A stretch of DNA of 64,000 nt from positions 10,884 to 74,883 of the forward strand of contig JAZQFT010000010.1 of assembly GCA_045539655.1 (NCBI GenBank), given 5' to 3'. The notes under the pieces are model-generated. The model saw only the letters and a program-made list of their open reading frames with translations. It was not told the DNA's origin and searched no databases. The DNA is from Ruminococcus sp. (lineage in GTDB: Bacteria > Bacillota > Clostridia > Oscillospirales > Acutalibacteraceae). Shown piece after piece: positions 1-64,000 of the stretch; positions within the stretch are counted from its first letter, which is position 1; every line of letters begins with the position of its first letter. A program made the translations under genes and the position numbers.

Positions 1-1980
1 ACCAGTTTGTCCGAATAATGGTGCTGCTTTTCCAGTAAGCACAGTGGTGCCTTTTTGAAGTAAAAAGGATGATGTATTTGTCATTGTATTGCTTGATGGA
101 AGTGATAATAAACTACGTGCACTTGAACCGTAATTATTTGGAGAAACCCAATGTCCTAACTCTTTAGTTGTTCCGCCCCAAGTTCTATAAACAGTTGTGT
201 CCATTTTAAGAGTTTGAACTTTTGGTGTTCCCTTATATGAAGAAAGAACTTCTTTCGGGTTTGCGCCATTACTTCTTAGGTAATTTGCTGCACTAGAGTA
301 ATTCGAGTATCCATTGACACCACCCGTTATAGCACCACTTATAGCACCACTTAAAGCTCCATCTGCCATTCCGTTTAACGTACCATCGCGCGTCCTTGTA
401 CTCGCATATCCTATTGCTGCACCAGTAGCAGCACCTACAGCCAAGCCTATCGCAGCACCCTTAGCAGCACCTACAGCGATTGCAGCTATAGCGGTACCCG
501 CTCCAGCAGTAGCAACGGTAACCGCTGCTACAACAGCCACAACAGCAACTACAGTAGCTGCGACTACAAGTTTCTTTGCCCATTTCGGCCAGTTGCCGTC
601 TGAATCCGACTGATTAACAGGATTATTCATACAATATGTGAATAAGTTATATCCTTTTACAGACTCCCCTATACCAGCTACAACATTATCCACATTGATA
701 AACCTATGAGTAACAGGGTCGTAATAACGGCTCTGTAAATAGTAGAAGCCACTGTCAGTATCGTAGTAATAACTTCTGTAACGGAAAGGCTGGGTATGAG
801 CGATATCATTTTCATCAGTAATTGCTGTGCCGTCTGCATCGGTTACCGAGGTTTTATTACCCCATGGATCGTAGGTGTACTTTGCACATACTGCACCGTT
901 AGCATCATACAAACCAACTACGTCGTTACGACTGTTCAATGCATAGTAATAGTACGTTGGGGTAGCACTCTCAGTCGCTCTGTGTTTGAGCATACGGATA
1001 CAGCCGTTGGCATCGTAGCTGTAGTCGAAAATCTCGTTACCACGTGTTTCTTGGACTAATAGTCCTTCATTATAGAGATAGGTGTAGTTTGTGTTGCCTA
1101 TTTTCTTTGTAAGGCGCATACCGTCTGTATCGTAAGTATATTCTACAGTTGTATCACCTTTAGTATAACTACTAAGCTGTCTGCCGTTTGACCAAGTAAG
1201 GTCTATATCGTCGCGATATTTAAGTGGGTTACCTATCTCGTCATAGGTGATAGCCTGTCCGTTGTATGCAGTAAGTAGGTCACCCCAAGAAGCGTCATCG
1301 TAACTGTAGGTGTTCGTTTTAGATAATACCTCTGAACTGCCTGAAATATCATATATTTTTTCTTCAGTGATATTTCCGCCATTGTAGGTATAAACATACT
1401 TTTTGTTATGCTTATAATCAACCGCTTGAGTGAGCTGGTCGAGTGCATCGTAGGTGTAATTTTCTATCACTGATTCTGTGGAAACGTTGTTTTCGTCGGT
1501 CACAGTTTCCAGTATTTCAGTGATGCTGTAGTTCTTGTTGTACTTGTATCTATAGTTGAACGCACCGCTTTTTTCGGTACGTACAACATCGGTCAGCTTG
1601 TCAAAGCTCGAGCCATCAACTCTGAAATATGTATATTCTGTCTTGATAGGAGTAGTGGTGTTGATTTCCACTAATTTTGGAAGACAAACCGTGTCGAAGA
1701 CGTAGGCTAGCTTTTTGCCATTGCTAAAGGTCGATAGCTCAGGCAAATTGTCAGCACCGTAGGTGTACTGGGTGACGTTGCTGCCGTATGGGGTCAAAGC
1801 GACGAACTTCGTCATATTATTGTTGAGGTCGAAGTCGTACTCGAACATAGCCACTCGAGTGTTAGTATCCGTTTTTGTGCGAGTTGAGCTTATCAATCGA
1901 CCTGTACTATCATATACATAATTGTACTGTAATTTGTTGTTGCGGTCTGCAAGAAAGAGTGTTGTTTCGATGTATGACAA
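1..1980 (-). CDS. Orphan RHS/YD-repeat polymorphic toxin module (N-terminally truncated; 3' end runs off the window) with Ala/Gly-rich hydrophobic segment and TNT/NADase-like C-terminal domain
   Basis: Not in the ORF track because no stop lies inside the window. Manual translation of the frame ending at base 1 is open from TGA at 2038-2040. It shows YD repeats, the RHS core PFRYRSYYYDTDSGFYYLQSRYYDP...NLFTYCMNNPVNQSDSDG, a hydrophobic stretch, then VYRTWGG..GHWVSP..ARSLLSLP..GKAAPLFGQTG. The TTG at 1980 is a nominal start only. Confidence 0.85.
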   Translation of the reverse strand, partial: MSYIETTLFLADRNNKLQYNYVYDSTGRLISSTRTKTDTNTRVAMFEYDFDLNNNMTKFVALTPYGSNVTQYTYGADNLPELSTFSNGKKLAYVFDTVCLPKLVEINTTTPIKTEYTYFRVDGSSFDKLTDVVRTEKSGAFNYRYKYNKNYSITEILETVTDENNVSTESVIENYTYDALDQLTQAVDYKHNKKYVYTYNGGNITEEKIYDISGSSEVLSKTNTYSYDDASWGDLLTAYNGQAITYDEIGNPLKYRDDIDLTWSNGRQLSSYTKGDTTVEYTYDTDGMRLTKKIGNTNYTYLYNEGLLVQETRGNEIFDYSYDANGCIRMLKHRATESATPTYYYYALNSRNDVVGLYDANGAVCAKYTYDPWGNKTSVTDADGTAITDENDIAHTQPFRYRSYYYDTDSGFYYLQSRYYDPVTHRFINVDNVVAGIGESVKGYNLFTYCMNNPVNQSDSDGNWPKWAKKLVVAATVVAVVAVVAAVTVATAGAGTAIAAIAVGAAKGAAIGLAVGAATGAAIGYASTRTRDGTLNGMADGALSGAISGAITGGVNGYSNYSSAANYLRSNGANPKEVLSSYKGTPKVQTLKMDTTVYRTWGGTTKELGHWVSPNNYGSSARSLLSLPSSNTMTNTSSFLLQKGTTVLTGKAAPLFGQTG
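698..1321. repeat. RHS core direct repeat, copy A
   Basis: Aligns with 3215-3838 at a constant offset of 2517; includes an 86-bp identical tract (1169-1254 = 3686-3771). Confidence 0.9.
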
Positions 1981-2000
1981 ATTATCATGTATCGGTGTTA

Positions 2001-2065
2001 GGCGGTGGGTGTCCACCGCCTTTTTACTTTTTACTCGTCAACACAAGAGAAACATTCTCTTGTGT
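2001..2065. terminator. Two hairpins between the immunity gene and the next RHS cassette
   Basis: GGCGGTGG-gtgt-CCACCGCC followed by TTTTT (2001-2025), and ACACAAGAGAA-aca-TTCTCTTGTGT (2041-2065). Confidence 0.6.
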
Positions 2066-2602
2066 TTAATTTTGAACTCTCCACGCTTCATAATCGGACA
2101 CATAGTAATACCAGTCTGCCTTGTTGAGTGATTCTTGCACTGTTAAGAATTCGATATCTAAATTTCCTGTCCCGTCGTTTGAAAACGAGAAGCCTCTAAA
2201 ACATCCAAAATCATTCTTCCATCTTTCAAAATAAATAGTGTTATTTTTTTTAGCAATTTTAACATAACCTTTTTCAAATAAGCTAGATATAACCTCTAGT
2301 ATGTACTCATCAGTTATTTTAATTTCATTGCCAAATCCTATATCTATTTGACCTAGTGCATCGTATATGTAGGCATTGGGAATATCTTTCAATGATACCA
2401 AATACTCCACAACTTGTATCAACTCATCATAATCATCTTCAAAGACTAATAGCAGATCATTGTAAGTGTGCTTGAAAGTGGTGTTATTAGCGCTCGGCGT
2501 GTTACACAATAAAAAACTCAACAAAATAAACAACAAAATAAAAACAATTGCAAGAAAATAGCAAAAGTGTTTTTTATTCATTTTTAGCTCCTTTTCTTTC
2601 AT
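2066..2602 (-). CDS. Putative cognate immunity protein with N-terminal signal/TM helix
   Basis: 178 aa, AT-rich. Overlaps the toxin stop by 4 nt, the typical toxin-immunity arrangement. Hydrophobic N-terminus FCYFLAIVFILLFILLSFLL. Confidence 0.65.
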   Translation of the reverse strand: MKEKELKMNKKHFCYFLAIVFILLFILLSFLLCNTPSANNTTFKHTYNDLLLVFEDDYDELIQVVEYLVSLKDIPNAYIYDALGQIDIGFGNEIKITDEYILEVISSLFEKGYVKIAKKNNTIYFERWKNDFGCFRGFSFSNDGTGNLDIEFLTVQESLNKADWYYYVSDYEAWRVQN

Positions 2603-3636
2603 TTACAATTAATACGCGCATCCATATACCCTTTAGTGATTGGTACCCAATCAAAAAATTCGTTGTGGAGTGCAGCTCCTTCCATAGGCATGTTCGCAGC
2701 ATAATAAGAGCCCGCATATAATACAGGCAGGGGGATTTTGTACGAATAACCTAAATAGCCATAAGTATAGTTGCCTAGCTCTTCAACCGTTGTAAGTGAA
2801 TCATGATATATTACTTTTACACCAAAACCTGGATAAGGTGTTCCTAAGGTATCTGTCCAAGGTTTTTCCCTCTTAATATCCCAAGGAGCTTCATGATTAA
2901 CTAGGTTATAAAATTGTTTGTAAAGTTGTTTTTCGTATTCAAAACTATAAGAATTGGGGCTTAACAAACTATTCAAATTTTGTGCATATTGCGATTCTGG
3001 GATCAATTTAGAATCCACTTCGTCAGATACATCTCTATACCGATTATCCATACATCCAGGCTTTCCCGGACCTGGACAGGGACCTTGGTACCCCTGTGAC
3101 CATGCTAAAGAGCACAAACCAAGAGGATCGCTGGATGCAACTGGATTGTTTATGCAATATGCAAATAAGTTATAGCCTAAAATATCACTTTCAAGTAATA
3201 TACTATCAGAGTTTATAAACCTATGTGTAACAGGGTCATAATAACGGCTTTGGAGATAGTAGAAACCGCTGTCTGTATCGTAATAATAACTACGATAACG
3301 GAAAGGCTGGGTGTGAGCGATGTTGTTTGTATCAGTAATCGCAGTACCGGATGCATTTGTTACGGAAGTGATGTTGCCCCATGGGTCGTAGGTGTACTTT
3401 GCACATACTGCACCGTTAGCATCATACAAACCAACTACGTCGTTACGAGAATTCAATGCGTAGTAGTAATAGGATGGTGTAGCACTCTCAGTCGCTCTGT
3501 AAGCTAGCATACTAATTCGACCGTTTGCATCGTAGCTGTAGTCGAAAATCTCGTCACCACGAGTTTCTTGAACTAATAGTCCATTTTTATAAAGATAGGT
3601 GTACAACTTGCCATCTACGGTCTTAGTAAGACGCAT
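2599..3636 (-). CDS. Orphan RHS module with Ntox44-type C-terminal toxin
   Basis: RHS core motifs and a DPLG boundary; tip carries PWDIK and ELGNYTYGYLG, typical of Ntox44. RHS homology continues in frame upstream to about 3840 with no ATG, so it is a truncated cassette. Confidence 0.85.
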   Translation of the reverse strand: MRLTKTVDGKLYTYLYKNGLLVQETRGDEIFDYSYDANGRISMLAYRATESATPSYYYYALNSRNDVVGLYDANGAVCAKYTYDPWGNITSVTNASGTAITDTNNIAHTQPFRYRSYYYDTDSGFYYLQSRYYDPVTHRFINSDSILLESDILGYNLFAYCINNPVASSDPLGLCSLAWSQGYQGPCPGPGKPGCMDNRYRDVSDEVDSKLIPESQYAQNLNSLLSPNSYSFEYEKQLYKQFYNLVNHEAPWDIKREKPWTDTLGTPYPGFGVKVIYHDSLTTVEELGNYTYGYLGYSYKIPLPVLYAGSYYAANMPMEGAALHNEFFDWVPITKGYMDARINCK

Positions 3637-3838
3637 ACCGTCAGTGTCGTAGGTGTATTCTACAGTTGTATCGCCTTTTGTATAGCTACTAAGCTGTCTG
3701 CCGTTTGACCAAGTAAGGTCTATATCGTCGCGATATTTAAGTGGGTTACCTATCTCGTCATAGGTGATAGCTTGTCCGTTGTACGCAGTGAGCAGGTCGC
3801 CCCAAGAAGCGTCATCATAAGAATAGGTGTTCGTTTTA
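3215..3838. repeat. RHS core direct repeat, copy B
   Basis: Homologous to 698-1321. Confidence 0.9.
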
Positions 3839-3867
3839 TATTTTAACTCAACTATCTCTTTTCTTGT

Positions 3868-3895
3868 ATTGTATCATATTTAGATTACAAATCAA
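3868..3895 (-). promoter_or_regulatory. Putative sigma-A promoter in front of the truncated RHS cassette
   Basis: Minus strand reads TTGATT-16 nt-TACAAT with extended -10 TG (TGaTACAAT). Confidence 0.45.
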
Positions 3896-3917
3896 TTATT
3901 TTTTTAAAGAAAGTAAT

Positions 3918-3950
3918 AAAAGAGAGCCGCTCTGATGAGCGACTCTTTTT
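3918..3950 (-). terminator. Intrinsic terminator between tRNA region and RHS cassettes
   Basis: Minus strand GAGTCGCTC-atca-GAGCGGCTC followed by a T-rich tail. Confidence 0.6.
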
Positions 3951-4008
3951 TGCTAATTATTAACACGTTTATACTGCATCCTACAGAGTAGAAAATGTTG
4001 TGTGCTGA

Positions 4009-4065
4009 AAAACAGTTCACAGAACTGTTTTCCTTAACGCACAGACCCTCTAGGGTTCAAGAGGC
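4009..4065. repeat. REP-like palindrome plus 13-bp inverted copy of the tRNA anticodon arm
   Basis: AAAACAGTTC-aca-GAACTGTTTT (4009-4031). GGGTTCAAGAGGC (4053-4065) is the reverse complement of 4165-4177. Confidence 0.45.
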
Positions 4066-4099
4066 TCGTTGTAATTCATATCAACCTGAAACAAAAAAC

Positions 4100-4130
4100 A
4101 AAGAGCAGTCCAAAACAAGACTGCTCTTTG
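4100..4130 (-). terminator. tRNA terminator
   Basis: CAAAGAGCAGTC / GACTGCTCTTTG inverted repeat just past the tRNA 3' end. Confidence 0.7.
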
Positions 4131-4135
4131 CTTTC

Positions 4136-4212
4136 TGGTCCGAGTGACAGGAGTCGAACCTGCGGCCTCTTGAACCCCATTCAAGCGCGCTACCAAACTG
4201 CGCCACACCCGG
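4136..4212 (-). tRNA. tRNA-Pro (anticodon GGG)
   Basis: CCGGGTG/CACTCGG acceptor stem, D arm GCGC-AGTTTGGTA-GCGC, anticodon arm CTTGA-ATGGGGT-TCAAG, T loop GGTTCGACTCC, encoded CCA. Confidence 0.95.
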
Positions 4213-4280
4213 AAATATAAGACAATATATTATATGCTACAGTTTGAGTTTATATCGCCTTTACTACTTTATAATGAGCG

Positions 4281-5039
4281 TTATATTTTGTCAAGTGTAT
4301 CGACAAAATGTGTCACACTTTTTATGACTGCTGTTTTGAAATTATCTTCGTAGTAGCAGTGACCGCTATTGTCAAACGACTGCACGCTGACTCTATCGTT
4401 GTCAGCGAAATACGAAGCTGATTTTATGCTGACGAGCTCGTCATTTTTGCTGAAATAAGCGTGAGCAGGAATGCTCAGCTTTTCTGCTTTGGCTTTTGTG
4501 TCACGACAGAGTTTCAACAGCTCAAGAAAACGTGGAATGGTTGGTATGTACTGCCACAGGTACGGTGTGAGCTTTATGCTTACGTCGTTGTACGTTGCAA
4601 GCTCAACGGGGTTTTCTTCGTTGATTTTTCCGAAAGAAAACTTGAGTGAGCGCATAAACATCACAGGCTTTACAAACACTTTCAGCGGAGTATTCAAAAG
4701 CACCATAGCTTTTATCTGCGGAAATTTTTCAACAAGCTCAAGTGTCAGCAAAGTGCCTAAAGAGTAGCCGATGACAAGTATTTTTGAGTGCGTTTTTGAA
4801 AGCTTTGTGAGATGATGAAGTACTTGTGCTCTCCACTTTTTCATAGATGTTTTTGAAAAATCACGGACTGTTCCACCGTGTCCGTCAAGCAGAATATTGC
4901 ACACGGAATAATCAGCAGGGATATGTGGCAGTATGAAGTCGAAATGACGTGGGGTGGACATAATTCCATGCACCATAAACACAGCGGTGTCGGCGTTTTC
5001 TACTATTCTGATAAAGCTTTCGTGAGCTTTCGTATTCAT
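4281..5039 (-). CDS. Alpha/beta-hydrolase (carboxylesterase/lysophospholipase-like)
   Basis: HG oxyanion motif (MVHGI), GYSLG nucleophile elbow, D (DELV) and H (SGHC) triad residues. Confidence 0.85.
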   Translation of the reverse strand: MNTKAHESFIRIVENADTAVFMVHGIMSTPRHFDFILPHIPADYSVCNILLDGHGGTVRDFSKTSMKKWRAQVLHHLTKLSKTHSKILVIGYSLGTLLTLELVEKFPQIKAMVLLNTPLKVFVKPVMFMRSLKFSFGKINEENPVELATYNDVSIKLTPYLWQYIPTIPRFLELLKLCRDTKAKAEKLSIPAHAYFSKNDELVSIKSASYFADNDRVSVQSFDNSGHCYYEDNFKTAVIKSVTHFVDTLDKI

Positions 5040-5144
5040 ATCCGCACCCCCTAGTAGTTCATATATTTATTATATACTAAAATCAACAGTGAGTAAATAG
5101 AAAAGCCACCCAAAACGGATGGCTTTGAATCATATTCTGTGAAA

Positions 5145-6365
5145 TCAGTCGTTTTCAGGGAAGAACTTGTCGTGGATAGCTTCGACTGCGAGATCAGCGT
5201 CACGCTTGTCAATCAGGACTGATACCTTGATTTCAGATGTTGAGATCATCTGGATGTTGATCTGTCTGTCATAGAGAGCTTCGAACATTTTTGAAGCGAC
5301 ACCTGCGTGTGTTTCCATACCAGCACCAACGATAGAAACCTTAGCGATGTTTTCGTCACAGATAACCTCACCTGCGCCAATGTTGTCAGCAAAAGCTTTC
5401 ACGATTTCGACAGCTTCTTTGCCTTTGTCCTTAGGTACTGTGAAGGTGATGTCCTTTGTGTTGTCACGGCCGATAGACTGCAAAATGATGTCGACGTTGA
5501 TGTCTCTTGCTGAGAGCTTTGAGAACATTTTGAAAGCAAGACCTGGCTTGTCAGGGATACAGGTGACTGAGATACGAGCAACGTTGGTGTCTTTTGCTAC
5601 ACCGCTAATAAGCATTTTTTCCATTTTAGGTTTCTCCTTTACAATAGTGCCCGGCTTGTTGGTCAGGCTTGATAGTACTTCGAGTTCAATGTTATATTTC
5701 TTTGCCATTTCTACTGAACGGTTGTTGAGCACCTGTGCACCCAGTGTTGCGAGCTCAAGCATCTCGTCATATGAGATCTCAGGCAGCTTTACAGCGCTCT
5801 TGACCTTTCTTGGGTCAGCTGTGTAAACACCCTCGACGTCAGTGTAAATCTGGCACAAGTCAGCGTGCATAGCAGCAGCGATAGCTACAGCAGATGTATC
5901 TGAGCCGCCACGACCGAGAGTAGTGACATCGTCATAGCGTGACAGTCCCTGGAAGCCTGCAACTACGACGATTTTGCGTGAGTCAAGCTCCTTTTTGATT
6001 CTCAGGGTGTCAACCTTGCGGATACGTGCTGATGTGTGAGCTGATGTTGTTTTGAAGCCAGCCTGCCAGCCAAGCAGAGAAACTGATGGACAGCCGAGCT
6101 TCTGGATAGTCATAGCTAAAAGTGCAATAGAAATCTGTTCGCCTGCAGCGAGAAGCATATCCATCTCACGCTTTGAAGCACTTTTTTCGCCGTTGACTTC
6201 CTGTGCTTTTTCGATGAGGTCATCAGTGGTGTCGCCCTGAGCTGATACTACAACGACGACGTCGTTACCTTCTTTGTATTTGTCTGTTACTATCTTTGCG
6301 ACATTGAACAGGTGCTCAGTGTCTTTGACTGAGCTGCCGCCAAATTTCTGTACAATTAAACTCAT
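5145..6365 (-). CDS. lysC: Aspartate kinase (two ACT domains)
   Basis: VQKFGGSSV, TTLGRGGSDTSAVA, YTDVEGVYTADPR, ISTSEIKVS. Confidence 0.97.
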   Translation of the reverse strand: MSLIVQKFGGSSVKDTEHLFNVAKIVTDKYKEGNDVVVVVSAQGDTTDDLIEKAQEVNGEKSASKREMDMLLAAGEQISIALLAMTIQKLGCPSVSLLGWQAGFKTTSAHTSARIRKVDTLRIKKELDSRKIVVVAGFQGLSRYDDVTTLGRGGSDTSAVAIAAAMHADLCQIYTDVEGVYTADPRKVKSAVKLPEISYDEMLELATLGAQVLNNRSVEMAKKYNIELEVLSSLTNKPGTIVKEKPKMEKMLISGVAKDTNVARISVTCIPDKPGLAFKMFSKLSARDINVDIILQSIGRDNTKDITFTVPKDKGKEAVEIVKAFADNIGAGEVICDENIAKVSIVGAGMETHAGVASKMFEALYDRQINIQMISTSEIKVSVLIDKRDADLAVEAIHDKFFPEND

Positions 6366-6377
6366 TGTTCTCTCCTT

Positions 6378-7622
6378 TTACAGATCTCCGATTCTGATAG
6401 CGGACTCAACCTTGATGTCGCTATCATTGAGGATATCGATATTTTTAAGAATAGTGCTGTATGCAAGTGGTTCGCACACAAAGGCGATTTCGCCCTGTTT
6501 TGCATCAGGATTTTCAAGGATGTGGATATCGCTGAAAAGCTCTTTTGCTTTATTATATGCAAAGGTGGTGTCAGTTGCGTTAGCACGGATGTACATAGCT
6601 GTGACACTGTCTTTGTAGTCAATAACAGAGGAGTTGTCGGAATCTGTCCAGAAAAGGTATTTTCTGTTTTTCAGATGTTTTACGCAGTCGACAACGTCAG
6701 CGACAACAGCAGAAGCTGTAGGGAGCTTTCCGGCACCCTTGCCGTAGAACACTACGTCGCCTGTACAGTCGCCACGCACCATGATGCCGTTGAAAACGTC
6801 GTCGATGTTAGCGAGCTGGCTGTTGTATGGTACAAACATAGGTGCAACCACGATGTCACACATTTTGTTTTCTAGACGCTTGACCTTGCCGATGAGCTTG
6901 ATAACGCCGCCCCAGATGGAAGCGTACTTCACGTCGTCTAGTGTAATTTTTGTGATACCTTGAGTATGTACTGCGTCGGGATAGATGTGCTTGCCGAAAG
7001 CTAAAGAAGCAAGGATACAAATCTTTCTGCACGCATCGTGACCTTCAACGTCAGCCTCAGGGTTACGCTCAGCGTAGCCGAGCTGTTGTGCGAGCTTTAA
7101 CGCACAGTCAAAGTCCATACCCTCGTTGATCATTTTTGTGAGGATAAAGTTTGTAGTACCGTTTAAGATACCTGCTATCTCGGATACGTTGTTGGCAACC
7201 AGACACTGGTTGATAGGACGGATAATCGGGATACCACCGCCGACAGATGCTTCGAAAAGGAAGTTGGTGTTGTTTTCCTTAGCTATTTCGAGCAACTCAG
7301 CGCCGTGTGCGGCGACGAGCTCTTTGTTGGAGGTGACAACGCTTTTGCCACAAAGCAGACAGCGTTTTACATAATCATAAGCGGGGTTAAGACCACCCAT
7401 AACCTCGACAACTACACGCACATCAATGTCGTTTATGATGTCATCAAAGCTTTTTGTGAAACGATCAGCGAGCGGACTGTCAGGGAATTCACGCAAATCC
7501 AAGATGTGCTTTACGTAGATTTCTTCGCCGACTGAGGTGAAGAGTTTGTTTTTGTGTGTCGTTAGAATTTCTGCGACACCTGAGCCAACTACACCGTGGC
7601 CCATAATTGCAACTGAAACCAT
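6378..7622 (-). CDS. hom: Homoserine dehydrogenase
   Basis: GHGVVGSG Rossmann motif, VVTSNK, FEASVGGGIP, GILNGTTNFIL, ADVEGHDACRK. Confidence 0.96.
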   Translation of the reverse strand: MVSVAIMGHGVVGSGVAEILTTHKNKLFTSVGEEIYVKHILDLREFPDSPLADRFTKSFDDIINDIDVRVVVEVMGGLNPAYDYVKRCLLCGKSVVTSNKELVAAHGAELLEIAKENNTNFLFEASVGGGIPIIRPINQCLVANNVSEIAGILNGTTNFILTKMINEGMDFDCALKLAQQLGYAERNPEADVEGHDACRKICILASLAFGKHIYPDAVHTQGITKITLDDVKYASIWGGVIKLIGKVKRLENKMCDIVVAPMFVPYNSQLANIDDVFNGIMVRGDCTGDVVFYGKGAGKLPTASAVVADVVDCVKHLKNRKYLFWTDSDNSSVIDYKDSVTAMYIRANATDTTFAYNKAKELFSDIHILENPDAKQGEIAFVCEPLAYSTILKNIDILNDSDIKVESAIRIGDL

Positions 7623-7652
7623 AATATGTGAACCTCTTTAAATATAATCTAG

Positions 7653-10001
7653 TTATTCTATGCTCCAAGCTTCTGTTGGGATAGGAGCTTCGGTCGGAAC
7701 GTCTTCAGGAAGAGCAGCTTCTGTTTCTACTGTTGTTTCCACTGTGTCACCTTGTGACTCAGTAGGAGCTGTTGTTTCCTTTTTGTCATCGTCTTTGTCG
7801 TTTTTGTTCTCAGTGGACTTTTCAGACGAAGATTTTTTGCTCGAAGAGGAGCTCGATTTATCTCCTGTGAAGGCGATGTGGTAACCGCCACAGTATTCAG
7901 GCATGGTGTTCTGGGTATAGTAACCTGTGCCTGTGCTGGAACAGCCACTGGACGCCAAAAGACCCGAGCCTTTGCAGTAAGTAGCGGTGATGACATTGTC
8001 AGGCTTGTCAAATTCTTTGTATTCTTTGTCTTCCAGATATTTAGTCATAACCTTGCGCCATGTTGTAGTAGCGGTAGATGTGACGGAGATAGTATCAGGT
8101 GTGTCGTAACCTGTCCATACAGCGAGTGTGCAGTAAGGAGAAGCTCCGACAAACCAAGAGTCCTTGTCGTCATCGGTAGTACCTGTTTTGCCGACGATTT
8201 CCCAGCCTGCGACGTTCGCATTCATAGAATGAGAATGCTGAGATGTGAGCACGTTGTAGCGCAGAACTCGGTTCATTTCGTAAGCAGTCTCAGGAGAGTA
8301 CGCTTCGATAGGGACGTTGTTTCGGTTGTCAAGGATAACAGTGCCGTTCTGGTCTGTCACGTAGTAGTAGGTATATGGCTCATAGAACAGACCGCCGTTG
8401 CCGACGTACTGAATACCAGCAGCCATTTCTCGAACAGTAACGCCGCCTGCCATACCGCCAAGTGACAAAGCACCAAGCGAGCTTGAGTCAGCGTCAGGAT
8501 CGAGATGTTCAAAGCCCATCATATTGACAGCCTGATTGTATGCTGTCTGGGTACCGATGAGCTGCATAGTCTGAACAGTCGCACCGTTTGAGGACCAGCT
8601 GATAGCTTCAGGCATAGTCATGTAACCGTTGTACTTTCCGTATGCGTTGTTAGGACCTGAGTACCACACGCCACCGTCGTAGCGGTATTTTTCGATAGGC
8701 TCGTCGAGCACAAGACTTGAGTAGTTGATGGTTTTTGTTTCTATAGCGATAGGATATACAAACATAGGTTTGATAGCAGAACCCGGCTGAAGCACTGCGT
8801 CGCTCGCTCTGTCAAAGAGCAGGTTGCCGACCTTTTCTTCTGAGCTACCGGTGGTTGCGATAACTCTGCCGTCAAAACCGACCATAGTCATACCGATTTC
8901 AAGCGAGGTGCCGTAATCGTCGTTACAGTGTCTGCCTTCGTATTCGATCATTTCCTGTGTTTCTAAATCCATAGCACAGTAGATTTTGAGACCTTCTGTG
9001 TAGAGCTTGTCAGAAGCTGCGCTTTCGCTGATGTCGTAGTACTTGGCGAGGTCACGCACGAGGTCGTCGTACATCTGGTCGATGTACCAGTTCTGAACGT
9101 CGTTTTCGTCTTCTTCGTCATCGTCATCAGAGCTGGAGTAGTCCACAAACTCGAGGTTTTCGGACTCTTTCATAGCTTTGTCAAATTCTTTTTTTGAGAG
9201 ATATCCCTGATCGTACATCTGGTCAAGCACCAGCTCACGTCGCTGTTTGTTGTTGTCAGGGAAAATGAGTGGATTCCACTGTGACGGGTTCTGGGTGATG
9301 CCCGCGATAGCAGCACATTCACACACAGAGCATTCAGCGATATCTTTGTTGAAGTATAGCTCAGCGGCAGCTTGTACGCCCTGTGCGTTGTTACCAAAGT
9401 TGACGACGTTGAGGTATGCTTCCAGTATATCGTCCTTTGAGTATTCTTTTTCGATATTCAAAGCTCTGAAAATTTCTCGAAGCTTTCGGGTGAGACTCAC
9501 TTCGTTGTCATCGGTGATGTTCTTGATGAGCTGTTGAGTGAGAGTCGAACCACCGTAGTTGTCAGAGCCCGACATCAAACTGAGCACAGCACCGCCGGTA
9601 CGCACCCAGTCGACACCGTTGTGCTCATAAAAACGTTTGTCTTCGATAGCTACGATAGCTTCGCCCATATGCTCAGGCATATCGTCAAGGTCAACCCAGA
9701 TACGGTTTTCTGTACCGTAGAGCTTCTGATACTCAACAAAGTCGCCCGTGTCAGGGTCTTCGATATAGATAAAAGAAGACAGGTTGAGTGAACGAGCGTT
9801 AAGGTCGATACCGGTCGGCTCGGTCGCCAGCTTGAAAATATAGATGCCCATCGAAATAGAAACGATGATGCCGGCACATACTAAAATAGCAAGAACGGTC
9901 TTGACTGTTTTCCACAGACCGTTCACGACAGTGCCCACTCCTGAATTCTTTTTAGTGACTTCAATTTTATCAGTGTATTTACTGATGTCGGTTTTGCGCA
10001 T
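7653..10001 (-). CDS. ponA: Class A penicillin-binding protein (PBP1A; transglycosylase + transpeptidase)
   Basis: IEDKRFYEHNG, GGSTLTQQLIKN, RKLRE, YLN; transpeptidase SAIK, SSN and KTGT motifs; disordered C-terminal tail. Confidence 0.93.
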   Translation of the reverse strand: MRKTDISKYTDKIEVTKKNSGVGTVVNGLWKTVKTVLAILVCAGIIVSISMGIYIFKLATEPTGIDLNARSLNLSSFIYIEDPDTGDFVEYQKLYGTENRIWVDLDDMPEHMGEAIVAIEDKRFYEHNGVDWVRTGGAVLSLMSGSDNYGGSTLTQQLIKNITDDNEVSLTRKLREIFRALNIEKEYSKDDILEAYLNVVNFGNNAQGVQAAAELYFNKDIAECSVCECAAIAGITQNPSQWNPLIFPDNNKQRRELVLDQMYDQGYLSKKEFDKAMKESENLEFVDYSSSDDDDEEDENDVQNWYIDQMYDDLVRDLAKYYDISESAASDKLYTEGLKIYCAMDLETQEMIEYEGRHCNDDYGTSLEIGMTMVGFDGRVIATTGSSEEKVGNLLFDRASDAVLQPGSAIKPMFVYPIAIETKTINYSSLVLDEPIEKYRYDGGVWYSGPNNAYGKYNGYMTMPEAISWSSNGATVQTMQLIGTQTAYNQAVNMMGFEHLDPDADSSSLGALSLGGMAGGVTVREMAAGIQYVGNGGLFYEPYTYYYVTDQNGTVILDNRNNVPIEAYSPETAYEMNRVLRYNVLTSQHSHSMNANVAGWEIVGKTGTTDDDKDSWFVGASPYCTLAVWTGYDTPDTISVTSTATTTWRKVMTKYLEDKEYKEFDKPDNVITATYCKGSGLLASSGCSSTGTGYYTQNTMPEYCGGYHIAFTGDKSSSSSSKKSSSEKSTENKNDKDDDKKETTAPTESQGDTVETTVETEAALPEDVPTEAPIPTEAWSIE

Positions 10002-10170
10002 AATTCCGACCTCCTAATAAAAATACATATAGCCACAATAAGTATATCACTTATCAAGAAAAAAATAAATGCTTTTTTAAAAATTTACATAGATTTTTAT
10101 TTCAACAAAAGCGCAAAAAATATGAATATTACATAAAAATCAGCGAAAAATTAGAATGAGGTGCTGTAAA

Positions 10171-10485
10171 ATGAAAAAGCTGATAATTATTTTTGGCGTT
10201 TTTGCGATAATATGCGTGGTAATCACAGCGGTCGCTGAGCAGAGTGTACTAAGCCTTGAAAGCGAAGTTTTGCCCACTGAGGCTACTGATGCAACACAGA
10301 GTGATTCTTATACACTGAAAAACGAGAACGGAAGAATCGTGGTGTATAGAAATGATGAGCTGCTGATGAAAACCACTACTGCAGTGAGCACCTTGCCTAA
10401 GCGTGACCAGAAAGAACTTTTGTACGGGATAAATGCAAGCTCAAAAGAAGAAATGGAAAAGCTGCTTGAGAGCTACTGTAGCTAA
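10171..10485 (+). CDS. Small secreted protein with BofC C-terminal-like domain
   Basis: Signal peptide; C-terminus ..LPKRDQKELLYGI..SKEEMEKLLESY resembles BofC_C. Start moved to the second ATG after the RBS. Confidence 0.65.
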   Translation: MKKLIIIFGVFAIICVVITAVAEQSVLSLESEVLPTEATDATQSDSYTLKNENGRIVVYRNDELLMKTTTAVSTLPKRDQKELLYGINASSKEEMEKLLESYCS

Positions 10486-10514
10486 AAAAGCAGGCTGATA
10501 AGCCTGCTTTTTTT
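10486..10514. terminator. Bidirectional terminator
   Basis: AAAAAGCAGGCT-gata-AGCCTGCTTTTT between convergent genes. Confidence 0.8.
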
Positions 10515-10521
10515 GTGTGTA

Positions 10522-12390
10522 TTAGTATGTCAGACCGCTTTGAATTTCCTTTATAAAGAAGTTCTCGTAGTCTTTATAAAAGCCTGTATCAAGTGAGAAA
10601 ACGACATAGTGGTTTCTGATGTTGGTGGTGAAGGTTTTGTATCCGTCTTGCTCAGTTATTCTGAGTGCCGAAGACTTTTTGCCCAAAGCTGAGTACACAT
10701 AACAGTCGCCTTTGAAATCCGACGGGATAGCGTAGGTGGTGAGTGGCTTTATCGGAATAGCTTTTGTCAGCTGGCGGCTGGCTTTTGTTTGTGTAACACC
10801 CTCAAGCTCAAGGGTTTCAAGGTCAATACCGCTGGAGTTATCGAAAGTGTGACCTATCGGATAAATATCCGAAGCACCTGTATAAATATTTTCACCATTT
10901 GGCAAAAACTGTGAGTAGGATACAGTCCAATCGCCGCTTTCTATAGTGCCATAGTCAGGGGTTCCTATCAGCGTTCCGACCGCTGTTTCAGGAATGACTC
11001 TGCCGTATTTTACGACTGAAATAGTGTGGTTATCTCTGTCAATAACAAAGTTAGAGAAGGAGTTGATTCCGACTAACCCCAAGAAAGTGTAGCCGTATGA
11101 AAGGCTGTTTTTCACGCCTACTGTGTTGCAGTAGTTGTCAGAGTGGGTGTGACCTGAGATAAAGGCGATGACCTCACCACAGCCTTTTTTGCTATAGTCA
11201 ATATCGACGCTGACGTTGAAGTCGTCTTTGTTGTCTTTGCTTGTCATTGGAAGATATGTGTTGCCCGATGCTTTGAAAGAAGTTCCTTTTCTGTATGCTG
11301 AGATAATGCTGAGCATATATTCGTGACCACGGATGAGTGCGCTCATACCGCCGAAACGTTCACCTTCCAAGTTGGAAGTGTCAAGCGGAACATGGCTCAA
11401 AAACAGTGCTGCCCACTGTGAAGGGTCTTCTTTGTCTTCAAAAAGCAGTGCTTTTGCTACGAAATCGAGCTGTGCGTCGCTGAATCCATGTCCTAAATAG
11501 CTGCTGTAGCGGTAGATTGAGTCATCATCCAGAATGTACGGAATATCACAACTGTTGAGCATAAACACACGGATTTTGGAGTCTTCGTGGTCGTAGTAGC
11601 CATAGCCACCGTAAGGGTTGCTTTCATCCATAACAAAGTTGTCGCTGCGGTCTTTTAAGGCTATGTCGTACCACTCTTTGTCGTTGATTATTTCATCTTT
11701 TTTGTATGTGCCGCCGTATCCTCCTTGTGAATACCAGCCGTTGTCGTCGTGGTTTCCACGCACAAAAAATACATCGCTGTCACACGCATTGTGAGTGGCT
11801 TCAATAAGCTCTTTCATATTGATTATAGTGTAGGACTTTTCTGTATTTCCGTTTATAATATCACCGAGATTTGCGACAAGGTCAATGTCAGTGACGGTTT
11901 GTAAATCACCCATAGTGTTTATAGCAGCCAGTTTTTTGGTGTCGAATGGAACTGCTTTATCGTAGTGGGTGTCAGCCATAAGAGATAAAGTCAGAGTGTC
12001 GTCACTTTGATACTTTTTGATTTTTTGAGAAAGCTCCAGCGTGTCATCATCAACAGTCGGCTCTTGTGTCGGTACTTGTGTGGGAGTCGGCTGATCATAT
12101 GTAGATGGTGCAAATTCTGTGATGATTTCTGCAAGATATCGCTGGATGGTTGTTGCATCAATTATTGTGATACTATCGTTAAAGTCCGTGTCAGCAGCAC
12201 TGAGCTGTTGAGCAGTGAACTCCAAAAGCTCGGAAATATAAAACTGAATATATGTTGCGTCAACGATCGTGATGCGGTCGTCCAGGTCGGTATCTCCAAT
12301 TTTATATTCCCCTGCCGATGTGCCGTGTGCAGGTATAGATAAGGACAAGCACGTAAGTGCTATCAGTATTATACATATAAGTTTTTTCAT
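10522..12390 (-). CDS. Secreted dockerin + calcineurin-like metallophosphoesterase
   Basis: Signal peptide; duplicated EF-hand dockerin (GDTDLDDRITIVDATYIQ / ADTDFNDSITIIDATTIQ); PT linker; ADTH, GDIING, GNHD, SHVP and GHTH metal motifs. Confidence 0.88.
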   Translation of the reverse strand: MKKLICIILIALTCLSLSIPAHGTSAGEYKIGDTDLDDRITIVDATYIQFYISELLEFTAQQLSAADTDFNDSITIIDATTIQRYLAEIITEFAPSTYDQPTPTQVPTQEPTVDDDTLELSQKIKKYQSDDTLTLSLMADTHYDKAVPFDTKKLAAINTMGDLQTVTDIDLVANLGDIINGNTEKSYTIINMKELIEATHNACDSDVFFVRGNHDDNGWYSQGGYGGTYKKDEIINDKEWYDIALKDRSDNFVMDESNPYGGYGYYDHEDSKIRVFMLNSCDIPYILDDDSIYRYSSYLGHGFSDAQLDFVAKALLFEDKEDPSQWAALFLSHVPLDTSNLEGERFGGMSALIRGHEYMLSIISAYRKGTSFKASGNTYLPMTSKDNKDDFNVSVDIDYSKKGCGEVIAFISGHTHSDNYCNTVGVKNSLSYGYTFLGLVGINSFSNFVIDRDNHTISVVKYGRVIPETAVGTLIGTPDYGTIESGDWTVSYSQFLPNGENIYTGASDIYPIGHTFDNSSGIDLETLELEGVTQTKASRQLTKAIPIKPLTTYAIPSDFKGDCYVYSALGKKSSALRITEQDGYKTFTTNIRNHYVVFSLDTGFYKDYENFFIKEIQSGLTY

Positions 12391-12641
12391 TTGAACACCT
12401 ACCAGTTCAATCTGGTTTGATATAGTAATATTATAAATGGCAACAAATTATTGTCAAGGTGTTCAAGGATCTGATAATTGTGTTTGAGGAGTATGCTTTT
12501 TTTGCTATTTACTTACCTTTATTTGCTTTTATATATACTTTGAATTGAAATAAAAATAGTTTTGATATAATATTAGAATGATGTTTTGTGAGCATACTGA
12601 TGTGTGCTCAAAAATCAAATTTGTTTTTAGGAGAAATGAAA

Positions 12642-14558
12642 ATGAAAAAAATGAGCAAAAGAATGCTCAGCCTCTTGCTGTCACTCGTTATTTTAGCGAG
12701 CCTTTGTACAGTAGTACTCACAGCGAATGCGGCTGACACAGCAATCACTGTTTACTTCAAGAACACAAAAGGCTGGAGCACAGTCAATGCCTATGTATGG
12801 CCTAAGGGCGGCGAGGGTGCTGTTAAGTGGCCTGGCTCAGCTATGACAAGCCTCGGCGACAACATCTTTTCTTTTGAAGTTCCTGCTGGCAACGATATGA
12901 TTATCTTCAACGGCAACAGCCAGCAGACAGACGACCTCACTATCCCTGGTGACAACTACATTTATGACGGAACAAAGTGGGACATATATGACATATCTTC
13001 TGTTGAACCTGTCATCACTGTTTCTAAGAAAGACGGCTCTTCTTTCAAGTCTGATACACTCGACGTTACTGTAACAGTCAGCTACGCTGATTCTGCTACA
13101 TACTCAGTTGACGGTAAAGCTGCTGTTGCTTTCACTGACTCTGCTGTTGTAACAGTAGGTAGCGGAATTGCTGTTGGTGCTACAACTACACTCACAGTCA
13201 CTGCTACAAACAGCAACGGCACTATTACACAGACATATACATACACAAAGAAAGAGGCAGGAGTTATCGATGGTGACGGTTCCACATCACCTGCACTCGA
13301 CGGCTACTATGCTACTAACCCTGACGGTCAGGTTGGTAAGCAGGCTTCTATCTCAATCGACGGTTCTATCTCTGATTGGGACAGCTCAATGCTCATCGCA
13401 CAGGGCGTTGCTAATGATGACCCACGTGTATATCGTGACAGCTCAATGCACGAGATTCCTGTTGATGACTATGCTCTGTATGCAGCATGGGACAACTCTA
13501 ACCTCTATCTCATGTGGGAAATGGCTAACGTTCAGGACTCAGTAGCTCCTGCTGATGACTTCCCACTCACACAGGGCAACCTGTGGATTTACAACCTCCC
13601 ATTCTTCCTTTATCTGAGCGTTGACCCTGAAATTGAGGGTGACGGTACTGTTGAATCAGGCGGTACAGTATGGGATACAGGTACAACAATCGACGCTAAT
13701 ATCGACACAGTAATCGCATATTCTACAAATGCTTCTAACGGTCCTTTCGTTTACAAAGCAAACGACGAGGGCAAAATCGTGTATGACGATACAAAGTATT
13801 CTGCAATCAAGCTCGCTTATGGTAACGACACTATCTCAACAGAGCTCTGGGGCGTTGACAAGGGTCACGGCTCTTACAACAACCGTGTAGCAGGCGACAC
13901 ACTCGATTCTTCAAGCAAATGGGTTAATTTCTACGAAGCTGGTATGAAGCACAGCAAAAAGATAGATATGTTCTATGAGATGTCTATTCCGCTCGACTTG
14001 CTCGGCATTTCTGCTAGTGAGCTCACAAGCAACGGTATCGGCGTCATGAAGATATCTACTTTCGGTACTTCTGCTATGAACACACTTCCAGCTGACCCTT
14101 CAACATGGGACAACGCTGCACAAGAGTATTCAAAAGACCCTTCAAGCTCAATGGAGAAAGAAGACTCTGACCATATCACAGTTCCTCTTGCTAGAATTGG
14201 TAAGGCACTTGAAGGTGGCATAACTCCTACTCCAAAGCCAACTGTTCCAACTCCAACAGTTCCTCAGCCAACTGAACCTCAGCCAACTGAACCTCAACCG
14301 ACTGAAGCTCCTCAGCCGTCAACTCCTGAGGGTGGCTCATCATATATGATCGGCGACTCTGACGGTAACGGCAAAATCGCTGTTGTTGACGCAACAGCTA
14401 TCCAGAGAGTTCTCGCTGACATCGTGACAGAAGATGAAATCGACGCAAAAGCAGCTGACTGCAACAAGAACGGTAAGCTCGAAATCGTCGATGCTACTCT
14501 TATCCAGAGATATCTCGCTGAATACGAAGATCTATACGGCATCGGAACAATGAGATAA
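12642..14558 (+). CDS. Starch-granule adhesion protein CBM26-Ig-like-CBM74-dockerin (R. bromii Sas6-like)
   Basis: Signal peptide; CBM26 (VYFKNTKGWSTVNAYVW..WPG..M); CBM74 signature (YYATNPDGQVGK..IDG..SDW..MLIAQGVANDDPRVYR..SMHE..DDYALYAAWD); PTEPQ linker; C-terminal dockerin. Start placed 8 nt after AGGAG. Confidence 0.85.
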   Translation: MKKMSKRMLSLLLSLVILASLCTVVLTANAADTAITVYFKNTKGWSTVNAYVWPKGGEGAVKWPGSAMTSLGDNIFSFEVPAGNDMIIFNGNSQQTDDLTIPGDNYIYDGTKWDIYDISSVEPVITVSKKDGSSFKSDTLDVTVTVSYADSATYSVDGKAAVAFTDSAVVTVGSGIAVGATTTLTVTATNSNGTITQTYTYTKKEAGVIDGDGSTSPALDGYYATNPDGQVGKQASISIDGSISDWDSSMLIAQGVANDDPRVYRDSSMHEIPVDDYALYAAWDNSNLYLMWEMANVQDSVAPADDFPLTQGNLWIYNLPFFLYLSVDPEIEGDGTVESGGTVWDTGTTIDANIDTVIAYSTNASNGPFVYKANDEGKIVYDDTKYSAIKLAYGNDTISTELWGVDKGHGSYNNRVAGDTLDSSSKWVNFYEAGMKHSKKIDMFYEMSIPLDLLGISASELTSNGIGVMKISTFGTSAMNTLPADPSTWDNAAQEYSKDPSSSMEKEDSDHITVPLARIGKALEGGITPTPKPTVPTPTVPQPTEPQPTEPQPTEAPQPSTPEGGSSYMIGDSDGNGKIAVVDATAIQRVLADIVTEDEIDAKAADCNKNGKLEIVDATLIQRYLAEYEDLYGIGTMR

Positions 14559-14708
14559 TTAAGTCAAGATATAAAAATGCCCCAAGTGATGAGCTTGGGG
14601 CTTTTATTTTTTTGAACGTAAAAGTTTTGTCTGCAGATAGCTTTGAGCACATTTTTACACAGCAAGGGGCTACCCACACGGGTAGCCCCTTTTTATAGTT
14701 AAAGATTC

Positions 14709-14900
14709 TTACTTTAAGCTGTTTTCGTAAGACTGGATCATCTTTTTAACCATCTGGCCGCCGACTGAGCCTGCCTGACGTGCAGTGATGTCACCGTTGT
14801 AGCCCTGCTTGAGGTTTACGCCTACTTCCTGAGCAGCTTCCATCTTGAAACGCTCCAAAGCTTCTTTAGCTTCTGGAACGACGATAGAGTTCTTTGACAT
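14709..14900 (-). CDS. Alpha/beta-type small acid-soluble spore protein
   Basis: VPEAKEALERFKMEAAQEVGV..GYNGDITARQAGSVGGQMVKKMI is the SASP signature. Confidence 0.95.
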   Translation of the reverse strand: MSKNSIVVPEAKEALERFKMEAAQEVGVNLKQGYNGDITARQAGSVGGQMVKKMIQSYENSLK

Positions 14901-15114
14901 AGTTTTCTTCTCCTTTTCCTATTATTTTTGCATAAAATATTTTATAGATAAACAACGAAAAAGAAATCACTTTGACGTTGTAATAGTATTTTATGAAAAA
15001 CACTTTTTCTTATGAGAAGAAATTTTTGTTATCTTAAATCATAGATACTAAAGTTTTTTTGTTTTGACATAAACAGTACAACAGATGAGTATGCTTTTGC
15101 ATTTGAATTGAATT

Positions 15115-17676
15115 TTAGTTTAAGTCGATAGAAAACTGACTACGCTGTGTACCGTAGCAGTCGTGTTCTACTGAATAATATCGTACAGTCAGGTGGTTAC
15201 CGTTGTTTGAGAAATAGAACATAGCTACCATAGCTGATGGTTCATAAAAAGCGTCTATTCCTTGTGGGTCAATCAACATCTGGGTAACGGTGTTTGAGTG
15301 CTCGCCTTTATCCTGACGATACACCACGTGCTGGCATGGGTCGTGGCCTGAGAGCACCATCTGGATATTAGGATGTTTACAGACAAACTGTTCCCACATC
15401 TTGTCGCCATCCAGACTAGGTTTGGTTGCTTGTTCATCTTTGCGATCCTTGAGCGGATATTTCGATGCACAATAAGCGTCACCCACATCTAGTGTAGTGC
15501 CATCACGATACATATATCCGTGTGTGATTATGATTACACGATGATCAGGATGCGCCTCAATAACTGAATCTGCCCACGAAAGCATCTGTGCGTTAGGACC
15601 AAAATCAAGGGTGATAAATAAATAGTCGATACCGCAGATGTTAATGGTGCGGTAAGCATTGCTCACATCACCTTCGGTCATAACTCCTGTTAGCTGTTGG
15701 TTGTAAATTCCATCGTTGAATGTTTTGTTGTATCCTGCGGTGACTACGCCGTTTTCTACTGTGTCATAGTCATGGTTACCACGAGAAAGCAAATAAGGAA
15801 TGTTACCGTTGAGTTTGTAAATCTGTTCTTTGGCATGCTCCCATTCGTAAGCATAACTTTTTTGTGTAATGTCGCCCAGACCGAGAACATATTCTATTTT
15901 CTGTGACTGCTTGTTTTCAACAAGCCATTCATACAAACGGGTGAATGCCTGAGGTTCATCTTCTGACAACTCCTGTGTATCGCCCAAAACAGCAAAGGAG
16001 AAGTCGTACTCACCGATCGGCTCGATTTCGTTTTTGTTTAGCCATAGCTTTTCGGTGGTCAGATGGTTAGCTTTTGAGGATAAATCATTTTTAAGACAAG
16101 CGTTGCAGCGTGTCATATCGTAATATGCCGCCAATGCCTTGTCAGAGGTGTCAATTCCCACAGTAGCATCGAAGTTCACTTCTTCTTTTGTGCGTATGTC
16201 AGTCCACACAGACAGACTGTGTAATTGTCCTATAAAGTGGTTAGGGTTAGAGTCGTAATAATCGCCGGCAACAACGTAACGATAAGTTGGAGTGAATGGG
16301 GCTTTAACTGCTTTAGGAATGCTATTGATTGTTTGTTTCAATTCGCCGTTTATGTAGCAGTTGGCCTTGTTATTTGCATGATCAAGCGTGATAGCAAGAT
16401 GAACAGGCTTGAGAGAGAACACATTCACCTTATCAAACACAATGTGGCTTGCTTTGCGATATACATCACGCTCTCTTAAAATGAGCTTAGGGTTGCCGTG
16501 TTCGGTGACAGAAAAAACCACACACTTTTCATAAGTGTCATCGTTACTGAACAACACTGTTTCTTTATAGTCGGTATATCGGTCTAAGGTGAGCATTTTA
16601 TTCTCACGAATATCGTCTTCAGTCAGGCTGAACACTGCTTCAAAAGTCAGCGGCATACTGCTCAGTTGCTTTGTCTGGGTGAATAAGGTTTTGTCTTCAA
16701 AATATGTGCCTCCATCTTTTTCTTTGCAGTCATTGCAGGTGACATCGGCTGTTTGAAGCAAAGCGCTGAAAGTAACGGTTTTTGATTTTAGCTCTTTACC
16801 ATATTTATCAGTAACTACGCAATAAACCTGTCTGCCGTGTCGGCTGGCAGTCATCTCTATTTTGTAGGTGTTTCCCTTAAATGTAGAGGTTTTTGCAAAA
16901 GACTTTGCTCCTGCATTTTTGTAGTACCAGGAGTATGTCAGTCCTTCGCCGCTTGCACCAACACTCACTTTTGCTTCGTCGCCTACATAAGCAGAAACAC
17001 TGGTGGGTTGTTTTGTGATTTTTGGTGTTTTACGTAAAGACAGGGTGACAGCCTTGGTTTTTACTGTCTTGCCGTATTTATCGGTGATTTTGCAATAAAT
17101 CTGTCTGCCATGACGGGAAGAGTTCATCTTCACCTGATACGCACTGCCTTTGAATGTGGTGGTCTTAGAAAAAGAAGAAGCTCCTGAGTCTTTATAATAC
17201 CATGAATATTTCAGACCAAAGCCACTTGCTTTGACAGTGACTTTTGTGGTATTACCACTATATGCCGAAGCGTTCACAGGCTGTTTCATGATTTTTAGTG
17301 TCTTACGCATAGACAAAGTGACAGTTTTGGTTTTCACTGTATTGCCGTACTTATCGGTTATCTTGCAATACACTTGTCTGCCGTGACGTGAAGTGTTCAT
17401 TTCCACCTGATAGGTGTTGCCCTTGAACGTGTTTGTCTTAGCAAAAGAAGATTTGCCTGCGTCACGATAATACCAGGAATATTTCAGTCCTTTGCCGGTT
17501 GCTGTAACGGTTGCTTTAGCTACCTGACCGCTATATACCGTAACAGAAGAAGGCTGTTTGGTAATGGATACAGTTTTTTGCGCAGCAGCAACAGGTGTCT
17601 GTGATATCAGGCTGACTGATAACAGTAACACTGCTGTCAGAACAACAGCTGTAAATACACGCAATTTGTGTCTCAC
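15115..17676 (-). CDS. Secreted protein: 3x Ig-like repeats + LamG/ConA-like lectin + metallophosphoesterase
   Basis: Signal peptide; three (I/M)TKQP..YSWYY..GRQ(V/I)YC repeats; VHLAITLD..CYING LamG motif; GDTQ, GD, GNHD, THGY and SGHD motifs. Confidence 0.82.
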   Translation of the reverse strand: MRHKLRVFTAVVLTAVLLLSVSLISQTPVAAAQKTVSITKQPSSVTVYSGQVAKATVTATGKGLKYSWYYRDAGKSSFAKTNTFKGNTYQVEMNTSRHGRQVYCKITDKYGNTVKTKTVTLSMRKTLKIMKQPVNASAYSGNTTKVTVKASGFGLKYSWYYKDSGASSFSKTTTFKGSAYQVKMNSSRHGRQIYCKITDKYGKTVKTKAVTLSLRKTPKITKQPTSVSAYVGDEAKVSVGASGEGLTYSWYYKNAGAKSFAKTSTFKGNTYKIEMTASRHGRQVYCVVTDKYGKELKSKTVTFSALLQTADVTCNDCKEKDGGTYFEDKTLFTQTKQLSSMPLTFEAVFSLTEDDIRENKMLTLDRYTDYKETVLFSNDDTYEKCVVFSVTEHGNPKLILRERDVYRKASHIVFDKVNVFSLKPVHLAITLDHANNKANCYINGELKQTINSIPKAVKAPFTPTYRYVVAGDYYDSNPNHFIGQLHSLSVWTDIRTKEEVNFDATVGIDTSDKALAAYYDMTRCNACLKNDLSSKANHLTTEKLWLNKNEIEPIGEYDFSFAVLGDTQELSEDEPQAFTRLYEWLVENKQSQKIEYVLGLGDITQKSYAYEWEHAKEQIYKLNGNIPYLLSRGNHDYDTVENGVVTAGYNKTFNDGIYNQQLTGVMTEGDVSNAYRTINICGIDYLFITLDFGPNAQMLSWADSVIEAHPDHRVIIITHGYMYRDGTTLDVGDAYCASKYPLKDRKDEQATKPSLDGDKMWEQFVCKHPNIQMVLSGHDPCQHVVYRQDKGEHSNTVTQMLIDPQGIDAFYEPSAMVAMFYFSNNGNHLTVRYYSVEHDCYGTQRSQFSIDLN
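16760..17580. repeat. Three tandem ~270-bp intragenic repeats (Ig-like domains)
   Basis: Near-identical DNA units, e.g. ...ctgtctgccgtg/atg... and ...ttttgcaataaat/cac..., seen three times. Boundaries approximate. Confidence 0.75.
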
Positions 17677-17864
17677 ACAATCACTCCTTTTACTTAATAG
17701 AAAGTATCTTGAACATATTTATTATACCATATTGAAATTGTACAAGCAATACTCAAGAACATTGCTAAAACACCTTGCAATATTTTGTGTTAATGGTACA
17801 ATATATGTAATAGCGTGTGCTTATCGCTATGCCTTGATTTTAGAACAAGAAAGGAAGCAATAAT

Positions 17865-20800
17865 ATGAAAGTTAGTTGTGTAAAACGATTGTTTTCTATG
17901 CTGCTGGTTGTAATGATGTTATTTGCTACTATCCAGATTGACGTGTTTGCTCAAGACATCGTCAGTATCGATGAAACGCAAACATCCGACAGCAGCGATA
18001 TCACTCCAACACAGCCCCTCCCTGACACAGAGCAAACGGGCGTTGTGAGTGTTGATTCTGCATCATCACTTCAGGAAGCTATCGCCTTGGGTGCAGAAGA
18101 AATCTGCATTGTCGCAGATTTTGAAATCGACCGCACTTACTATATTACTCATAATTTAATCATATCTTGTGTTGAGGCACACACCCTCACAAGACAGGCG
18201 GATTTCACCGGCGATATATTTGTGGTCGGTGAAAGTGCGGATGGTACCCCTTGTGAAAACAAGGTTGTACTTACAGTAGGTACTGCAGGTGCACAACAAA
18301 ACGATATGCTGACTATTAACGGTAACGCTGAAGCTATGACTGCTGACGTAAAAGGTACGGTGTTCTTTTCTTGCCTTAATGGTCAGGTGGATTTGCATCC
18401 CGACGTTACTGTAACCAACTGTTTGAAAAAGGGCAACGAGCGTGCTCTTGAGAGTCGTCACACTCTTTCAAACTCTCCGGGAAATGTTGGTGGTGCAGTA
18501 GGTATTATTGCAAACAATAGCCAGATGAACATCTACGGCGGCAAGTACACAAACAATGGTGTAGTTGAGTCCGGTTTGTACGGTGGTGCGTTCTTTAACC
18601 ACGGTACGCTGAATGTTTATGATGGTATATATACAGGTAACTTCGCAAGCCGAGCAGGCGTGTTCTACAACTATCGTTCTATGATTATCGAAAAAGGTGT
18701 TCTTGAGAACAACTCTGCTACTACAAATGGTGGTGCGATATACCTGCCATCGAGCTCCGGTGCAATCTTACATGTAGGCGGAGATACCAAAACAGAATCT
18801 GCGCAGGTTATCTTCAAAGACAATACTGCCGGTACAAACGGAGGGGCTATTTCTTCTTCAGGCACTCTGGTGTTACGTAATGTTATGCTCGAGCAAAACA
18901 CTGCTACAAACTCCGGTGGTGCTATCTACGGTGTCGGAGCTTACGATAATATTTCTATCTATGATAGCACTTTGCAAAAGAATAACTCGGGTGAAAACGG
19001 AGGAGCTATCTTCATCAGCGGAACTCGTACCAGCGTTAATGTAGAATTGTTGATATATGATACTTTGTTCTCAGAGAATAGCTCCAAAGCGAATGGCGGT
19101 GCTGTTTGCATCGGTGAAAAATCCAGAGCTTATCTCAGAGATGTGACTTTCAACAAGAACTCAGCTGTTAACGGTGGTGCACTTTATGCTGTTGGTTCAT
19201 ATGCAGAGCTCAACACCGTAACTTTCACCAATAATACATCAACTACCAGTGGTGGCGGTATCTATCTTGGTGAAGGAGCGAAGATGGTTGCTAATGCTAT
19301 CACCGCAAATGAAAACTCCTCAAAGAGTGCAGGTTTTCTGTACGGCATCACAGCCGAGATGTCGATGTATAACAGCTCTATCTGTAACAACACTGCTGAC
19401 AACGGTAGCGCTATGCGCTTGTACACTTCTATGGTGGCAAATCTGTATAACTGTGTTATCAACGACAACACTTGCCGCTCCTCTAACACCGGTAACGCAG
19501 GCGCTTTGTTTATTTATACAGGCGGTACTAAAGTTACATTAAACCACTGTACTTTGAACAATAATACTTCCAGCGGTTTAGGCGGTGCAATTTTATGCTC
19601 CGGCAAGAGTCTGTTGGATATGTTCGATGTTAATGCTACAGGTAATAAAGCAAACAAGGGTGGCTTTATGTACGAAACTGCTGCAGGCACAGTAGTTACT
19701 GCAAGCGGTCTCACCGTTTCTAAAAACACAGCATCTTCAGGTGGCCCTATAATCTGGGGTAATACTCTTAACGCAAAACTTCTGATAAATAAAAACAACT
19801 ATACAGATAAAGATGCTACCTCGGCATTGGATGATGCTTATTGGGCAGCAGCTATCTATAATAAACTGACAGTAACTGACAGCGATGCGCAAATTCCTGA
19901 ATATGAAGAATATGAGCAACCTATATGGGATAGTGAAGCTAGCCCTGATGTCAAAACTGCCAGACAACTTGAGTTAGCGATCAACAGCGGCTATGAGGAA
20001 ATCCGCATTCTAAGAAGTTTTAAAATTGACCGTACTTATTACATCACAAACAATACCCATATCACTTGCGAGGAAGATATCACTCTTGTCAGAAGTGCTG
20101 ATTTTGGTGGAGATATCTTTGTTGTGGGTGAGAGTGCTGACGGTACATCCTGTGCTGATGGCGTCACATTAACATTGGGTGCTGCAGAAACTGATAATAG
20201 TATGCTCTTTATCGACGGTAACAAGGACAATATGACCACTGATGTAACCGGTTGTGTTTTCTTTGTATGTAGTAATAGCCGTGTGAATTTGCATTCCAAT
20301 ACACACATCAAAAATTGTGAAAAATCAGGTAACAACCAGGCGGTTAAAAACCAAGACCAGTTGAGTGTAAAACCGCAGGGTGTTGGCGGCGCTGTCGCTA
20401 TTGTAGCTGAACAGAGCGAAATGAATATTGATGGTTGTTCTTTCAGTAATAACACTTCAGTTGAAACAGACGGTGGTGTTATCTTCAGTTGTGGCACATT
20501 GAATATCAGTAACAGTACATTCAGTGACAACGGAGCTAGTGATGGTGGTGCTATCTATGCATGTTCAGGCACCCTTAATATAAACAATACCACTTTCTCT
20601 TCCAATACAGCCGACAACAGCGGCGGTGCAGTAGCACTCAAAGGCAACGTAATGTATGAATCTACTGATGTAAACTTCTCAAACAACACCAGTGGACAAA
20701 ACGGCGGCGCTATGTATATTTCAACTGATGTCGCAAGCACATTGATGAAAAATACTTTATTCAGCTCAAACACAGCAGGTGAAAATGGCGGTGCTATATA

Positions 20801-23800
20801 TACAGAAGGTTTCAGTGTTGTTGAATTACGCAACACCACTGCTGCTGACAACAGCGCAAACTACGGTGCTGTAATTTATGCAAACGGTCCATCTGTAGAT
20901 ATAACAATTAACGGCATGACTGTTAATAACAACAAGGCTACTACAGCCGGCGACCTTATCTATGGTAATTCATCTCGTGCTACCTTGTGGATTGACAAGG
21001 ATAAGTACACTGACCAGGATGAAAATGTCGTTTTAGACGAAGAATATTGGAAAAAAGCTATCGCCGGTTCTATCAAAGCTTATAACACAAATGATACTTC
21101 CCCGGAAATTGATGGCACAGTTATCGATGTTTCGTCTTCAAAACAGCTTGAAGATGCTATAAACAATAAGAGCAGATACATCCGCATCGTATCTGATTTT
21201 GAGGTTGACAGAACTTATTACATCACAGCAGAAATCACCATTTTCTCTGATGAGGCGCACACACTTACCCGTGAAGCAAACTTTGGTGGCGATATCTTTG
21301 TAGTAGGTGAAACTTACGGTGGTTCTAAAGCCTACTATAAAAGCTCTGATGTCAAGTTGACTCTGGGTAATCCTGGCTCTGCAGTGCCAAATATGTTGAT
21401 CATCGATGGTAATATGGACAATATGCAAGCAACTGTTAAAGGTTCCGTATTTTTCGTATGTTATGGTGGCAGTGTAGATTTATATGATAATGTAACCATC
21501 AGAAACTGTTACAAACAGGACAACGAAAAAACCTATAACGCAGATTATCAGCTGTCCCGTCCAAACCGCATCGGTGGCTCTGTTGCCGTTATTTCTAACG
21601 GTACAGTAACCGTGTATGGTGGTAACTATAAGAACAACAAGATTAATATCGAAGATTCCAGCACAGAAGAGGGTAGAAACAGTTCCATCGGTGGCGTATT
21701 CTATAATGAAGGCAACCTGTTTATCCACGGTGGTACATTTGATTCAAACGAGGGTGCTCGTGGCGCTATCGTGTATAACTATCAGACAGTTAAATTCACT
21801 GCCGGTACTTTTATCAACAACAACGCAACAAAGTACGGTGCACTATACTACGCACCTAGTTCTGCTGCTACACAAGTGGTTATCGGTAACACCGACGAAG
21901 ATGGCGAAAAGGTGATGGTTAAAGGTAACACTGCCCATCTGGGTGCCGGTGCTATTTACTCTTCACACTTCAGCGCAGTGCTGATTTTAGGTAATACCTC
22001 ATTCAGATATAATACTGTTAATTCAGGTGATGGCGGTGTTGTTTCTGTCATAGGTGCCTTTACTGCAAAGAATACAGAATTCATCGGCAATCGCTCATCT
22101 GGCGATGGCGGAGCTCTTTATTTATCACGCTCTGAAAATGATGAAATTACACGACTGATGAACGTTAGCAACTGTACCTTTAAAGAAAACCGTGCAAAAC
22201 ATGGCGGTGCGATATTAGTGACCTCAGCCGCTGCGCAGAAGTATTCTAAGGGTGCTAAGGCTACAATAACCGACTGTTATTTTGAGAGAAATAAAGCTTC
22301 AGGTGAGGCAGGAGCTATATACGTGATCAATAAATCACAAGTTAATCTTGTGAACAACACCTTTAGTGAAAATATAGCTACATCTCATGGTGGTGCTCTG
22401 TCTATCCGTAGTGCATGGGTGAACATCTGCGGTGACCAATTTATCAACAATACAACAAAGGCAAACGGCGGTGCAATGTATCTTGCGTACAGCAGCGCTA
22501 TGGACATCAACGCTCACGTCACTATTGACGGTGCTACATATAAACAAAACAGCGGTGTTTACGGCGGTGCTTTCTATATGACTCGTCGTGGCATCGAAGA
22601 AGATGCAGTACTGCTTAATGTTAAGAACACTACATTTGAGAAGAACCACGCTTCTAAAGATGGCGGTGTCTGCTTGCTTAATGCCGGTGTAAAAACCAAG
22701 TTTACAAACGTAAACTTTGTAGAAAACAATGCATCTGATGAAGCCGGTGCTGTTTCGGTACCAAGCAACAGCGTGTTTGAAATGGATGGTGGTACCTTTA
22801 CAGGCAACACCGCAAAATACGGCGGCGGTATTCGTATAGCTTCCGGTGGTAGTGCTTCAATTTATGATATCAATGCTACTGAAAACACAGCAACTTCACA
22901 AGGTGGGTTTATATACAACGAAGGCGGCGTACTGAATATATACGACAGCACCATAAGCAACAACTCTGCTGTATCCGGTGGTGCTATGTATCTGTACACT
23001 GGTGCTTTGAATAATATCTACAATACCACTTTTGAAAACAACACTACATACAGTGGGGATAACGGTAACGGTGGTGCGTTGTTTATCTATACCGGTAACA
23101 CGAAAACCGTTGTTCATTCCTGTTCTTTCCTTAACAATGAAACAACAGGGCTTGGCGGTGCTATGTATATTTCAGGCGAGAGCATTGCGCAGTTGTATAA
23201 CAATACAGCTATCGCAAACAAAGCTGCAAAAGGCGGATTTTTGTATATTACAAAAGCTAATACTGTTGTAGATCTCGTTGGTGTAACCGTGTCTGAAAAT
23301 ACAGCTACTGATGGTGGTAACATCATCTGGGGTAATACTCTCAATGCTGTTTTGAACATTGATAAGTCTAAATACACCGACAAAGCCACAACAACTTTAG
23401 ATGAAGCATATTGGACATCGGCGATTGCAAATCTGCTGACTGTCAACGAAATCACAAAAGACATACCTCCTTATGAAGAGAAAATCGACCCTGTTGATCC
23501 TCCTTCTACTAAAAAGCCGGTGTCTGTTGAAGATGTATTCAAACTGGGTGAAAATTCCAGTGATGCATCTATTGATTCTTCATACGATAAACTAAAGCGT
23601 TTAGATACAAGCTCTAACCTGATGAGCCGTTCTACTGCGAATTATCCGAATATCAACGGTAAGACCGTTACTGTAGATACTTATGTTTATCCGACTAACG
23701 GCAAAGCTGATAATGGTATCGTGGGTCTGGGTATTCTGTTGTATCAATCTTTGCTTTATAAGAAGGCTAACCCTGAAGAAGAAATGTATATTGACGTTTC

Positions 23801-26800
23801 ATCATATCGTTTTTCTGTTCAGGCTGGTGTCAATATCAACCGCAATAGCCGCTACTTCGGTTATGAGCGAGATCTGGTGGGCAAGAACTATGACGAATAC
23901 GGCTTTGTTCGTTTGTCATATCTCTTGATTACAGCCGCAAAAATGGGTATCCATGTAAATGTTATCGGTCAGTTGGATGGATATCCGATATCAAAGTCTA
24001 ACCCTAACTTCTATGAATACTTTACACAGCAGCTCGAAGATCCTTGCGATCCTAAGTACGCTGATGGTAAAGTTATCGGTGATTATCTTGACTTCAACTT
24101 CTGCTACTGGACTTTAGATGCTAAGGGTGGCACAGATATGATGCACAACAAAATGTGTGCTGTATCCCACTATCTTGATAAAAACGGCAAGGCCCACAGA
24201 AACGCTGTGTGGTCCTCAAGCTCCAATCTGGATGGTGTTAAGCCTGACGGTAGAAACGCTAACTGGAAACAGCAAACAGCGACTACTATCACAAACCACG
24301 ATGAGCTGTACCGCATATCCGTAAACTATATGAGATTGATTTCAAGCCTGTGCGGTCAGGAAGAGGTCATTGAGTTCCAGAATACCGTCAACGAGAGAAG
24401 TACAAAGCAGATTGACCTGCTGTTGCAAGGAAGAGGCGACGAAATCCCTGCTGATGAACAGATTGTTTATATCGGCACTGAAAACGATAGCGTCTTCGAA
24501 CTATACTTCACTCCTTTGGGTGGCGGAAGACTTGCATGGAGCGAAAAATACAATCCTTATTGTAAATATATCCGCGAGATGTATGATTCAGAGGATTATA
24601 TCATTTTCAACTGGAGCGCAGCCGAGTATTCGGGCAAATTCACTCTTGGGGCTCAGCTTGAAGATTTGATTATCAAGGCGTTCCACGAAAACAAAAATCC
24701 TAAAAACAAAATTTTCTCTCATATGGAGAGTTTTGATGCATCTACATTTGATGACCTGGTAGTAGGCAAGGACATCGGATTTAAATCCTTCATGGAAAGA
24801 CCAAATGGTCAGATTCATAACAAGGATGTACAGTTGTCCTATGTAAAGGACGGTCAAAGATATTTTGTCACTCTGCTCAATTCTTTGAACGTTCATAGCG
24901 GTTCTATGTATTATCAGTCTAACTTCATTTTAGTCGTTAAAGAGAAGAGTTGTGCTGAAAACGGCGTATTTTCTACAATAGCCCGCTACTCCACAACAGG
25001 CGACCTCGCAGCGCACACTTACGGCAAAGAGAAAACTGTGAGCTCCACTTCTACTAAAGAGGGTTACAGTTACAGAGAGTGTATCTACTGCAAACACAAG
25101 ATGGTTGAGCAGAATGTAGATATGACAAAGGTCAACGGTGTAACATTTACTAAATCAACCTCTATCAACGTAGATACTAACATCACCACTACTCCTCGCA
25201 CCCTCGAAGCACGAATTCAGATTCCTAAGAGTATGGACGACCGTGTAGGTATCATTGTCGGTAACTACAGCACAACCGATACGAGTATCGTTAATTTAGA
25301 GGGATCAACTAAAGGCAGAATTAAGCTGTACATCAAGAACAACGATGAAGTGTTCTCTCATACGTTCAAAAAAGATGTCAGATCGAGTTCGCCGGTAGAT
25401 ATTGCGGTGACTATTTCGTCAAACCAGGCTACTCTGTACGTAAATGGTACAAAAACAGAGAGCGTGACACTTAAAGTTGCTTTGCCGGAATTAACACACA
25501 AACTGAAAGTCGGTGGTGACAACCGAAAGAATAACGAGCAGTATTTCAAAGGCAGGATTTATAACGTGCATCTGTTTGCAACAGAGCGCAGTGCATCGCA
25601 AATCCGTAAGGATCACTTGCTTGTGTGTCGAGATGCTGAAGGTCTGATCTATTCTGAGTATTACACAGATAGTGCTGCACCTACAGCAACAAAGTTGGAC
25701 TACAATACATTTTCTGCGAAAAAGCTCAACAGACTGAGCAAGGCGCTGCCTGCTGCCCCTAAGACCATCGAGGCTACTATCGCTTTGTCTAATAGTGTCA
25801 AAGGTCGTGGCGGTGTTATCTTTGGTAACTATAACAGCAGCTATAAGGCACCGATAAATGTAGAAATTGCGGAAGGCGGCAAGGTAAGACTGTACTTCAG
25901 AAATGGTGGCAAAACCGTGTCTCACATCTTTAAAACAGATGTCAGAACAAAGAGTGGTACTACACATATTGCGTTGACTTTGTCAGGCAAGAACGCTACT
26001 TTGTATATCAACGGCGTCAAAAAGGAAACAGTCAAATTTAAAGTGAGCATACCAAATGCTACCAAGAACTTCTGCGTTGGTGGTGACAATCGTAAGGGTA
26101 ACGCTCAGTACTTTAAGGGCAAGATCTACAGTGTTAATGTGTTCAGCGATGTAAGAACATCAAGTGAGATAAAACGTGACTACAGGTTGGTCGATTGTAA
26201 TACAAGCAAGCTGATATACTCTGCTTATATGACTCCTACATCCAACACCAAAGCTACACTTAAGGGCATGACTTTCTCTGCTGACTCAAAGAACGAAATC
26301 AGTACACTTAAGTCAAGACCTTACACTATCGAAGCTACAGTTGCTTTGTCCAAGAGTGTTAAAGATCGTGCTGGTGTAGTTTTTGGTAACTACAGCGAGG
26401 ACATATCTGCACCGTTGAATCTTGAAATCTACTCTAACGGCAGACCTAGATTGTACTTTAAAAACGGTAGCACAACTGTGTCTCACATCTTTAAGTCTGA
26501 TGTCAGAACAAATAGCGGTACTACACATATTGCTTTGACGGTATCAGGTAAGACAGCAACACTGTATTTGAATGGTGTCAAAAAAGAAACCGCCACACTG
26601 AAAGCAAGCATACCAAACGCAACGAAGAAATTCTGTATTGGTGGCGATAATCGCAAGGGCAATGCACAGTACTTCAGAGGCAAGATTTACAGCGTTAATG
26701 TTTTCAGCGATGTAAGAACAGCTGCTGAGATCAAAAAAGATGCAATAGAAGTAACAGTAAACGCTGCTTCTGTATTATACAGTGCATACTTCTGTAATGA

Positions 26801-26978
26801 TCCATGCGCTATCAGTTGTGTCGGCAAGAGCCACACAGTGAGCAGTTGGAAAACTGCCCATGCTGCTACAAGCACAGTATGCGGTATAAAACAAAAGAAG
26901 TGTAGTGACTGTGGTAAAGTCTTGGCAGTAAAAGAGGTTATGAAAACCGCATCCACAACTACTGCACTTAAAAACTAA
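17865..26978 (+). CDS. Giant (3037 aa) secreted surface protein: Pmp-like GGA(I/V)/FxxN beta-helix repeats, PLD-superfamily-like domain, 3x LamG
   Basis: Signal peptide; dozens of FxxNxAxxxGGA(I/V/M) repeats; two HNK motifs (MHNKMCAV..SSSNL at ~24144, IHNKDVQL..NSLNV at ~24816); three LamG repeats (TIEA..GVIFGNY..HIALT..LYING..F.VGGDNR..YF.GKIY.V). Confidence 0.8.
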   Translation: MKVSCVKRLFSMLLVVMMLFATIQIDVFAQDIVSIDETQTSDSSDITPTQPLPDTEQTGVVSVDSASSLQEAIALGAEEICIVADFEIDRTYYITHNLIISCVEAHTLTRQADFTGDIFVVGESADGTPCENKVVLTVGTAGAQQNDMLTINGNAEAMTADVKGTVFFSCLNGQVDLHPDVTVTNCLKKGNERALESRHTLSNSPGNVGGAVGIIANNSQMNIYGGKYTNNGVVESGLYGGAFFNHGTLNVYDGIYTGNFASRAGVFYNYRSMIIEKGVLENNSATTNGGAIYLPSSSGAILHVGGDTKTESAQVIFKDNTAGTNGGAISSSGTLVLRNVMLEQNTATNSGGAIYGVGAYDNISIYDSTLQKNNSGENGGAIFISGTRTSVNVELLIYDTLFSENSSKANGGAVCIGEKSRAYLRDVTFNKNSAVNGGALYAVGSYAELNTVTFTNNTSTTSGGGIYLGEGAKMVANAITANENSSKSAGFLYGITAEMSMYNSSICNNTADNGSAMRLYTSMVANLYNCVINDNTCRSSNTGNAGALFIYTGGTKVTLNHCTLNNNTSSGLGGAILCSGKSLLDMFDVNATGNKANKGGFMYETAAGTVVTASGLTVSKNTASSGGPIIWGNTLNAKLLINKNNYTDKDATSALDDAYWAAAIYNKLTVTDSDAQIPEYEEYEQPIWDSEASPDVKTARQLELAINSGYEEIRILRSFKIDRTYYITNNTHITCEEDITLVRSADFGGDIFVVGESADGTSCADGVTLTLGAAETDNSMLFIDGNKDNMTTDVTGCVFFVCSNSRVNLHSNTHIKNCEKSGNNQAVKNQDQLSVKPQGVGGAVAIVAEQSEMNIDGCSFSNNTSVETDGGVIFSCGTLNISNSTFSDNGASDGGAIYACSGTLNINNTTFSSNTADNSGGAVALKGNVMYESTDVNFSNNTSGQNGGAMYISTDVASTLMKNTLFSSNTAGENGGAIYTEGFSVVELRNTTAADNSANYGAVIYANGPSVDITINGMTVNNNKATTAGDLIYGNSSRATLWIDKDKYTDQDENVVLDEEYWKKAIAGSIKAYNTNDTSPEIDGTVIDVSSSKQLEDAINNKSRYIRIVSDFEVDRTYYITAEITIFSDEAHTLTREANFGGDIFVVGETYGGSKAYYKSSDVKLTLGNPGSAVPNMLIIDGNMDNMQATVKGSVFFVCYGGSVDLYDNVTIRNCYKQDNEKTYNADYQLSRPNRIGGSVAVISNGTVTVYGGNYKNNKINIEDSSTEEGRNSSIGGVFYNEGNLFIHGGTFDSNEGARGAIVYNYQTVKFTAGTFINNNATKYGALYYAPSSAATQVVIGNTDEDGEKVMVKGNTAHLGAGAIYSSHFSAVLILGNTSFRYNTVNSGDGGVVSVIGAFTAKNTEFIGNRSSGDGGALYLSRSENDEITRLMNVSNCTFKENRAKHGGAILVTSAAAQKYSKGAKATITDCYFERNKASGEAGAIYVINKSQVNLVNNTFSENIATSHGGALSIRSAWVNICGDQFINNTTKANGGAMYLAYSSAMDINAHVTIDGATYKQNSGVYGGAFYMTRRGIEEDAVLLNVKNTTFEKNHASKDGGVCLLNAGVKTKFTNVNFVENNASDEAGAVSVPSNSVFEMDGGTFTGNTAKYGGGIRIASGGSASIYDINATENTATSQGGFIYNEGGVLNIYDSTISNNSAVSGGAMYLYTGALNNIYNTTFENNTTYSGDNGNGGALFIYTGNTKTVVHSCSFLNNETTGLGGAMYISGESIAQLYNNTAIANKAAKGGFLYITKANTVVDLVGVTVSENTATDGGNIIWGNTLNAVLNIDKSKYTDKATTTLDEAYWTSAIANLLTVNEITKDIPPYEEKIDPVDPPSTKKPVSVEDVFKLGENSSDASIDSSYDKLKRLDTSSNLMSRSTANYPNINGKTVTVDTYVYPTNGKADNGIVGLGILLYQSLLYKKANPEEEMYIDVSSYRFSVQAGVNINRNSRYFGYERDLVGKNYDEYGFVRLSYLLITAAKMGIHVNVIGQLDGYPISKSNPNFYEYFTQQLEDPCDPKYADGKVIGDYLDFNFCYWTLDAKGGTDMMHNKMCAVSHYLDKNGKAHRNAVWSSSSNLDGVKPDGRNANWKQQTATTITNHDELYRISVNYMRLISSLCGQEEVIEFQNTVNERSTKQIDLLLQGRGDEIPADEQIVYIGTENDSVFELYFTPLGGGRLAWSEKYNPYCKYIREMYDSEDYIIFNWSAAEYSGKFTLGAQLEDLIIKAFHENKNPKNKIFSHMESFDASTFDDLVVGKDIGFKSFMERPNGQIHNKDVQLSYVKDGQRYFVTLLNSLNVHSGSMYYQSNFILVVKEKSCAENGVFSTIARYSTTGDLAAHTYGKEKTVSSTSTKEGYSYRECIYCKHKMVEQNVDMTKVNGVTFTKSTSINVDTNITTTPRTLEARIQIPKSMDDRVGIIVGNYSTTDTSIVNLEGSTKGRIKLYIKNNDEVFSHTFKKDVRSSSPVDIAVTISSNQATLYVNGTKTESVTLKVALPELTHKLKVGGDNRKNNEQYFKGRIYNVHLFATERSASQIRKDHLLVCRDAEGLIYSEYYTDSAAPTATKLDYNTFSAKKLNRLSKALPAAPKTIEATIALSNSVKGRGGVIFGNYNSSYKAPINVEIAEGGKVRLYFRNGGKTVSHIFKTDVRTKSGTTHIALTLSGKNATLYINGVKKETVKFKVSIPNATKNFCVGGDNRKGNAQYFKGKIYSVNVFSDVRTSSEIKRDYRLVDCNTSKLIYSAYMTPTSNTKATLKGMTFSADSKNEISTLKSRPYTIEATVALSKSVKDRAGVVFGNYSEDISAPLNLEIYSNGRPRLYFKNGSTTVSHIFKSDVRTNSGTTHIALTVSGKTATLYLNGVKKETATLKASIPNATKKFCIGGDNRKGNAQYFRGKIYSVNVFSDVRTAAEIKKDAIEVTVNAASVLYSAYFCNDPCAISCVGKSHTVSSWKTAHAATSTVCGIKQKKCSDCGKVLAVKEVMKTASTTTALKN
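25195..26790. repeat. Three tandem ~560-bp LamG-encoding repeats
   Basis: Units at ~25195, ~25755 and ~26315; units 2 and 3 share long near-identical tracts (gtgtctcacatcttta..gatgtcagaacaaa, ggtactacacatattgc). Confidence 0.8.
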
Positions 26979-27012
26979 AGGTTTAATACACAAAATGTAT
27001 AATGAATAAATA

Positions 27013-27113
27013 AAAAGCGGGATTGATGCGTACTGTATCAATCCCGCTTTTTGTGGAATATACTATTTTGCAAAAAAAGACCACTGTGAATCGCAGTGGT
27101 CTTAAATATTGTG
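27013..27113. terminator. Two terminators between convergent genes
   Basis: AAAAAGCGGGATTGAT..ATCAATCCCGCTTTTT and AAGACCACTG..CAGTGGTCTT. Confidence 0.75.
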
Positions 27114-27255
27114 TAAAAACTAAAGCCCGAGGTACTGCTGACAATCAGTCAGGATGTACCAATTTTTCAAATTAAAGGGCAGTGAACTTGCTATGAATAA
27201 ACAGTTTCTTTATAACTGCGTTGATGGCGATACGTTTGCAAATAGTCATGCACAC

Positions 27256-28269
27256 TTATTCACAGCTGTTGCATTTGCTTCGGTGATGTATCAGCTGTGC
27301 AGTGATGGAAACGGCGATTTCAGCTGGAGTTACTGCGCCGATTTCGATGCCGATTGGTGAGTGGATTTGCTGTATCTCGTCTTCATCAAAGCCACAGGAC
27401 AAAAGATAATCAACCATAGCTTTGACTTTCTTTTTGCTACCTATCACGCCTAAGTACGATGGGTGCTTTGACATAATCTGAGATAGCACTTCGTTGTCGC
27501 TTTTGTGACCACGTGTGAGAACTACAGCGTAGTCGTTTTCTGTGATATTTATATGCTCGTTTATGTGAAGAAAGCTGTTGTTCACAACTTTTTCGATATT
27601 GCCGAAGAGACTTTTTTCAGCGAATTTTTCGTTGTCTTCATATACTACTACCCGAAAGTCTGTGGATATGAGCATCGGACACAGCGCCTGTGACACGTGA
27701 CCTCCGCCGAAGATATACACAACGCCAGTCTGAGTGAGTGGCTCGATGTATATTTTTTTCTCTTCAAAGTAGTGCGGTGTGATGAAAGAAGTCGGCTCAA
27801 CATTGATATCTTGAGAGACGTTTTGCAGTCCGTTTGTGTCATCGAAAGTACCTATTTGGGGATTATTTTCATCCAAAATGCTGACTAGATACGACTTTGT
27901 GTTGTTGTCGAGAAAGGAGCAGATTTTCTGGAATATATCGACGGTTTTTGAATCTGAAGCAAAAAGATGATGGAAGAAAATGCTCGCACTTCCGCCACAT
28001 ACCATACCGAGGTTTTGAGCGTCGTTGTGGTTTAAGATGTATGTTTTTTGAAAACTCTTTTGTTGGTTGAGAGACTTTTTTGCAAGCTGGGTGCAGTCGT
28101 ATTCGATAGCTCCGCCACCGACAGTGCCAACAGTGGAGTCATCTGCAAAATACGCCATTTTTGCGCCCATCTTGCGAGGGGTTGAGCCTATACTTTTGTA
28201 CAAGCTCATCAGCACCACATCGTGTCCGCTTTTGAGTTGTGAAAAGATTTTTTTGTACATTTCTTTCAT
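27256..28269 (-). CDS. xdhC: XdhC/CoxI-family molybdoenzyme accessory protein
   Basis: GSTPRKMGAKM, GTVGGGAIE, LGMVCGG, YIFGGGHVS, VLTRGHKSD, YLGVIGSKKK, HSPIGIEIGAVTPAEIAVSI. Confidence 0.92.
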   Translation of the reverse strand: MKEMYKKIFSQLKSGHDVVLMSLYKSIGSTPRKMGAKMAYFADDSTVGTVGGGAIEYDCTQLAKKSLNQQKSFQKTYILNHNDAQNLGMVCGGSASIFFHHLFASDSKTVDIFQKICSFLDNNTKSYLVSILDENNPQIGTFDDTNGLQNVSQDINVEPTSFITPHYFEEKKIYIEPLTQTGVVYIFGGGHVSQALCPMLISTDFRVVVYEDNEKFAEKSLFGNIEKVVNNSFLHINEHINITENDYAVVLTRGHKSDNEVLSQIMSKHPSYLGVIGSKKKVKAMVDYLLSCGFDEDEIQQIHSPIGIEIGAVTPAEIAVSITAQLIHHRSKCNSCE

Positions 28270-28349
28270 ACTATCACCAAGATCATTTTAGCACACAGCA
28301 CTTGTGCGGTCAAACAAAAAAAGGTCATCGTGTGAGATGACCTTTTTTA

Positions 28350-28838
28350 TCAGTAACCAAGGGTTGCGTCGAGTGACTCGTCGTTTTGTACCCACTCGTC
28401 AACATAAAGAGCGGTGAATTTATCTTTTGTATTGCGGATGATAACCTTCTTTATGCCTGCGTTGATGATCATACGTTTGCACATAGAGCACGCACAAGCG
28501 TTTTCGACATATGCGCCTGTTTTTGCGTCTTTGCCGACAAGGTAAAGTGTGGAGCCGATCATAGCATCACGTGAAGCGTGGATGATAGCGTTAGCTTCAG
28601 CGTGAACGCTTCGGCACAGCTCGTAGCGTTCGCCACGTGGAATGTTGTTTTGTTCTCTGACACACACGCCCATATCAATACAGTTTTTTCTGCCTCTTGG
28701 TGCACCGACATAACCGGTGGATACAATCTGGTCGTTTTTCACGATGATTGCACCAAAGTTTCGTCTTAGACAGGTTCCACGTTCGAGCACGGTTTCAGCA
28801 ATATCAAGGTAGTAGTTCTTCTTATCAGTTCTCTCCAT
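28350..28838 (-). CDS. dCMP deaminase / ComEB-family zinc deaminase
   Basis: CLRRNFGAIIV, VHAEANAI and CSMCKR zinc motifs. Confidence 0.9.
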   Translation of the reverse strand: MERTDKKNYYLDIAETVLERGTCLRRNFGAIIVKNDQIVSTGYVGAPRGRKNCIDMGVCVREQNNIPRGERYELCRSVHAEANAIIHASRDAMIGSTLYLVGKDAKTGAYVENACACSMCKRMIINAGIKKVIIRNTKDKFTALYVDEWVQNDESLDATLGY

Positions 28839-28895
28839 AATAAATACTCCTAACTAAGAATAATGTTACAAACAAAAATATATATTGTACAAAGG

Positions 28896-29138
28896 TCAGA
28901 TTTCCTTGAGTTCATTGATGCATTTTTCGCAGATGGTTTTGTCCTTGAATCTGACAAGGTCATCGTCGCTACCACAAAAAGCACAAGTCATACAATACTT
29001 TTTCATCAGAATGCCATCAGCCTCGTTGAAGAGCTCAAGGCTGTCACCAAGTTCCAGTTCGTATTTTTTGCGGATAGGTTTTGGGATAACAATACGTCCG
29101 AGTTGGTCGATTTTCAGTATAAAGCCTGCCGGTTTCAT
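28896..29138 (-). CDS. abrB: AbrB-family transcription regulator with C-terminal CxxC..CxxC
   Basis: KIDQLGRIVIPKPIRKK..GDSLE; clostridial-type zinc-ribbon tail. Confidence 0.88.
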   Translation of the reverse strand: MKPAGFILKIDQLGRIVIPKPIRKKYELELGDSLELFNEADGILMKKYCMTCAFCGSDDDLVRFKDKTICEKCINELKEI

Positions 29139-29255
29139 ATGTTTGATCCTCCCTTTTTTATTTCAATTTCATTCTATCAAATGCTGACAGTGGTGTCAAT
29201 GCTTTTTTGACAAAAATATAGCGAATTCGATAAAATCTGATAAAATTAACAAAAG

Positions 29256-29855
29256 GTGGTAAATATGTTATCCTATATATTTGTGTTTATGATAGTCATA
29301 TCTGTTTTGTGTTCGATGATATTCAAGGGCACTCATGAGCTGTCACAGTCGATGCTAGATGGAGCAAGTGAAGCGGTGGAGCTGCTCATTATGATGAGCG
29401 GAATGATGTGTCTGTGGTCGGGGGTGATGGAGGTCGCAAGAAAGGCTCAGCTCACCGACAAGCTTGCAAAGGTGTTTTCGCCTGTGCTCAAAAAGCTCTT
29501 TCCTGACATCAAAAAAGACAGCAAGGCTTTTCAATATATATGTATGAATGTGAGCGCTAATCTGCTTGGGCTTTCAAATGCTGCAACGCCGTTCGGGATT
29601 TCTGCTATGAAAGAGCTCAAAAAGGATTTGCTGAGTGATGAAGCCAGTGACAGTATGGTGACATTTGTTGTGATGAATACAGCGTCAATTCAGCTCATAC
29701 CGACAAATGTTGCGACTCTGCGCTCAGTACTGGGGTCACAATCGCCCTTTGACATAATTTTTTGTGTGTGGGTGACATCTGTTATCGCTCTTGCTGTGGG
29801 GCTGACAGTATCAAAGCTGTGTTGCAAATATGGGAGGAAAAGATGGAGCTTGTGA
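29256..29855 (+). CDS. spmA: Spore maturation protein A
   Basis: MCLWSGVM, NVSANLLGLSNAATPFG, FVVMNTASIQLIPT. Confidence 0.93.
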   Translation: MVNMLSYIFVFMIVISVLCSMIFKGTHELSQSMLDGASEAVELLIMMSGMMCLWSGVMEVARKAQLTDKLAKVFSPVLKKLFPDIKKDSKAFQYICMNVSANLLGLSNAATPFGISAMKELKKDLLSDEASDSMVTFVVMNTASIQLIPTNVATLRSVLGSQSPFDIIFCVWVTSVIALAVGLTVSKLCCKYGRKRWSL

Positions 29856-30349
29856 TGCCGATAGTCATTGCGTTTGTACTTACATATGCACTTGTTAAGA
29901 AGGTGAATGTTTTCGAAGCTTTTACTGACGGTGCAAAAGATGGAATAAAAACGCTTTTTAATATTGCGCCGACGCTCATAGGACTTATAGTATCGGTTAC
30001 TATGCTCAAAGCAAGCGGAGCACTCACAGCTATGTGTGACGTGTTGTCGCCGATATTTTCAAAAATAGGTTTTCCCAGTGAGTTGTTGCCGATGACTTTG
30101 CTTCGACCGGTGTCAGGAGGAGGCTCGACAGCACTGCTCAATCAGGTGCTAAAGAGTAGTGGACCCGACAGCTTTGTCGGACGATGTGCGAGCGTGATTG
30201 CGGGGTCAACGGAAACTACCTTTTATGCGATAACCGTGTATTACGGAGCTGTTAGCATAAAGAAAATCCGCCATACGCTTTTTGCTTCGCTTATGGCGGA
30301 TTTTACGGCTGCTGTAATCGCAGTAGTCAGTGTCAACTTGTTTTATTAG
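29843..30349 (+). CDS. spmB: Spore maturation protein B
   Basis: FEAFTDGAKDG, LLRPVSGGGS, GSTETTFYAITVYYGAV. Start after GGAGG at 29843. Confidence 0.93.
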   Translation: MELVMPIVIAFVLTYALVKKVNVFEAFTDGAKDGIKTLFNIAPTLIGLIVSVTMLKASGALTAMCDVLSPIFSKIGFPSELLPMTLLRPVSGGGSTALLNQVLKSSGPDSFVGRCASVIAGSTETTFYAITVYYGAVSIKKIRHTLFASLMADFTAAVIAVVSVNLFY

Positions 30350-31745
30350 ATGGCTGTCGGATACGAGTGAGCTTGTACAACAGCTCTTTTGGATGAAGTG
30401 GGAACAATGGATACATATAGCTTTTTCCTGAGAGAGTTTTGTTTGTGAAGAGCAGAACGATGTTCAAGACGATGCCACCCACAAAGCCCCAGAAGTTGAA
30501 CAGCCTTGTCAAAATCAGCAGAATAACACGCATAAATTTCAGGCTGTAGCCCAGCTCGTAGCTTGGCTGGCTGTAGTTTGCGATAGTGACAAACGCCATA
30601 TACAGGATAACCTCCATCGAAAACCATCCTGAATCAATCGCAAATTCAGAGAAAGCGATGGCTCCGATGATGGAAAGCGATGCGGACAGGCTGTCAGGAG
30701 TGTTGAGCGCTGCGAGTCGCAGTCCGTCGATGCCGATTTCTATCAGTATAAGCTGCCAGAAAATTGAGATGTTGATATTTTGCATATCGGGGATAACAAA
30801 CTGAAAAACTTCAGGTACAGCATCGGGGTTTTGCACCGCAAGTAACCACAATGGGGTGAGCAGTACCGATACAAATGTGATGAGGTATCTCGCTATTCTG
30901 ATATATGTTCCTGTGATAGGAGGGAAGTAGTAGTCGTCGGCTTCTTCGAGCACTTCGAAAATCGAAGTCGGCAATATCAAAGCAGACGGTGAGTTGTCGA
31001 CCAGAATTATGATGCTTCCTTTGAGGCATACCGCAGCAGCAACATCGGGTCGCTCGGTGTATTTTACCTTTGGGAAAGGGTTGTACCATTTTTTTGGATA
31101 GAGTGCTTCGATGAGGCTTTGTTGGTTCATCGACAGGGACTCTATATCCAGATTTTGTATCTTGTTTTTGATTGTGTTTAGTAGCGTTTTGTCAACCTTA
31201 TTGTCCATATAGCACAGCACAATGTCGGTTTGTGAGGATTTTCCTGCTGATAGCACTGTGGTGGTGAATTTTGGGTCACGGATACGTCGTCTTATCAGAG
31301 CACAGTTGAAAATCAGCGTTTCGACAAAACCGTCTTTAGAGCCTCTGAGCACCTTGTCGTCCTGCGGTTCAGAGGTGGAACGCTGGGGGTAGGTACGCAT
31401 ATCGAGCATAACACATTCTGAAAAACCGTCCACAATAATGCACGAGATACCTGACAGCACGTTTTTGACGACCATATTGATGTCGCCCATAACATCTACC
31501 TCGACATAAGGCACACAGTATGACGCAAAGGTGCGTGCGTCTTTTGTGATATCATCACTTGTGTTCTGGTAGAAGTATTCCATGATGTGTTCCATGGTAT
31601 CGTCTTTTACAAAGCCATCGATGTAGAACATGACGGCCTGCTTTTGTTGCAGGGTGATTTTTCTTTCGATGATGTCAAAGCACTGGTCACTGCGTAACGC
31701 TTCTTTGAGTATGCGTCTGTTTTCTTCGAAATTGTTGCTTAACAT
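30333..31745 (-). CDS. GerA-family spore germination protein (SpoVAF-like)
   Basis: EPQDDKVLRGSKDGFVE, NCALIRRRIRD, YTERPD, VDNSP and a multi-TM C-terminal half. Probable start MLSNN at 31745. Confidence 0.88.
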   Translation of the reverse strand: MLSNNFEENRRILKEALRSDQCFDIIERKITLQQKQAVMFYIDGFVKDDTMEHIMEYFYQNTSDDITKDARTFASYCVPYVEVDVMGDINMVVKNVLSGISCIIVDGFSECVMLDMRTYPQRSTSEPQDDKVLRGSKDGFVETLIFNCALIRRRIRDPKFTTTVLSAGKSSQTDIVLCYMDNKVDKTLLNTIKNKIQNLDIESLSMNQQSLIEALYPKKWYNPFPKVKYTERPDVAAAVCLKGSIIILVDNSPSALILPTSIFEVLEEADDYYFPPITGTYIRIARYLITFVSVLLTPLWLLAVQNPDAVPEVFQFVIPDMQNINISIFWQLILIEIGIDGLRLAALNTPDSLSASLSIIGAIAFSEFAIDSGWFSMEVILYMAFVTIANYSQPSYELGYSLKFMRVILLILTRLFNFWGFVGGIVLNIVLLFTNKTLSGKSYMYPLFPLHPKELLYKLTRIRQPSNKTS

Positions 31746-31824
31746 TTTATCTGTCCTAACATAAAGTGTTACTATATCATACCCTGAAAACAAAGTTTTT
31801 ATAGAAATTTTAAGAAATTTTTCT

Positions 31825-31852
31825 AAAAGTTGCATAGTTTTATGCAACTTTT
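31825..31852. promoter_or_regulatory. Perfect 12-bp inverted repeat upstream of the particle operon (operator or attenuator)
   Basis: AAAAGTTGCATA-gttt-TATGCAACTTTT followed by a T-rich tract, 47 nt before the terS start. Confidence 0.6.
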
Positions 31853-31899
31853 TTCATTTTTTCAGGTTTAAGTGAAACCAGTTTGAAAGGAATGATACT

Positions 31900-32403
31900 T
31901 TGAAGAATAAGGATAGTGGGCTTACTCAGCGTGAAAAACTGTTCTGTGTATGTTTTGCAAGCACTGCAGACATAGAACACTCAGCAAAGTGCGCCGGGTA
32001 CGACAAAGAGCCACTGAAAAAAGGACAAGCGTTGTTATTAAAACCTGAGGTTGCTGACGAAATAGTGTCGCTTTCCAAAAACCGAGAGCGTGCTATGAGT
32101 GAGGTGACACAGCTTTTTTATGAGAGGCTGGCGTTTGGGAGCATAGCAGATGCAGTGAGCCTTTTGTATATGGACTCTCCCACAAAAGAACAGTTGAGCA
32201 AAATGGATCTGTATATGGTTCAGGAAATCAAAAAGCCAAAGGACGGTGCAATGGAGATAAAGTTTTTTGACAGACTCAAAGCGCTGGAGAAAATAGCTCA
32301 AAGCAGAGAGGATACAAAACAAGTGAGCAGCTCGCTCGTTGAGGCTTTGTATCAGGGCGCACAAAAAATAAGTGATTGTGCGGGTGAGAGCATTGAGCTA
32401 TAA
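31900..32403 (+). CDS. Terminase small subunit
   Basis: LTQREKLFC..SAKCAGY..GQALLLKPEV is the HTH pattern of phage TerS; AAAGGA RBS with TTG start. Confidence 0.8.
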   Translation: MKNKDSGLTQREKLFCVCFASTADIEHSAKCAGYDKEPLKKGQALLLKPEVADEIVSLSKNRERAMSEVTQLFYERLAFGSIADAVSLLYMDSPTKEQLSKMDLYMVQEIKKPKDGAMEIKFFDRLKALEKIAQSREDTKQVSSSLVEALYQGAQKISDCAGESIEL

Positions 32404-33646
32404 ACCTTTTTCAAAAAAGCAGATGCTCGCACTCACATGGTGGATGGAAAATTCGAAGTACAAAAGCTGCGACGCTGTGATCTGTGACGGGGCTGTCAGA
32501 TCAGGCAAGACTTTCTGTATGTCGCTGTCGTTTGTGCTGTGGGCATTCTCAGCCTTTTCTGATTCGTCTTTTGCGTTGTGTGGAAAAACTATACGCTCAC
32601 TAAGGCGAAATCTTGTCACTGAGCTTATTTCTCCGCTTTCTGAGCTTGGCTTTGAAATCACTGACAAACACAGCGAAAATATGCTGATTCTAAGCTACCA
32701 CAACAGAGTTAACCGCTTTTATCTTTTTGGTGGCAAGGACGAGGGGTCTGCCTCGCTGATTCAGGGTATGACGTTGTGTGGGATTTTGCTTGATGAGGTA
32801 GCGCTGATGCCACGGTCTTTTGTCGAGCAGGCCTTGGCACGTTGCTCAGTATCAGGCTCTACTTTTTGGTTCAACTGTAATCCTGAGTATCCGTCCCACT
32901 GGTTTTATAATGAGTGGATAAAAAAAGCAAAACAAAAGAACGCTTTGTATATCCATTTCACAATGCAGGACAACCCATCTCTTTCCAAAAAGATGATAAA
33001 ACGCTACGAAAAAATGTATTCGGGTGCGTTTTTCAGACGCTTTGTGAAAGGTGAGTGGGTTGCAGTCAACGGTGCTGTGTATCCGTTTATGGAGCACAGC
33101 GATGCGTTCCCTGATGTTCCAAAAGGCGACTTCGAGAGTTATGCGGTGTCGTGTGACTATGGCACCGTGAACCCTGCGTCGTTTGGGCTATGGGGAAAGA
33201 AAAACGATGTGTGGTACAGGATTGATGAGTATTATTTTGACTCAAAAAAAGAGGGCTACCAACGCACAGACGAAGAGCATTACAACGCATTGTGTGAGCT
33301 CATAGGTAGCAAAGAAGTTTCTCTCATAGCAGTAGACCCGTCAGCGGCAAGCTTTATTGAGGTAATCAAAAGGCACGAAGAATTTAGCGTAGTGCCAGCA
33401 CAAAACAACGTTATCGACGGAATACGCTGTGTGAGCTCAGCTTTAAAAGATAAACGAATCATCATATGTAACAACTGCAAAGCATCGATAAGAGAGTTCT
33501 CCCTTTACAGATGGAGCGAAAACTCAAAAAACGATGCTGTAGTAAAACAAAATGACCACGCTATGGATGACATAAGATATTTTGTCACCACGATTATGAA
33601 CGGCGAGGACGACTCTTTTGTCGCTCTGGCTGCAAAAAGATATTAG
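32372..33646 (+). CDS. Terminase large subunit (PBSX-like)
   Basis: Walker A DGAVRSGKT, Walker B LLDE, coupling motif NCNP; nuclease acidic residues in CDYG, VDPS and NDHAMD. Confidence 0.92.
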   Translation: MIVRVRALSYKPFSKKQMLALTWWMENSKYKSCDAVICDGAVRSGKTFCMSLSFVLWAFSAFSDSSFALCGKTIRSLRRNLVTELISPLSELGFEITDKHSENMLILSYHNRVNRFYLFGGKDEGSASLIQGMTLCGILLDEVALMPRSFVEQALARCSVSGSTFWFNCNPEYPSHWFYNEWIKKAKQKNALYIHFTMQDNPSLSKKMIKRYEKMYSGAFFRRFVKGEWVAVNGAVYPFMEHSDAFPDVPKGDFESYAVSCDYGTVNPASFGLWGKKNDVWYRIDEYYFDSKKEGYQRTDEEHYNALCELIGSKEVSLIAVDPSAASFIEVIKRHEEFSVVPAQNNVIDGIRCVSSALKDKRIIICNNCKASIREFSLYRWSENSKNDAVVKQNDHAMDDIRYFVTTIMNGEDDSFVALAAKRY

Positions 33647-33665
33647 TGCCACAGGAGGTAATATA

Positions 33666-34820
33666 TTGAAATTATTTTCTGCAAAAAAGAAAAGCACAGC
33701 AGATGCTACAGTACAGACCTCTCTGTCGAGTACAAACTCCCATCCGTTTTATTCGCTTGATAACTACAACCCGTACTGTGAAAAGCAACTTGAGCTGTAC
33801 AGCTCTTTGCGTGAAGCGGTGCCGGTCATCGATGCGGCTATATCAAAGCTCATAAGGCTTATAGGTACATTCACAGTACAGTGTGAGCAAAAACAGGCTC
33901 AAAAAGCGCTCGAGAGCTTTCTGAATAATGTGCAGGTAAACAACTGTTCATATGGTGTGATGAACTTTATCTACACTTATTTTGATCAGCTGCTCACATA
34001 CGGAACAGCAGTATCGGAGATAGTGCTGTCAAATGACAGAAAAAGTATCCGTGCGCTTTATAATGCGTCACTCAAAGATGTTGAGCTCAGACGTAGCAAA
34101 AACAATCTGGGTGTGACAGTGTGCGTCAAAAACGCTGACGGTACATTGAGTGAAGCAAAGTATCAGGATTTAATTTTTGTAGGGCTCTTGAATCCGACAC
34201 CAGGCACACTGCAGGGCACATCTATACTCAAGGGACTTCCGTTTGTAAGCTCTATATTGCTCAAGATTTTCAACACAATCGGTGTGAATTTTGAGCGTAT
34301 AGGTAACGTGAGATTTGCGGTCACATACAGACCGCCCGAAAACTCTCACGTCAGCACAAAACAGCGTGTACAGGAAATTGCAACCCAGTGGAGCAAAGCT
34401 ATGCGTGACAAAACTCAGGTGAGCGACTTTGTGTCTGTGGGAGATGTATCGGTGAAGGTCATCGGTGCGGATAATCAGGTGCTCTCGTGTGATATCGAGA
34501 TTCGACATCTACTCGAACAGATAGTATCAAAGCTGTGCATACCTCCGTTTTTGTTGGGCCTTTCGTGGAGCTCAACCGAGCGAATGAGTGCTCAACAGGC
34601 GGATATTTTGACAAGTGAGCTTGAGTATTACAGAACTCTCATTAACCCGCTTATCACAAAGATTTGCAGATACTTTTTGAGACTCAACGGCTATAGTGAC
34701 GAGTTTTCTATCAACTGGAGCAACATCAGTCTTTTAGACGAAACAGAGCTCGCACAAGCGAGACTTCACAATGCTCAGGCAAAACAGATTGAATCTACAC
34801 TTGCGGAGGTGAAAGATTGA
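33666..34820 (+). CDS. Portal protein
   Basis: Position after terL; ~385 aa; LYSSLREAVPVIDAAI..L, IPPFLLG and LEYYR..I.P.I patterns. Start after AGGAGG at 33666. Confidence 0.8.
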   Translation: MKLFSAKKKSTADATVQTSLSSTNSHPFYSLDNYNPYCEKQLELYSSLREAVPVIDAAISKLIRLIGTFTVQCEQKQAQKALESFLNNVQVNNCSYGVMNFIYTYFDQLLTYGTAVSEIVLSNDRKSIRALYNASLKDVELRRSKNNLGVTVCVKNADGTLSEAKYQDLIFVGLLNPTPGTLQGTSILKGLPFVSSILLKIFNTIGVNFERIGNVRFAVTYRPPENSHVSTKQRVQEIATQWSKAMRDKTQVSDFVSVGDVSVKVIGADNQVLSCDIEIRHLLEQIVSKLCIPPFLLGLSWSSTERMSAQQADILTSELEYYRTLINPLITKICRYFLRLNGYSDEFSINWSNISLLDETELAQARLHNAQAKQIESTLAEVKD

Positions 34821-35806
34821 AAACAGGCAAAGTGATAAAATGTGCTGACACATCAGTCAGCGAAAACGACCTAAGTTTAATCAACAAATACACTCGCAGA
34901 GAGCTCACAGCACAAGACGTGTATGTGTTTTCTGTAGTGCTGTGTGATAACGATATTGACAGAGATTTCGAACGATTCACTGTCGAATCGCTCTTTGAAC
35001 TGGAAAAGCTTTTTGTCGGAAAAACAGGTATTTTCGACCACAACCCGAGTGCAACTAACCAGACAGCACGAATTTTTTCTTGTAAGGTTGAGCACGTTGA
35101 GGGCAAAAAAACCGCAACAGGCGATGATTATTTCCGCCTTGTTGCAAAAGCATATATACCAAAAAGCGAAGGAAATACTGACATTATTCTGAGCCTTGAC
35201 TCCGGCATCATCAAGGAGGTCAGTGTCGGCTGTGCAGTGAAGAGCACGCTGTGCTCAATTTGTTCCAACGACATTTCTTCAACGATGTGCCATCACGTGA
35301 AAGGAAAAGAGTATCACAAGAAGCTATGCTACGGAGAGCTGGACGGTGTTATAGATGCATATGAGTTCAGCTTTGTAGCAGTACCGGCGCAGAAAAACGC
35401 AGGTGTAATCAAGGCTTTCTCAGAAAGCAAAAGGGAGAATAAAAATATGAAGGACATACTTGTAGCAATAAAAAAGGGCGAAGACGTGACACTCAAATCA
35501 CATCAGTCAAAAAGCCTGTGCGAATATATCGCTCAGCTTGAAGAAAAAGCGAAAGACGGCGAGCTCTATAAAGAGAATCTCAAAAAAAGCGTTGTCAGGC
35601 TGATGGGTGTTTTTCAGCCGAATATTTCGACAGATACTTTACACAGCATTGTCGAAAAGCTGACTGTACAGGAACTTTCAACGCTGAAAGAAGCGTACAA
35701 AGAGTCAGCCACCCAATGCGAAAAAATCGCCCCACAGCTCGGTGTTAGCGAAAGCTCAAAAGATGCTGTGAAAAAATCTGATAAAAACAATCAGTTTACT
35801 ATTTAA
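34817..35806 (+). CDS. Prohead protease fused to C-terminal coiled-coil scaffold
   Basis: DIDRDFERF, FDHN (His), KEVSVG (Ser) and YEFSFVAVPAQ motifs; helical C-terminus. Confidence 0.75.
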   Translation: MKTGKVIKCADTSVSENDLSLINKYTRRELTAQDVYVFSVVLCDNDIDRDFERFTVESLFELEKLFVGKTGIFDHNPSATNQTARIFSCKVEHVEGKKTATGDDYFRLVAKAYIPKSEGNTDIILSLDSGIIKEVSVGCAVKSTLCSICSNDISSTMCHHVKGKEYHKKLCYGELDGVIDAYEFSFVAVPAQKNAGVIKAFSESKRENKNMKDILVAIKKGEDVTLKSHQSKSLCEYIAQLEEKAKDGELYKENLKKSVVRLMGVFQPNISTDTLHSIVEKLTVQELSTLKEAYKESATQCEKIAPQLGVSESSKDAVKKSDKNNQFTI

Positions 35807-35818
35807 CAGGAGGAAATT

Positions 35819-36154
35819 ATGAATATCAATTTTTCAGGTTATAACGAAAACGTAGTCACCTTTGAAGTAGCAGGAACAGATGTTACTATGGGCACACCCG
35901 TCAAGATGAGCTCGTCTGCTACTGTTACAAAGTGTAGCGACGGTGACAATATGATAGGTGTAGCGGTGAATGTACGCAACGGTTACGCTGCGGTACAGCT
36001 CACAGGCTATATCGAAATGCCTACAGAAGACACAATCTCAGTCGGCTACCAGACTCTTTCTGTAAACGAAAATGGTACGGTAGAAGTGAGTTCAACAGGC
36101 AGAGAGTACCTTGTTACTTATGCACAGCAGGGTATCGTAGGCTTTATTCTTTAA
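35819..36154 (+). CDS. Head decoration/cement protein (DUF2190-like)
   Basis: 111 aa beta-rich ORF between protease and capsid (G.PVKM...V......IGVA....G.AAVQL.G). Confidence 0.6.
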   Translation: MNINFSGYNENVVTFEVAGTDVTMGTPVKMSSSATVTKCSDGDNMIGVAVNVRNGYAAVQLTGYIEMPTEDTISVGYQTLSVNENGTVEVSSTGREYLVTYAQQGIVGFIL

Positions 36155-36174
36155 TTTGAAAGGAAGGAAAAACA

Positions 36175-37185
36175 ATGGCATTATACGAAAATCTAAACCT
36201 TGAAAAAGGTATGTATCAGGCTAAGGGCAAATCTTTGACTGACGTGCTCGAAGCCCTAGACCCATCTGATAACTATGTGGGTACACCGCTTGAAAATCTG
36301 GACGCTTTTTCTCGTCAGCTCAAGCGTTTTGACATCAAAGTATCAGGAGAGGGCTCGGACTGTGTTGAAAAGTTCTTCCAGTCATCAAACTCAGCAGCGC
36401 TTTTTCCTGAATATGTTTCCCGTGCTGTAAAGCAGGGTATGCAAGACGCTGACATCCTCTCTGACATTGTAGCAACTGTTACAACAATCGACGGTATGGA
36501 CTACAGATCTATCACATCTGATCCTGCTGAAGACGACAAGTCGCTCGCTGTTGTAAACGAGGGTGCATACATTCCACAGACAGTTGTGAAAACAAACGAA
36601 AATCTCGTCAAGCTCCACAAACGAGGCAGAATGCTCGTGTCATCATACGAAGCACTCCGTTTTCAGCGACTTGACCTTTTCACAGTAACACTCAAGCAGA
36701 TTGGTGCATATATTGCCAGAGCACAGCTCAAAGATGCAGTTGACACTATCCTAAACGGTGATGGCAACAACAATGCGTGCGGTTCTATCGAGAGTGCGAC
36801 CGCTGACAAACTAGAATATGCTGATCTCATTTCACTTTGGGCAACTCTTTCTCCGTATCAGCTCAACACTGTCTTGGCACCAACAGATGCTATGAAAAAG
36901 ATTTTGTCCCTTGCTGAGATGAAAGATGCTGCTGCAGGACTCAACTTCCAGGGTAGCGGAAAGATGGTCACACCACTGGGTGCCAACCTCTTGCACACAA
37001 ATGCTATCACATCGGACCTCATCATCGGTCTTGACAAAAACTGTGCTCTTGAGATGGTGAAAGCGGGCGACGTTGTCACTGACTACGACAAGCTCATCGA
37101 CAGACAGCTTGAACGTGCAACTGTCAGCTGTATCGCAGGCTTTGCAAAGATTTTCAAAGACGCATCAGTGAAGCTTACATACTAA
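36175..37185 (+). CDS. Major capsid protein (HK97 fold)
   Basis: 336 aa after a strong RBS; V.EG..IP, K.GR....SYE.L, ..I..Q..RA...A..TI.NGDG and DKLIDRQ patterns. Confidence 0.82.
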   Translation: MALYENLNLEKGMYQAKGKSLTDVLEALDPSDNYVGTPLENLDAFSRQLKRFDIKVSGEGSDCVEKFFQSSNSAALFPEYVSRAVKQGMQDADILSDIVATVTTIDGMDYRSITSDPAEDDKSLAVVNEGAYIPQTVVKTNENLVKLHKRGRMLVSSYEALRFQRLDLFTVTLKQIGAYIARAQLKDAVDTILNGDGNNNACGSIESATADKLEYADLISLWATLSPYQLNTVLAPTDAMKKILSLAEMKDAAAGLNFQGSGKMVTPLGANLLHTNAITSDLIIGLDKNCALEMVKAGDVVTDYDKLIDRQLERATVSCIAGFAKIFKDASVKLTY

Positions 37186-37191
37186 AGGCAG

Positions 37192-37563
37192 GTGGACACC
37201 TTGAGTTTAAAAGATGTGCTGGACAGATTTGCTCTGGTGTCAGGCCTTGAGCAAGAAGAAATTTCCAAGTGGATTTTTGTTATCACTGACTGCATAAAAT
37301 ACTTTGAGAGCAGGCTCAATACAAAATCACTCAGCGACGTTCAGAAAAGAAGACTCACACACGCGTGTGCGGTGTATTCGTACTATAAGTACACGCTGAT
37401 GACCTTTGCATCAAAAAGTGCGAAATTCAAAGCGGGTGACATCGAAATCACACACAGCGAAAATATGCTTGATTATGCCCACTCGATGTGGCAACAGGAG
37501 AAAAGCGAGATCGTCGATATCATTGATTTTGACGACTTTTGTTTTTGCAGGGTGAGAGTATGA
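37192..37563 (+). CDS. Head-tail connector (adaptor)
   Basis: Helical 123 aa immediately after the capsid gene; GDIEI motif; assigned mainly by synteny. Confidence 0.55.
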   Translation: MDTLSLKDVLDRFALVSGLEQEEISKWIFVITDCIKYFESRLNTKSLSDVQKRRLTHACAVYSYYKYTLMTFASKSAKFKAGDIEITHSENMLDYAHSMWQQEKSEIVDIIDFDDFCFCRVRV

Positions 37564-37919
37564 GCTTTCATAAAAGTGTAAAAAACCTCATAGAAAACTA
37601 TGGTAGCGATGTCACCATAAAAAGAGACGAAACTTCGGTGCACACAAAAGCGTTTATTCAGCCGCTGAGGTATAAAAACAACGTTAGTAACGATATATCT
37701 ATTACTATGGGTGGTTTTTCGGACGGAAGATATTACCTGTATATCGGAAAGGCAGAAAATGAATTTATCAGAGCAGATGATGCAATAATTTTATGTAACG
37801 GTAGAAAATATACTGTACATACAAGCGAAAGATTTGAGCTGTATGACAAGGTACTCTATGTGTGGGCGGTGCTAAAACCGTACAAAAGTCTGAGGAGCGA
37901 TGATTTTGAAACAAATTGA
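37560..37919 (+). CDS. Head closure protein
   Basis: Beta-rich ~120 aa (AFIQPL..YLYIG..D.I...G.KY.V..YVWAVL); synteny. Confidence 0.5.
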   Translation: MSFHKSVKNLIENYGSDVTIKRDETSVHTKAFIQPLRYKNNVSNDISITMGGFSDGRYYLYIGKAENEFIRADDAIILCNGRKYTVHTSERFELYDKVLYVWAVLKPYKSLRSDDFETN

Positions 37920-38343
37920 AGACTATATCAATGAGCTGATGCTCAAAATAAAGAAAGATGACTCGCTGTCACAATATTGCTTTGTGAAAGGGTTTTCGGC
38001 ACGTGAGTTTCCTAATCCGCTGACAGATTACGTGATAGCGGTTTCAACGCTCGATACTCAGGTCGGCGTTGAGTTTTTTGGAGAAACTGTGGGAGATAAT
38101 CTTTGTGGCAGTATGTATAATGCGACGCTTAAATTCAGGGTGTATGCTCAAAAAAACGAGGGTGGCGAGGGGCTTTTGGCCCTCGCACACACCTTGTGTG
38201 AGGCACTCAAGAAAAACGATAGCGAAAATACGATACAAAACATCACCACATCATCAATATCCTTTGATAATGATGCTATGACCGTGTACAGAGATGTTGT
38301 TGCAGAGCTTTCGTTTTGTCTTTATGAGGAGGTTACAGTATGA
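37900..38343 (+). CDS. Tail terminator/completion protein
   Basis: 147 aa; synteny between neck and tube genes. Confidence 0.5.
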   Translation: MILKQIEDYINELMLKIKKDDSLSQYCFVKGFSAREFPNPLTDYVIAVSTLDTQVGVEFFGETVGDNLCGSMYNATLKFRVYAQKNEGGEGLLALAHTLCEALKKNDSENTIQNITTSSISFDNDAMTVYRDVVAELSFCLYEEVTV

Positions 38344-38723
38344 ATACGCTGAGAATTCTGAAAGGTAAGGATATCACTATTTCAGTAGATGGCACGGTGC
38401 TGTGCTTTGTGACAGATTTTGTCGCACAAGAAAGTGAAGAAAGATACGAAATAAAGGAGTTTCTGAGTAGCGAGCCTGTGGACAGCGTGGAGCTCAAAAA
38501 AAGCTATGAGCTCAAAATCACAGCACTCACACATTTCAATAAAAAAGTGTTTGAAAAACAGCCTTTTACGCTGAGAGTGTGCGATGGAGATACTGAGTAT
38601 GAGTACATTTCATGTCGACTCAAAAACAGTGTTCGTGACGTGAATGCGAGCAAGACTATCGTTGATAAATACACTATAGTTGCGCAGGATATGAAGGTGT
38701 TGGAGGGTCAGTATGAGCGATAA
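38340..38723 (+). CDS. Tail tube protein (XkdM/contractile-tube-like)
   Basis: 127 aa; GKDITISVDG..EIKEF..YELKIT..FTL..Y..C pattern resembling PBSX XkdM-type tubes; synteny. Confidence 0.55.
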   Translation: MNTLRILKGKDITISVDGTVLCFVTDFVAQESEERYEIKEFLSSEPVDSVELKKSYELKITALTHFNKKVFEKQPFTLRVCDGDTEYEYISCRLKNSVRDVNASKTIVDKYTIVAQDMKVLEGQYER

Positions 38724-38865
38724 TATAGAAAACATACTGGTAAAAGAAAAGGCGGATGTGCTCAGTAGCTTTGATTCGGTTTATAGCATAATGGAAATGT
38801 TTGAGCGTGATGCTCGTCGTTTCAACAGGGCGTTTTCTGAAGAAAAAGAGGTGAGCGTAAAATGA
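38713..38865 (+). CDS. 50-aa ORF in the tape-measure position (not in ORF track)
   Basis: MSDNIENILVKEKADVLSSFDSVYSIMEMFERDARRFNRAFSEEKEVSVK; GGAGG RBS; overlaps both neighbours (ATGA coupling with 38862). Confidence 0.7.
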   Translation: MSDNIENILVKEKADVLSSFDSVYSIMEMFERDARRFNRAFSEEKEVSVK

Positions 38866-39380
38866 AGCTTGTTCCAATGAGATTTATGGGATATATGTGG
38901 CATCACAACCCTAAGTCGCTCAATATAGAAAGCGACAAAAAGGTCGTGAGGCTGAGCGTTCCGTACAGCTTTGATATTGTTCAGAATTTTGGCGAGAGCC
39001 CTGTGAAGATAACAGGCACAGGTGAGCTGTATTCTAAAGACTGTTTGAGTCAGTTTGAACGGCTCAATGAGCTGTTCAAAAAGGGTGAGTGCGGTGTTTT
39101 GTGTTTGCCGGGGGTTTCGCCGATGTATGCGTGTTTTGACACACTGACTTTGATAGCACAGCCGACACCTGATGTGCTTACATATAGCTTTTCTTTTACT
39201 CAGGTAAAAAGAAGACCCAAGTGTGATGGTGTTACACGATATGCAGATGCCGGCGCATATCGCTCGCTATGGGAGGTTGCACGAGATTATAACGCAGATA
39301 TTAAAACGTTGATAAAGCTCAATCCTCATATTATGTTTATCAACGATTTGTCAGACGCAGAAAGGGTGAGAGTATGCTGA
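38862..39380 (+). CDS. Baseplate tube-initiator (Mu gp43/DNA_circ_N-like) with C-terminal LysM
   Basis: N-terminal MRF.GY.W.HNP; C-terminal SLWEVARDYN..I..L..LNP.I LysM pattern. Confidence 0.65.
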   Translation: MKLVPMRFMGYMWHHNPKSLNIESDKKVVRLSVPYSFDIVQNFGESPVKITGTGELYSKDCLSQFERLNELFKKGECGVLCLPGVSPMYACFDTLTLIAQPTPDVLTYSFSFTQVKRRPKCDGVTRYADAGAYRSLWEVARDYNADIKTLIKLNPHIMFINDLSDAERVRVC

Positions 39381-40303
39381 GATTTGAATTCACTGATATT
39401 TATGACAAGGTAGTTACTTTGAAAAATCCGCTTTCGCTGGTTATCAACATTGAAGAAGATGTTCCCGCAGATGATATGACGGTTGTTTTTGAGTATTTCG
39501 AGACCTCTGAGCTCAAAGAGGTCAGAGTTTTTGATGAAAACGAGGTAGTCTTTACGGGCGTTGTGGACGAAATCAGCAGCGTGTGTGATAGCACGGGCAG
39601 ACTCATGAAAATTGTGTGTCGCAGCATGGCCGCAAAGCTGCTAGATAATGAGAGTGTTCCTATCAGCTACAACAGACCAAGCGTGTCGGTCATTGCTACG
39701 AATCACATAAAACCGTTCGGACTTCTTTGTGCTAGCACAGAAGACACTACATATATTGGTACTCAGACCGTACCAAAAGGAGCGAGCAACTGGCAGGCGG
39801 TGTCGGATTTTTCGAAGAACGTGTATAGCACAGCGCCCAGGGTGAATGCCCGTGGTGAGGTTGAATTCTGTGATAAAAAGGATAAAGAGAAAGTCGTGTT
39901 TTCTAACAGCGAGGGTATCAGCTATATAAGCCTTACTGAAACCATAAAGCGATGTGAAGAAATTTCTAAAGTTTATATCAAGGTGATAAATTCATCAGGC
40001 TATAACAATACTATCGAAAACGCTGATGCACTCAAAAGAGGCATAGAGCGAGAGCGATATTTGAACGCTGTTATGACCGACACACCTGCTCAGTGTGCTG
40101 ACAAAATGATAAAAAATGGTCGGGATAAGTCGTATGTCGTGACACTTACTTGTGTGGGCAGACACCTGAATATATTTGCACATCCAGCTGTGGTGAAGGA
40201 TAAAAAGCTGTGCTTTGATGATTTGTACATCAGTGCTCTGAGATATCAGCTCAACTCAAAAAACGATGTGACTACAGTCACTCTCAAGAGAAAGGAAGTA
40301 TAG
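39374..40303 (+). CDS. Baseplate hub (Mu gp44/XkdQ-like)
   Basis: 309 aa; VVFTGVVDE...CRS.AAKLLDNE pattern; synteny. Confidence 0.65.
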   Translation: MLRFEFTDIYDKVVTLKNPLSLVINIEEDVPADDMTVVFEYFETSELKEVRVFDENEVVFTGVVDEISSVCDSTGRLMKIVCRSMAAKLLDNESVPISYNRPSVSVIATNHIKPFGLLCASTEDTTYIGTQTVPKGASNWQAVSDFSKNVYSTAPRVNARGEVEFCDKKDKEKVVFSNSEGISYISLTETIKRCEEISKVYIKVINSSGYNNTIENADALKRGIERERYLNAVMTDTPAQCADKMIKNGRDKSYVVTLTCVGRHLNIFAHPAVVKDKKLCFDDLYISALRYQLNSKNDVTTVTLKRKEV

Positions 40304-40304
40304 T

Positions 40305-40640
40305 ATGTGGCTACTTGATTATGTTACAAAAAACTCATTTCAAAAAGATGATATCAGTTGTGGCGATGTTACCTCGAGCAACATGGGTGTTGTTGCGGTC
40401 AACTCATCTCTTGAGCATCGTGATGTTCCCATTGTTGCACCGTTCGGGGTAGCGTACAATCCGCCGGTGGGAGAAAAGTCAGTGGTGCTACCGCTGCAAG
40501 ATGGCAGAGCGTGTGTCGGGGTTATCGCTCCGTATAAGATGCTCGAACCGGGCGAAGTGATGCTTTTTTCAAAAGGCGGTGCGTCGATAGTGCTGAAAAA
40601 CGACGGCACTGTACTCATAAACGGGAAGGTGTATGAGTAG
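40305..40640 (+). CDS. Baseplate spike (Mu gp45-like), short
   Basis: APFG...PPVGE..VVL..LEPGEV.LFS.GG..I.L..DG.V.ING. Confidence 0.7.
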   Translation: MWLLDYVTKNSFQKDDISCGDVTSSNMGVVAVNSSLEHRDVPIVAPFGVAYNPPVGEKSVVLPLQDGRACVGVIAPYKMLEPGEVMLFSKGGASIVLKNDGTVLINGKVYE

Positions 40641-40983
40641 TATGGATGTAAAAATAGAGAACAAGGATATAGCAACAGATAGCTGTTATTCTCCGCTTTA
40701 TATACAGGGCATCGAAGAAATAGCCCAGCGGGTAAAAATTGCGTGCACAATAAAAAAAGGCAGCTTTGTTTATGATGCTAACCTCGGCAGCTTTGCTCAC
40801 ACAGTTGATCTGAGTGATGATATGGCACAAGAAAAGCTCGAGATGATTTTCAAGGAAGCTACGATAGACATTCCATATACGACTCTCAGAATAACCAAAC
40901 TTGATAAAGGCAACAAAATAGCAGTGGTAGAAGTAGTGTGTGGTGAAGAAAGTGTATTGACGGAGGTGATTGTTGATGGATAG
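40633..40983 (+). CDS. Baseplate wedge gp25/gp46-like (XkdS-like)
   Basis: MDV.I..D..G.EE.AQRV.I....KGSFVYD..LGS. Confidence 0.65.
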   Translation: MSSMDVKIENKDIATDSCYSPLYIQGIEEIAQRVKIACTIKKGSFVYDANLGSFAHTVDLSDDMAQEKLEMIFKEATIDIPYTTLRITKLDKGNKIAVVEVVCGEESVLTEVIVDG

Positions 40984-42040
40984 CTACGAAGAAATACTTT
41001 CTAGAATGAAAAGTAAGTATGAAGAGCTTTCTCAAAGCAGTATCAGTGAAGAATCGGATATTATGCTAAGGCTCAAGGTGCTTTCTGCACAAGTGTACAA
41101 CAACCTTGTAGCACAAGAATTTTTGAAGCGTCAGATGTTTGCAACAACAGCGACAGGCGAGTATCTGGACAAGCATGCTATGGAGCGTGGACTTCAGCGT
41201 AAAGGTGCAGTGAAAGCTACAGGAGTGGTGACTTTCTGGGCTGATCAGGCACTTACAAACGACATATGGATACCAAAGGGTGTGGTAGTATCAACTAACG
41301 GACCTGATGTGAAAAAATTTGTGACTACCGAAGTAGCACTTCTGAATAAAAACGAGGTGTCAGTTATGGTTCCTGTAGAGGCCCAAGAGGGCGGTGAGGA
41401 CTACAACGTGGTGGCAAGTAGCGTCAAGGTGCTGGTGACTCCACCTGTTGGCATAACTTCTGTCACAAATAAAAAGGCGTTCACCGGTGGGCTGAACGCT
41501 GAAACTGATGAAGAGCTCAGAGAGCGTGTGCTGTATAGTTACAAAGATATTCCTAACGGCACTAACGAAGTGTACTACAGACGACTTGCGGAGTCGGTTT
41601 TGGGCGTGTATTCAGCGTCCGTTGTGTCACAACAGCGTGGCAGTGGCACAATAGACATCTATGTAAGTGGCAAAGGCGAAAAAGCAGGCAGTGAAGTGGT
41701 ATCAAAGGTTCAGAAGCTCATTGATGAAAACCGAGAGATAAACGTTGACGTGAAAGTCAGCGAGGCGACTGTTTCTGCTGTCAGCTACACGCTGGAGCTC
41801 ACTGTCGAAGACGGATACAGTTTTTCTTCTGTGTCAAACAAAGTGAAGGACAAGCTTTCTGAGTACATAATATCCTTAGGAATCTCAGAGCCTATTTTGC
41901 TCAGCGATCTGGGTGACATTGTTTATCACACACAGGGAGTGAAAAACTACAGCTTTGTGGACACGTTTAGCTATGATGTGTATCCGCACCAGAACGAACG
42001 ATGCGAAGTGGAAAGCATAGAGATTTGGCAGGTGAAATAA
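40970..42040 (+). CDS. Baseplate J/gp47 protein (XkdT-like)
   Basis: TATGEYLDKHA..RGLQRK.A, GG..AETDEELRER, GT....Y.., RGSGTIDIYV. Confidence 0.9.
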   Translation: MLMDSYEEILSRMKSKYEELSQSSISEESDIMLRLKVLSAQVYNNLVAQEFLKRQMFATTATGEYLDKHAMERGLQRKGAVKATGVVTFWADQALTNDIWIPKGVVVSTNGPDVKKFVTTEVALLNKNEVSVMVPVEAQEGGEDYNVVASSVKVLVTPPVGITSVTNKKAFTGGLNAETDEELRERVLYSYKDIPNGTNEVYYRRLAESVLGVYSASVVSQQRGSGTIDIYVSGKGEKAGSEVVSKVQKLIDENREINVDVKVSEATVSAVSYTLELTVEDGYSFSSVSNKVKDKLSEYIISLGISEPILLSDLGDIVYHTQGVKNYSFVDTFSYDVYPHQNERCEVESIEIWQVK

Positions 42041-42600
42041 TGGACACATATGTTTCGATGAAAGAAGCTCTGTATCCACTTGATATATATAGCTTTGATG
42101 ACACAAATATCTCATATGAGCTGATGGCGTACAGCGTGGTGCTCGATGAGCTCAACAGCGAGCTGTGCACTATGCTTTCAGAGTGTTTTGTGCAAAGCGC
42201 AAGTAGCTACGGATTGTCAGAGCGAGAGATTGTTGTCGGCGCACAAAGAGATGATTTGAGCATACAAGAGCGTCGTGAAATGCTAATGCTCAGAAACAGC
42301 CTTGATAACAACAGCTTTACTTTGTCAAAAATAAAAAATGCGCTGAAAAGTTTTGGCCTTTCTTGTAATGTGTATGAGTACCCAAATCAGTTTGTGATAG
42401 TTCTGGATGCGATAGGTACCTACAAAAGTGAGCAAAAGGCGTGGATACGAGCTGAAGTACAAAAAATTATGCCTGCTCACCTTCAGGTACAGGTCATTTT
42501 CGGCGGACCTTCGTGGGATACAATAGATCAAAATAACAACACCTACGCATATCTGGACTCAGTTGATATGACGTGGGACAGTATAGATAACTTAGAATAA
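42040..42600 (+). CDS. Baseplate wedge protein (DUF2313/YmfQ, gp48/XkdU-like)
   Basis: F...A...GL..RE, ..ERR..L, ..IMPAHL.V motif. Start at 42040. Confidence 0.8.
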   Translation: MDTYVSMKEALYPLDIYSFDDTNISYELMAYSVVLDELNSELCTMLSECFVQSASSYGLSEREIVVGAQRDDLSIQERREMLMLRNSLDNNSFTLSKIKNALKSFGLSCNVYEYPNQFVIVLDAIGTYKSEQKAWIRAEVQKIMPAHLQVQVIFGGPSWDTIDQNNNTYAYLDSVDMTWDSIDNLE

Positions 42601-42610
42601 GGAGGATGTT

Positions 42611-43078
42611 ATGGCTTCAACTTCATATACAAAAAATCTTGGGCTGTGTGCGTGGAACAGCTCGGACAGACCCAAGCGAATGGACTTTGTACAGGATAAT
42701 AATATCATTGACACAAAGCTCGGCGAGCATCTTGTGGACAGCTCAATTCACGTGACAGCAAAAGAAAAAGAAGCTATCGCTTCGCCGTATAAAGTGGTCA
42801 CTTATGTTGGTGACGGAAAAGCTCAAAAGACAATTTCGTTGGATAACAGCTATACGTATGCCATAGTGTTCCAGAAGTTTTACCCGCCTGTTGAAATGGA
42901 TGCAAGTGGAAACGCAGTGACACGTTTTGCTGTTGTAGGCAGGGTGTTCGGCTCCAATGCTGATGTTGTGCTGAAAAGCGATTCGATTGTTGTTGTGCAA
43001 GGGGCATCAGTAACACAGGGTATGATAAATAATTTTAACGAAGAAGAGGGACAGTATGTGATCTTGCTGTTCAAGTGA
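42611..43078 (+). CDS. Short tail fibre / receptor-binding-like protein
   Basis: N-terminal T.NLGL..W...D.....DF..N..IID..L is a common fibre-anchoring motif; last gene of the operon. Confidence 0.55.
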   Translation: MASTSYTKNLGLCAWNSSDRPKRMDFVQDNNIIDTKLGEHLVDSSIHVTAKEKEAIASPYKVVTYVGDGKAQKTISLDNSYTYAIVFQKFYPPVEMDASGNAVTRFAVVGRVFGSNADVVLKSDSIVVVQGASVTQGMINNFNEEEGQYVILLFK

Positions 43079-43087
43079 TAAAAACAA

Positions 43088-43116
43088 AAAAGCACCTACC
43101 GTTTTGGTAGGTGCTT
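43088..43116. terminator. Terminator closing the particle operon
   Basis: AAGCACCTACC-gtttt-GGTAGGTGCTT between convergent genes. Confidence 0.8.
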
Positions 43117-43123
43117 TGTGCTT

Positions 43124-43978
43124 TTAGTGACGTGAAACGTATCTTCTAGGAAGATCTATTTCAGCGGTGTCAGCTTTGTAGCGCTTTCTTTGAGAGTAAG
43201 GTGTGTTGGAGCTTGAGTAACGCTTTCTCTGGTAGTGCTTGTTGTAGTCACTTTGAGTAGGAAAGTCAGAAAAGTCACCGTAGTCGTCTCTTGGACGCTC
43301 GTGCTCACGTCGACGCTGTCTTTGTTCTCTCATTTTCAGGGCTTTGAGCTTTTTCTTGTATGTAGCTGTGGCAATGATGAAATACAAAATGCCAATCAGC
43401 GACAGTCCGATGAGGATAAGACCGGTGTAGATGATCCACTGACCGTTGTCGTCTGCTTCTTTGTTTTCTTTGATAGCAGAAAAGTCGGCGGTATCACTTT
43501 CGGCTTTGGAAGTATCCAGAACAATATCGTCCCACTTGGACTCTTTGAGTTCTTCTTTGTCCAAGGTGGAGGTATCGTACAAGTCTGTGTAGTCGGAAAC
43601 GCTACCTGCTGTGTCTTCGAGGTTATTGACCATCTCGTCCTCATCATAGTAGTAGTAACCGTCTTCGTTAGTGTAAGAGTCGACATAACCGCCTGTTGTA
43701 GGTTCTTCGATATATCCGGCGTTTTCGTCGATGGTTGGCTCGACGTAAGTGTCGTCGTAATCGCTTTCAGGTGCCTGTGTAGCAGGCTCAGGCTCAACAA
43801 CCGGTGCTTCAGTCGCTACAGGAACCTCAGGTTCCGGCGCCGGAGAAGAGGTCGGAATCACAGCCGGAGGATTCGGGTCCGGAGTTACTTCGCCTGTGGC
43901 ATTTGCTGTGAGCGAGAACACACATATGCTTAGTATGAGTGCAGTGATTACACAGAGTATTCTGATTATTCTATTCAC
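43124..43978 (-). CDS. Single-pass membrane protein with acidic Pro-rich disordered ectodomain
   Basis: Signal peptide, P/E/D/Y-rich region, TM helix WIIYTGLILIGLSLIGILYFII, basic cytoplasmic tail. Confidence 0.7.
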   Translation of the reverse strand: MNRIIRILCVITALILSICVFSLTANATGEVTPDPNPPAVIPTSSPAPEPEVPVATEAPVVEPEPATQAPESDYDDTYVEPTIDENAGYIEEPTTGGYVDSYTNEDGYYYYDEDEMVNNLEDTAGSVSDYTDLYDTSTLDKEELKESKWDDIVLDTSKAESDTADFSAIKENKEADDNGQWIIYTGLILIGLSLIGILYFIIATATYKKKLKALKMREQRQRRREHERPRDDYGDFSDFPTQSDYNKHYQRKRYSSSNTPYSQRKRYKADTAEIDLPRRYVSRH

Positions 43979-44032
43979 AATATCACTCCCTGTTTAAAGT
44001 GTGCAGTTTGTGTAAAAATATGAGTCGGGTTA

Positions 44033-45187
44033 TTATGCCTCAAACATTTCCGGACTGTACTTTTTAACAGCACGGCTGATTGTGATATCAAGCTCGTTAG
44101 CAAGATTTTCGATGTAAGAAGTGAACTCTTCACCCTTGAAGCTCTGTAGTACAGATTTTCTGTTAGCTTCGTCTTCGATGTAGTTCTTAGTTTGCTCTTT
44201 GATAGCTTCTTTGTAGAAGAAGTAGATAACCTGTGAGTCTTCTTCGCCGATGATTTCATAAGATGCAGTGTTTTCATCGAGCTTTTCGATGGCTACTACG
44301 AGATCTTCGCCGATAGCGCTGTCAGCCATGATCTCGACATTAGATGTGCCCTGCTCGCCCTCGAGGTTGTTATCCTTTGCGTAAGTATCGAGTACGTCTT
44401 TGATGTCGCCACCGTTGTTGATGGTGTCAACATAGCTCTGGTACTGGTCTTTCTTATTGCTGATCTCTTTCTTTGAGAGAGCCTTGTTGGAAGACAGTGC
44501 ATCGCCTTCTTCAGAAGTTTCTTCTACAGTTTCGTAGAGGTTTGTATTGAAGTATGTGTAGCTTGTGTAGTTTTGTTCGAAGTACTCTGTGAGCTCTTTG
44601 TCAGAAACAGCCTTTTCGCCGTCTTTGCCATAGAGCATGTCAAATACGATTTCCTGCTTAGCAGAAGTGATGTAGAAGTATTTGAAAGAGTCGTATGAAA
44701 CGCCGAGTGGCTCGAAGATGTCCTTGTAAGGGTTGATGTACTGTTCGCCGTACATTGAGTAGTATGGGCCGTACTCCCAGTACTCTTTTGCAGAAGCTTC
44801 GTAGCCCTGCTGTGTAGCTTCGTCGATAGTAGCACCAAGTCTGTTGAATTCGTGCTCAACAGCGAGAAGGTTCTTCACAGTAGCGTCAGCCTGATCAGCG
44901 ATCCACTGGTCAGCAGTAGCTGTGACGCCGTCTTCGTCAGTGATCTGAACATCGAGGAAAGACTTGTCGCCGTCGTATGTGCCGGCCTCTGAGTCATAGC
45001 CTTCTGTTTGCTGTGCAAGTGATTCAGCCTGTGAGTATGCTGTGTACAAAGCATAGATGTAAACGCCGATAGCAAGCTCAGTATCATCAGTTTTGTATGA
45101 ATACTGAGGTGTGAGTGAACATGCTGCTGTTGAAAGTGCGATAACAAAAACAAGAATTACCGCAAGAAGTTTAGTAAAGTTTTTCAT
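44033..45187 (-). CDS. Lipoprotein, probably PrsA/SurA-like foldase
   Basis: Lipobox TAAC; helical; position downstream of mfd as is common in Clostridia. Confidence 0.6.
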   Translation of the reverse strand: MKNFTKLLAVILVFVIALSTAACSLTPQYSYKTDDTELAIGVYIYALYTAYSQAESLAQQTEGYDSEAGTYDGDKSFLDVQITDEDGVTATADQWIADQADATVKNLLAVEHEFNRLGATIDEATQQGYEASAKEYWEYGPYYSMYGEQYINPYKDIFEPLGVSYDSFKYFYITSAKQEIVFDMLYGKDGEKAVSDKELTEYFEQNYTSYTYFNTNLYETVEETSEEGDALSSNKALSKKEISNKKDQYQSYVDTINNGGDIKDVLDTYAKDNNLEGEQGTSNVEIMADSAIGEDLVVAIEKLDENTASYEIIGEEDSQVIYFFYKEAIKEQTKNYIEDEANRKSVLQSFKGEEFTSYIENLANELDITISRAVKKYSPEMFEA

Positions 45188-45324
45188 AATTTTTTCCGTC
45201 CTTTGAAAGTATTAAACGTACTAAGTAATTATACATAAAAAAGTAGATTTTGTCTACATATTGTGCAAAAAAAAGCAAATCTTCACAAAATATACACAAT
45301 AAAAATGGATTTTAGGAGCATAAA

Positions 45325-48300
45325 TTATGAGAATATTTCTTTTAAAGCACTAAGAGGCTGTATCTTTTCTTTATATCTAACGGCGATATATGGTTTTTGG
45401 GTCGCCGAAAGCATAGCTTTGCCTTTGAGCTTTGCTATGAGGGTGCCGACTTCCACTCGTTTGATGGAGTCGATATAAAGCAGAAGGCTGTTGTCGTTTT
45501 GCTTTATTTCATAGATACCCATCTGACTTGCTATGTTTCGAATGAGTGCGATATCGATCAGTCCCATAACTGATTTTGGAATATCACCGTAGCGGTCAAT
45601 CAGCTCGTCGATAACATCGAGCGAGTCTTCCTTTGTTTTTATATCAGCGATGCGCCTGTATGCATCGAGACGCTGTGACAGGTTTTCGATGTAGTTTTCA
45701 GGGATATGAGCCTCGACTGCGATGTCGATAAGACAGTCGTTGTCTTTTGTGTCGACTGATTTTTCGCCTTTTTCTTCTTTGACGGCATCGTTGAGCAGTT
45801 TCAGGTACATATCGTAGCCGACGTCTTCCATATGACCGTGTTGCCTTGAACCCAGAAGGTTTCCGGCACCCCTGAGCTCAAGGTCACGCATAGCTATCTT
45901 GAAGCCGGAGCCGAACTCGGTGAACTCTCTGATAGCGTTGAGTCGTTTTGTGGAGATTTCTGACAGCACCTTTGCACCATTGAAGGTGAAATATGCATAT
46001 GCACGCCTTGGTGAACGACCTACTCGACCACGTATCTGGTGGAGCTGAGAAAGTCCGAAACGGTCAGCATTTTCGATGATGAGAGTGTTGGCGTTAGGCA
46101 AATCAACACCGGTTTCTATGATGGTTGTGCACACCAGCACGTTGACTTCTTGCTCAAGCATTTTCCGCCACACATCGGAGAGCTCGTTTTCGCTCATTTT
46201 TCCGTGACCGACAGCGACGCTCGCTTGGGGAATAGCGGCGGCGATTTTGTTCGCTTTTGCGACGATTGTTTCTGTATTATTGTGGAGATAGAACACCTGA
46301 CCGCCACGGCGAAGCTCTCGTCTGATAGCTTCGTTGATGACAGCGTCGTCGTGCTCGAGCACATAGGTCTGCACGGGCTTTCTGTCAAGTGGAGCTTCTT
46401 CAATGACCGACATATCCCTGATACCACTCATCGCCATATTGAGAGTTCGAGGAATCGGGGTAGCTGAAAGTGTGAGCACGTCGACGTTTTTGCATATCTC
46501 TTTGAAGCGTTCTTTGTGTGCTACACCGAAGCGCTGTTCTTCGTCGATAATGACAAGTCCAAGGTCGTAAAACTCCACGTCTTTTTGTACAAGACGGTGA
46601 GTGCCGATAATCATATCTATTTCGCCACGTTTGAGCTTTTTGATGATAGCTTCCTGTTCTTTTTTTGTTCTGAAACGTGAGAGCAGTTCAACTCGTACAG
46701 GGTAGTTATCAAAACGGTTCAGTACGGTCTGGTAGTGTTGCCACGCAAGTATGGTTGTAGGGCAGAGCAGAGCACACTGCTTTGAATCACACACGCATTT
46801 GAACGCAGCACGCAGAGCGACTTCGGTTTTGCCAAAGCCGACGTCACCGCACAACAGTCGGTCCATCGGAGCTCTTCTTTCCATATCGCCTTTTATTTCA
46901 GAGCAACAGCGTAGCTGGTCTGCAGTTTCGTCGAAATCAAAGCTTGATTCAAAGTCACGTTGCCATTCTGAGTCCGTTGAAAACGCAAAGCCTTGTGCTT
47001 TCATACGTTCACTGTACAGCACGATGAGTTCTTTTGCCATATCTTTCACGGCACTTTTTACTCGAGACTTTGCTTTTTGCCATTCCGAGCCGCCCAGTTT
47101 GTTGAGCTTGACTTTTGTTTCTTCCCTAGGACCGATATATTTTGCGACCAAATCAAGCTGAGTAACAGGGACGTAGAGTATGTCTCCTTTTGCGTACTCA
47201 ATCTTGATGTAGTCTTTGATAACATTTTGTACTTCGATTTTATGAATACCCTTGAACAGACCAATTCCGTGGGTAGAGTGTACTACATAGTCGCCTGCGA
47301 CAAGGTCTGACAGAGAAGATATTTGCTGTGCATTTTTGTGATGTTTGCGACGTTTTACGGCTTTTGAATACACCTGTGCACGTGAGTACAAAATGAAGTT
47401 TTCGCTCACATATTCGATACCTGATGATAGCAGTCCTTCGATTATATAGACAGTGCCTTTTTCGGCTTTTTTAAGGTCGGTTGCAAGTGTAGCGTTATAG
47501 CCCTTTTCAGTGAGTACATCGCACAAGGCTTCGCACGCTTTTTTTGTGCCTGCAAGTACTACCACGGCGTAGTTTTTGTATCCTATTTCGTCGAGGTCTT
47601 CCATAAGGGAAGATGCAGTGCCGTTGAAAAGAGCATTCTGCTTTGCGTTTAAGTGCACAAGCTGTGCGATTTGTGTATCATAGCTACCGTGTGAAAAAGT
47701 ATCCATGTACAGCAGCGGATGCTCACACGCTTTGTTCATACTCTGAGTGTAGTTTAGTGAGAAAGTCTCGAACCCACGACAAAGCACGCCTTCTTCAAAA
47801 AGCGAAGAAAGCTCATTTTTTTTGTGTGCATCGACCTGCTTCATACGTTCTTTGACCGCTTTAGGCTCGCTTATGAAAACGATAGCATCGTCATCGATAT
47901 AGTCAAAAAGTGTAGCAGGATTTTCGTAGATAGTTGTGATGTATTTGTCAATATTTGAAAGGCTCATGTTATCAGAAAGCATATCTGCTTCACGATACAA
48001 AATTTCCTTTGCTTTTGCATTTTTTTCACTCTTTAGGTAAGAGGCTTTTTTTCGTATTTTTTGAACGAGCTCGTCTTTGTCTTTGATGAGCACTTCTGTT
48101 GATGGGGTTAGGAGTATTTCTTCGCAGTAGTCAGTGCGACGCTGGGTCAAAGTATCAAAGTAGTTGATAGTGTCGATTTCGTCACCCCAGAATTCGATAC
48201 GCACGGGTTGCTCGCTGTCGGTGATGAACAAATCAACAATGCCGCCACGCACAGCAAACTGGCCGACACCTTCGACCTGCTCAGTGCGTTCGTAGCCGAG

Positions 48301-48768
48301 TAACAACAGCGATTCGATGAGGTCGTTGATAGCGATAGTGGTGCCTGATTTTATGTTGACAGAAGCTTTTTTGAGCACTTCTTTTGGGATAGTGAACTGG
48401 CAGGCGGCATCAAGACACGCTATGACTACATCGCATTCTTTTCGAAGCAGCTTTGTCAGCACGTTGATGCGCTGGTGCTCGTATTCATGTGATTCTCCAG
48501 CGATATTCATAAAGGTGAAATCTCTGACAGGATAAACGAGAGCATTCAGCCCCATCATAGACAAATCGTTGCACAAAGTCTGGGCTTCCATCTCGTTTTG
48601 TGCAACACAAAAAGCCCTGACATTTTTAAAATGGCAGAGCGCAGAAATCATATTCGCTTTGTGAACACCCGATACACCGGTCAGCGCACAGGGCGTTTTT
48701 TGGCTCAGAGCACTGCTCAGGGTAGAAAAGCCCTTCGTGCTTTTGAGCACATTGTCTAAAAACTTCAT
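45325..48768 (-). CDS. mfd: Transcription-repair coupling factor
   Basis: FAVRGGIVD, GDYVVH, CGDVGFGKTE, IIDEEQRFG, SATPIPRT, QIRGRVGRS, RDLELRGAG. Confidence 0.97.
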   Translation of the reverse strand: MKFLDNVLKSTKGFSTLSSALSQKTPCALTGVSGVHKANMISALCHFKNVRAFCVAQNEMEAQTLCNDLSMMGLNALVYPVRDFTFMNIAGESHEYEHQRINVLTKLLRKECDVVIACLDAACQFTIPKEVLKKASVNIKSGTTIAINDLIESLLLLGYERTEQVEGVGQFAVRGGIVDLFITDSEQPVRIEFWGDEIDTINYFDTLTQRRTDYCEEILLTPSTEVLIKDKDELVQKIRKKASYLKSEKNAKAKEILYREADMLSDNMSLSNIDKYITTIYENPATLFDYIDDDAIVFISEPKAVKERMKQVDAHKKNELSSLFEEGVLCRGFETFSLNYTQSMNKACEHPLLYMDTFSHGSYDTQIAQLVHLNAKQNALFNGTASSLMEDLDEIGYKNYAVVVLAGTKKACEALCDVLTEKGYNATLATDLKKAEKGTVYIIEGLLSSGIEYVSENFILYSRAQVYSKAVKRRKHHKNAQQISSLSDLVAGDYVVHSTHGIGLFKGIHKIEVQNVIKDYIKIEYAKGDILYVPVTQLDLVAKYIGPREETKVKLNKLGGSEWQKAKSRVKSAVKDMAKELIVLYSERMKAQGFAFSTDSEWQRDFESSFDFDETADQLRCCSEIKGDMERRAPMDRLLCGDVGFGKTEVALRAAFKCVCDSKQCALLCPTTILAWQHYQTVLNRFDNYPVRVELLSRFRTKKEQEAIIKKLKRGEIDMIIGTHRLVQKDVEFYDLGLVIIDEEQRFGVAHKERFKEICKNVDVLTLSATPIPRTLNMAMSGIRDMSVIEEAPLDRKPVQTYVLEHDDAVINEAIRRELRRGGQVFYLHNNTETIVAKANKIAAAIPQASVAVGHGKMSENELSDVWRKMLEQEVNVLVCTTIIETGVDLPNANTLIIENADRFGLSQLHQIRGRVGRSPRRAYAYFTFNGAKVLSEISTKRLNAIREFTEFGSGFKIAMRDLELRGAGNLLGSRQHGHMEDVGYDMYLKLLNDAVKEEKGEKSVDTKDNDCLIDIAVEAHIPENYIENLSQRLDAYRRIADIKTKEDSLDVIDELIDRYGDIPKSVMGLIDIALIRNIASQMGIYEIKQNDNSLLLYIDSIKRVEVGTLIAKLKGKAMLSATQKPYIAVRYKEKIQPLSALKEIFS

Positions 48769-48813
48769 AGCAGCATTCCTTTATACTATCTTATGCTGAT
48801 GATCAAGTATATA

Positions 48814-49431
48814 TCAGGAATTGTACAAATTCATCGCTTTGTCAATGTTGTTACAAACGATATATGACACAGCATCTACTATGTTATCAAGTAGTGGAGC
48901 GATGAGCTTTTTGTCAGAATCAGAAAAGCGTGACAGCACCCATTTTTTCAGGTCATAGTCAGGATGAGGCTTTTTGCCGATACCGACCTTGATACGAGGG
49001 AAGTTCTCGCTGCCCGAAAGATAGATGATGTTTTGCATACCTTTCTGGCCACCGTCAGAGCCTTTTCTTCTGATACGCATTTTGCCGACATCGAGCGAGA
49101 TGTCATCAAAAATCACGATGACGTTTTCGCTCGGAATTTTGTAAAAATTCATCGCCTGAGTGACCGCCTGACCTGAAAGATTCATGAAGGTTGATGGTTT
49201 CATCAGAAGGCATCTGTGACCGTTTATCATACAGTCGCCGACAGTTGATTTGAACTTGATTTTATTGATTTTGCAGTCTAGCTTTTCTGCCATATAGTCA
49301 AGCGCAATAAAACCACAGTTGTGACGGGTATTTTCGTACTCTTTGCCGGGATTTCCGAGTCCGACGATGATGTATTCAATCGCACTTGATGTGGCACTTT
49401 TTTTAAAACGTGAGAACATATATCTCTCCAA
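48814..49431 (-). CDS. pth: Peptidyl-tRNA hydrolase
   Basis: IVGLGNPG..Y..TRHN.GF, KP.TFMNLSG, DD. Confidence 0.95.
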   Translation of the reverse strand: MERYMFSRFKKSATSSAIEYIIVGLGNPGKEYENTRHNCGFIALDYMAEKLDCKINKIKFKSTVGDCMINGHRCLLMKPSTFMNLSGQAVTQAMNFYKIPSENVIVIFDDISLDVGKMRIRRKGSDGGQKGMQNIIYLSGSENFPRIKVGIGKKPHPDYDLKKWVLSRFSDSDKKLIAPLLDNIVDAVSYIVCNNIDKAMNLYNS

Positions 49432-49477
49432 AAATTAAGATGAAAAGAGGGCGTCGAATGACACCCTCAGTTAGTGA

Positions 49478-50437
49478 TTAAAGAAACATAGGTGAAACAG
49501 GCTTGTCTTCGTAAATTCTCTCGATAGCCTCAGCAAAAAGTGGAGCAACTGAGAGGATAGTGAATTTATCAAGCATCTTGTCTTCTGGAATCGGAACAGT
49601 GTCAAGGAGGATACACTCTTTGATAGCGCTGTTCTGAATTCTCTCAATAGCAGGACCGGAAAGAACTGCGTGAGAAGCACAAGCATAAACTTCTGTAGCG
49701 CCGCCCTTTTCAACGATAGCGTTAGCAGCGTTGCACAGTGTACCTGCTGTATCAATCATATCATCAACGAGAATAACCTTTTTGCCTTCAACTTCACCGA
49801 TGATGTTCATAACTTCTGAAACGTTAGCACGCTGTCTGCGTTTGTCAACGATAGCGATAGGGCAACCGATTTTTGCAGCGAAGTTACGAGCACGAGTAAC
49901 AGAACCGAGGTCAGGAGATACAACAACGTATTCGTCTGTGTGACCAGCGATCTTGTTCTTCATGTGAGATGCGAGCATAGGAGCACCAACAAGGTGATCA
50001 ACAGGAATGTTGAAGAAGCCCTGAATCTGAGCAGCGTGAAGGTCCATAGTGAGGAGTCTGTCAGCACCTGCAGCAGTAATAAGGTCAGCAACAAGCTTAG
50101 CTGAGATCGGATCTCTTGCTTTTGACTTTCTGTCCTGTCTTGCATAGCCAAAATATGGCATAACAGCTGTGATAGAAGAAGCGGAAGCTCTCTTCATAGC
50201 GTCGATCATAATGAGAAGTTCCATCAGGTTGTCGTTTACAGGTGAGCAAGTTGACTGTACAATAAAGCACTCGCTACCACGTACAGATTCGTGAAGTGAA
50301 ACCGCAATTTCACCGTCAGAGAAAGTAGCACAATCGCTCTTGCCGAGTGGAAGACCGAGGCAACCCGCAATACCCTGAGCAACTTCAACATTAGAGTTCA
50401 GTGTAAAAATCTTGATGTCCTTACCGTGTGAGTTCAT
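49478..50437 (-). CDS. prs: Ribose-phosphate pyrophosphokinase
   Basis: [43 protein letters not shown]. Confidence 0.97.
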
Positions 50438-50523
50438 TTTGATTATTCCCCTTTGTCTAGAATGAGTGTGTTGTGATATATAAAAATTTAATTATATCCT
50501 GAAAATTGTGACCGAAAAACGGT

Positions 50524-51270
50524 TTATTTGTAGCCTTTTTCTATAGCTATCTGGTTGAGTTCCTCAAGTTGTGCAGGGTCGTTTGCACCGAGCACTGTGT
50601 CAGGCGAAGAAGCAGTAAAAGCACCCACCGTTTTGCCTTCAGTCAACAAGAGTTTGAGAGCATCAGGAAGATAGTATTCAGCAGCTGCGTTGTCCGCAGT
50701 GATTTTGTCAAGAACCGAAAGAAGGTCTTCAGTGTCAAACCAGTATCCGCCGGAGTTGACCTCTTTTATCTTGAGAGTTTCTTCGTCAGCTTCTTTTTGT
50801 TCAACGATAGCTTTTAAAGAGTTGTCGGCATTTCTGACAATTCTTCCGTAGCCTGTTGAGTCTTCCAGCACTGCTGAAATAACAGTAGCTGAAGCATTCT
50901 CTTTATCGTGCTGAGAAAAAGCATCAGCGATAGTGTCTTTGTCCATAAACGGTGCGTCACCGCAAAGGATAACCACATCGCCTTTGTTTGCTTTGAGAAA
51001 ATCTTTTGCCATCATAACAGCGTGACCTGTACCAAGACGCTGAGCCTGATATACAGTGTCAACCTTGTAAGGAAGAGTCGCAACGTACTCTTCAATACAT
51101 TCTTTTTTGAAGCCTTTTACGACACAGATGTTTTCAACACCCGCAGCTCTTACTGAGTCGATGACCCACTGGAGCATAGGACGTCCCAGCACCTCGCTCA
51201 TCGGCTTGGGCTTGTTAGACTTCATACGTTTTCCTTCGCCGCCGGCAAGGATAATTGCACATTTAGCCAT
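50524..51270 (-). CDS. glmU: N-acetylglucosamine-1-phosphate uridyltransferase (GlmU N-terminal domain only, 248 aa)
   Basis: ILAGGEGKRMKS, Q..RLGTGHAV, CGDAP, GYGRIVR, EVNSG.YWF, EYYLPD. Stops after the linker helix with no hexapeptide LbH domain. glmU-prs-pth-mfd synteny. Confidence 0.85.
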   Translation of the reverse strand: MAKCAIILAGGEGKRMKSNKPKPMSEVLGRPMLQWVIDSVRAAGVENICVVKGFKKECIEEYVATLPYKVDTVYQAQRLGTGHAVMMAKDFLKANKGDVVILCGDAPFMDKDTIADAFSQHDKENASATVISAVLEDSTGYGRIVRNADNSLKAIVEQKEADEETLKIKEVNSGGYWFDTEDLLSVLDKITADNAAAEYYLPDALKLLLTEGKTVGAFTASSPDTVLGANDPAQLEELNQIAIEKGYK

Positions 51271-51441
51271 ACTGACACCTCGCATAATAACAGATACTAG
51301 TATTATCGCATATATTTGTGAAATTTCAAGTTTTATTTGCAAATTAAATGTAAATTAAACATTTTTCACAATATCACCAAAAAAAACTCCTAACTTTTAT
51401 AAGATTTTTTTGAAATATCTATAGAATTTTATCAATAACTT

Positions 51442-51450
51442 TGTTATAAT
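51442..51450 (+). promoter_or_regulatory. Extended -10 promoter of ppdK
   Basis: TGtTATAAT ~95 nt upstream of the AGGAGG-preceded start. Confidence 0.6.
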
Positions 51451-51543
51451 ACCGATAGGCATGTTTAGGTCATAAGAAAAGGTGCTCGGTTTTGCACTTT
51501 GTATGGCGGCCTATTAACAATATTTTTAGGAGGTTGATTCAAG

Positions 51544-54171
51544 ATGAGTCACAAGTTTGTTTACCTCTTCAAAGAGGGCGACGCTACAATGAGAGAGCTT
51601 CTCGGCGGTAAAGGTGCTAACCTTGCTGAGATGACAAAACTCGGTCTTCCTGTACCACAGGGCTTCACAGTTTCTACTGAGGCTTGTACACAGTACTACG
51701 AAGACGGTAGAAAGATCAACGATGACATCAAGGCAGAGATCATGGAAAACATCACAAAGATGGAAGAAATCACCGGTAAAAAGTTCGGCGATAAAGAGAA
51801 CCCACTTCTCGTATCAGTTCGTTCCGGTGCTAGAGCTTCTATGCCTGGTATGATGGATACTATTCTTAACCTCGGTCTCAACGAAGAGGTTGTTGAAACA
51901 ATGGCTACTATGTCAGGTAACCCACGTTGGGCTTATGACTGCTATCGTCGTTTCATCCAGATGTATTCTGACGTAGTTATGGAAGTTGGTAAGAAGTATT
52001 TTGAGCAGCTTATCGACGAAATGAAGGAAGCTAAGGGCGTTACACAGGACGTTGACCTTACAGCTGACGATCTCAAGACACTTGCTGAGCAGTTCAAGGC
52101 TGAGTACAAGAATAAGATCGGCAAAGACTTCCCAACAGATCCAAAAGAACAGCTCATGGGCGCAGTTGAGGCTGTATTCCGTTCATGGGATAACCCAAGA
52201 GCTAACGTATATCGTCGTGACAACGATATCCCTTATTCATGGGGTACTGCTGTCAACGTACAGATGATGGCTTTCGGTAACATGGGTGAAGATTGCGGTA
52301 CAGGTGTTGCATTTACACGTGACCCTGCTACAGGCGAGAAGAAGCTCATGGGTGAGTTCCTTACAAACGCACAGGGCGAAGACGTTGTTGCTGGTGTTAG
52401 AACTCCAATGCCAATCGCTGAAATGGCTGACAAATTCCCAGAGGCTTTCGAGCAGTTCAAGGCTGTATGCTTAAAGCTCGAAGACCACTACAGAGATATG
52501 CAGGATATGGAATTTACTGTTGAGCACGGTAAGCTCTATATGCTCCAGACAAGAAACGGTAAGAGAACAGCTAAGGCAGCTCTCAAAATCGCTTGTGACC
52601 TCGTTGATGAGGGTATGATCGATGAGAAGAAGGCTGTAGCTATGATCGACCCAAGAAACCTCGACACACTCTTACACCCACAGTTCGACGCTAAGGCTTT
52701 GAAAGAGGCTGCTCCAATCGGCAAGGCGCTTCCAGCTTCTCCTGGTGCTGCTTGTGGTAAGATCGTCTTCACTGCTGAAGATGCTAAAGAGTGGGGCGCA
52801 AGAGGCGAGAAGGTTGTTCTCGTTAGACTTGAGACTTCACCTGAAGATATCGAAGGTATGAAGGCTGCTCAGGGTATCCTCACAGTTAGAGGCGGTATGA
52901 CATCTCACGCTGCTGTTGTTGCTCGTGGTATGGGTACATGCTGTGTATCTGGTTGCTCAGAGATCAAGATGGACGAAGACAACAAAGTATTCGAGCTCGC
53001 TGGTAAGCAGTTCCACGAGGGCGACTACCTTTCAATCGATGGTTCAACTGGTAACATCTATGACGGTATCATTCCTACAGTAGATGCTGAAATCGCTGGC
53101 GAGTTCGGCAGAATCATGGAATGGGCTGACAAATACAGAACACTCAAGGTTAGAACAAATGCAGATACTCCTGCTGATGCAAAGAGAGCTAGAGAGCTCG
53201 GGGCTGAGGGTATCGGTCTTTGCCGTACAGAGCATATGTTCTTTGAAGCTGACAGAATCGCAGCATTCAGAGAGATGATCTGTGCTGATACAGTAGAGGG
53301 CAGAGAAGCTGCTCTTGAGAAGATCATGCCATACCAGCAGGGCGACTTTGAGAAGCTTTACGAAGCTCTCGAGGGCAACCCAGTTTGTATCCGTTTCCTT
53401 GACCCACCACTTCACGAGTTCGTTCCTACAGAGGAAGCTGATATCGCAGCTCTCGCTGAAGCTCAGGGCAAGACTGTTGCTGACATCAAGGCTATCATCG
53501 CATCACTTCACGAGTTCAACCCAATGATGGGTCACCGTGGATGCCGTCTTGCTGTAACATATCCAGAAATCGCTAAGATGCAGACAAAGGCTGTTATCCG
53601 TGCTGCTATCAACGTTCAGAAAGCTCACGCTGACTGGAACATCGTTCCTGAGATCATGATCCCACTCACAGGTGAAGTTAAAGAGCTCAAGTACGTTAAG
53701 GATGTTGTAGTTGCTACAGCTGACGCTGAAATCGCAGCTGCTGGTGTAGAGCTCAAGTACGAAGTTGGTACAATGATGGAAATCCCACGTGCTTGTCTCA
53801 CAGCTGATGCTATTGCTAAGGAAGCTGAGTTCTTCTGCTTCGGTACAAACGATCTTACACAGATGACATTCGGCTTCAGCCGTGACGACGCTGGTAAGTT
53901 CTTAGAGGCATACTATGACAGAAAGATCTACGAAAACGATCCATTTGCTAAGCTCGACCAGACAGGTGTTGGTCAGTTGATGAAGATGGCTGTTAAGATG
54001 GGTAAAGAAACTCGCCCAGAGATTCACTGCGGTATCTGCGGTGAGCACGGCGGTGACCCAACTTCAGTAGAATTCTGCCACATCATCGGCCTTGACTATG
54101 TATCATGCTCACCATTCAGAGTTCCAATCGCTAGACTTGCTGCTGCTCAGGCTGCTATCAATAACGGTTGA
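51544..54171 (+). CDS. ppdK: Pyruvate, phosphate dikinase
   Basis: LLGGKGANLAEM, SVRSGA, GMTSHAAVVARG, GLCRTEH, GTNDLTQ, CGEHGG. Confidence 0.98.
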   Translation: MSHKFVYLFKEGDATMRELLGGKGANLAEMTKLGLPVPQGFTVSTEACTQYYEDGRKINDDIKAEIMENITKMEEITGKKFGDKENPLLVSVRSGARASMPGMMDTILNLGLNEEVVETMATMSGNPRWAYDCYRRFIQMYSDVVMEVGKKYFEQLIDEMKEAKGVTQDVDLTADDLKTLAEQFKAEYKNKIGKDFPTDPKEQLMGAVEAVFRSWDNPRANVYRRDNDIPYSWGTAVNVQMMAFGNMGEDCGTGVAFTRDPATGEKKLMGEFLTNAQGEDVVAGVRTPMPIAEMADKFPEAFEQFKAVCLKLEDHYRDMQDMEFTVEHGKLYMLQTRNGKRTAKAALKIACDLVDEGMIDEKKAVAMIDPRNLDTLLHPQFDAKALKEAAPIGKALPASPGAACGKIVFTAEDAKEWGARGEKVVLVRLETSPEDIEGMKAAQGILTVRGGMTSHAAVVARGMGTCCVSGCSEIKMDEDNKVFELAGKQFHEGDYLSIDGSTGNIYDGIIPTVDAEIAGEFGRIMEWADKYRTLKVRTNADTPADAKRARELGAEGIGLCRTEHMFFEADRIAAFREMICADTVEGREAALEKIMPYQQGDFEKLYEALEGNPVCIRFLDPPLHEFVPTEEADIAALAEAQGKTVADIKAIIASLHEFNPMMGHRGCRLAVTYPEIAKMQTKAVIRAAINVQKAHADWNIVPEIMIPLTGEVKELKYVKDVVVATADAEIAAAGVELKYEVGTMMEIPRACLTADAIAKEAEFFCFGTNDLTQMTFGFSRDDAGKFLEAYYDRKIYENDPFAKLDQTGVGQLMKMAVKMGKETRPEIHCGICGEHGGDPTSVEFCHIIGLDYVSCSPFRVPIARLAAAQAAINNG

Positions 54172-54351
54172 TTCTGAGAGTATTCTCACATAGATAATAA
54201 ATAGAAATGTCCCCACTCGATTTTCGGGTGGGGATTTTTTTGCTTACAATTCGGTCATTACTGTCACAAGTTCGTCATAATACTTCCAATAAAGAAATAT
54301 ATATATTATAATTTCATTATTAGAATTATAATTATACTGGGAGATGGTCAC

Positions 54352-55497
54352 GTGCGCTTTATCAAAGGTGCTGTTGCGTTTGTTCTTACTTTTTGTATGC
54401 TGGCAGCGACAGTTGTGTGTGCAGCGGTAGTCAGCGAAGATGTACCTACTGGTGCACCTGTAGCTGAAGCTGAAGTGGGCGCACAGCTCGATGCCCCTAC
54501 CATAGGTGCTCAAGTCGAAATGCCTACGCTTTCGGCTGAAATTGATGATTCTGCCGTGTCAGCTTTTGCTCCTGAAATTGCAGTCGTTGGTGCCAGCGAG
54601 TATTCGCCTCGACTCACTGCTCCTAAAAAATCTAACAAGTATTACTACAGCGACAAAAATATTTTCTATAAAACCGGTTGGGGTATGCCTAACTGCACTT
54701 GTTATGCATACGGAAGAGCGTATGAGATATTGGGCGCTCAGCCTAACCTTTGCATTTACAGTGCGTATCTTTGGTACGACTACAACAAGGACAACGACAT
54801 CTATGCATATGGCCAGAAACCAAAGCTCGGTGCTATTGCGTGTTGGGTGTATAAAGACGGTGTATCAGGTCACGTCGCTGTTGTTGAAAAGATAACAAAA
54901 GATAAGATATACTATTCAAATTCCGCTTGGGGTGGAAACGAATTTTATGTAGATGATTCACCGAAAAATGACCCTAGTGGTGGACGAGATAACTGGATAT
55001 TTCAAGGTTTCATTTATATAGGTGATTACAGCGCGCCTGAGGTGGAAGAGCCTCAGGGCGATGTGTATCGTATCACATCGGACAACGGTGTCAATATGAG
55101 AAAAGGAGCAGGGACAAGCTATTCTATAGTTTCTGCGATTCCTTGTGGCGCCAGCGTCACCGTCACAAAGACTAAAAAAGCCGGCGGATATGTATGGGGA
55201 TACACAAGCTACAACGGCATAGTCGGTTGGTTTGTGACTGATTTTGCACAGCTTGTTTATAGCACAAAAGAAGAGGACAGCAAAATTCCCGAAAGCGATG
55301 AAGCAGCTGAAATTATGGGCGACGCTGACGGCGACGGAAAGCTCTCTGTTTTAGATGCGACATGTTATCAAAGGATACTAGCTGAGCTGGAAGTTCCGAC
55401 ACAATATCAGCTTGCACTTGCTGATGTAGATGGCAACAATGTGTTCAATATCATGGATACAGTGAAAATCAGAAAGATTCTCGCAGAGCTTGAATAA
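54352..55497 (+). CDS. Secreted CHAP peptidoglycan hydrolase + SH3b + dockerin
   Basis: Signal peptide; PNCTCYAYGR (Cys) and GHVAVVE (His); VNMRKGAGTSY SH3b; C-terminal dockerin GDADGDGKLSVLDAT. Confidence 0.88.
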   Translation: MRFIKGAVAFVLTFCMLAATVVCAAVVSEDVPTGAPVAEAEVGAQLDAPTIGAQVEMPTLSAEIDDSAVSAFAPEIAVVGASEYSPRLTAPKKSNKYYYSDKNIFYKTGWGMPNCTCYAYGRAYEILGAQPNLCIYSAYLWYDYNKDNDIYAYGQKPKLGAIACWVYKDGVSGHVAVVEKITKDKIYYSNSAWGGNEFYVDDSPKNDPSGGRDNWIFQGFIYIGDYSAPEVEEPQGDVYRITSDNGVNMRKGAGTSYSIVSAIPCGASVTVTKTKKAGGYVWGYTSYNGIVGWFVTDFAQLVYSTKEEDSKIPESDEAAEIMGDADGDGKLSVLDATCYQRILAELEVPTQYQLALADVDGNNVFNIMDTVKIRKILAELE

Positions 55498-55565
55498 AAT
55501 TGAATGTCATATATACATAAAAAAGCCACAACCTGCTATGGTTGTGGCTTTTGTTTTGTTATTTT

Positions 55566-57230
55566 TTATTCAAAGTCTTCGAAATCAGTATAGGTGTTTG
55601 CAAGCTTGATCTGGATGAGTGTGGCATCAAATACGCTTACAATACCGTCATCATCGAAGTCAGCGTTGAGTTTTTGTTCATCGTTGAATTCATCTAAAAG
55701 TGCAAGATATCTCTGGATAGAGGTGGCGTCGGTGATAGTGAGCTTGCCGTCAAGGTTAGCATCGCCGATGAAGTTGCTTTTTGTACCGATAGCTTTGATA
55801 ACAAAAGTACCGCCTATATCATCGCTTAGATAGTCTTTGTAAAAGTCCATGACATCTGTCAAAGAATATGTGCTGTAGTGAATGTAGCTTTGTCCGTGTT
55901 TTGACTGTGGCTTGAATATGTATTTAGAGCCTGTGGTCAGCCATTCACCTACACCGATAGAGTTTTTGCTTCCGTTTTGTTTAGTGATAGAAATGCCGAT
56001 AGCAAATTTTTCGCTAGTCACGCTGAAATCATCTGTGTCAACTGTGATGTAGCCCTGATGTTCGATGGTGCCGTTGCCGATTTCGGTCCATTTAGAACGT
56101 GTTTTTGATGGCTTGCCGGTGGATGAATCAACAGGAATATTATAGATAGTGTATAAAGCACCTTCTGATGTTGATTCAAAGTTCACTCGTTCGATTTTAT
56201 TAGCGTTTGTCTCGGTGTCAAAAACGTTGATGTATGTTATAGTATCCCAGTTGGTGATATATTCAAATTCATATGTAGCGCCATCGATTTCGTTCTGATA
56301 GATAGTTTTATTTTTGTCGTACAGCTCATAATCAGTGAAAGCATAGCTGTGACCAAATCGTGTGTCAAAGAGATATTCATCTTCGTAGGATATCCAGTAG
56401 TAACCGTTGTCACCCCAGTAGCTACCCCAGCTGTTTTTGCACAACCACGCACCGTTGTTTTGTGGTTGTGCGTCCGGCATGAAGTTGTTTTTAGAAAAAT
56501 CGTCGTTCCATCCGACTATTGAAATACAGTGACCGTTTAACTGAGAAGTAGCAAGTCCTTTTGTGTTGCAGTAGTATGCGCTGTTGTCAAAATCAAAGTT
56601 GTCTTCGTCGACGTGATAGTTACCGACTACAGCACCGTATTTATAGATAGCTGTTTTCACGCTTTCTATGTCGCCAGTGTCAAGATAAATAACGCTATTC
56701 ACAGCGACTTGCTTAGGGGCGGTGGCATCAAGAACAGAAAAGTTAGAAAAAGGTGTGGTTTCAGCATAATCCTTTTCAAGTCTTGGACCTTGCCATGATG
56801 TGAAATATCCGAGCGAGATGTAAGAGTAGCCACCATTTGAATAGTCACGGTTCCAACCTGTTCCATCGTTACGCAAAGTACCCCAGTGGTTCATATGCAT
56901 CGGTGCAAAATGCTCGACTTTATGTCCGTCTTTGAGCAAAGCTGTTTCAAGTGTAGCTGACGAACCGTACGCCCAACAGGTGTTGTACAACTGATCTCGC
57001 ACAGGTGTGGTGTAACCGAGTTTTTTTGAACTGTATGATTTCGGCAGTGATACATCAGCTTCGAGCTTTGTGCCACTTATTTCAAAATCAGCCGCAAGCA
57101 ACGAAGTTTCGGTTTGAGCAGCGGTAGAGGCGCTGTCAATATTAGCTGCATTTACGGAAATCGTAAGTGTAAAAATCAAAGATATAGTCAATAAAACAGG
57201 AAAAATTTTCGATAAAACTTTCATATCCAT
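55566..57230 (-). CDS. Secreted papain-like (C1A) cysteine protease + lectin-like domain + dockerin
   Basis: PVRDQ...TCWAY, GHCISIVGWND and WLCKNSWG catalytic motifs; C-terminal dockerin GDANLDGKLTITDAT. Confidence 0.9.
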   Translation of the reverse strand: MDMKVLSKIFPVLLTISLIFTLTISVNAANIDSASTAAQTETSLLAADFEISGTKLEADVSLPKSYSSKKLGYTTPVRDQLYNTCWAYGSSATLETALLKDGHKVEHFAPMHMNHWGTLRNDGTGWNRDYSNGGYSYISLGYFTSWQGPRLEKDYAETTPFSNFSVLDATAPKQVAVNSVIYLDTGDIESVKTAIYKYGAVVGNYHVDEDNFDFDNSAYYCNTKGLATSQLNGHCISIVGWNDDFSKNNFMPDAQPQNNGAWLCKNSWGSYWGDNGYYWISYEDEYLFDTRFGHSYAFTDYELYDKNKTIYQNEIDGATYEFEYITNWDTITYINVFDTETNANKIERVNFESTSEGALYTIYNIPVDSSTGKPSKTRSKWTEIGNGTIEHQGYITVDTDDFSVTSEKFAIGISITKQNGSKNSIGVGEWLTTGSKYIFKPQSKHGQSYIHYSTYSLTDVMDFYKDYLSDDIGGTFVIKAIGTKSNFIGDANLDGKLTITDATSIQRYLALLDEFNDEQKLNADFDDDGIVSVFDATLIQIKLANTYTDFEDFE

Positions 57231-57346
57231 AACTCCTGAACGCGTTATTGCAAAATTTTACATTTATATTATATCAGCAAGTTTGGTGAATGTAAATAGA
57301 ATTTCTGCAGATAATAGTAAAATCTTTATGGACTTTGGGGGATAAC

Positions 57347-58231
57347 ATGGAAAGACGAACCGATCTTGCGCTGGAAGCAAGAGAACTAGCCGGAGAAAAT
57401 CTGCAGGGTGTTGACTATTCGGTCACAAAAAAAGATGCCATAGAAATTGAAAAAATGGTTGTAAAATCAGAAAAAGCCAGTCGTATGCTAAAAAAGCCTA
57501 TAGGCACATACGTCACGATTGAACTGCCACCACTGACTAATGATTTCAGAGATGTTGATGAGCGATTAGTTAGTATAGGTGACGAGATACGTTCACTTCT
57601 TCCTGTGAATGGTCTTGTTCTGGTTGTGGGACTTGGAAACACAGATATCACGCCTGATGCACTGGGTCCGAAGTCAGCGAACGGAGTGCTGGCAACAAGA
57701 CACATCACGGGTGAAATAGCAAAAAGCACAGGACTTGATAAGCTCAGACCCGTTGCTGTGCTCAACACAGGAGTGACCGGTCAGACAGGAATAGAAACAG
57801 GCGAGCATATACTCAGTATCGTGAAAAGAATAAGACCGACAGCTCTCATTGTGATAGATGCACTTGCATCAAGAAGACTCGAGCGACTTGGCTGTACGTT
57901 GCAGATTTCAAACACAGGCATATCTCCCGGTGCAGGTGTGCAGAATCACAGAACTAAAATAACACAGGAGTCAATGGGTGTGCCGGTTATAGCTATAGGA
58001 GTGCCGACGGTAGTAGATGCGGTGACGCTGGCTACTGATTTGCTTTGTGTTGATGATGAAAGAGATGGTGTGTTGCTGCGTGAAAGGGTTTCGCCAAAAG
58101 GTAGGTCAATGGTTGTCACTCCAAAAGAAATTGATTTGCTTGTTGACAGAGCTGCAAAGTTGATTTCACTGGCAATAAATTTTGCGTTGCAAAAAGATTT
58201 TGAGATATCCGATCTGATAGCTTTGTTGTGA
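57347..58231 (+). CDS. gpr: Spore germination protease GPR
   Basis: RTDLALEA, VVGLGN..ITPDALGP, IDALASR, GVPTVVDA, VTPKEID. Confidence 0.95.
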   Translation: MERRTDLALEARELAGENLQGVDYSVTKKDAIEIEKMVVKSEKASRMLKKPIGTYVTIELPPLTNDFRDVDERLVSIGDEIRSLLPVNGLVLVVGLGNTDITPDALGPKSANGVLATRHITGEIAKSTGLDKLRPVAVLNTGVTGQTGIETGEHILSIVKRIRPTALIVIDALASRRLERLGCTLQISNTGISPGAGVQNHRTKITQESMGVPVIAIGVPTVVDAVTLATDLLCVDDERDGVLLRERVSPKGRSMVVTPKEIDLLVDRAAKLISLAINFALQKDFEISDLIALL

Positions 58232-58264
58232 AGCATAGAAAAGTTTTGCTTAGCATACACTTTT

Positions 58265-59344
58265 ATGAATAGTGGGGTGGTATGCTTGAAACTGAAAGAA
58301 AAAATAAAAGCGACAATATGTGTGCTTTTGTCTTGTTCAATATGTGTTTTCGGTTCTTTTTGTGTTTATAGTAGTGTTGATAGGTGTGTCGGCGTTTCGG
58401 ATACCACAGCGTTGATGGCGGCTTTTTCTGTTATGCCTGACGGAAAATTTTCAAAAAGCGAGAAGCCGAAAGTTTCTTCAGTCGAAAAACCTAAAAAAAG
58501 CGTGAAAAACAGCGACGAAAATACAACAAAAGCAATAGCCGAAAACACTCATAAAGCTGACGAAAAAACTTATCCGATATCCGAGGTGGATTTGTCAGGC
58601 GGTGGTGTGCAGTATAATAATTTTTCCATAAACAACTCTACTTCATATGACATAGATGTTGAAAAAATACTCGAAAGTGGGCTGCCGTTTGATATAAAGG
58701 ATACAAGACAAGCACAGGTGCTCATTGTGCACACTCACTCGTGTGAGAGTTATATGGACAGCGACAACGGCTTTTATTATGAGAGCTTTTATCCAAGAAC
58801 AACCGACAAAGAAAAAAGTGTCATAGCAGTAGGCAAAGCTATATCAGACAGTCTGAAGTCAAAGGGTATAGGGGTGGTGCACGCAACAGTGCTGCATGAT
58901 GACCCGTCATACGACGGAGCGTACGACAGGTCTTACGCAACGATTATGAAGTATCTGAATAAATACAAGGAAATCAAGGTGGTGCTCGATATCCACAGAG
59001 ATTCTATGACACAAGAGGATATGACTCGTCTTAAACCCACGTTCACATATAAGGGCAAAAAAGCCGCCCAGATTATGATAATGACAGGACACGACGAGTC
59101 TATGACAGATTTTCCGTTCTGGGAGAATAATTTGAACTTTGCTGTAAAGCTCCAGAGTATGTGTGAATCAATGTACGAAGGATTCACTCGTCCGCTTAAT
59201 TTCGGAGATTTTACATACAATATGAATGCAAATACAGGTTCGTTGCTCATAGAAGTCGGCACAGACGCCAACACTCTTGATGAAGCGGTGCGTAGCGGAA
59301 AAATGCTTGGAAATGCGTTGGCACAAGTCTTGCAAAAATCCTGA
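58265..59344 (+). CDS. spoIIP: Stage II sporulation protein P
   Basis: VLIVHTHSCESY, LDIHRD, LLIEVG; gpr-spoIIP synteny. Confidence 0.93.
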   Translation: MNSGVVCLKLKEKIKATICVLLSCSICVFGSFCVYSSVDRCVGVSDTTALMAAFSVMPDGKFSKSEKPKVSSVEKPKKSVKNSDENTTKAIAENTHKADEKTYPISEVDLSGGGVQYNNFSINNSTSYDIDVEKILESGLPFDIKDTRQAQVLIVHTHSCESYMDSDNGFYYESFYPRTTDKEKSVIAVGKAISDSLKSKGIGVVHATVLHDDPSYDGAYDRSYATIMKYLNKYKEIKVVLDIHRDSMTQEDMTRLKPTFTYKGKKAAQIMIMTGHDESMTDFPFWENNLNFAVKLQSMCESMYEGFTRPLNFGDFTYNMNANTGSLLIEVGTDANTLDEAVRSGKMLGNALAQVLQKS

Positions 59345-59408
59345 ATCTTTGTTATACTGTACAATAGGATAATTTTGTAACAAGATTATGGAATGTTAGG
59401 TGGAAAAT

Positions 59409-59936
59409 ATGAGGAATACTAAAGCAATAGCTACTTTGGTTTCTATCTTAACTGCAGTACTTATGATATTTATGGTGTCTACCACTGTTTTTGCAACAGG
59501 TGATATAGGAGAATTCGTTCCTGTACCTGATGATTCAGTTCAAACAGAGGTTGTCGTTGATGATACACCACAGGAAACACAGGCTGTACAAGAGCCCGAA
59601 CAAGACATACCACAGGATACAGAGGAAGAAGAACCTGAGTATGAGCCTGAAGAAGACTACGAAGATAACTATGACTACATAGGAGACCTCGACGAAGATA
59701 TACAAGACTCTACTTACTATGAGATGTATAGCAACGAGTTGCCTGAAGTCGAGTCGCAGGACGTTACTTCTCCTACAGTTGTTGAGATACCCGAAGTAGA
59801 GGTCAGCGATACATCGCTTGTTGGCGGAGTTATAGCGTGGCTGTGTGTTGCTCTTGGAATAGCGGTTATTGCAGGAGTGCTTGTCAGCCAACGTACACGA
59901 CAGATCAACGGTAGCACTAATAGTCGCAGAAGATAA
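59409..59936 (+). CDS. Single-pass membrane protein with acidic disordered ectodomain
   Basis: Signal peptide, E/D/P-rich middle, C-terminal TM helix and short basic tail. Confidence 0.7.
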   Translation: MRNTKAIATLVSILTAVLMIFMVSTTVFATGDIGEFVPVPDDSVQTEVVVDDTPQETQAVQEPEQDIPQDTEEEEPEYEPEEDYEDNYDYIGDLDEDIQDSTYYEMYSNELPEVESQDVTSPTVVEIPEVEVSDTSLVGGVIAWLCVALGIAVIAGVLVSQRTRQINGSTNSRRR

Positions 59937-59938
59937 TT

Positions 59939-60901
59939 ATGAAAATAGGTAATGTGAATATAGAAGGATATGCGGCTTTGGCTCCTATGGCGGGGGTTGC
60001 TGACAAGGCATTCAGAGAATTGTGCGTGGATTTTGGTGCGTGCTATTGTGTTTCTGAGATGGTCAGCTCAAAAGGCATATCATATAACAGCTCAAAAAGT
60101 GCACAGCTGATGGAGCTATCAAAAAAAGAGCATCCGTGTGCGGTGCAGATTTTTGGCAACGAGCCACAAACTATGGCTGAGGCTGCTCAATTTGCTTTGC
60201 AGTACAAGCCCGAGATTATTGATATCAACATGGGCTGTCCTGCACCGAAAATCAGTGGCAACGGAGCGGGAGCAGCACTGATGAAAGATCCTGTGCTGTG
60301 CGGCGAAATAGTCAAGGCGGTGTCAGATGCAGTACCTATACCCGTCACAGTGAAAATCCGCAAAGGCTTTGATGATGAAAATATCAACGCCGTTGAGATA
60401 GCTCAGATTTGTGAAAAAAACGGCGCAAAAGCTCTCGCTGTTCACGGACGTACACGACAGCAGTATTACTCCGGCAAAGTTGACCTTGATATCATAAAAA
60501 GTGTCAAAAAAGCGGTGTCTGTACCCGTTATCGGAAACGGAGATATCCTTACTGCTGACGATGCAAAAAGAATGTACGACTACACACGCTGTGACCTTGT
60601 TATGGTCGGGCGAGGGGCACTGGGCAATCCGTGGGTGTTCAGCGAAATTAACTCGTACTTTGACGCAAAAGTTTTTTCAAAACCGGATTTTGAAGAAAAA
60701 ATGCAGGTCATGAAAAAGCACATCGAAAGCCTGTGCGAAAACAAAGGTGAATATATCGGTATGAGAGAAGCTCGTGCACACATTCCGCACTACTTAAAAG
60801 GTTTCAAGGGTGCTGCGAAATTCAGGAACGAAGCGTGCAGAGTATCATCGCTTTCGGATATGTATGCGCTTATTGACAAGGTGCAGGCATCTGCTATATA
60901 A
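59939..60901 (+). CDS. dusB: tRNA-dihydrouridine synthase B
   Basis: LAPMAG, QIFG, DINMGCP, VKIR, HGRT, NGDI, GRGALGNPW. Confidence 0.95.
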   Translation: MKIGNVNIEGYAALAPMAGVADKAFRELCVDFGACYCVSEMVSSKGISYNSSKSAQLMELSKKEHPCAVQIFGNEPQTMAEAAQFALQYKPEIIDINMGCPAPKISGNGAGAALMKDPVLCGEIVKAVSDAVPIPVTVKIRKGFDDENINAVEIAQICEKNGAKALAVHGRTRQQYYSGKVDLDIIKSVKKAVSVPVIGNGDILTADDAKRMYDYTRCDLVMVGRGALGNPWVFSEINSYFDAKVFSKPDFEEKMQVMKKHIESLCENKGEYIGMREARAHIPHYLKGFKGAAKFRNEACRVSSLSDMYALIDKVQASAI

Positions 60902-60951
60902 ATAATAATGTAAAATACAGCTTTAGCTGGGAAATATAAAGGGGAAAGATT

Positions 60952-62205
60952 ATGTACAAGGATATTATTGATTCAATTGGTTTTGTTGAGGGCTATGATA
61001 AAGAAGTAGCCGATGCAATGGCAACAGAACTCAAAAGACAAAGACAGAATATCGAACTCATTGCCAGCGAGAACATTGTTTCTCCAGCTGTTATGGCAGC
61101 GATGGGTTCAGTGCTCACTAATAAGTATGCAGAAGGTTACCCTTCTAAGCGTTACTACGGCGGTTGCTACGCTGTTGACGTTGTTGAAGATATCGCAAGA
61201 AAGCGTGCTTGTGAGCTTTTCGGCGCTGACCATGCAAACGTCCAGCCACACTCAGGTGCACAGGCAAATATGACAGTGTATTTTGCTATGCTTGAGCTCG
61301 GTGATACAGTTATGGGTATGAATCTTGCTGAGGGTGGTCACCTCACACACGGTTCACCTGTCAATATGTCAGGTAAGTATTTCAACTTCGTATCATACGG
61401 TGTTGACCCTGTTACACACAGAATCGACTACGATAAGGTGCTTGAGCAGGCTAAAGAATGCAAACCAAAGATGATTGTGTGTGGTGCTTCTGCTTATCCA
61501 CGTGCTATTGATTTCAAAAAGTTCAGAGAGATCGCTGACGAGGTCGGCGCATACTTGATGGTTGATATGGCTCACATCGCAGGTCTGGTTGCCGCTGGTG
61601 TGCATGAGTCACCTGTACCATATGCTGATTTTGTTACTACTACAACTCACAAGACACTGCGTGGTCCACGTGGCGGTTTAGTGCTTTGCAAAGAAGAGTA
61701 TGCTAAAGCTATCGATAAGGCGCTCTTCCCTGGCACACAGGGTGGCCCACTGATGCATATCATCGCTGCAAAAGCTGTGTGCTTTGGAGAGGCGTTGAAG
61801 CCTGAGTTCAAGCTTTATGGTGAGCAGATTGTCAAAAACTGTGCGGCTCTAGCTGATGGCCTTATCAAGCGTGGACATACTCTCATCAGCGGCGGTACTG
61901 ACAACCACGTTATGCTCATGGATCTTCGAAACGAAGGTATCACAGGTAAAGAGCTCGAAGCAAAGCTCGACGAGTGCTACATCACTCTCAACAAAAACAC
62001 TATCCCACAGGAGCCACTCAGCCCATTTGTAACAAGTGGTGTGCGTATTGGTACAGCTGCTGCTACAACAAGAGGCTTCAAAGAAGACGATATGGACGTT
62101 ATCGCTGAGTGTATCTCACTTGTTATCAAAGATTTCGATAACAATGCTGACAAGGTCAGAGCTATGGTAACACAGCTTTGTGCTAAGTACCCACTTTACG
62201 AATAA
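60952..62205 (+). CDS. glyA: Serine hydroxymethyltransferase
   Basis: [40 protein letters not shown]. Confidence 0.98.
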
Positions 62206-62274
62206 TTCTGATTCAGAAATATAAATGTTGGTATAAATTCTATAAAAGAATTATAATTTTAAAGGGAAGTTTGT

Positions 62275-63534
62275 ATGTCATCACCACTTGCTGACAGACT
62301 GCGTCCGCAGTCACTTGACGACATAGTAGGGCAGAAACACCTGCTTCAAAAAGACAAGCCACTTCGAAGAATTATCGAAAGCGGCAAAATTCCCAATTTA
62401 ATATTCTATGGTCCGTCTGGTGTGGGCAAAACAACGCTCGCTTCATATATCGCAAAGAGCACCAACCGTACCTTCAAAAAGCTCAACGGTACTACTGCGT
62501 CCACATCAGATATCAAAGAGATTTTTCAGTCGCTCGACACATTTGAGGGCATCAACGGAATTCTGCTTTATCTGGACGAGATTCAATATCTCAACAAAAA
62601 GCAACAGCAAACCCTGCTTGAATATATCGAAAACGGAAAGATCACGCTGATTGCGTCTACTACTGAGAACCCGTATTTCTATGTGTACAATGCGATTTTG
62701 TCACGTAGTACGGTTTTTGAGTTCAAGGCTGTTGAAAAAGACGAAGTCAAAAAAGCTGTACTCAGAGCATTCCGTGTTATCGCTGATGAGATGCAAAAGG
62801 AAATCAATGTTTCCGACAAAGCGGTTGAGCATATCAGCACTGCGTGCGGTGGTGATGTGAGAAAAGCGCTCAACGCAGTGGAGCTGTCTGTGCTTTCTGC
62901 CACTGATGACAACGATACTCTCACTGTCACGGATGAAACGGTGTTTGATCTCACTCAAAGAAGCGCTAACCGTTACGACAGAGATGGCGATGAACACTAT
63001 GATATAGTATCTGCATATCAGAAAAGTATGCGTGGCTCTGACCCTGATGCGGCTGTTCACTATCTTGCAAGACTGCTCGATGCTGGGGATCTGATGAGTG
63101 CGTGCAGACGACTTTTGGTTTGTGCGTGCGAAGATGTCGGACTTGCATATCCACAGATTATACCTATAGTTAAATCGTGTGTTGATATAGCACTGCAGGT
63201 TGGACTTCCTGAAGCACGACTTCCGCTCGCTGATGCTGTCATAATGGTAGCACTCGCTCCGAAATCTAACTCCGGTCACGATGCTATAAATTCCGCTATG
63301 CATGATCTGAAAATGGGCAAAAGCGGTCCTATCCCACGTCAGTTGCAGAATATGCATTTTGATGGTGAGGATAACCCTAACAAAGGTCAACACTACCTTT
63401 ATCCGCATGATTTCCCGAACCACTATACATATCAACAGTATCTGCCTGATGTTTTGAAAGACACAAGGTACTATGAGTTCGGTGACAACAAAACCGAACA
63501 GGCGTTCAAAGCCTACTGGGATAAAATTAAATAA
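62275..63534 (+). CDS. rarA: Replication-associated recombination protein A
   Basis: PLADRLRP, GPSGVGKT, DEI, TTENP, GGDVR, SAYQKSMRGSDPDAA, EDVGLA, YLYPH. Confidence 0.95.
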   Translation: MSSPLADRLRPQSLDDIVGQKHLLQKDKPLRRIIESGKIPNLIFYGPSGVGKTTLASYIAKSTNRTFKKLNGTTASTSDIKEIFQSLDTFEGINGILLYLDEIQYLNKKQQQTLLEYIENGKITLIASTTENPYFYVYNAILSRSTVFEFKAVEKDEVKKAVLRAFRVIADEMQKEINVSDKAVEHISTACGGDVRKALNAVELSVLSATDDNDTLTVTDETVFDLTQRSANRYDRDGDEHYDIVSAYQKSMRGSDPDAAVHYLARLLDAGDLMSACRRLLVCACEDVGLAYPQIIPIVKSCVDIALQVGLPEARLPLADAVIMVALAPKSNSGHDAINSAMHDLKMGKSGPIPRQLQNMHFDGEDNPNKGQHYLYPHDFPNHYTYQQYLPDVLKDTRYYEFGDNKTEQAFKAYWDKIK

Positions 63535-63718
63535 ATATTGACGCAAAAACGGCCATTCCATATGGTCGTTTTTTGTTTATTGCTATATATCTCTGTTTAC
63601 ATAAGATAAAAAATCGCCATAGAGTGGATGGTATATAGCTTTATTTGAAAAACAGATGAAATTCTTACAATTTTGTTATATAATGTATCCATAAAAAATA
63701 TGCTATTTAACTGACGGG

Positions 63719-63744
63719 AATGACATCTTTCGGATGTCATTTTT
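63719..63744 (+). terminator. Hairpin terminator in the long intergenic region
   Basis: AATGACATC-tttcg-GATGTCATT followed by TTT. Confidence 0.55.
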
Positions 63745-63967
63745 GTGCGTATTGAGCTTTGTTGGTCGTTATTTACAAATGATGATACGCTTTGTTGTGC
63801 AATATTTATGGTTTGAACAATTTGATGCAGAATTTTGACTTTGTGTCGAATTGTTGCTTGTAGTATTTGCATAAAATAGAGTTGTTGTATTTGGTGGTTT
63901 TGCACGATACGTTTTAGCTCTGATGAATTGATAGCATATGATTAGATAATACGAGGAGGTAAAAACT

Positions 63968-64000
63968 ATGCAGAACAAAAAGCACACAATGAGAAGTGCG
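63968..64000 (+). CDS. Start of a gene truncated by the window edge (MQNKKHTMRSA...)
   Basis: GAGGAGGT RBS 7 nt before ATG; too short to assign a product. Confidence 0.6.
   Translation, partial: MQNKKHTMRSA

Follow-up and report, generated by a model that had tools for sequence, protein, structure and literature searches.

PBSX packages host DNA but is not known to transfer it; it resides in the chromosome, does not replicate and leaves the cell by lysis. RcGTA of Rhodobacterales (Alphaproteobacteria), a head-tail cluster that has been domesticated and has no genes for replication or integration, is inherited vertically under purifying selection, and its dispersed accessory loci (fibres, lysis) are under common host control. 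A podovirus-like gene transfer agent with 10 ORFs and a capsid annotated as N4-gp56 family, FpGTA, has been described in Faecalibacterium prausnitzii (Nat Commun 2026, PMC12946183). It combines a head and packaging operon of ~10-11 kb with a separate 3-5.5 kb operon for fibre/RBP, holin and endolysin, is near-ubiquitous in its genus, and has a tail that is short or not visible; experimental support comes from TEM, ~8.5-kb DNA and proteomics (PMC12946183). Reports of GTA-type packaging also exist for other, neighbouring genera of the Oscillospirales, and in several of these no locus has been assigned to it. The one long-read VLP study that we found scored the sole R. bromii bin in its list as 37-kb prophage induction, not as a GTA.

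We identified a virion operon at 31900-43078 of the 64,000-nt window (the whole stretch of DNA analysed) in a starch-degrading gut Ruminococcus of the R. bromii-group genus. Together with a second operon elsewhere in the genome, it is best explained, in our judgment with somewhat better than even confidence, as a domesticated two-locus particle system of PBSX lineage, GTA-like or PBSX-like, that is fixed in this genus. Domestication of the operon is well supported, and the system probably works as a gene transfer agent.

The likeness to PBSX extends over the TerL (TIGR01547 family), the HK97-type head module, the XkdP-U-type baseplate module and the xhlA-holin-lysin cassette, here at the second locus. 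The element is likewise chromosomal and non-replicating and, judging from its genes, would be released by lysis. Its genes follow what we take to be the PBSX order, terS-terL-portal-protease/scaffold-capsid-neck-tube-LysM(XkdP)-hub(XkdQ)-spike(XkdR)-W(XkdS)-J(XkdT)-I(XkdU), presumably continuing with fibre genes and xhlA-holin-lysin; on that assumption both loci combined are colinear with the PBSX late operon except for the missing sheath and tape measure genes. Unlike PBSX, the element lacks the sheath (XkdK) and tape measure (XkdO), totals ~14.5 kb (PBSX roughly 28 kb), and is divided between two loci that each carry a copy of one promoter element. Next to neither locus did we recognise an Xre- or Xpf-type regulator, the endolysin is of the CHAP type rather than an amidase, and the element is fixed genus-wide with relatives across the order.

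With FpGTA the element shares a gut Oscillospirales host, a bipartite layout, near-ubiquity in its genus and a tail that is short or not visible, here by prediction. However, its capsid matches the HK97/TIGR01554 model only, versus N4-gp56 in FpGTA (Table S2 annotation); its TerL is of the PBSX family, a myovirus-type baseplate is encoded in the main operon, and that operon has 18 ORFs. FpGTA particles have been seen by TEM, whereas those of the element are predicted. The preliminary description raised the possibility of an undescribed GTA family in Oscillospiraceae; with GTA-like packaging in gut Oscillospirales and the FpGTA locus both published in 2026, the concept is no longer unprecedented. 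The element differs from FpGTA in capsid family and architecture. RcGTA resembles the element in the domestication, vertical inheritance and dispersed accessory loci noted above, but belongs to an unrelated lineage with a siphovirus-type tail and tape measure. Its TerS lacks a DNA-binding domain, whereas that of the element keeps an HTH, and no counterpart of its regulators CtrA and GafA was identified in the element. The R-type tailocins of Firmicutes (diffocin, monocin) have related tube and terminator folds and a related baseplate module, but lack head, terminase and portal, all three of which the element has while lacking a sheath.

Gene content of the two operons

The main operon, its promoter element and its terminator comprise the following features.

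31822..31880, +, shared promoter/operator element with the palindrome TTGCATA-GTTT-TATGCAA at 31830-31847, a T-tract and AGGTTTAAGTG
31900..32403, +, g01, small terminase TerS, N-terminal HTH kept (Pfam Terminase_2 2.8e-12; phrog_2606)
32372..33646, +, g02, large terminase TerL, PBSX family (NCBIfam TIGR01547, Pfam Terminase_6N)
33618..34820, +, g03, portal (phrog_30703 1e-120; Pfam Phage_portal)
34817..35806, +, g04, probable prohead protease-scaffold fusion (phrog_16951 3.5e-94, a family of unknown function)
35819..36154, +, g05, decoration/cement-like head protein (phrog_4588 4e-15; weak Pfam Phage_cement_2 match)
36175..37185, +, g06, major capsid protein, HK97 type (phrog_3922 1e-98; Pfam Phage_capsid_4; NCBIfam TIGR01554)
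37192..37563, +, g07, putative head-tail adaptor, from position (117-125 aa across the genus)
37539..37919, +, g08, putative head closure/neck protein, from position (conserved, 80 loci)
37900..38343, +, g09, tail terminator, lambda gpU-like fold (AlphaFold model, Foldseek)
38340..38723, +, g10, tail tube protein (AlphaFold model, Foldseek)
38713..38865, +, g11, 50-aa protein in the chaperone/tape measure slot (conserved C-terminal motif)
38862..39380, +, g12, N-terminal domain plus C-terminal LysM (alignment profile against PDB LysM domains 7e-9)
39374..40303, +, g13, baseplate hub (phrog_177 baseplate hub 3e-12)
40305..40640, +, g14, central spike, Mu gp45-like (weak Pfam Phage_Mu_Gp45 match; phrog_25991)
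40633..40983, +, g15, gp25/W-like baseplate wedge, 'sheath initiator' family (phrog_120 6e-7)
40970..42040, +, g16, Baseplate J (Pfam Baseplate_J 5e-48; phrog_6 8e-60)
42001..42600, +, g17, Mu gp48 / P2 gpI-like baseplate protein (Pfam Phage_Mu_Gp48 1e-10; phrog_521)
42611..43078, +, g18, putative short fibre-like protein (N-terminus TxNLxLxxWxxSDxPKRxDFxxDNxIID conserved)
43089..43117, bidirectional intrinsic terminator at the operon end (13-pair stem, T-runs on both strands)

The genes are intact, lie on the forward strand and are densely packed, most neighbours overlapping or being separated by at most about 20 bp. Intactness and tight coupling had been noted in the preliminary description, which counted 17 genes; the number is 18 because of the conserved 50-aa ORF at 38713-38865. 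As it also stated, TerL has complete ATPase and nuclease motifs (Walker A GAVRSGKT, Walker B GILLDE, three nuclease Asp motifs) and a terminator closes the operon. TerL scores 199 bits against TIGR01547 (cut-off 105); the capsid score against TIGR01554 is barely above its cut-off. For g04 we found a weak match to a head maturation protease and no sequence match in PDB; its GIFDH and VSVG motifs are invariant, it has a Cys4/His insert, and its C-terminus is helical. Neither g07 nor g08 had a family match (dN/dS 0.07 and 0.08, respectively).

The tail assignments draw partly on structure. AlphaFold models of g09 and g10 (both pLDDT 83) matched, by Foldseek, lambda gpU (5e-6) as well as myophage and diffocin terminators, and the tubes of phage 812, monocin, diffocin, phiCD508 and Mu (best E 6e-8), respectively. 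In g11 a variable N-terminus precedes the conserved (E/Q)xDSRRYxRxLxEEEEAxLK (dN/dS 0.31); speculatively, this protein could be a vestigial or mini tape measure. The length of g12 is 170-173 aa in 13 of 13 genus loci examined, and its slot is presumably that of PBSX XkdP / P2 gpX. A C-terminal repeat, GGASIVLKNDGxVxING, is conserved in g14, and g15 matches Pfam Sheath_initiator at 1.7e-3, under the cut-off of that model. The g18 motif is one we take to be typical of fibre N-termini; the gene is missing in part of the genus.

Neither a sheath nor a tape measure was found anywhere in the genome. The sheath HMM gave no matches here, and the same HMM recovers the sheath in relatives; those in other families keep a genuine sheath, with matches to the sheath of diffocin and to one of XkdK-like type. 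No product encoded between the capsid and hub genes exceeds 172 aa, and this gap measures 1.5-1.7 kb in 74 loci. What the 'minimal tail' proposed earlier is missing is specifically the sheath and the tape measure.

The second operon lies on another contig, adjoining uvrA, and encodes a fibre with a variable tip, an LRR protein, an XhlA-like protein, a holin and a CHAP endolysin, followed by a terminator. It is syntenic next to uvrA in relatives, with dN/dS of 0.02-0.44. The earlier statement that there is no lysis gene is true inside the window only, because of this operon.

Both operons are headed by the palindrome TTGCATA-N4-TATGCAA, whose arms are invariant and whose spacer is variable across 20 aligned genus loci; it lies directly 5' of the fibre gene in at least nine relatives. 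Exactly five copies occur in the 1.78-Mb genome (~0.01 expected), heading terS, the fibre-lysis operon, a wHTH gene and two dockerin-protein loci. A search of 41 genomes for the exact palindrome found copies in this genus alone (1-8 in 16 of its 24 genomes; 0 in 16 other families). The wHTH/DnaD-N gene is phage-type and patchy. The promoter element had no Rfam match, the 136-bp intergenic region upstream of terS contains no regulator ORF, and no ArpU or RinA homologue scored above threshold. Since the same palindrome heads both operons, one host factor probably turns both on.

Genomic setting, conservation and expression

Host genes flank the virion operon on both sides, as previously noted: upstream xdhC, a deaminase, spmA/spmB and a divergent GerA/SpoVAF-like gene, and downstream two unknown genes, then mfd, pth and prs. 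Our search likewise found no integrase, repressor or replication gene at the locus and no flanking direct repeats (att), in line with the preliminary description, and no paralogues of operon genes elsewhere in the genome. The link to sporulation is one of neighbourhood only: we recognised no promoter of the sporulation-sigma type, and the system has a lysis cassette of its own. Regions of this kind appear in IMG/VR as proviruses of 10-12 kb.

The virion cluster is fixed, not mobile. Of 24 species in the genus, 21 have one copy of the capsid gene (71-93% identity), and three divergent species lack the cluster. More broadly, relatives occur in at least 585 species genomes, and gene order is colinear in all 80 of the best related loci among them; the TerS-to-g17 span is 10,482-10,859 bp in 63 loci. 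Values of dN/dS are 0.05-0.31 across all 18 genes, and dS is similar in operon genes (0.44-1.3) and flanking genes (0.56-0.91). Purifying selection on TerS, TerL and portal is about as strong as in flanking housekeeping genes. Capsid identity follows that of the unlinked UvrA (Spearman 0.69, p = 3e-4). Synteny and dN/dS had been suggested earlier as checks on vertical inheritance, and both support vertical inheritance of an intact virion operon that has no replication genes and is kept by purifying selection.

Metatranscriptome contigs from four bovine studies span the whole orthologous operon of a congener at a depth of 10-70, higher than some flanking genes (these are contig depths, and DNA carry-over is possible).

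Proposed particle function and competing explanations

We predict that the main operon forms a DNA-filled HK97-type head, via the pac-type HTH TerS, the PBSX-family TerL and the portal, with a neck and a very short non-contractile tail built from terminator, tube, LysM protein, hub, spike and W/J/I baseplate. The second operon would add the variable-tipped fibre, XhlA-like protein, holin and CHAP endolysin. A host factor probably co-activates both operons via the common palindrome, and a subpopulation may then assemble particles, package about one headful of DNA and lyse. Given that there are no replication, integration or immunity genes and that the element co-diverges with its host, the cargo would most likely be host DNA, which would make the system GTA-like or PBSX-like. 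As TerS keeps its HTH, packaging could begin at a specific site. This possibility weighs against the GTA reading, as do the prophage-induction score of the R. bromii bin in the long-read VLP study and the three divergent species of the genus without the cluster. We know of no characterised precedent for a tube without tape measure or sheath, so the tail may fail to deliver DNA to recipients.

A broader reading is tentative and in our view doubtful: an ancient family of domesticated PBSX-lineage particles in progressive tail reduction across Oscillospirales. Several families would have a short, contractile sheathed tail, the R. bromii-group genus a stub with neither sheath nor tape measure, and others still shorter or head-only versions. 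Such elements may account for the GTA-type host-DNA packaging in gut VLP fractions to which no locus has been assigned. In the R. bromii-group genus a tube-plus-baseplate stub, its length set by the 50-aa mini-ruler, would deliver DNA; if true, this would be a mechanism described for no phage tail so far.

Alternatively, the element could be a PBSX-like defective phage kept for a purpose besides gene transfer, such as programmed lysis of a subpopulation (eDNA or public goods) or kin antagonism, the DNA being an undelivered by-product. We consider this unlikely, at about one chance in several. The PBSX-family TerL, a baseplate module that fits what we take to be the XkdP-U order, and the cassette of XhlA-like protein, holin and endolysin are all consistent with it, and the variable fibre tip fits strain-specific targeting. 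However, killing of the PBSX or R type requires a contractile sheath, of which the genus has none, and F-type tailocins require a long tube and tape measure, both missing. Irrelevant DNA is also hard to reconcile with the housekeeping-like selection on TerS, TerL and portal.

A satellite of the capsid-forming-PICI type, packaging itself and not host DNA while a helper phage supplies tail parts or induction, is improbable. Its appeal lies in the compact ~11 kb with own head and terminase but incomplete tail, in the retained TerS HTH, which makes pac-specific packaging possible, and in the promoter element shared with the patchy phage-type wHTH/DnaD-N gene. Yet our search turned up neither an integrase nor a replication module or att repeat. 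Across the genus the element occurs in one copy, in synteny and co-diverging with its host, and as baseplate, tube, terminator, fibre and lysis genes are all its own, it would have little to borrow from a helper. The same missing modules and a distribution that is not patchy set it apart from PICIs and capsid-forming PICIs; tailocins were ruled out by the full head and packaging module (capsid, portal, terminase). The preliminary description had excluded both.

A cryptic prophage remnant that has no function as a particle, and persists by chance or because one or two of its genes were exapted, is strongly disfavoured. Missing regulator and replication genes and the IMG/VR provirus listing would fit, but 18 of 18 genes are intact under purifying selection across dozens of species with saturated synonymous divergence, size is invariant, and the co-regulated second locus is conserved. 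A decaying prophage is ruled out by the intact, selected genes across the genus, and an intact temperate prophage by the lack of contiguous lysogeny, replication or complete tail modules. Least probable of all is a complete temperate phage that the assembly separated from its remainder (lysogeny, replication, sheath, tape measure). The draft state of the genome, with 40 contigs, would fit, but this idea is refuted by the mid-contig position between host genes and by identical boundaries in two relatives whose genomes are complete single contigs (G002 and G385), and no sheath homologue occurs anywhere in the genome.

Implications for the R. bromii group

The Ruminococcus bromii group includes keystone bacteria that degrade resistant starch in the guts of humans and herbivores. 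The domesticated particle system favoured here combines a myovirus-type baseplate and tube without sheath and tape measure, an unusual architecture, and its sheath-bearing and head-only relatives offer a natural series for tail loss and minimisation after domestication. It would extend GTA-like systems in Gram-positives beyond PBSX and FpGTA, and provide a concrete genetic locus for comparison with the packaging of GTA type that gut viromes have recently revealed. The shared palindromic promoter is an experimental handle for finding the controlling regulator. If the explanation is true, a genus-wide, host-controlled DNA-packaging particle would give these bacteria a built-in route for gene exchange or programmed lysis.

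A virion operon between host genes

Positions 31900-43078 of the window hold 18 forward-strand ORFs, with overlaps or a few bases between neighbours. Family searches, motifs and predicted folds confirmed a virion operon of packaging, head, tail and baseplate genes, for which the preliminary description had counted 17 genes. The small terminase subunit (TerS) matches Terminase_2 and retains an N-terminal HTH of the SPP1/PBSX type. The large subunit (TerL) matches the NCBIfam 'PBSX family terminase large subunit' at 199 bits, well above the cut-off, and its Walker A, Walker B and nuclease Asp motifs are all intact. Family searches also identified the portal (phrog_30703, 1e-120), a cement/decoration-like protein and an HK97-type major capsid protein. 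At the tail end they identified a baseplate hub, a Mu gp45-like spike, a gp25/W-like wedge protein, Baseplate J (5e-48) and a Mu gp48/gpI-like protein. A 329-aa protein (g04) falls in a PHROG family of unknown function and gave no match in a PDB sequence-profile search; its motifs suggest a protease-scaffold.

A strong bidirectional terminator directly follows the last gene, and host genes lie on both sides, as first reported, here identified as xdhC, a deaminase gene, spmA/spmB and a divergent GerA/SpoVAF-like gene upstream, and two genes of unknown function, then mfd, pth and prs, downstream. Also as reported, no integrase was found with the operon and no att-type direct repeats bracket it; no paralogues of the operon were found elsewhere in the genome. 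The two downstream genes (43124-45187, minus strand) encode conserved proteins of 284 and 384 aa with no Pfam or NCBIfam match. They always follow mfd, even where a genus member has no particle operon, and are therefore host genes outside the element. Between the deaminase gene and spmA, a 115-aa ORF (28863-29210) has a dN/dS of ~3 with very low dS relative to the closest species; it probably does not encode a protein, and the region may be conserved non-coding DNA. The organism belongs to the Ruminococcus bromii group ('Ruminococcus sp.' / Acutalibacteraceae MAGs), judging from dockerin and CBM26 genes in other parts of the window and from how related records are titled.

Distribution, selection and expression

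Presence and synteny, proposed earlier as a check, hold for most of the genus: 21 of 24 species genomes have exactly one capsid gene, at 71-93% identity. A wider scan found relatives in at least 585 species-representative genomes. The best 80 of these are all of the 'Ruminococcus sp.' type, from herbivore and human guts and including isolate YE282, and all are colinear from TerS (g01) to g17 or g18. TerS to g17 spans 10,482-10,859 bp in 63 complete loci, and ORF lengths are almost invariant among the genus loci. Many loci share the position between gerA and mfd; others kept the cluster but lost one flank.

Relative to the closest species, dN/dS is 0.05-0.31 for each of the 18 genes, and their dS (0.44-1.3) is comparable with that of flanking host genes (0.56-0.91). 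Congruence with the species phylogeny, also proposed earlier, was assessed from pairwise identities: identities of the capsid and of UvrA, encoded at an unlinked locus, are correlated (Spearman 0.69, p = 3e-4), and both proteins point to the same five nearest species.

Capsid and TerL are both absent from G001, G006 and G019, the most divergent genomes of the genus (Mfd 59-62% identical). In these three, mfd and the genes for the 384- and 284-aa proteins are followed by unrelated genes; given the high divergence and 85-93% completeness, loss, later gain and assembly gaps are inseparable there. G001 has a fibre-like gene headed by the promoter motif described below, although it lacks capsid and TerL.

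At the level of the order, 48 of 401 genomes, from 34 of 179 genera, carry the capsid gene, always in one copy, and sheath-bearing, sheath-less and head-only forms all exist. Head-only relatives in other genera (loci L228, L231, L232, L236 and L224) have homologues of TerS, TerL, portal, the g04-like protein and capsid, with no detectable baseplate homologues nearby; the tail genes of these relatives may have been lost or be located elsewhere. In another family, a sheath-bearing relative (L024, G032:C4) sits between rpoB-rpoC and dnaX-ybaB-recR, thus inside core housekeeping genes, with no integrase and at a chromosomal site different from that in the window.

No RNA runs were found for the window's own species, just four low-share gut metagenomes, and expression was instead read from G002, the closed genome of a congener. 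Its orthologous operon is covered from end to end by metatranscriptome contigs of four independent bovine studies at a depth of 10-70, which exceeds that of some adjacent host genes, values that are contig-based and may include DNA carry-over. With the same reservations, this supports transcription of the operon family in vivo. Adjoining the G002 operon, contig depths climb to 10^3-10^5 over one region (L022:3336-6670) in each of the four bovine runs; the probable source is a gene with very high expression or wide conservation.

A palindrome shared by two operons

The sequence upstream of terS contains a perfect palindrome, TTGCATA-N4-TATGCAA; after it come a T-tract and AGGT(A/T)TA(A/G)G. An alignment of 20 genus loci shows no change in the arms and a variable spacer. 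The 1.78-Mb genome has five exact copies of the palindrome (~0.01 expected), with an extended context common to all five, and 16 of 24 genus genomes have 1-8 copies; there are no copies in 16 genomes of other families or in a reversed control. One copy, on another contig just downstream of uvrA, heads a second operon.

Second operon, adjoining uvrA outside the window (contig C36 of the window's own genome, G000:C36:107862-111035; locus L238:3863-7035)
353-aa protein: variable-tip fibre
169-aa LRR protein
64-aa protein
109-aa XhlA-like 'hemolysin' (phrog_937, 1e-14)
r1t-type holin
Endolysin: CHAP and PG-binding
Terminator after the endolysin

The N-terminal ~140 aa of the 353-aa protein are conserved in 17 of 24 genus genomes, whereas the C-terminus of its homologues is variable and their length ranges from 273 to 732 aa, a pattern characteristic of receptor-binding fibres. 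The palindrome lies immediately upstream of the fibre gene in at least nine relatives. The operon is syntenic beside uvrA in several species and is under purifying selection (omega 0.02-0.44). The earlier statement that there is no lysis gene thus holds within the window; an XhlA-like protein, a holin and a CHAP endolysin are encoded at this second locus under the same palindrome.

The remaining copies have other contexts. One (G000:C10:6138-6640, L240), 4.7 kb upstream of the window start, heads a gene for a 128-aa phage-type wHTH protein that resembles the N-terminal domain of phage DnaD-like / replication-initiator proteins; present in only 4 of 24 genus genomes, it was rejected as a conserved regulator. 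Two near-identical ~170-bp copies of the promoter region lie at G000:C15:41534 and G000:C16:56820 (L241 and L239). The C16 copy precedes a long leader and genes for dockerin-domain proteins (289 and 83 aa), and the C15 copy is ~500 bp from the end of its contig. Given the copies at dockerin loci, the same regulator may also govern cell-surface (amylosome-type) proteins.

The lack of compensatory changes in the arms favours a DNA operator over an RNA hairpin, and the palindrome has no Rfam match; a role as terminator or antiterminator is still conceivable. With the TA(A/G)G box read as the -10 element, the centre of the putative operator would lie ~41 bp upstream of the start site, the spacing typical of class II activator sites. 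A sporulation-sigma or sigma-70 promoter found no convincing match by eye, and a sigma-70 scan performed at chance level. Searches for the late activators ArpU and RinA gave sub-threshold matches only, in open frames of 201-269 aa that we take, by size only, to be ordinary sigma factors.

A sheath-less tail and comparison with known systems

The interval from the capsid gene to the hub gene contains six small ORFs. PDB sequence-profile searches with two of them, g09 and g10, gave no matches. AlphaFold models built on genus alignments (pLDDT ~83) and compared with Foldseek identify g09 as a lambda gpU-like tail terminator and g10 as a tail tube protein resembling the tubes of phage 812, monocin, diffocin, phiCD508 and Mu. 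An N-terminal domain is fused to a LysM domain in g12, which occupies the slot of PBSX XkdP, and g11 is just 50 aa long with a conserved acidic/basic motif at its C-terminus.

No ORF in this interval is of sheath or tape-measure size. This is not a peculiarity of one genome, since the capsid stop and the LysM gene start are only 1,528-1,741 bp apart in 74 related loci. In relatives from other families of the order, a 344-371-aa gene sits between terminator and tube, and its profile matches the sheaths of pyocin R2, Mu and diffocin and an XkdK-like protein. A sheath HMM that detects this gene in other relatives found no match in the window's genome (12,345 six-frame ORFs). This lineage thus combines a contractile-type baseplate and a tube with neither sheath nor ruler.

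Placed end to end, the two loci are colinear with the PBSX late operon, xtmA to xkdU and then xkdV to xlyA, except that the PBSX genes for the sheath (xkdK) and the tape measure (xkdO) are missing here. No cultured phage reaches 30% capsid identity to g06, the window's capsid protein. Matches at 60-72% are unannotated faecal contigs labelled 'Bacteriophage sp.', and IMG/VR lists hundreds of operon regions of the present type as 10-12-kb 'proviruses'. Among the faecal records, MT835508.1 (L028; 'UNVERIFIED: Bacteriophage sp.', 46.7 kb) holds a related head module only (TerS to capsid and neck). The genes around this module share 50-80% identity with housekeeping genes of the window's genome; the record is a fragment of a bacterial chromosome and looks mislabelled as a phage. 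A separate set of IMG/VR contigs of 56-114 kb and 32-36% GC (L163/L165, IMGVR_UViG_3300045988_165070, and sisters L134, L144, L149, L154 and L166) has a capsid gene 67-72% identical to g06 and no detectable terminase, portal or tail homologues. An exact periodic repeat of 12,132 bp occurs in one of these contigs, and two others have direct repeats of ~87 bp spaced 12.5-13.2 kb; ThiF, a reverse transcriptase, a DHHA1 protein and Thg1 are among the products encoded nearby.

Members of the Ruminococcaceae, Oscillospiraceae and Christensenellaceae have been reported to package host DNA of 4.6-8.9 kb in the manner of GTAs (2026 Nature Communications, PMC12946183). The Faecalibacterium element, FpGTA, consists of operon I (10.5 kb) and operon II (5.5 kb), the latter with baseplate, fibre and lysis genes (PMC12946183), the same bipartite logic as here. 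It is called podovirus-like and its capsid is annotated as N4-gp56 family (PMC12946183), whereas ours has an HK97-type capsid and a PBSX-type TerL and tail; on capsid family, compared by annotation rather than sequence, homology was rejected. The R. bromii group is not named among the GTA producers in that study, whose Table S1 scores one R. bromii bin for induction of a 37-kb prophage (PMC12946183). No description of the present element was found in the literature searched.

Domestication is strongly supported: the element is fixed in a single copy of constant size, is under selection, co-diverges with its host and is split into loci that are probably co-regulated. We propose that some factor switches on the palindrome promoters in a subpopulation, that the PBSX-type headful terminase would then fill heads, that stub tails and fibres would join the filled heads, and that the XhlA/holin/endolysin cassette would free the particles. 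A PBSX-style killing role is argued against by the absence of a sheath. Because the system is unable to replicate or integrate, host DNA is the most plausible cargo, which would make it GTA-like or PBSX-like. That it is a functional domesticated particle system is highly likely; that it packages host DNA in this manner we consider moderately probable, and true DNA transfer, the larger part of that probability, falls a little short of even.

The original observation is thus real, and its reading as a domesticated GTA is partly supported and refined into a stub-tailed, two-locus system. With no tape measure, delivery would follow a mechanism without a characterised model, in a system that is amenable to experiment in culturable isolates.

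Follow-up and report, generated by a model that had tools for sequence, protein, structure and literature searches.

A conserved chromosomal particle operon of gut Acutalibacteraceae that probably encodes a one-ring stub tail derived from a contractile tail

PBSX, the defective phage-like particle of Bacillus subtilis, packages random host DNA and is produced from a chromosomal operon for a non-replicating particle. Its tail is long and contractile, with a sheath (XkdK), a chaperone (XkdN) and a long tape measure (XkdO). The clostridial myophage phiCD508 and the tailocin diffocin, whose tail structures have been solved, and phage Mu likewise all have contractile tails that include a sheath and a long tape measure, and in all long tails that have been studied the length of the tape measure sets the length of the tube. 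A different arrangement is found in RcGTA of Rhodobacter capsulatus, a domesticated and vertically inherited head-tail operon without replication genes, which has a siphovirus-type tail with a tape measure, distal tail protein, hub and megatron and no baseplate J/gp25 wedge. In gut Oscillospirales, the GTA-like element FpGTA of Faecalibacterium prausnitzii packages 8.4-8.9 kb fragments of host DNA into particles of about 40 nm in which no tail is visible and which were read as podovirus-like (Borodovich et al., Nat Commun 2026, PMC12946183). Because FpGTA, which is encoded in two operons, has a capsid protein of the N4-gp56 family and a homologue of the tail nozzle (PDB 8eap), it belongs to a true podovirus lineage.

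The locus described here is an 18-gene chromosomal operon of about 11 kb from a gut Ruminococcus-like bacterium (genome 1.78 Mb, 99.7% complete), located at positions 31900-43078 of the window, that is, of the whole 64,000-nucleotide stretch of DNA that was analysed (Table 1). Packaging and head genes are followed by genes for three neck proteins, one tail tube protein, a 50-aa protein, a LysM tube initiator, a Mu gp44-like hub, a short spike and a gp25/baseplate J/gp48 wedge, and both flanks consist of cellular genes. All of the open reading frames listed in a preliminary description of this DNA were found where it had placed them. Like PBSX, the operon is chromosomal and specifies a non-replicating particle, and its tail genes follow the order of xkdK-xkdU: tube, (chaperone, tape measure), LysM protein, hub, small spike, gp25-like, baseplate J and gp48-like. 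Unlike PBSX, it encodes no sheath, chaperone or long tape measure, its tube protein lacks an XkdM Pfam match, and its head genes are unrelated to those of PBSX at the BLAST level. It resembles RcGTA in that a head-tail operon lacking replication genes has been domesticated and is inherited vertically, and the tube folds of the two are related (6tba, 6toa). With FpGTA it shares the character of a GTA-like element of gut Oscillospirales, but it combines an HK97/TIGR01554-type capsid with a Mu/PBSX-type baseplate in a single operon. Membership in the FpGTA group was considered and rejected, since the capsid protein matches TIGR01554/PF25209 and no N4-gp56 model, and the nozzle family was not found. 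No Pfam, PHROG or NCBIfam family for podovirus tail genes (nozzle, tail-knob, gp4/gp10-type) was detected in any operon product; any podovirus likeness of the particle would be one of shape only. The operon is likely to be of the GTA/PBSX kind, a particle operon of phage origin that has become fixed in the chromosome, and to encode a contractile tail in extremely reduced form.

Table 1. Features of the particle operon (positions in the window)
Feature	Position	Strand	Evidence or remark
Terminase small subunit	31900..32403	+	PF03592 2.8e-12; phrog_2606
Terminase large subunit, 424 aa	32372..33646	+	PF03237 1.4e-21; phrog_2 3.5e-48
Portal protein	33618..34820	+	PF04860 6e-10; phrog_30703 1e-120
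Head-maturation or scaffold-like protein, 329 aa	34817..35806	+	Function inferred from position; phrog_16951 (unknown function) 3.5e-94; no Pfam match
Cement/decoration-like head protein	35819..36154	+	PF09956 weak, 1.4e-3; phrog_4588 virion structural protein 4e-15
HK97-type major capsid protein	36175..37185	+	PF25209 3e-15; TIGR01554
Neck protein 1, adaptor candidate by position	37192..37563	+	Kept in 78 loci; no family match
Neck protein 2, head-closure candidate by position	37539..37919	+	Kept in 78 loci; no family match
Neck protein 3 (ht3), tail-terminator candidate by position	37900..38343	+	
Tail tube protein, 127 aa	38340..38723	+	AF2 pLDDT 85; Foldseek E 4e-7
Putative mini tape measure, 50 aa, motif FERDARRFNRAF	38713..38865	+	Vestige of a tape measure C-terminus
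Tube initiator: tube-fold domain and C-terminal LysM	38862..39380	+	
Baseplate hub, Mu gp44-like	39374..40303	+	phrog_177 3e-12; PDB 3d37 6e-8
Short central spike resembling the N-terminal part of Mu gp45, apparently without a beta-helix tip	40305..40640	+	PF06890 weak, 3.5e-3
gp25-like sheath initiator/wedge protein	40633..40983	+	Kept despite no sheath
Baseplate J wedge protein	40970..42040	+	PF04865 5e-48
Mu gp48-like wedge protein (PF10076)	42001..42600	+	1e-10; phrog_521
Last gene, 155 aa	42611..43078	+	Short fibre or receptor-binding candidate, by position only
Bidirectional intrinsic terminator closing the operon	43089..43117		13-bp stem

The tail proteins were identified by profile and structure comparison, and the earlier assignment of the LysM initiator, hub, gp25-like, baseplate J and gp48-like products to a contractile-type baseplate was borne out by the matches obtained. 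The predicted fold of the tube protein is closest to the phage 812 tube (8q01_A), followed by the monocin, diffocin, lambda V and Mu tubes. No Pfam family was matched by this protein at E <= 0.01, so the label "XkdM-like" given in the preliminary description stands at the level of fold and not at that of family. The predicted structure of the 172-aa tube initiator (pLDDT 86) matches the LysM-bearing initiators Pvc7 (6j0n_b), phiCD508 (9g8s_S) and Afp7 (6rao_G) as well as Mu baseplate chain 9ki1_0, and its LysM profile scores E 5e-12. The hub profile matches Mu gp44-type structures, and the best PDB match of the spike profile, a weak one (E 0.015), is 9ki1_V, covering residues 47-129 of the 197 residues of Mu gp45. 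At 111 aa against 197 aa in Mu gp45, the spike appears too short for a beta-helix tip, and the lack of a long one had been noted previously, but its shortness is not special to the sheathless form because the spikes of sheathed relatives are similarly short (116-135 aa). The baseplate J gene is the sole copy in the genome; its nearest phage relatives are those of phiCD508, diffocin and Mu (about 30% identity), whose chains are also matched by the tube, tube initiator, sheath initiator and hub. The 116-aa family is a sheath initiator, with PF10934 found in 29 of 45 orthologues and a PDB match to E217 gp34 at 8e-6. This protein has been retained, and some use of a sheath could still be possible.

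The same gene order and sizes were found in about 75 species genomes of Ruminococcus/Acutalibacteraceae, with about half of the operons at one chromosomal site. For the capsid comparison, 80 loci were kept out of 530 matching stretches, and their major capsid proteins are 71-93% identical; the 18-gene order and the gene sizes are identical in loci L025-L104. The stretch running from the large terminase gene to the gp48-like gene measures 9.6-10.5 kb in the 64 loci that are complete. Upstream, 31 of 65 loci have a GerA gene as the immediate neighbour of the operon; downstream, prsA is found in 27 of 53. Median identities of the capsid protein (76%) and large terminase (67%) are close to those of the flanking Mfd (75%) and GerA (61%), while tail proteins diverge to 25-40% amino-acid identity without frameshifts. 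Judged by these comparisons, the operon evolves at host-gene rates, and it satisfies the vertical-inheritance criterion of a GTA. It also satisfies the criterion of a cluster restricted to packaging and structural functions, without genes for replication, integration or lysogeny: searches of Pfam, PHROGs and NCBIfam with the 18 products detected no integrase and no family of replication or lysis proteins. These missing functions could also be taken to mean that the operon is a decaying prophage remnant, in which the region from sheath to tape measure was deleted and the other genes persist as non-functional relics, and a related contig (L105) carries only head and neck genes. This explanation is highly unlikely given that about 75 species keep all 18 reading frames intact and alike in size and coupling, even where the tail proteins have diverged most, together with a strongly conserved capsid protein and a small tape-measure-like frame of 39-55 aa whose motif is kept in 75 of 75 loci.

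The preliminary description had stated that sheath, chaperone and tape measure are all missing, and this is upheld by the layout of the operon. Neighbouring genes overlap, and in about 73 loci the second neck gene ends 806-980 bp before the LysM gene starts; thus there is no space for a sheath or a tape measure in any related locus. Between the tube gene and the 50-aa frame, which overlap by 11 nt, there is no chaperone. The genome-wide search for a sheath that had been proposed earlier was carried out with a single model, PF04984, which gave zero matches across the 1.78-Mb genome while control genomes responded. Completion of the tail in trans, with a sheath, chaperone and normal tape measure encoded at another genomic locus or brought in by a helper phage to give an ordinary contractile tail, would account for the retained sheath initiator, and the published FpGTA is indeed split into two unlinked operons (PMC12946183). 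It is nevertheless very unlikely, because PF04984 detects the sheath of a sister element (L106, 2e-10) and finds none in this nearly complete genome, the tape-measure slot is occupied by a conserved remnant with the initiator-proximal motif, and the same architecture recurs in about 75 genomes. Recurrent fusion of the tube protein to a neck protein (see below) is also at odds with a tube polymer inside a sheath.

Further evidence comes from sister elements that bear a sheath (MT835769.1, which is L106; IMG/VR loci L107-L134; and L135-L139), which to our knowledge have not been described as a group. They have the head genes in the same order (capsid protein 56-69% identical), the same neck, tube, LysM initiator, hub and wedge, and the same C-terminal tape-measure motif. 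They differ in keeping a 340-401-aa sheath, chaperone ORFs and a longer tape measure of 94-243 aa. Their sheaths also match PF17482 (1e-13). Directly upstream of the LysM gene, sheathed relatives have a 147-243-aa ORF ending in ...ERDARRYDGGF.LY, and the 94-95-aa versions are located in sheathed chromosomal clusters.

The 50-aa ORF is a real gene. As the preliminary description had proposed, it has a ribosome-binding site (GGAGGG, 7 nt upstream) and is translationally coupled on both sides, with its ATG inside the final 11 nt of the tube gene and its TGA shared with the ATG of the next gene (ATGA). The frame and its core motif SExFE(R/Q)DSRRYxRAL are present in 75 of 75 loci, and the ERDARR motif, the conservation of which had been suggested as a check, is kept likewise. 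Its length across the sheathless clade is 39-55 aa, and its family members in a library of 1.84 billion proteins group into 169 clusters at 50% identity, nearly all of 31-67 aa. Its dN/dS is only moderately low (median 0.60, against 1.1-1.4 in shifted frames; saturated pairs). It meets the criteria for a tape measure, namely a position directly upstream of the tube initiator and the shared C-terminal sequence ...ERD(A/S)RRY.... In hhalign, its profile aligns to residues 160-180 of the 183-aa tape measure of a sheathed relative (P 1.7e-5). Since the core motif also ends the short tape measures of the sheathed sisters, the 50-aa protein is, by sequence, homologous to their C-terminal end and is a vestigial tape measure. 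The phrase "stand-in for the tape measure" thus turned out to be literally right.

The third neck gene, ht3, had no Pfam, PHROG or PDB-sequence match and its "terminator" label is therefore purely positional; in sheathed relatives it precedes the sheath gene. A single polypeptide combines ht3 with the tube protein in 16 of 73 loci, which fall at five or more separate positions on the capsid tree, and both halves of the fusion were verified. Such recurrent fusion argues for one tube ring and supports the earlier suggestion of one or a few rings, with morphology remaining an inference in the absence of any observed particle. Instead, the 127-aa protein could polymerise without a ruler into a longer, siphovirus-like tail that does not contract, with the 50-aa protein only priming assembly or plugging the tube. 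The tube fold is equally near to siphovirus tubes (lambda V, monocin, RcGTA), and tube proteins can self-polymerise. This possibility is regarded as improbable, since chaperone genes are missing, it would break with the dependence of tube length on tape measure known from long tails, and the fusions imply a 1:1 stoichiometry of tube and neck protein. Additionally, the tape measure declines stepwise in this family (243, 94 and about 45 aa), which suggests selection on length.

These data are best read as describing a GTA-like particle that has been domesticated and whose non-contractile stub tail descends from a miniaturised contractile one, although no particle, transcript, packaged DNA or transfer has been seen. 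The stub probably consists of a single tube ring, which would make it a previously undescribed kind of tail. In the proposed scheme, the contractile tail of the ancestor would already have been very short, built on a tape measure of 94-243 aa, and in the sheathless lineage the sheath and chaperone genes would have been deleted and the tape measure cut to about 39-55 aa. At ~0.15 nm per residue the mini tape measure would measure 6-8 nm, the height of the initiator ring and one tube ring. The order in the particle would be head, portal, neck rings, one hexamer of the 127-aa tube protein and the LysM initiator ring, with hub and spike housed inside the wedge baseplate. Such a particle would have the look of a podovirus with the parts of a myovirus and would be unable to contract. 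DNA would leave when the baseplate, upon receptor binding, frees the spike and the mini tape measure.

A GTA-like role, the packaging and transfer of host DNA, appears likely given the host-gene rates of evolution and the lack of replication, integration and lysis genes, although it is inferred and no packaged DNA has been seen. No cell-wall hydrolase or other wall-degrading domain was found among the operon products in Pfam or PHROGs; without such an enzyme or a lysis gene in the cluster, the passage of DNA across the Gram-positive wall and the exit of particles are unexplained, and release and uptake may depend on host functions encoded elsewhere. The missing wall-degrading domain would also fit a particle that does not transfer DNA, such as a killing or adhesion device or a sporulation-linked structure reusing the capsid and baseplate, and sporulation-related neighbours are present (the GerA gene and two Gate-domain genes of SpmA/SpmB size). 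This is considered unlikely because both terminase subunits and the portal are conserved (45-67% median identity), which points to DNA packaging, and because tailocin-like killing needs contraction or a pore-forming tail and the operon has neither.

Taken further, the GTA-like reading would mean that the particles made by a widespread clade of gut Acutalibacteraceae package DNA and have an undescribed type of tail, in which a myovirus baseplate is joined to the neck via a single tube ring measured by a tape-measure remnant of ~45 residues, and which arose by the stepwise shortening of the tail described above and finally loss of the sheath; the chances that this is correct seem evenly balanced. 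If true, it would be a natural transition from contractile to podovirus-like morphology within a domesticated gene transfer agent. How many times the sheath was lost is unresolved, since one sheathed element (L135) falls inside the sheathless clade in the capsid-only tree, whereas in a four-protein tree the sheathless form is monophyletic (support 0.998). Bacterial genes come directly after L135 and also after L138. As for the end of the operon, the product of its last gene had no family match in Pfam, NCBIfam or PHROGs and is conserved in 41 loci.

The operon occupies 31900-43078 on the + strand and consists of 18 tightly packed ORFs, most of them overlapping, followed by a strong bidirectional terminator (43089-43117). 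The upstream head module encodes the small and large terminase subunits, a portal, a cement-like protein, an HK97-type major capsid protein and a 329-aa protein that is head-maturation or scaffold-like. The three neck-sized proteins encoded 3' of this module had no match in Pfam, PHROGs or NCBIfam, and a profile of the third (ht3, 37900-38343, a tail-terminator candidate by position) gave only chance matches against PDB sequences. The eight ORFs that the preliminary description placed in 38340-42600 are present exactly as it stated. The start of the 50-aa ORF falls within the final 11 nt of the tube gene; the ORF has GGAGGG 7 nt 5' of its ATG and shares an ATGA overlap with the gene that follows.

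Coordinates of the tail genes and of the last gene of the operon (window positions)
Feature	Position	Strand	Length	Remark
Tail tube protein	38340-38723	+	127 aa	
Mini tape measure ORF	38713-38865	+	50 aa	
LysM tube initiator	38862-39380	+	172 aa	
Baseplate hub	39374-40303	+	309 aa	
Spike	40305-40640	+	111 aa	
gp25-like sheath initiator	40633-40983	+	116 aa	
Baseplate J	40970-42040	+	356 aa	
Mu gp48-like wedge protein	42001-42600	+	199 aa	
Last gene of the operon	42611-43078		155 aa	conserved in 41 loci

The identities of the tube, initiator, hub, spike and wedge proteins place the tail module in the contractile Mu/PBSX lineage, as had been proposed from the sequence. The tube protein had no match in Pfam, PHROGs or NCBIfam. 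Its fold, modelled with AlphaFold from 51 aligned orthologues (pLDDT 85), is that of a tail tube, for which Foldseek returned the tube of phage 812 (E 4e-7), then those of monocin, diffocin, lambda V, Mu and phiCD508. The model of the 172-aa protein (pLDDT 86) has a tube-like domain and a C-terminal LysM domain (LysM profile E 5e-12) and matches the tube initiators of contractile systems (Pvc7, Afp7 and the phiCD508 tail tube initiator) as well as a Mu baseplate chain and diffocin chains. The hub is of the Mu gp44 type (phrog_177, 3e-12; PDB 3d37, 6e-8). The best PDB match of the spike, to residues 47-129 of the 197 of Mu gp45, is weak (E 0.015). The family of the 116-aa protein is a gp25-like sheath initiator, since PF10934 was matched by 29 of 45 orthologues (best 4.6e-8) and its profile also matches E217 gp34 and Pa193 gp35. 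The wedge is clear (baseplate J 5e-48; Mu gp48-like 1e-10). The last gene had no family match in Pfam, PHROGs or NCBIfam, and a gene of equal size fills its slot in three of the sheath-bearing sister loci (L135-L137); it is the only candidate in the operon for a receptor-binding protein.

Because adjacent genes overlap, nothing is hidden between them, and in all loci only 806-980 bp separate the 3' end of the second neck gene from the LysM gene, which leaves no space for extra genes. A sheath encoded elsewhere in the genome was also not found, as the sheath model PF04984, the only one searched genome-wide, had zero matches in the whole assembly (1.78 Mb, 40 contigs, 99.7% complete) with control genomes positive. 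Baseplate J is present in a single copy in the same assembly.

The preliminary description regarded the 50-aa ORF as a stand-in for the tape measure, and comparison with relatives upholds this. An ORF of 39-55 aa with a variable N-terminal part and the conserved core [LI]SExFE[RQ]DSRRYxRALxEExEA fills the same slot in 75/75 loci. Searched against 1.84 billion library proteins, its profile found 169 clusters at 50% identity, almost all with lengths of 31-67 aa, and the best 150 matches contained only proteins of 31-95 aa and no long tape measure. Searches of Pfam, PHROGs and NCBIfam gave nothing useful, matches to PDB sequences were at chance level, and dN/dS was only weakly informative as most pairs were saturated. 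The informative relatives carry a sheath. One of them is on a contig from a faecal virome (MT835769.1, L106) and shares 60% capsid-protein identity with the window. Here the interval from ht3 to the LysM gene contains a 357-aa sheath (PF17482 1.3e-13, PF04984 2.2e-10), a tube gene of ~129 aa, two chaperone-like ORFs and a 183-aa ORF with the C-terminal end ...SLSLERDARRYDGGFLFY. The mini-ORF profile aligns to residues 160-180 of this 183-aa protein (hhalign, P 1.7e-5). Those of 28 related IMG/VR loci that cover the region share this layout, and their tape-measure-like ORFs (147-243 aa) all end in (E/Q)RD(A/S)RRYD.GF.LY. Two members of the mini-ORF family of 94-95 aa lie in chromosomal clusters with 348-351-aa sheath and chaperone genes. 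Lengths in the family form a series, from 243 to 147 and then 95 and 94 aa in sheathed elements to 39-55 aa in sheathless ones. Because the motif ends the tape measures of sheathed relatives, the 50-aa ORF is, on sequence evidence, a tape-measure remnant that keeps the end next to the tube initiator.

Two lines of evidence bear on the number of tube rings. In 16/73 sheathless loci ht3 and the tube protein are one polypeptide of 240-279 aa, and these fusions occur at at least five separate places in the capsid tree. In one of them (L099), the neck-protein profile aligns to residues 1-129 and the tube profile to residues 119-254. A repeated 1:1 fusion of neck and tube is hard to reconcile with a tube of many rings and fits a single ring. 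Tape measures act as rulers at ~0.15 nm per residue, a relation established for lambda, T4 and TP901-1. At this value 39-55 residues correspond to 6-8 nm, from which an initiator ring plus one tube ring of ~4 nm is inferred.

The capsid protein matched 530 stretches in a collection of species-representative genomes, and the best 80 of these were kept (capsid proteins 71-93% identical to that of the window). They are titled Ruminococcus sp., Acutalibacteraceae and Oscillospiraceae MAGs, Candidatus Scatavimonas and Scatovicinus, and include two isolates, Ruminococcus sp. YE282 and LCP21S3_E8. Every locus covering the region has the 18 genes in the same order and sizes, and terL to gp48 together take up 9.6-10.5 kb (64 complete loci). 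The chromosomal site is common to about half of the loci, with a GerA-family gene upstream in 31/65 and a membrane protein, prsA and mfd downstream in 27/53. The head proteins are as conserved as the flanking proteins (median identities of 76% for the capsid protein and 67% for terL, against 75% for Mfd and 61% for GerA), and the tail proteins are still intact at identities down to 30-50%. The operon contains no integrase, replication, lysogeny or lysis family. Conserved order, site, rates, spacing and gene content are what a domesticated element passed on vertically would show, and not what a decaying prophage would.

The sheathed relatives form a sister family of small chromosomal head-tail clusters (L106, 13738-17490 of MT835769.1; L107-L134; L135-L139) that share head and baseplate with the operon and retain a 340-401-aa sheath and chaperone ORFs. 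No description of this family as a group was found in the literature. Its tape measures are unusually short (94-243 aa), and contractile tails of only ~14-36 nm are predicted from these lengths. In a tree of four proteins (scaffold-like, capsid, hub and baseplate J; 1421 columns) the sheathless loci are one clade (support 0.998) apart from the sheathed elements, and this is claimed for the concatenate only. In the capsid-only tree the sheathed L135 falls beside the sheathless L099 and L100, within the sheathless group (support 0.98). This placement suggests that head and tail modules may have been exchanged, or that the sheath may have been lost more than once, and because the two trees conflict neither can be excluded. 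An argument for the polarity of sheath loss from the capsid-only tree was dropped for the same reason. Loss of the sheath rather than gain is instead inferred because the operon retains a gp25-like sheath initiator and a remnant of the tape measure, and because all matches found to the baseplate type among solved structures and cultured phages are contractile.

A related cluster in MT835508.1 (8100-14203), with a capsid protein 61% identical to that of the window, consists of just the terminase, portal, scaffold-like, capsid and three neck genes, and represents either a derivative without a tail or a system split in two. It is followed on the opposite strand by a 609-aa bacterial gene unrelated to the operon. 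Six unannotated "Bacteriophage sp." records from human faeces match the operon family (MT835952.1, MT836604.1, MT835769.1, MT837832.1, MT835508.1 and MT838993.1). Of these, MT835508.1 and MT835769.1 were examined and both show the layout of the cluster; all six are probably fragments of bacterial chromosomes and not phage genomes. Several database records of this name appear to be chromosomal clusters.

The preliminary description envisaged a stub-tailed virion, an interpretation that the genomic evidence supports and to which living intermediates and recurrent fusions add, with morphology and function still inferred. The particle would comprise a head, three neck rings, one tube ring and a core of LysM initiator, hub and spike, enclosed by the gp25, baseplate J and gp48 wedge, and in addition the 155-aa protein at the distal end. 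It would be unable to contract, and the genome could exit only if the baseplate let go of the spike and the mini tape measure. The inferred role is GTA-like packaging of host DNA, with lysis and uptake functions presumably encoded elsewhere. The operon is best described as encoding a domesticated phage-like particle of the contractile-tail lineage. By gene order the closest named system is PBSX, in which, unlike in the operon, a sheath, chaperone and long tape measure are present. The GTA-like element of Faecalibacterium prausnitzii (FpGTA) has an N4-gp56-family capsid protein, a tail nozzle and two operons (PMC12946183). Identity with FpGTA is ruled out by its different capsid family and its nozzle, and it represents a different lineage. 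No cultured phage with such a tail was found; the LysM initiator and capsid match only unannotated faecal "Bacteriophage sp." contigs, and baseplate J matches ordinary myophages at ~30% identity. The literature yielded no sheathless baseplate-J tail or very short contractile tail, and neither a GTA nor elements of this operon family in R. bromii or R. bromii-like bacteria.

Among tailed phages, the type of tail (contractile, long non-contractile or short) counts as a deep-rooted character that rarely changes. The members of this family, living intermediates included, form a natural gradation along which a contractile tail becomes shorter and then loses its sheath but not its baseplate. The series tests the ruler model at its lower limit and shows the indispensable part of the tape measure, a motif of ~25 residues adjoining the initiator. 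It also raises the question of what a baseplate with a sheath initiator does without a sheath. The operon family occurs in gut bacteria of humans and herbivores, namely starch degraders resembling Ruminococcus bromii and relatives of these. Very recent work reports that VLPs carry bacterial DNA from neighbouring families, most taxa having no assigned gene cluster (PMC12946183; bioRxiv 10.64898/2026.07.08.737213), and the operon is a concrete candidate source cluster for such DNA.

The operon lies in a sporulation-related neighbourhood, with two Gate-domain genes of SpmA/SpmB size and the GerA-family germination gene upstream (29256-31847); prsA-like, mfd, pth and prs genes lie downstream. As the operon has no lysis genes, release of particles through mother-cell lysis is conceivable. 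The region between terS and the divergent GerA-family gene contains, immediately 5' of terS, a perfect palindrome (31825-31852) with a 12-bp stem, AAAAGTTGCATA GTTT TATGCAACTTTT, followed by a T tract, which could be an operator or a terminator.
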